Below are positions 1 to 24,731 of a stretch of 24,731 nucleotides of DNA, in pieces. Position 1 is the first letter of the stretch. Each line of letters starts with the position of its first letter. Origin of the DNA: an uncultured Legionellaceae bacterium (lineage in GTDB: Bacteria > Pseudomonadota > Gammaproteobacteria > Legionellales > Legionellaceae); assembly GCA_903887975.1 (NCBI GenBank), contig CAISSD010000194.1:1-24731 (forward strand), in the 5' to 3' direction. The notes below the pieces were generated by a model. The model was not told the origin of the DNA and made no database searches. It saw only the letters and a program-made list of their open reading frames with translations. A program made the translations under genes and the position numbers.

Positions 1-29
1 AAATAATCTTTTTTCTGTTCAGGGCCCAA

Positions 30-71
30 CCCTTCGAGACGCGTGCTACGCACGCTCCTCAGGGCGAACGG
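30..71. repeat. GC-rich palindromic element (REP-like dispersed repeat candidate)
   Basis: CCCT-TC-GAG-AC-GCGTGC-TAC-GCACGC-TC-CTC-AGGG-CGAACGG is a nested hairpin (GCGTGC 41-46 / GCACGC 50-55; CCCT 30-33 / AGGG 61-64) in AT-rich intergenic DNA. Only one copy is in the window, so repeat status is inferred. Confidence 0.45.
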
Positions 72-207
72 ATTAAGGAAAAATGGATAAAGTCGAGTTC
101 GTAGGATTTAAAATCTTCTAAAGACATTATGATTGCGGGCTTGCCCTTTTGACGGGTACTTATTATTGTACGCAATATTTAATGATATTCTTGCGTGTCA
201 CAAGTCC

Positions 208-237
208 TTGCTAATGCGTTTCAAATTGTGTTATTAT
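208..237 (+). promoter_or_regulatory. Candidate sigma70 promoter for the membrane-protein gene
   Basis: TTGCTA (208-213), 18-bp spacer, TG at 229-230, then TATTAT (232-237; extended -10), 35 bp upstream of the ATG at 272. Confidence 0.4.
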
Positions 238-271
238 TATGCAATGTTCGTTTATTTTTCAAACACATGCC

Positions 272-1525
272 ATGACCGACTTTCATTCTCGACCCGCTTC
301 TCTATTGGCACATCGCCAGCAATTTTTCAAAAAATCAGATTTATCGATTAAAAATCTGCACCGTCTTGAGATCGATCCTATTTTTGTTGGCGAACATAGA
401 GTTACTATAGAGCGCGCTATGGATAACTATTGGACTGTTATCAAAAATAATCCAGAACAATTGAACGAACAAGATGTTTTGTATTGTTTGCACTTAAGTG
501 GGATTTTGCATGTCTATTATGCTGATTATGACAATCAATTAAAAGAACAGCACGCTGCTTTGGTTTGGTGTGAACTGGATAATTTATTACAAAATAAGAA
601 ACTTAGTCTGCCAGTATTGCCAACAAGGCTTGAACAATTAACCAAAGATACCGAAGACTTTTTTTTCATGTGGGCGCATACCTCCGCGATACAATCCTGG
701 GTTTCATGGCTCAACATGCAACGACTTTCTGTAACGTTTTCAAGGTTATATTGGTCGGAATATGCTAAGCCAAATCACCCCTTTATTCCCTTAATGCCCT
801 TTTTTAATGCCTTAAGTGTGGGGCTTTTTGCCATTCGAATCTCAATTAATCTGGCGATGATCTTAAAACATACGGTTTTGGGGCAAGAAGGAACATGGTT
901 TGAGCGCTTGATGATCGAAGCTCAGTGTCGTCATTGGGTGATGGTTAATGACGTTCTTTGGGGGCTTATCAACACGCTGACCAATTATAATATGGTTTCA
1001 GCGAATGCTGCTGGTAATCTTCTTGGCGTAGGGTTATTCATTGATTTTACTTGGTTGATTTGGTCTTATCATTTGGAGTATGGTTTGTATCAAGAACAAA
1101 AAAAGGGACTTGATGGTGCGTTTTTGGCACAAGTTGAGGCTAAATGGCAACATAAGCAAGCGGTATTGCACTGTTACATGCTCGCTGCTTCCGTGCTTTT
1201 TTTGGGTTATGGTTTGTCCATGCTTTGTCCTGCTTGGACCATCGCATCATTTTTGATCTGCCAAGTTGGGGTTTCTTTGTACTGCTCTGGTGAACAATAT
1301 GCCGCGTGGGCGCAATCAAACAGCGAAAAAGACCGAGATCTTTTTGTTGCAAGTTGCACGGAGAACACCATTATCCCCTTAATCATCATGGGTGTTTGTG
1401 CGCTAAATTGGGAAGCAGCATTGTTGGTGTTTGTGTTTTACCAAGGTTACAAGTATGTCAGTCAATTGCCAGAGCCTGGCGAGGATGAATCATTCATTTG
1501 GGATGCATTGGGGTATAAACCCTGA
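272..1525 (+). CDS. Hypothetical polytopic membrane protein, possible Dot/Icm effector (Lpg3000-like by synteny)
   Basis: Long ORF (track 239-1525; MTDFHS start at 272 preferred). Soluble N-terminal half, several hydrophobic segments in the C-terminal half, acidic tail EPGEDES. It lies beside an astacin gene. No catalytic motif recognised. Confidence 0.7.
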   Translation: MTDFHSRPASLLAHRQQFFKKSDLSIKNLHRLEIDPIFVGEHRVTIERAMDNYWTVIKNNPEQLNEQDVLYCLHLSGILHVYYADYDNQLKEQHAALVWCELDNLLQNKKLSLPVLPTRLEQLTKDTEDFFFMWAHTSAIQSWVSWLNMQRLSVTFSRLYWSEYAKPNHPFIPLMPFFNALSVGLFAIRISINLAMILKHTVLGQEGTWFERLMIEAQCRHWVMVNDVLWGLINTLTNYNMVSANAAGNLLGVGLFIDFTWLIWSYHLEYGLYQEQKKGLDGAFLAQVEAKWQHKQAVLHCYMLAASVLFLGYGLSMLCPAWTIASFLICQVGVSLYCSGEQYAAWAQSNSEKDRDLFVASCTENTIIPLIIMGVCALNWEAALLVFVFYQGYKYVSQLPEPGEDESFIWDALGYKP

Positions 1526-2307
1526 ACCGCTGCAATATCTTTTTCACTCAATTGAATGCGTTGTCCAATTTCAACATTGGGTTTGATGGGAATAATGGTT
1601 TTCTCGCCATTAATGGAAAAAGCATAGGCTGAATAATGCATGATGGATTGATAGTCATAGTCACCGAAGTCTTTTCCATTGGATAAATATTGACTAAAAT
1701 TATATTGATTGATTTCGGAAATATTATCCCAAATGATGGCAACATAACGATCGCGATCGCGCCGCGATTGTTCGTGCCATAGGCCCAATGTATGCCCAAT
1801 TTCATGGACAATACTCATGGTATTGCAGCGTGATGCAAGTTTTATTTCTTGTTCCCCACCTTGCATGCCGACGTGAGATGCACAAAGGGTGCCACCAGCA
1901 GGCGTGAATAAAACATAATTGGGATGATTTTCTTTTTCATCTTCATGAAGCTCAATAAAACGCACATGGGTTTTTTGATGCCATAAATCCATGGCATCAA
2001 GCGCATACAATTGACTTAACGCAGGGAAATTGGGTGCAAATTTGTAGGGAATGGTGCTGTTTGGCCAGGGTTCTCCGCCAAGACGAGGCATGATGATGGC
2101 GCCTTTGATGGCGGGGTCTGATTTTGGGAGCAGAATGTCGCCTTCTATCGTGTTGACACCATGGTTTTGTACGTAAATGATTTCTTGGGCTTTGCTGTTG
2201 GATGTTTTTATCCACGCATGGTGCAGTGACGCGCCCAAAACCCATGAAATGGGGCTACAAAAAATAAATGTGATTAGCGTTTGAGGGATAAAATATAATT
2301 TTTTCAT
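1462..2307 (-). CDS. Astacin-family (M12A) zinc metalloprotease, LegP-like
   Basis: HEIGHTLGLWHEQSR (HExxHxxGxxH), Met-turn SIMHY, propeptide motif IEGDIL, hydrophobic N-terminus. Its start overlaps the rsmI stop (ATGA). Confidence 0.92.
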   Translation of the reverse strand: MKKLYFIPQTLITFIFCSPISWVLGASLHHAWIKTSNSKAQEIIYVQNHGVNTIEGDILLPKSDPAIKGAIIMPRLGGEPWPNSTIPYKFAPNFPALSQLYALDAMDLWHQKTHVRFIELHEDEKENHPNYVLFTPAGGTLCASHVGMQGGEQEIKLASRCNTMSIVHEIGHTLGLWHEQSRRDRDRYVAIIWDNISEINQYNFSQYLSNGKDFGDYDYQSIMHYSAYAFSINGEKTIIPIKPNVEIGQRIQLSEKDIAAVQGLYPNASQMNDSSSPGSGN

Positions 2308-3170
2308 GATTCTGACGCATTGATACTTAAAGCCAGTTTATAAAGTCGGTTTTTTTGAATACCGGTTAATTTGGTTGCCAATTTAACAGCTTTAGCCATA
2401 GGAAGTTCTTCCAATAATAGCGATAGTGTTTTTAGAGTTTGAGCGTCTTCGTTGGTGTTTTCAATATGGACTTTGGGGGGTAGCAGTAAGACAAACTCTC
2501 CATTGCAATGTTTTTCGTTGGATGTTAACCATGTGTTGATGTTGATGCTGGTGTCTGATTGAAAGTATTCATGCGTTTTGGTGAGCTCTTTGGCCAAGAC
2601 CATGGGATAATCTTCACCAAAAATAGTCATGATGTCATTCATGCACGCTAAAATCCTATGGGTTGATTCATACACCACAACCGTATGATTGAATGCCCCA
2701 ATCTCGGCTAATTTTTGTTGGCGTGCGGATTTTTTGGCGGGTAAAAACCCAAAAAAAGTAAATGCATCACAAGGAACTCCAGCTGCGGATAAAGCCGTGA
2801 TGATGGCACAAGGTCCTGGTATGGGGGTAACAGGAATATTGGCCTCTCGCGCTTGATGAACCAAAGGATAACCCGGATCGCTAATCAGTGGTGTACCGGC
2901 ATCGCTAATGAGTGCAAAATTGGTACCCATAAGCAATGATTCAAGAATGGATTTTGTTTTTTCCATTTCATTGTGGGCATGTAGTGAAATTAAAGGCTTA
3001 TGGATGCCTAAGTCTTTGAGTAGGCCCCCAGAATGCCTGGTATCTTCAGCCAAAATTTTATCAACCGATTGTAATGTACTCAATGCACGTAACCCAATGT
3101 CTTGACGATTGCCAATTGGGGTGGCCACAATATAAAGTGTACCAACAGTTCTTGCTGAAGCTGTTGTCAT
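2304..3170 (-). CDS. rsmI: 16S rRNA (cytidine1402-2'-O)-methyltransferase
   Basis: GTLYIVATPIGN, AEDTRH, ALISDAGTPLISDPG, PIPGPCA, YESTHR, KELTKTHE. Confidence 0.96.
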   Translation of the reverse strand: MTTASARTVGTLYIVATPIGNRQDIGLRALSTLQSVDKILAEDTRHSGGLLKDLGIHKPLISLHAHNEMEKTKSILESLLMGTNFALISDAGTPLISDPGYPLVHQAREANIPVTPIPGPCAIITALSAAGVPCDAFTFFGFLPAKKSARQQKLAEIGAFNHTVVVYESTHRILACMNDIMTIFGEDYPMVLAKELTKTHEYFQSDTSININTWLTSNEKHCNGEFVLLLPPKVHIENTNEDAQTLKTLSLLLEELPMAKAVKLATKLTGIQKNRLYKLALSINASES

Positions 3171-3216
3171 GGTTTATCCTTTCGTGAACTTGTGTTTGGG
3201 ATGGATTATGACGATC

Positions 3217-5019
3217 ATGCGCCTTATTATACGTCTTTTTAATTGTTTTTTTATCATCATACTTGCGGCTCTGCTTTCTCAGTGTACACAAATCACGTCC
3301 TCAGAAGAAAGTGCGTTGCATTCACAAAAAAATAAATCTGGATTGCCAAGTCCTTATACCATGCCTGCTTCGGCTTATTTGGCCATGGCCGCCAATCAAT
3401 CCGGGCAGGAAAAAGCATCGCTACAGTTATTGGCCGCTGGTCGATTGGTGGTTGATGGACAATGGCATCAAGCTTTAGACATTCTATCACAAATGGGTGC
3501 CGTGTCGCCTTTATTGATGGATCAAAAAAGCATATTGCTGGCAAAAATTGATTTGATTCGAGACAACCCACAGGCTTCAATTATTCAATTATCCAAAGTT
3601 TCGGATGTACATGCATTGTCATTGTATTTTCAGGCCCAATTTCATGAGATTTTGGCGCAGTGCTATCAAGCGGTTGGTCATGTTGGTGAGTCGATTCATG
3701 AGCGCATGAAGTTGGATAAGATCCTTCCTGATCCCCAATCGTTAGAAAATAATCGTCGTGTTTTATGGTTGTCCTTGGTCAAGATGTCACCGGCTGATTT
3801 ACAAACATTGTCCATCGAAGCGCGTGAAGGCTCTACTTTGGCGGGTTGGTTGCAATTGGCATTGATATCACAACAATCTTTATCAGCCAAACAATTGTTG
3901 GCTGCAATTAAAGCATGGCAAGAAGCGTATCCCCTGCATCCTGGTCGCTCTATTTTACCAAAGCCATTGGATTCAGTAACGTCAAGTCTTTTTGCCACAC
4001 CACAAAATATTGCGTTGCTGTTGCCCATGAGTGGTAGTCTCGCAGGACCAGGTGGTGCCATTCGAGATGGGTTTATGGCTGCACTTCATGAAGCCAATGG
4101 AACTGAATCTGGTGTTCATGTTTATGATACAGAGCATGCCGATGTTAAGGCTTTGTACCAACAAGCAGTGGAAGAAGGCGCGGACTATATCGTTGGCCCA
4201 TTAACCAAACAAGATGTTGCGATGCTGATGCATATGAAACATCCAGTGCCAACGGTTTTTTTGAATGATTTGAATGAAGCCAGTGGATTTAATACTTATC
4301 AGTTTGGATTGTCCCCGGCTTATGAAGCGCGTCAAGTTGCGGTTGCAGCGCACAAACGAGGGTTATCAAAGGCCTTGGTGATTGCGCCTATGGGTGTTTG
4401 GGGTGATGAAGTTGTCGCGGCGTTTAAGCAGCAATGGCAAATCGTTGGTGGAAGCATTGTTGATGAATTGCATTATCAAGCCGATGAGGACTTAAATATT
4501 GCGGTGCGAAATTTTTTGCAGGTGACCCACGTTGATGCCATGACACATCATGTTAAACCAACCAAAGGCGCGCATCCACAAGCACATCCGACGCGAAGAG
4601 AAGATTTTGATGTGGTGTTTTTATTGGCCTATCCCAGTAAAGCGCGTCAAATCATGCCGTTGTTGAAGTATTATTATGTCACACGCACACCAGTTTATGC
4701 CATTTCTAGTGTTTATGCGGGCGTTGTCAATACCATGGAAGATAGAGATTTGGATTCGATTATTTTTTGTGACATGCCATGGATGTTCACGCATCAACGT
4801 GGCAATCGAAATTGGCCGGAGCAACTGAACAGTTATCAGCGTTTGTTTGCATTGGGTTTTGATGCCTATCGATTGTCGACCCAACTGAATCGTTTGTTGT
4901 TGTTTCCTGCCATGGGGTTTAGTGATAAAACTGGTGTTTTGTATTTAAACGCCAATCACCAAATCACGAGGCTTTTAACTTGGGGACAGTTCAAACAAGG
5001 TGTTGCCACGCCTTTATGA
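3217..5019 (+). CDS. lpoA: Penicillin-binding protein activator LpoA/LppC lipoprotein
   Basis: Signal peptide ending LLSQC (lipobox-like), TPR-like N-domain, IALLLPMSG, AIRDGFMA, IVGPLTK, RLFALGFDAY. Divergent from rsmI as is typical. Start chosen to fit the signal peptide; the track start is 3169. Confidence 0.9.
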   Translation: MRLIIRLFNCFFIIILAALLSQCTQITSSEESALHSQKNKSGLPSPYTMPASAYLAMAANQSGQEKASLQLLAAGRLVVDGQWHQALDILSQMGAVSPLLMDQKSILLAKIDLIRDNPQASIIQLSKVSDVHALSLYFQAQFHEILAQCYQAVGHVGESIHERMKLDKILPDPQSLENNRRVLWLSLVKMSPADLQTLSIEAREGSTLAGWLQLALISQQSLSAKQLLAAIKAWQEAYPLHPGRSILPKPLDSVTSSLFATPQNIALLLPMSGSLAGPGGAIRDGFMAALHEANGTESGVHVYDTEHADVKALYQQAVEEGADYIVGPLTKQDVAMLMHMKHPVPTVFLNDLNEASGFNTYQFGLSPAYEARQVAVAAHKRGLSKALVIAPMGVWGDEVVAAFKQQWQIVGGSIVDELHYQADEDLNIAVRNFLQVTHVDAMTHHVKPTKGAHPQAHPTRREDFDVVFLLAYPSKARQIMPLLKYYYVTRTPVYAISSVYAGVVNTMEDRDLDSIIFCDMPWMFTHQRGNRNWPEQLNSYQRLFALGFDAYRLSTQLNRLLLFPAMGFSDKTGVLYLNANHQITRLLTWGQFKQGVATPL

Positions 5020-5859
5020 TTTTGTCAGGGCTTCAAATAATTGTATGGGTTTCCCACTTGAAGCTAGTGTTTGCCAATCCTCGGCTAGATTTTTGGCAAA
5101 TAAGACAATCACGGTTGAACCCAATTTAAAATAACCCAATTCATCACATTGTCTTAGTGTGATGGATTCATCATGGGGTTGCTCTAAAATCATGGGTTTG
5201 GATTGGTGGGCAATATCCCCATGCCATCGGGTACCAATTTTGCCCACAATGGCAGCACCCACCAAAACCATGGCCATGAGCCCAAGTGGGGTATCAAACA
5301 GGGCCACCAAGCGTTCGTTTTTTGAAAACAATTGAGGGATCACTTGAACCGTGGCAGGCTGTACGGAGAAAAATTTTCCAGGAACATAGAGCAATTTTTT
5401 TAACGTTCCATCAATGGGCATATGAATACGGTGATAGTCTTTGGGGGATAAATAAAACGTTGCAAAAAATCCATCTTCAAAATTTTTCGCAAGCGATTCA
5501 TTGCATGCCAATAGCGATTGAACACTGTAGTGCCAGCCTTTGGCTTGTAATAATTGGCCTTGGGTGATGGGGCCTTTTTCGCTAAGAACACCATCAACAG
5601 GCGAGACCACGGATGCATGGGCTTTTGGTCGAACGCCGGGTTTTAAGCGCCGAATAAAAAAATCATTAAAACAGGCATAATTTCTTGGGTTTTCTTCTTG
5701 GGCATCAGACATATTGACTTGATATTGACGAACAAAGCGTTCAATCAAATGGTTTTTGATCCACGTGGTTTTGATGTTCGCCATAAAGCCGGCAAATAAA
5801 TTCAGTTCTTTTTTGGGAATAAAAAATTGCGGTAGGGTTTTTATATAATGTTTTATCAT
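5014..5859 (-). CDS. psd: Phosphatidylserine decarboxylase proenzyme
   Basis: FNDFFIRRLK, SPVDG, FYLSPKDYHRIHMP, NERLV, GYFKLGSTVIVLF (LGST self-cleavage motif). Start at MIKHY (5859) preferred over the track start 5952. Confidence 0.95.
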   Translation of the reverse strand: MIKHYIKTLPQFFIPKKELNLFAGFMANIKTTWIKNHLIERFVRQYQVNMSDAQEENPRNYACFNDFFIRRLKPGVRPKAHASVVSPVDGVLSEKGPITQGQLLQAKGWHYSVQSLLACNESLAKNFEDGFFATFYLSPKDYHRIHMPIDGTLKKLLYVPGKFFSVQPATVQVIPQLFSKNERLVALFDTPLGLMAMVLVGAAIVGKIGTRWHGDIAHQSKPMILEQPHDESITLRQCDELGYFKLGSTVIVLFAKNLAEDWQTLASSGKPIQLFEALTKS

Positions 5860-5943
5860 GATGGGTTGAAGTTCAATGTCGTACCAAACCGTACAGTATA
5901 TACCAAAACGCATCAAACTGCATTGATTTGGTTTGGTTTTTTG

Positions 5944-5976
5944 AACGCGCAAAATACCAGCAGGTTTTTGCGCGTT
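5944..5976. terminator. Strong stem-loop between the small peptide gene and psd
   Basis: AACGCGCAAAA (5944-5954) / TTTTGCGCGTT (5966-5976), a perfect 11-bp stem with an inner ACC/GGT pair. It lacks a U-tract on the minus strand, so terminator function is uncertain. Confidence 0.5.
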
Positions 5977-5983
5977 GTTTTAG

Positions 5984-6184
5984 CTATTTTGAAGGCAGAA
6001 TATTGTTTCTTTTTTCACAAAAGTCTTTGGGTGGTATTTTACAGTGGTGATTTGATTCTCTGCACCACTTGGTGGCTTTTTCAACGCATGCTTTTGATTC
6101 TTGTGAATCATAGTCATAAGCTGGCATTGCTGCATAAGCACATGCAACAAACATGGATACAAGTACAGCAATCATTTTTTTCAT
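5984..6184 (-). CDS. Small secreted cysteine-rich protein (66 aa)
   Basis: Sec-type signal MKKMIAVLVSMFVACAYA. The 48-aa mature part has C-x7-C-x6-C-x7-C. AAGGA Shine-Dalgarno 7 nt before the ATG; hairpin right after the stop. Confidence 0.75.
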   Translation of the reverse strand: MKKMIAVLVSMFVACAYAAMPAYDYDSQESKACVEKATKWCRESNHHCKIPPKDFCEKRNNILPSK

Positions 6185-6325
6185 GATATTTATCCTTTTA
6201 TAGTGATTGTCTAATTATTTCTATCCTAATTTATTCTGGAATGCAACAACAAAGATATTGGCGAGCGTCACCATCAATGGTAATCTATGTGCGTTCATTT
6301 TACTTTAATCTTATAGGATACACTA

Positions 6326-6604
6326 ATGGGTGCAAAACAATTCATCAATTATTTATGGTCATTACTTGGTTTCAAAAAATCTGCGGGCTTAAGCACACAA
6401 TCAAAACGCGGAACCATTAAATTTTTTGACAAAAAAAAGCGATTTGGGTTTATTATTTCAGGAAAAAATGAATATTTTTTTCACGCGCAAGGCACCAATC
6501 CCAAAGATTTTAAAGGCTTACAAGATGGTGTTGCGGTGCGATTTGATGTGATACAAGGGAAAAAAGGCTTACAAGCCGATAATGTGGAGATTGTTAGGGG
6601 ATAA
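6326..6604 (+). CDS. Cold-shock domain protein with N-terminal extension
   Basis: RGTIKFFDKKKRFGFII (RNP1), YFFH (RNP2), LQDGVAVRFDVIQGKKGLQADNV. AGGA Shine-Dalgarno upstream. Confidence 0.9.
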   Translation: MGAKQFINYLWSLLGFKKSAGLSTQSKRGTIKFFDKKKRFGFIISGKNEYFFHAQGTNPKDFKGLQDGVAVRFDVIQGKKGLQADNVEIVRG

Positions 6605-6608
6605 AATC

Positions 6609-7586
6609 ATGAAGGCCAAGCATTCGGTTCAAGAGCATTTGTTACAATTACAAACGCATTTAAATACCCGGATTTTGGGGCAAGAAAATTTAATTTTAAG
6701 ATTACTCATCGCTTTACTTGCCGATGGACATTTGTTGGTTGAGGGGGCGCCTGGCCTTGCCAAAACACGTGCTGTCAAAGAGCTTTCTTTGGGTGTTGAA
6801 GGCAGTTTTCATCGTATTCAATTTACCCCTGATTTGTTACCGGGCGATTTGACTGGAACCGATGTGTTTCATCCTGAAGACGGCTCTTTTGTGTTTCAAC
6901 CGGGGCCAATTTTTCATCATTTGCTGTTGGCTGATGAAATCAATCGAGCACCCGCTAAAGTTCAATCGGCTCTGTTGGAAGCCATGGCCGAGCGACAAGT
7001 CACCATTGGTGGAAAAACTTATCCGTTGCCAGAGCTTTTTTTGGTGATGGCCACCCAAAACCCCATCGAACACGAAGGAACATACCCTCTGCCTGAAGCG
7101 CAATTGGATCGGTTTTTAATGTATGTGACGGTCGACTATCCCAACGTGGCCGTTGAGCAAGCCATTTTATCTTTGGCGCGTTTGGAAGCGCAGCATGTTG
7201 CGTCATCCGCGCCTGCCATTAAGCCTTTAACTCAAGCGGTTTTATTTGAAGCGCGTCAAGACGTTTTGCGTGTTTTTACCAGTGAAGCTTTAGAGCAATA
7301 TTTGGTTCAATTGGTTGTTGCCACCCGAAATCCTTCGGTATTGAGCCAAGATTTGGCGCGATGGTTGCGTTTGGGCGCAAGCCCTAGAGCCACCATTGCG
7401 CTGGATAGGTGTGCAAAAGCGCACGCATGGCTTTGTGGGCGCGATTATGTCATGCCTGAGGATATTCACGCGATGGCTTATGATGTGTTGCGACATCGCA
7501 TTTTGCTAACGTTTGAAGCGCAAGCCGAAGGTATCTCTCCTGATGATTTCATCCATGAGTTATTACAATTGGTGGCTTTACCCTAA
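6609..7586 (+). CDS. moxR: MoxR-family AAA+ ATPase
   Basis: GHLLVEGAPGLAKT (Walker A), RIQFTPDLLPGD, LLADEINRAPAKVQSALLEAM, ATQNPIEHEGTYPLPEAQLDRF, GASPRA. Confidence 0.96.
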   Translation: MKAKHSVQEHLLQLQTHLNTRILGQENLILRLLIALLADGHLLVEGAPGLAKTRAVKELSLGVEGSFHRIQFTPDLLPGDLTGTDVFHPEDGSFVFQPGPIFHHLLLADEINRAPAKVQSALLEAMAERQVTIGGKTYPLPELFLVMATQNPIEHEGTYPLPEAQLDRFLMYVTVDYPNVAVEQAILSLARLEAQHVASSAPAIKPLTQAVLFEARQDVLRVFTSEALEQYLVQLVVATRNPSVLSQDLARWLRLGASPRATIALDRCAKAHAWLCGRDYVMPEDIHAMAYDVLRHRILLTFEAQAEGISPDDFIHELLQLVALP

Positions 7587-7599
7587 TGGGGCGTTCTTC

Positions 7600-8499
7600 A
7601 TGGCTGAAGGTATTACTTTATCCTTAACAGAGTTGATTGCATTGCAACAGGCGGTGGGGCCCATGCTACCTCACGCGGGGTTTTCGGGGCAGAGACAAGG
7701 CGCCCATCTTGCGCGTGTTCGTGGTCGGGGCATGAGTTTTGCCGAAGCACGAAATTATCAAGCTGGTGATGAAATAAGACATATGGCGTGGCGTATGACG
7801 GCCAGAACCGGCAAGCCGCATGTGAAACTTTATCATGAGGAGCGCGAACGGCCGGTGATGGTGGTGGCTGATTTTAATGCGTCGATGTATTTTGGTACGC
7901 GTTGTGCCTTTAAATCTTATATAGCCGCACAATTGGCAGCATTGATTGCTTGGACGGCATTAAGTCATCATGATCGTATTGGTGGGTTGTTGTTTACGGA
8001 TCACAAGCATTATGAATTAATGCCCAAAGCAGGAAAAGCCGGGATTGTTTCGATGTTGTCGATGTTAAGTCAACTGACCCATCAGGAGACTGCTTCTTTA
8101 TCTGGGATTTGCACTTTAAATAGCATGTTGATGCGACTTCGTCGGGTGGTAAAGCCAGGAACTCTGGTGGTCATCATCAGTGATTTTTACCACGTTGATG
8201 AAGACACGAAAGCGCAATTCATGCGTTTGGCACAGCATCATGATGTTGTTGCTTATCATGTTTGTGATCCTTTTGAATGTGCTCCTGAACCACAAAATCC
8301 ATGGGTGTTAACGCATGGGGGGCAAGATATTGTTTTGGATAGGACGAACCACGAGGTATATCAGGATTATTGTCACAAGCGATTTTTGGGTTTAAAAAAA
8401 ATGTTTCAGCAATGCAATATTCCTTATTTTAAAGCATTAACCACAGAGAGCATGCCTTTGTTGGTTCGACAAACATTTTTGGGGCAACAGCATGCCTAA
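7600..8499 (+). CDS. DUF58-domain (VWA-like) protein of the MoxR operon
   Basis: RGRGMSFAEARNYQAGDEIRHMAWRMTAR, KLYHEERER, SMYFGT, VVIISDF. Directly downstream of moxR. Confidence 0.92.
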   Translation: MAEGITLSLTELIALQQAVGPMLPHAGFSGQRQGAHLARVRGRGMSFAEARNYQAGDEIRHMAWRMTARTGKPHVKLYHEERERPVMVVADFNASMYFGTRCAFKSYIAAQLAALIAWTALSHHDRIGGLLFTDHKHYELMPKAGKAGIVSMLSMLSQLTHQETASLSGICTLNSMLMRLRRVVKPGTLVVIISDFYHVDEDTKAQFMRLAQHHDVVAYHVCDPFECAPEPQNPWVLTHGGQDIVLDRTNHEVYQDYCHKRFLGLKKMFQQCNIPYFKALTTESMPLLVRQTFLGQQHA

Positions 8500-16249: not shown

Positions 16250-17905
16250 TTAATGTCCTGCATTGGGGTCGATGATTTCAAACAGACGATGATTGTCAGC
16301 GTAATCAATGGCAACATCAATCAATACGGGTTTTTTTTCTTTTTTTGCCTGATTAAAGATGGTTTGAAATTCGTTGGGATCGTGAAGTTCAAAGCCAACA
16401 GCGCCAAAGGCGCGTGCGAAGTCAGGGATGTTCACACGACCCAGTTGCACGCCACTCTGACGATGGTATTTCATCATTTCTTGTTCCAAGACCATATTGT
16501 AGGTCCCATCGCGCCAAATAAAATGAATGAACTGTAAACCCTCTCGAACAGCGGTTTCTAATTCCATGGCGCTAAACAAAAATCCACCGTCACCAGAAAT
16601 AGATACCGTCGAGCGTCCAGGCCTTGCATATTGGCATGCCATGGCCCAAGGCAATGCGACCCCCAGCGTTTGTTGACCATTACTAAACAGCAATTGATGG
16701 GGTTTATAACAAAAAAAATAGCGCGCCATCCACATATAAACGCTGCCAACATCGCAGCAAATGGTGGTTTCATCATCAATGGCTTGTTGGAGTTCGTGGA
16801 TAAAACGTAGGGGATGGATGGGCGTTTGGTTTCTATTTTTGTGGGCGTCGACTTCATCAACCAATGCTTGATGTAAGCGATGGATTTTTTGATGGTCGGT
16901 GGTGTGTTGGCGTGGTTTAAGTAGTGGGGATAACGTGTTGATTGTTGCAGAAATATCGCCTAATAACTCACAAACGGGATGATACGTGTAATGAACGTCG
17001 CAGGGATGATTATGGATGTGAATGATGGTTTTTTTATTGCCAATATTCCATGTTTCAGGATCATATTCGACCGGATTATATCCGATGGTGATGACAACAT
17101 CGGCGAGATCCAGCAATTGATCGCCCGGTTGATTTTTGAATAAGCCAACACGGCCTAAAAAATGCTTGAATAACGTTTTATCAAGTACACCTGCCGCTTG
17201 AAAGGTGCTGACAACGCTAAAAGGCGCATGGTGTAATAATGCTCGTATGGCTTTGGTGTGTTCAGTGCGGCTTGCTTCTAACCCTAGAAGAATCACGGGT
17301 TGCTTGGCTTTATTGATGATGTTTGCCACTTTTTGAAGAAGCTCTAAATTTGCACTGCCGTAAATGGATGGGGGCATTAAATTGATGGGTAAACGGTTGG
17401 TTGATTCACTTAATACATCTTGCGGAAGACTGATAAAACATGCCCCATAGGGTGGTGTTGCGGCAATACGAAAAGCGTTTTCAATCAGCTCAGGAATGGT
17501 CTCGGCGAGGCGAGCTTCAATACTGTTTTTAGTGGCCGCTTGCATGAGCCTTATGTTGTTGGCACTTTGGTGTGATTGTTTGCCAATCATGGCTCGTGGA
17601 ACTTGGCCACCAAGGGCAACAATTGGATCACCTTCGGTTGTTGCGGTGATAAGTCCTGTGGTGAGGTTTGCAACACCTGGGCCAGAGGTGACCAAAACAA
17701 CACCTGGTTTTCCTGTGAGTCGGCCCCAAGCCGCCGCCATAAAAGCGGCATTTTGTTCATGTCGACAAACAATAAGTTTAATAGATGAGTCCAATAATGC
17801 ATTGAATACCGCATCAATCTTTGCCCCTGGAATACCAAAAATGTATTCAACACCTTGTGTTTCCAAGCATTTTACAAGTAATTGTGCACCATTTTGTTGA
17901 TTCAT
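16250..17905 (-). CDS. alsS: Catabolic acetolactate synthase (ThDP-dependent)
   Basis: GAQLLVKCLETQGVEYIFGIPGAKID, CRHEQNAAFMA, VTSGPGVANL, SNGQQTLGVALPWAM, SISGDGGFLFSAMELETAVR. The GAKID and GQQTLGVALPW motifs mark the AlsS/BudB clade. Confidence 0.95.
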   Translation of the reverse strand: MNQQNGAQLLVKCLETQGVEYIFGIPGAKIDAVFNALLDSSIKLIVCRHEQNAAFMAAAWGRLTGKPGVVLVTSGPGVANLTTGLITATTEGDPIVALGGQVPRAMIGKQSHQSANNIRLMQAATKNSIEARLAETIPELIENAFRIAATPPYGACFISLPQDVLSESTNRLPINLMPPSIYGSANLELLQKVANIINKAKQPVILLGLEASRTEHTKAIRALLHHAPFSVVSTFQAAGVLDKTLFKHFLGRVGLFKNQPGDQLLDLADVVITIGYNPVEYDPETWNIGNKKTIIHIHNHPCDVHYTYHPVCELLGDISATINTLSPLLKPRQHTTDHQKIHRLHQALVDEVDAHKNRNQTPIHPLRFIHELQQAIDDETTICCDVGSVYMWMARYFFCYKPHQLLFSNGQQTLGVALPWAMACQYARPGRSTVSISGDGGFLFSAMELETAVREGLQFIHFIWRDGTYNMVLEQEMMKYHRQSGVQLGRVNIPDFARAFGAVGFELHDPNEFQTIFNQAKKEKKPVLIDVAIDYADNHRLFEIIDPNAGH

Positions 17906-17931
17906 GCTGATGTCATCCAAGATGTATTTAT

Positions 17932-17964
17932 TAGTCATTATAGTCCAAATAGTCCAAATTTTGG
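17932..17964. promoter_or_regulatory. Tandem 9-bp direct repeats in the alsS / RraA-mqo divergent intergenic region (operator candidate)
   Basis: TAGTCATTA (17932) TAGTCCAAA (17941) TAGTCCAAA (17950), overlapping the palindrome CCAAA-T-TTTGG (17954-17964). Confidence 0.45.
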
Positions 17965-18024
17965 CAAATTTTTATTTTGTTGGCTATGGTTATAGATATC
18001 AGCGTCTTAAACAAGAGGTGCTTT

Positions 18025-18666
18025 ATGGATATAGGACACTTAATGATGCATGGTTTTCCAAAACTTGCTTCGGGCAATATTGCTGATGCGGGTCGTCTTG
18101 ATGTCAACATTATGGATGTTGGCATTAAGCCCCTGCATTATGGCATGAGGCTTGCAGGACCTGCTTATACCGTACAAACACCCCCAGGGTCTTTTTTTTC
18201 CATTCAGGAGTCCGTTGGCCTTGCCCCTTCTGGTTCGGTTTTGGTGGTGGATGCGGGTGGTGATATGACTTCAGGCCATCTAGGTGATTTGATGGCTTTG
18301 GCGTGCCAGGTTCGTGGTATTGTGGGGATCGTGATTGATGGCGCTGTTCGTGATGTCCCTGATATTATTGATATGGGTTTTCCAGTATTTGCACGTGGTG
18401 GTATGCCTCGGGGGAATGCTTGGCAAAAAGGAAGTCATAGTCAAATCATTCAATGTGGTGGGATTACCATTCATCCTGGTGATATGATTTTTGCTGATGG
18501 CAGTGGTGTTTTGGCTTTTCCAAAAGCCAAAGCCCAAGCCATTTATGAGCAAGCGGTCGTGATTGCCACTCGAGAATTGGGTTTTGTGCAACAAATCAAT
18601 CAAGGAAAAACACTGTTGGAAATTCCCGAATTTTTAAAATTGCATGGAGCTCATCATGGCGAATAA
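18025..18666 (+). CDS. RraA-family protein (HMG aldolase / oxaloacetate decarboxylase family)
   Basis: GNIADA, RLAGPAYTV, GSVLVVDAGG, GHLGDLMA, GIVIDGAVRDV, FPVFARG, IHPGDMIFADGSGV. GAGGTG Shine-Dalgarno before the ATG at 18025. Confidence 0.9.
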   Translation: MDIGHLMMHGFPKLASGNIADAGRLDVNIMDVGIKPLHYGMRLAGPAYTVQTPPGSFFSIQESVGLAPSGSVLVVDAGGDMTSGHLGDLMALACQVRGIVGIVIDGAVRDVPDIIDMGFPVFARGGMPRGNAWQKGSHSQIIQCGGITIHPGDMIFADGSGVLAFPKAKAQAIYEQAVVIATRELGFVQQINQGKTLLEIPEFLKLHGAHHGE

Positions 18667-20152
18667 ACCAGACACAACCCACACGGATGTGGTTTTGATT
18701 GGTGCGGGGATTATGAGCGCGACGTTGGCCGTTATGCTCAAAACGCTTGATGCGTCGTTAAACATTGAGCTTTATGAAGTCTTGGATGGTGCGGCACAAG
18801 AAAGCTCTAATGCTTGGAATAATGCTGGTACGGGTCATGCGGCATTTTGTGAGATGAATTATACAGTTGAGACGCCTCAGGGGATGGATGCTTCAAAAGC
18901 ATTGGAAGTGAATGCCGAATTTGATTTGTCACGGCAATTATGGGCTTATTTGGTTTCAAATGGGGTGATTCACGATCCACAACAATTTATTCATGCAGTG
19001 CCTCATTATGGTTTTGTCACGGGCAAAGAAAATATTGATTTTCTTAAAAAACGTTTTGAGGCATTGGTGTCGCATCATGGTTTTAAAGGCATGGTGTATA
19101 CCGAAGACAAGGAACAAATCATGCAATGGCTGCCGCTTGTGATGGAGGGTCGCGATCCAAAAGAAGCGGTTGCCATAACACGTATGAATGCTGGTACGGA
19201 TGTTGATTATGGTGCGTTAACGCGACTTTTACTTCATTCAGTGAAGGATGGTGATGGATTTTCAGCACATTTTTTAAATCGAGTGTGTGCCTTAAAGCGT
19301 GAAGGAACATTTTGGCGCGTTGGCCTACATGATGAAAAAACCGGTTTAAAACGCGATGTATTGGCACGTTTTGTATTTATTGGTGCAGGAGGCGCGGCAC
19401 TGTCTTTGTTGCAAAAATCAGGTATCCCCGAGGCTGAAGGCTATGCAGGCTTTCCTGTTGGGGGTGTTTGGTTACGAAGTGATGAGCCACAAATTTGTGC
19501 ACGACATCATGCGAAAGTATACGGTAAAGCTTCGGTGGGATCTCCCCCTATGTCGGTACCTCATTTGGATTTAAGACGTATTGAGGGGCATCAATCACTT
19601 TTGTTTGGCCCATTTGCCAGTTTTTCAACCAAGTTTCTAAAGCATGGCTCGTATCTGGATTTTTTTAGATCGGTTGATTTTCATAATATTTTTCCACTTT
19701 TGGCTGTTGGTCGTGATGATATGGATTTAACAGAGTATTTAATTGGTCAGGTATTGGAGTCCAATAAAGCACGTTTGAAAGCCCTAAAAGCTTATTATCC
19801 CTTGGCAAAACAAGAGGATTGGCGGGTTGAGATTGCCGGTCAACGGGTTCAGATCATCAAAAAAGATCCCATTCATGGTGGTGTTTTGCAGTTTGGTACG
19901 GAATTGGTAAAAAGTGCGGACGGCTCTCTTATTGCCATGCTTGGGGCGTCCCCTGGGGCCTCAACGGCTGTTTCCATCATGATTCGGGTGATTGAGCTTT
20001 GTTTTGCAGAAAAGCTCCATAAGCCTTCAGTGCTTGCCATTATGAAAAAAATGATCCCCTCTTATGGCCATTCTTTGATTGATGATGCAAAGTTATGTGA
20101 ACGCATAAGAAATGAAACGGCTGATGTGTTAAAGATCAATCCTTCCCCGTGA
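18656..20152 (+). CDS. mqo: Malate:quinone oxidoreductase
   Basis: DVVLIGAGIMSATL, ESSNAWNNAGTGHAAFCEMNYT, FIGAGGAAL, VYGKASVGSPPMSVPHLD, AGQRVQIIK, LGASPGASTAV. Confidence 0.97.
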   Translation: MANKPDTTHTDVVLIGAGIMSATLAVMLKTLDASLNIELYEVLDGAAQESSNAWNNAGTGHAAFCEMNYTVETPQGMDASKALEVNAEFDLSRQLWAYLVSNGVIHDPQQFIHAVPHYGFVTGKENIDFLKKRFEALVSHHGFKGMVYTEDKEQIMQWLPLVMEGRDPKEAVAITRMNAGTDVDYGALTRLLLHSVKDGDGFSAHFLNRVCALKREGTFWRVGLHDEKTGLKRDVLARFVFIGAGGAALSLLQKSGIPEAEGYAGFPVGGVWLRSDEPQICARHHAKVYGKASVGSPPMSVPHLDLRRIEGHQSLLFGPFASFSTKFLKHGSYLDFFRSVDFHNIFPLLAVGRDDMDLTEYLIGQVLESNKARLKALKAYYPLAKQEDWRVEIAGQRVQIIKKDPIHGGVLQFGTELVKSADGSLIAMLGASPGASTAVSIMIRVIELCFAEKLHKPSVLAIMKKMIPSYGHSLIDDAKLCERIRNETADVLKINPSP

Positions 20153-22253
20153 TTAAAAATACCTTATGGATTTTGGGATTTCTTTTGAAATCAATATCAA
20201 TGGTCTCTGGTGTGATGTCTTTAACATCATAATGATTGATGATCTCATGGTCCAATTTAAACGAACGTAGATTGGTAGAAAAATACAGCACCCCCAATGG
20301 ATTTAATCGTCGCATACAGGCATCAATTAAAGCCTGGTGATCGCGTTGGATGTCGAGCACCCCTTCCATGCGTTTGGAGTTGGAAAAACTTGGTGGATCA
20401 CAAAAAATAACATCAAAACGGTCTTTAGCGCGTTTAAGCCAATCCACACAATCCTCATGAATGAATTGATGTTTATTGATGTCAATATGATTCAATTGAA
20501 AATTTTCTTGGGCCCATTGCAGATAGGTTTTTGATAAATCCACATTGGTGGTCAGTGCGCCATTGAGTGCTGCATGGACACTGGCGGTTGCCGTATAACA
20601 AAAACAATTTAAAAGTCGTGTATGGGGGGGGAGTTTTGCCAAGCGAAAACGCATCAAGCGATGATCTAAAAATAAACCCGTATCCAAATAATCATGAACG
20701 TTGATTTTAAATTGCGCGCGCCCTTCATCAACCACAAAATATTGTTGTGTGGCGTTTAGTTTTTGATATTGATCTTTTCCTTTTTGTCGCATGCGCTCTT
20801 TAAATACCACCTGACTTGGTAATAGCCCCAGAACAAGAGGCGTGGCTTTCAAGACATCCAATCGACGTTGTTCAACCAAATGAGGCGCAATGCTATTGGG
20901 TGCATGGTATTCTTGAATGACCACCACGTCATTATAAACATCGATGGCAAAAGCATATTCAGGAAGATCGGCATCGTAAAGGCGATAGCACTGGATGTTG
21001 TTTTTTCTTGCCCATTTTTTCAGGTGATCATGATTTTTTTTCAGTCGATTGGCAAACATCGGCGCAACCATCGTGGGTTCGGGATGCGGAAGAATGGCAT
21101 GTTTTAATTTGTTGGTTTCATCAAGATTAAAGCAATAAAGCTTGCACGCCATCGCACCATTATAAAATGTGTAATTTTTGTTGGAACGAAGACCAATGGC
21201 TTTGGCAAGCACGGGATTTGTCGTTAAAATTGCGGCTTGCCAGCCTTGAAATTGGTGGCTTAATGTTGTCCCCAACGCTTGGTATAAAGGCACCAGTGGT
21301 GTCACATCCCCCAAACGCTCGCCATAAGGTGGATTGCCAATTAAAAGACCAAAAGTCGCATTGGCTTTGCAATGGCTTACAGATTGATGATGAAATCGTA
21401 CACAATCTTGGACACCAGCGCGAGCGGCATTGGCTTCGGCTTTTTGAATTAATGTTGCGTCATCGTCACAGCCCTCAAGGGGTATGGTGATGGGTTTGAT
21501 GGATGCGATGGCATCTTGTTTTAATTGAGCCCATAATGCAGGTTTATGGATGAGCCAGGATTGAAAGGATTGATCATGGCGCAACAAACCAGGCGCTCTG
21601 TGGGTTGCCATCATGGCGGCTTCAATCACAAAGGTTCCTGATCCGCAAAAGGGATCAAAAAAACCCGCGTTTTGTGTGGCCAGATTTGGCCAATGGGCAC
21701 GCATTAAAATAGCAGCTGCTAAATTTTCTTTGATGGGGGCGGTACCTGCTTCTTTTCGATAACCTCGCTCATGCATGCTAAAGCCTGTCATATCCAAGCT
21801 TAGGGTTAATGAATCGTTTTTTAAATAAGCATGCACGCGAATGTCGGCATTTTCTCGGGCGATGGAGGGCCTAAGACCATGAATGGCACGAAAATGATCG
21901 ACAATGCCATCTTTAATCAATTGTGCGCCAAATAAAGTATTTCGAATGTCAGCGCTGCTTCCATGAAATTCAATATGGATCGACTGATGTTCGCTAAAGT
22001 ACGTTGACCAAGGATATTGACGACATAATTGATAGATTTGGTCTTTATTGACGCAGGATTCTTGGCATAAAATCCATTGAATCCGATTGGCAATTCTGGA
22101 CCACAAACACAATTGATAAGCTGTTTCAAGCGAAGCTAGGCCATAGACACCTTGGGGGCTAACGTGTGTGATGGAGAGTCCTAAGGCTTGGAGTTCTTGT
22201 TCTAAAAGATACTCTAATCCTTTGGGGCAACTGGCAAAGATGGGTTGATTCAT
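20136..22253 (-). CDS. rlmL: Bifunctional 23S rRNA m2G2445/m7G2069 methyltransferase RlmKL
   Basis: CPKGLE, THUMP region, HERGYR, APIKENLAAA, DPFCGSGT, NPPYGERL, DTGLFLDHR, DPPSFSNSK; 705 aa. Confidence 0.96.
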   Translation of the reverse strand: MNQPIFASCPKGLEYLLEQELQALGLSITHVSPQGVYGLASLETAYQLCLWSRIANRIQWILCQESCVNKDQIYQLCRQYPWSTYFSEHQSIHIEFHGSSADIRNTLFGAQLIKDGIVDHFRAIHGLRPSIARENADIRVHAYLKNDSLTLSLDMTGFSMHERGYRKEAGTAPIKENLAAAILMRAHWPNLATQNAGFFDPFCGSGTFVIEAAMMATHRAPGLLRHDQSFQSWLIHKPALWAQLKQDAIASIKPITIPLEGCDDDATLIQKAEANAARAGVQDCVRFHHQSVSHCKANATFGLLIGNPPYGERLGDVTPLVPLYQALGTTLSHQFQGWQAAILTTNPVLAKAIGLRSNKNYTFYNGAMACKLYCFNLDETNKLKHAILPHPEPTMVAPMFANRLKKNHDHLKKWARKNNIQCYRLYDADLPEYAFAIDVYNDVVVIQEYHAPNSIAPHLVEQRRLDVLKATPLVLGLLPSQVVFKERMRQKGKDQYQKLNATQQYFVVDEGRAQFKINVHDYLDTGLFLDHRLMRFRLAKLPPHTRLLNCFCYTATASVHAALNGALTTNVDLSKTYLQWAQENFQLNHIDINKHQFIHEDCVDWLKRAKDRFDVIFCDPPSFSNSKRMEGVLDIQRDHQALIDACMRRLNPLGVLYFSTNLRSFKLDHEIINHYDVKDITPETIDIDFKRNPKIHKVFLITGKD

Positions 22254-22756
22254 GAAATATAAGACCTTAAATAACGAAACAGTGCCCGCCCTGCACCGGT
22301 GTTTTTATTGGCGATTTGCTCATCTTTGGCTTTTTTGATGAGTTGGCGTAATTGTTGTACATCGTTGGGCGAGTATTGTGTCACAAATTCGGTGAGCGCG
22401 GTATTCCCGTCGTTGATGAGTCGGGTTCGCCACGCTTCACACTCATGAAAATCTACGGATTGGGCTTTGTCTTTGGCATTCAATTGTTCATGAATGGCCA
22501 AAATGGCATCAACATCGGCACTGCGCATGAGTTTGCCAATCAATTGCGCTTGACGACGTATGGCACCATGACTTTTAAGACTTTGGGCTTCAATAATGGT
22601 TTGTTTTAGTTTTTCAGAAAGTGGATAAGCTTCTAAACGCGTTAAACTTAATTTGCTTAATTCAACGCCCAACGCTTGTAATGCAGCCGCTTCGCGTTTT
22701 TGTTGGGATTTACTTTTAAATTCTTCCATTATCTGATTTGGGTTTTTATGGATCAT
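22250..22756 (-). CDS. yjgA: Ribosome biogenesis factor YjgA/DarP (DUF615)
   Basis: KSKSQQKREAAALQALGVEL, AIRRQAQLIGKLMR, EAWRTRLI, DVQQLRQLI, RALFRYLR. The start may be the second Met (MEEFKSK). Confidence 0.92.
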   Translation of the reverse strand: MIHKNPNQIMEEFKSKSQQKREAAALQALGVELSKLSLTRLEAYPLSEKLKQTIIEAQSLKSHGAIRRQAQLIGKLMRSADVDAILAIHEQLNAKDKAQSVDFHECEAWRTRLINDGNTALTEFVTQYSPNDVQQLRQLIKKAKDEQIANKNTGAGRALFRYLRSYIS

Positions 22757-22829
22757 GGCTGATTATTGATCGAATTTTCTTTTGTCGCCACTGATAAATG
22801 ATGTTTTTAAGACAACAACCTGCATTTTT

Positions 22830-22843
22830 AGAGATATTTCTTG
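22830..22843. promoter_or_regulatory. LetA/GacA-class response regulator box candidate
   Basis: AGAGATATTTCTTG. The core AGATATTTCT matches 9 of 10 positions of the AGAAATTTCT core of the Legionella LetA box (TNAGAAATTTCTNA, recalled) and lies just upstream of the sRNA promoter. Confidence 0.55.
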
Positions 22844-22865
22844 TGTGGTAAAGGGCAATTGCCGG

Positions 22866-22893
22866 GTGACACACATTGTGAAAAAGTTATACT
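22866..22893 (+). promoter_or_regulatory. Promoter of the GGA-repeat sRNA
   Basis: GTGACA (22866-22871), 16-bp spacer, TATACT (22888-22893). Predicted start site near 22900. Confidence 0.6.
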
Positions 22894-22899
22894 CTATGC

Positions 22900-22984
22900 C
22901 TGTAGGATGACATGGACGGTCTGACAGGATGTCAATGCAGGAAGCGACGCACGGAAATGCGCCGCACGGAAGCGGCCCTTTTTA
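22900..22984 (+). ncRNA. rsmY: CsrA/RsmA-sequestering sRNA, RsmY-like
   Basis: Six GGA motifs in 66 nt (22905, 22914, 22927, 22940, 22953, 22968). Most sit in hairpin loops: GAC-ATGGACG-GTC, TGAC-AGGAT-GTCA, CGCA-CGGAAA-TGCG, GCCGC-ACGGAA-GCGGC, followed by CCTTTTT. Convergent with gyrB. Confidence 0.8.
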
Positions 22985-22994
22985 TGAAGCAGTT

Positions 22995-24731
<1,737 letters not shown>

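Follow-up and report, generated by a model that had tools for sequence, protein, structure and literature searches.

The window, by which we mean the whole stretch of DNA analysed here (24,731 nucleotides), carries a predicted small RNA (sRNA) gene on its plus strand between yjgA and gyrB, divergent from the former and convergent with the latter. A sequence-only reading of this DNA had described a box, a promoter, a short RNA rich in GGA motifs and a terminator at this place, and had taken the RNA for a CsrA sponge of the RsmY type. Reading of positions 22500-23300, together with promoter, terminator and GGA scans, recovered every one of these features where they had been placed. The host assembly (1.36 Mb in 301 contigs, 81% complete) is the sole representative of its genus in the genome set. 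The DNA sequencing runs that contain the window sequence are lake-water and freshwater metagenomes, and one of them (X1) has the locus at 100% identity. The features of the locus are listed below.

22250-22756, minus strand: yjgA, ribosome biogenesis factor (NCBIfam NF003593, 161 bits)
22782-22910 and 22929-23342, plus strand: overlapping open reading frames (from the ORF list)
22828-22845, plus strand: upstream activating box TTAGAGATATTTCTTGTG (18 bp), its position matching that of the family-wide box TTTGAGATATTTCTTACA
22866-22893, plus strand: sigma-70-type promoter with -35 GTGACA (22866-22871), a 16-nt spacer and -10 TATACT (22888-22893), from the promoter scan
22899-22983, plus strand: predicted RsmY-type sRNA of about 85 nt, with the 5' end placed from the -10 element (+/- 3 nt) and the 3' end set in the U-run
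22909-22921, plus strand: hairpin H1, GAC-AUGGACG-GUC, with GGA in the loop, part of the conserved twin-hairpin 5' module (22909-22934)
22922-22934, plus strand: hairpin H2, UGAC-AGGAU-GUCA, with GGA in the loop, the other part of this module
22936-22946, plus strand: weak hairpin H3, UGC-AGGAA-GCG, presenting GGA4 (pair probability at most 0.05)
22949-22960, plus strand: weak hairpin H4, GCA-CGGAAA-UGC, presenting GGA5 (pair probability about 0.3)
22961-22983, plus strand: intrinsic terminator GCCGC-ACGGAA-GCGGC (22961-22976) with GGA6 in the loop, followed by CC and UUUUU (22979-22983), from the terminator scan
22995-24731, minus strand: gyrB, 3' part, running off the window (NCBIfam NF011501, 883 bits)

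The predicted RNA is intergenic, lying between the end of yjgA at 22756 and the gyrB stop codon at 22995-22997, and the ORFs that overlap it are short and non-conserved. From the predicted terminator and the positions of the flanking genes it follows that the RNA converges on gyrB and that its 3' end is 11 nt short of the gyrB stop codon. When 22961-22984 is read on the minus strand, the GC hairpin of the sRNA terminator comes 19 nt past the stop codon of gyrB and is not followed by a U-run. On that strand it may bring about partial termination of gyrB, in which case the two convergent genes may share one hairpin.

The promoter agrees with the consensus at 10 of 12 positions and was the sole promoter-like site found by the promoter scan within 22600-23100. 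Upstream of it, the near-palindromic decamer AGATATTTCT (22832-22841) noted in the sequence-only reading turned out to be the core of an 18-bp box. The family form of this box, TTTGAGATATTTCTTACA (TTTGAG-N6-CTTACA), is a variant of the UvrY/GacA box, for which the consensus is TGTAAGN6CTTACA (PMC3171408), and several related species (e.g. L018 and L059) have a perfect TGTAAG-N6-CTTACA. The upstream layout is fixed in more than 50 distinct loci, where the 18-bp box, about 20 nt, (A/G)TGACA, the spacer, TATACT, about 14 nt and the twin-hairpin core follow one another. The -35 and -10 hexamers occupy identical positions across the homologues, and the box keeps a constant distance from them in 50 or more homologous loci, the window included. 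The box is thus real and conserved in position, but in the window copy its right half-site is degenerate, reading CTTGTG where the family has CTTACA. The centre GAGATATTTCTT is kept, 14 of 18 positions agree with the family consensus, and 6 of the 12 specified positions agree with TGTAAGN6CTTACA. Since the box matches at 14 positions while its right half-site is degenerate, control of the window gene by LetA is, on sequence grounds, likely yet possibly weakened. The deviation at 22843-22845, where the window has GTG and nearly all homologues have ACA, amounts to three adjacent transitions; a similar change in the right half is seen elsewhere only in L064 (L. dresdenensis) and L009.

At about 85 nt the predicted RNA is compact, as had been claimed. 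It contains six GGA motifs, starting at 22905, 22914, 22927, 22940, 22953 and 22968 (GGA1-GGA6), and every one of them forms part of an A(N)GGA motif (AGGA three times, ACGGA twice and AUGGA once). Six GGA per 88 nt were reached in 0.97% of mononucleotide shuffles, and 88-nt windows with six GGA make up about 0.02% of those in the host genome, where they form 28 clusters, only 3 of them outside long ORFs. The conservation of the whole unit throughout the family is a stronger argument against chance than these density statistics; exactly six GGA were present in 22 of 27 homologues.

In the consensus fold of the family, hairpin loops hold five of the six GGA motifs, and GGA1 belongs to the unpaired 5' end. 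GGA2, GGA3 and GGA6 are in the loops of conserved helices, namely H1, H2 and the terminator, and GGA4 and GGA5 in those of the weak hairpins; most homologues have an equivalent hairpin AGCAC...GUGCU with a GGA loop, which was poorly aligned by MAFFT. The twin-hairpin 5' module is nearly invariant among 73 distinct homologues. For the window RNA taken singly, the minimum-free-energy fold (-24.6 kcal/mol, versus -16.0 kcal/mol for the family fold) has one long 5' stem, in which CCUGUA pairs with UGCAGG and UGACAU with AUGUCA, and GGA4 and part of GGA3 are paired. This single-sequence fold was no more stable than those of shuffled sequences (z = 0.14). A fold comparison showed H1 and H2 to dominate to varying extent in other homologues. 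The fold of the 5' domain in the free RNA is therefore ambiguous, as the long stem is favoured energetically and compensatory changes favour H1 and H2; binding of CsrA would be expected to select the hairpin form. The earlier statement that at least four GGA are in hairpin loops accordingly holds for the family consensus, but not for the minimum-free-energy fold of the window copy, which prefers the long 5' stem. The terminator hairpin is the sole terminator-like site in the scanned region and has a pair probability of 0.90-0.93 in the window RNA.

A BLAST search with 22820-22990 gave matches in 20 of the 36 other Legionellaceae genera, the best of them (L003) with 78% identity over 115 nt; none was obtained in a weak test on 24 genomes belonging to other families in the class. 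The 120 genomes drawn for a search at the level of the order all belong to Legionellaceae, and hence no other family was covered by it. Public stretches with the core pattern GACANGGAN(1-2)GTCTGACAGGATGTC number 47; their labels are nearly all Legionella, Tatlockia, Legionellaceae or Legionellales, and L. maceachernii, L. feeleii and L. dresdenensis are among them. An exact match to the 22 specified bases of the core was also seen in a contig from a Thorarchaeota metagenome-assembled genome (L033:6744-6767), inside coding-like sequence and with no box, promoter or terminator; it is probably due to chance or to a contaminating or mis-binned contig.

A covariance model (R1) was built from 27 distinct full-length homologues (alignment A1), for which RNAalifold gave three helices: H1 GAC/GUC with a 7-nt GGA loop, H2 UGAC/GUCA with the loop AGGAU, and the terminator with a GGA loop. 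On the window the model matched 22895-22984 with 72.5 bits (E 8.7e-21), a score that is partly so by construction because the window is among the 27 training sequences; the BLAST matches to other genera (E 3.8e-18 and 5e-15) give support that is independent of R1. The element was found by R1 in 130 of 149 Legionellaceae genomes (102 of the 116 high-quality ones) and, in a second draw, in 109 of 121. When 73 distinct sequences were aligned to the model, 99.5% of the helix cells were paired (99.5-100% in H1 and H2). Compensatory changes were observed at six pairs, one in H1, one in H2 and four of the five in the terminator, the single examples in H1 and H2 being a consequence of the strong conservation of these helices. 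The change in H1 (GAC/GUC to AAC/GUU) and that in H2 (UGAC/GUCA to UGGC/GCCA) both favour H1 and H2 over the long stem. Neither shuffling nor sliding of the pairing partners reached the observed values in any case (0 shuffles, 0 slides), in an alignment that is model-fitted, of mutually related sequences, and gathered in part with a pattern containing H1 and H2.

No model of Rfam 15 matched the whole window at gathering thresholds, or 22740-23010 at E up to 10, and thus RsmY (RF00195), PrrB_RsmZ (RF00166), RsmX, CsrB and CsrC do not match the window. Four Legionella loci with the homologous gene, including that of L. maceachernii, likewise gave no Rfam match, so that the RNA is invisible to Rfam-based annotation throughout the family. 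The word "hidden" used in the sequence-only reading is correct in this sense, that is, for annotation based on Rfam and similar catalogues only.

The position of the gene corresponds to that of a known sRNA. In L. pneumophila Paris, rsmY converges on gyrB and has lpp0005 as its other neighbour, and rsmZ is flanked by lpp1662 and lpp1663 (Kulkarni 2006, PMC1488887); the RsmY of L. pneumophila has been named lppnc0001 (Sahr 2022, PMC8828724). Among the best 30 matches of R1, 21 converge on gyrB from a distance of no more than about 1.5 kb beyond its 3' end. In complete genomes contig 1 has the match about 6-9 kb from its start, in agreement with the published position of rsmY. The statement in the sequence-only reading that L. 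pneumophila rsmY converges on gyrB is borne out by the published position and by these matches alike. In G141, a complete genome of 3.4 Mb, the copy next to gyrB is preceded by the box TTGAGAAATTTCTTACA and the promoter ATGACA/TATACT; it contains the twin-hairpin core, and its terminator loop carries GGA. A second locus, matched more weakly, in another Legionella genome (L111) resembles it in box and promoter, with a different RNA that is devoid of the core, and fits RsmZ. Since the core belongs to the gyrB-linked copy of G141 and is missing from the RsmZ-like locus of L111, the window copy shares both the position and the core of RsmY. Under the five criteria of Kulkarni et al. (2006), the locus was found to be intergenic, to contain GGA motifs, to end in a Rho-independent terminator, to have GGA in loops or unpaired, and to be preceded by a UvrY/GacA/LetA-type site.

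The protein partners were searched for in the host genome with profiles. CsrA is canonical (64 aa; NF002469, 118.7 bits). An equivalog of UvrY/SirA/GacA (221 aa; 287 bits, cut-off 280) is encoded immediately upstream of uvrC, uvrY-uvrC being a classical gene arrangement; the letA/uvrY-class gene overlaps uvrC by 8 nt (L105:3-2109, G000:C286). Of LetS only the C-terminal 375 aa are encoded, at the edge of a contig; they match positions 541-905 of the 906 in profile NF045901 with 489 bits. The genes on which the sequence-only reading had made its case depend were thus found, letS as a fragment, and csrA, whose absence was to have counted against it, is there. LetA of L. pneumophila binds the rsmX, rsmY and rsmZ promoters (PMC5928044), and its RsmX/Y/Z RNAs sequester CsrA (PMC5928044, PMC5338858). 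By the mechanism proposed for the window gene, LetS would phosphorylate the UvrY/GacA-class response regulator LetA, which would bind the upstream box and activate the sigma-70-type promoter. The transcript, about 85 nt long, would expose its six A(N)GGA motifs for the most part in short hairpin loops, the terminator loop among them, and would titrate CsrA dimers off their mRNA targets, whereby CsrA-mediated repression would be relieved. Pairing of the RNA to the csrA leader was also considered and rejected, as the longest match was 6 nt and 412 of 500 shuffles did as well.

The sequence anatomy, the homology, the synteny with gyrB, three helices that are conserved and covary, and the finding of csrA, letA and letS in the host genome all bear on the same assignment, that an uncultured freshwater member of the Legionellaceae has its rsmY orthologue at 22828-22983 (plus strand), with a proposed LetA/S-activated, CsrA-titrating mechanism. 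We put the probability of this reading at roughly 0.9. The RsmY homology claimed by the sequence-only reading is upheld by the R1 score and by the gyrB-convergent position. We infer transcription, dependence on LetA, binding of CsrA and, further downstream, the physiology of a life-cycle switch like that of L. pneumophila. Searches of sequencing runs found the sequence in DNA metagenomes and in no RNA run; three metatranscriptomes gave zero contigs, but they come from a sample with just a relative's sequence, its DNA run (X8) sharing only 7% of the sampled words with the query, so that this does not speak for absence of the transcript.

Three other explanations were weighed against this assignment. 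A weak terminator could be read through, giving an antisense RNA on the 3' end of gyrB besides or instead of CsrA titration, possibly by way of the conformational switch that had been suggested earlier. The terminator stem has only 5 bp and is separated by CC from the U-run, the 3' end of the RNA is 11 nt away from the stop codon of gyrB, and in at least 13 related species the 5' module has no terminator of its own and is followed 4-20 nt later by that stop codon. The helix required for a switch, GCGACGCA/UGCGCCGC, is however less stable, by about 2 kcal/mol, than H4 and the terminator together (-9.4 vs -11.4 kcal/mol), and was rejected with a pair probability of 0.07-0.10 against the 0.90-0.93 of the terminator. 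No competing helix is conserved among the 27 full-length homologues, and the terminator has a probability of at least 0.78 in all 27, so that the switch was given up. Readthrough is, in our view, an unlikely account of the gene.

It is very unlikely that the gene, though a CsrA sponge, is a paralogue of the RsmZ/RsmX type or a copy that moved next to gyrB. Its gyrB-convergent position is the family-wide position of rsmY, gyrB-linked copies resemble it most in the promoter and the 5' module (L003, as above), and the RsmZ-like second matches in Legionella have no twin-hairpin core and score about 33-36 bits. Several genera do have the same core away from gyrB, and only one copy, that in the window, was found in the host genome (81% complete). 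The 3' half of the window gene shows 64% identity to three copies that are not linked to gyrB (L005, L010 and L023), against 59% (L003) and 50-53% (L006-L008) to copies that are linked to gyrB in the nearest relatives; these differences are small, and come from a poorly aligned region. Hardly any weight can be given to the idea that there is no RNA gene at all, but a conserved DNA element (a protein site or a bidirectional terminator region of gyrB) or a spurious small ORF. Promoter, RNA and terminator are kept in this order in more than 100 genomes, including at loci away from gyrB, compensatory changes preserve the RNA helices, the GGA count is conserved, and the orthologous locus of L. pneumophila is an experimentally studied sRNA. 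The plus-strand ORFs 22782-22910 and 22929-23342 do overlap the gene, but they are not frame-conserved and have indels among the homologues; the hairpin on the minus strand, for its part, could aid gyrB termination.

As an rsmY orthologue, the window gene agrees with RsmY of L. pneumophila, a member of the same family of organisms, in its gyrB-convergent downstream position, in having a LetA-type box, a sigma-70 promoter, a short RNA, A(N)GGA hairpin loops and GGA in the terminator loop, and it has the twin-hairpin core in common with the gyrB-linked copy of complete Legionella genomes. Unlike in L. pneumophila, where the other neighbour is lpp0005 on the same strand, the window has yjgA in divergent orientation, the right half-site of its box is degenerate, and its host belongs to an uncultured lake-water lineage. 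A second sponge (RsmZ or RsmX), again unlike in L. pneumophila, was not detected in the 81%-complete assembly, where rsmZ was looked for with a regular expression, with R1 at E up to 1 and by GGA density, and only weak matches inside long ORFs were returned; the search by GGA density also gave two GGA-rich stretches outside long ORFs, both reading like coding sequence. Legionella RsmZ (between lpp1662 and lpp1663 in Paris) belongs to the same cascade and, judging by L111, has a similar box and promoter, but it has no GACANGGANNGUCUGACAGGAUGUC core, lies elsewhere in the genome and is matched weakly by R1 (about 33-36 bits). By analogy, the window RNA would also be counted with Pseudomonas RsmY, RsmZ and RsmX (RF00195, RF00166, RF02144) and enterobacterial CsrB and CsrC as a GacA/UvrY-activated RNA that sequesters CsrA/RsmA by means of GGA loops. 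It has, in contrast to them, no detectable homology in sequence or structure (Rfam, E up to 10), it is much shorter than CsrB, and the Legionellaceae box TTTGAG-N6-CTTACA varies from TGTAAGN6CTTACA.

The relatives display several architectural variants of the gene. In at least 13 related species the box, the promoter and the twin-hairpin module are intact, the gyrB stop codon follows within 4-20 nt, and there is neither a 3' half nor a terminator. These gyrB-abutting short forms are at the following loci.

L018:1491-1552
L020:1491-1547
L027, L029, L032, L043, L050, L052, L057, L058, L059, L063, L068 and L070

All best matches in the genera g25 and g18 are short, with about 50-80 nt. Because a short form has no terminator of its own, its transcript must overlap the 3' end of gyrB as antisense or end in an unconventional way. 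At the other extreme, L107:170-600 (G014:C88:73870-74300) has a single box and promoter, about five tandem 5' modules with a period of about 50 nt, and the usual 3' half and terminator. The predicted RNA is about 360 nt long with about 20 GGA, and has the appearance of a CsrB-like expansion of the Legionellaceae RNA. A degenerate version of this tandem-module gene is found in L108, from a genome related to that of L107, and two tandem sRNA genes or modules adjoin gyrB in L109:180-400 (G027:C47) and L025:1521-1614. Two near-identical copies of the sRNA gene occur in one genome (L005 and L023; G034:C2 and G034:C18), the near-identity extending over more than 60 nt of flanking sequence on each side, and represent either a recent duplication or separately assembled strain variants.

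A tentative and rather doubtful generalisation of these variants is that the AGGGAU-GACANGGANNGUC-UGACAGGAUGUCA module, near-invariant as it is, is a dedicated CsrA-clamp unit of the Legionellaceae that has been mobile in evolution, and that lineages tune the capacity of the sponge by the number of modules. The window gene, with 85 nt and a weakened LetA box, would then represent the single-module form, and may be the only sponge that a reduced genome has. If true, Rsm RNAs would have evolved by modules in a way not described so far, and antisense overlap would couple the gyrB-abutting forms to gyrB.

For specialists the existence of an rsmY gene in this organism is to be expected, and RNAs of this kind are well known, but the standard catalogues miss it: as Rfam 15 has no model that detects the RNA, it is unannotated in every Legionellaceae genome. 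The alignments and the model (A1/A2 and R1) define a candidate RNA family absent from Rfam, and are of value for annotation in this respect. What is added here is the family-wide definition of the RNA, the architectural variants in the relatives, and the parts of the cascade in a lineage with a small genome. The gyrB-linked RsmY gene is nearly universal in Legionellaceae (130 of the 149 genomes searched). The LetA/S-Rsm-CsrA switch is best known from the life cycle of L. pneumophila, and its parts, the sponge RNA, CsrA, LetA and at least part of LetS, are present in an uncultured freshwater relative with a small assembly.
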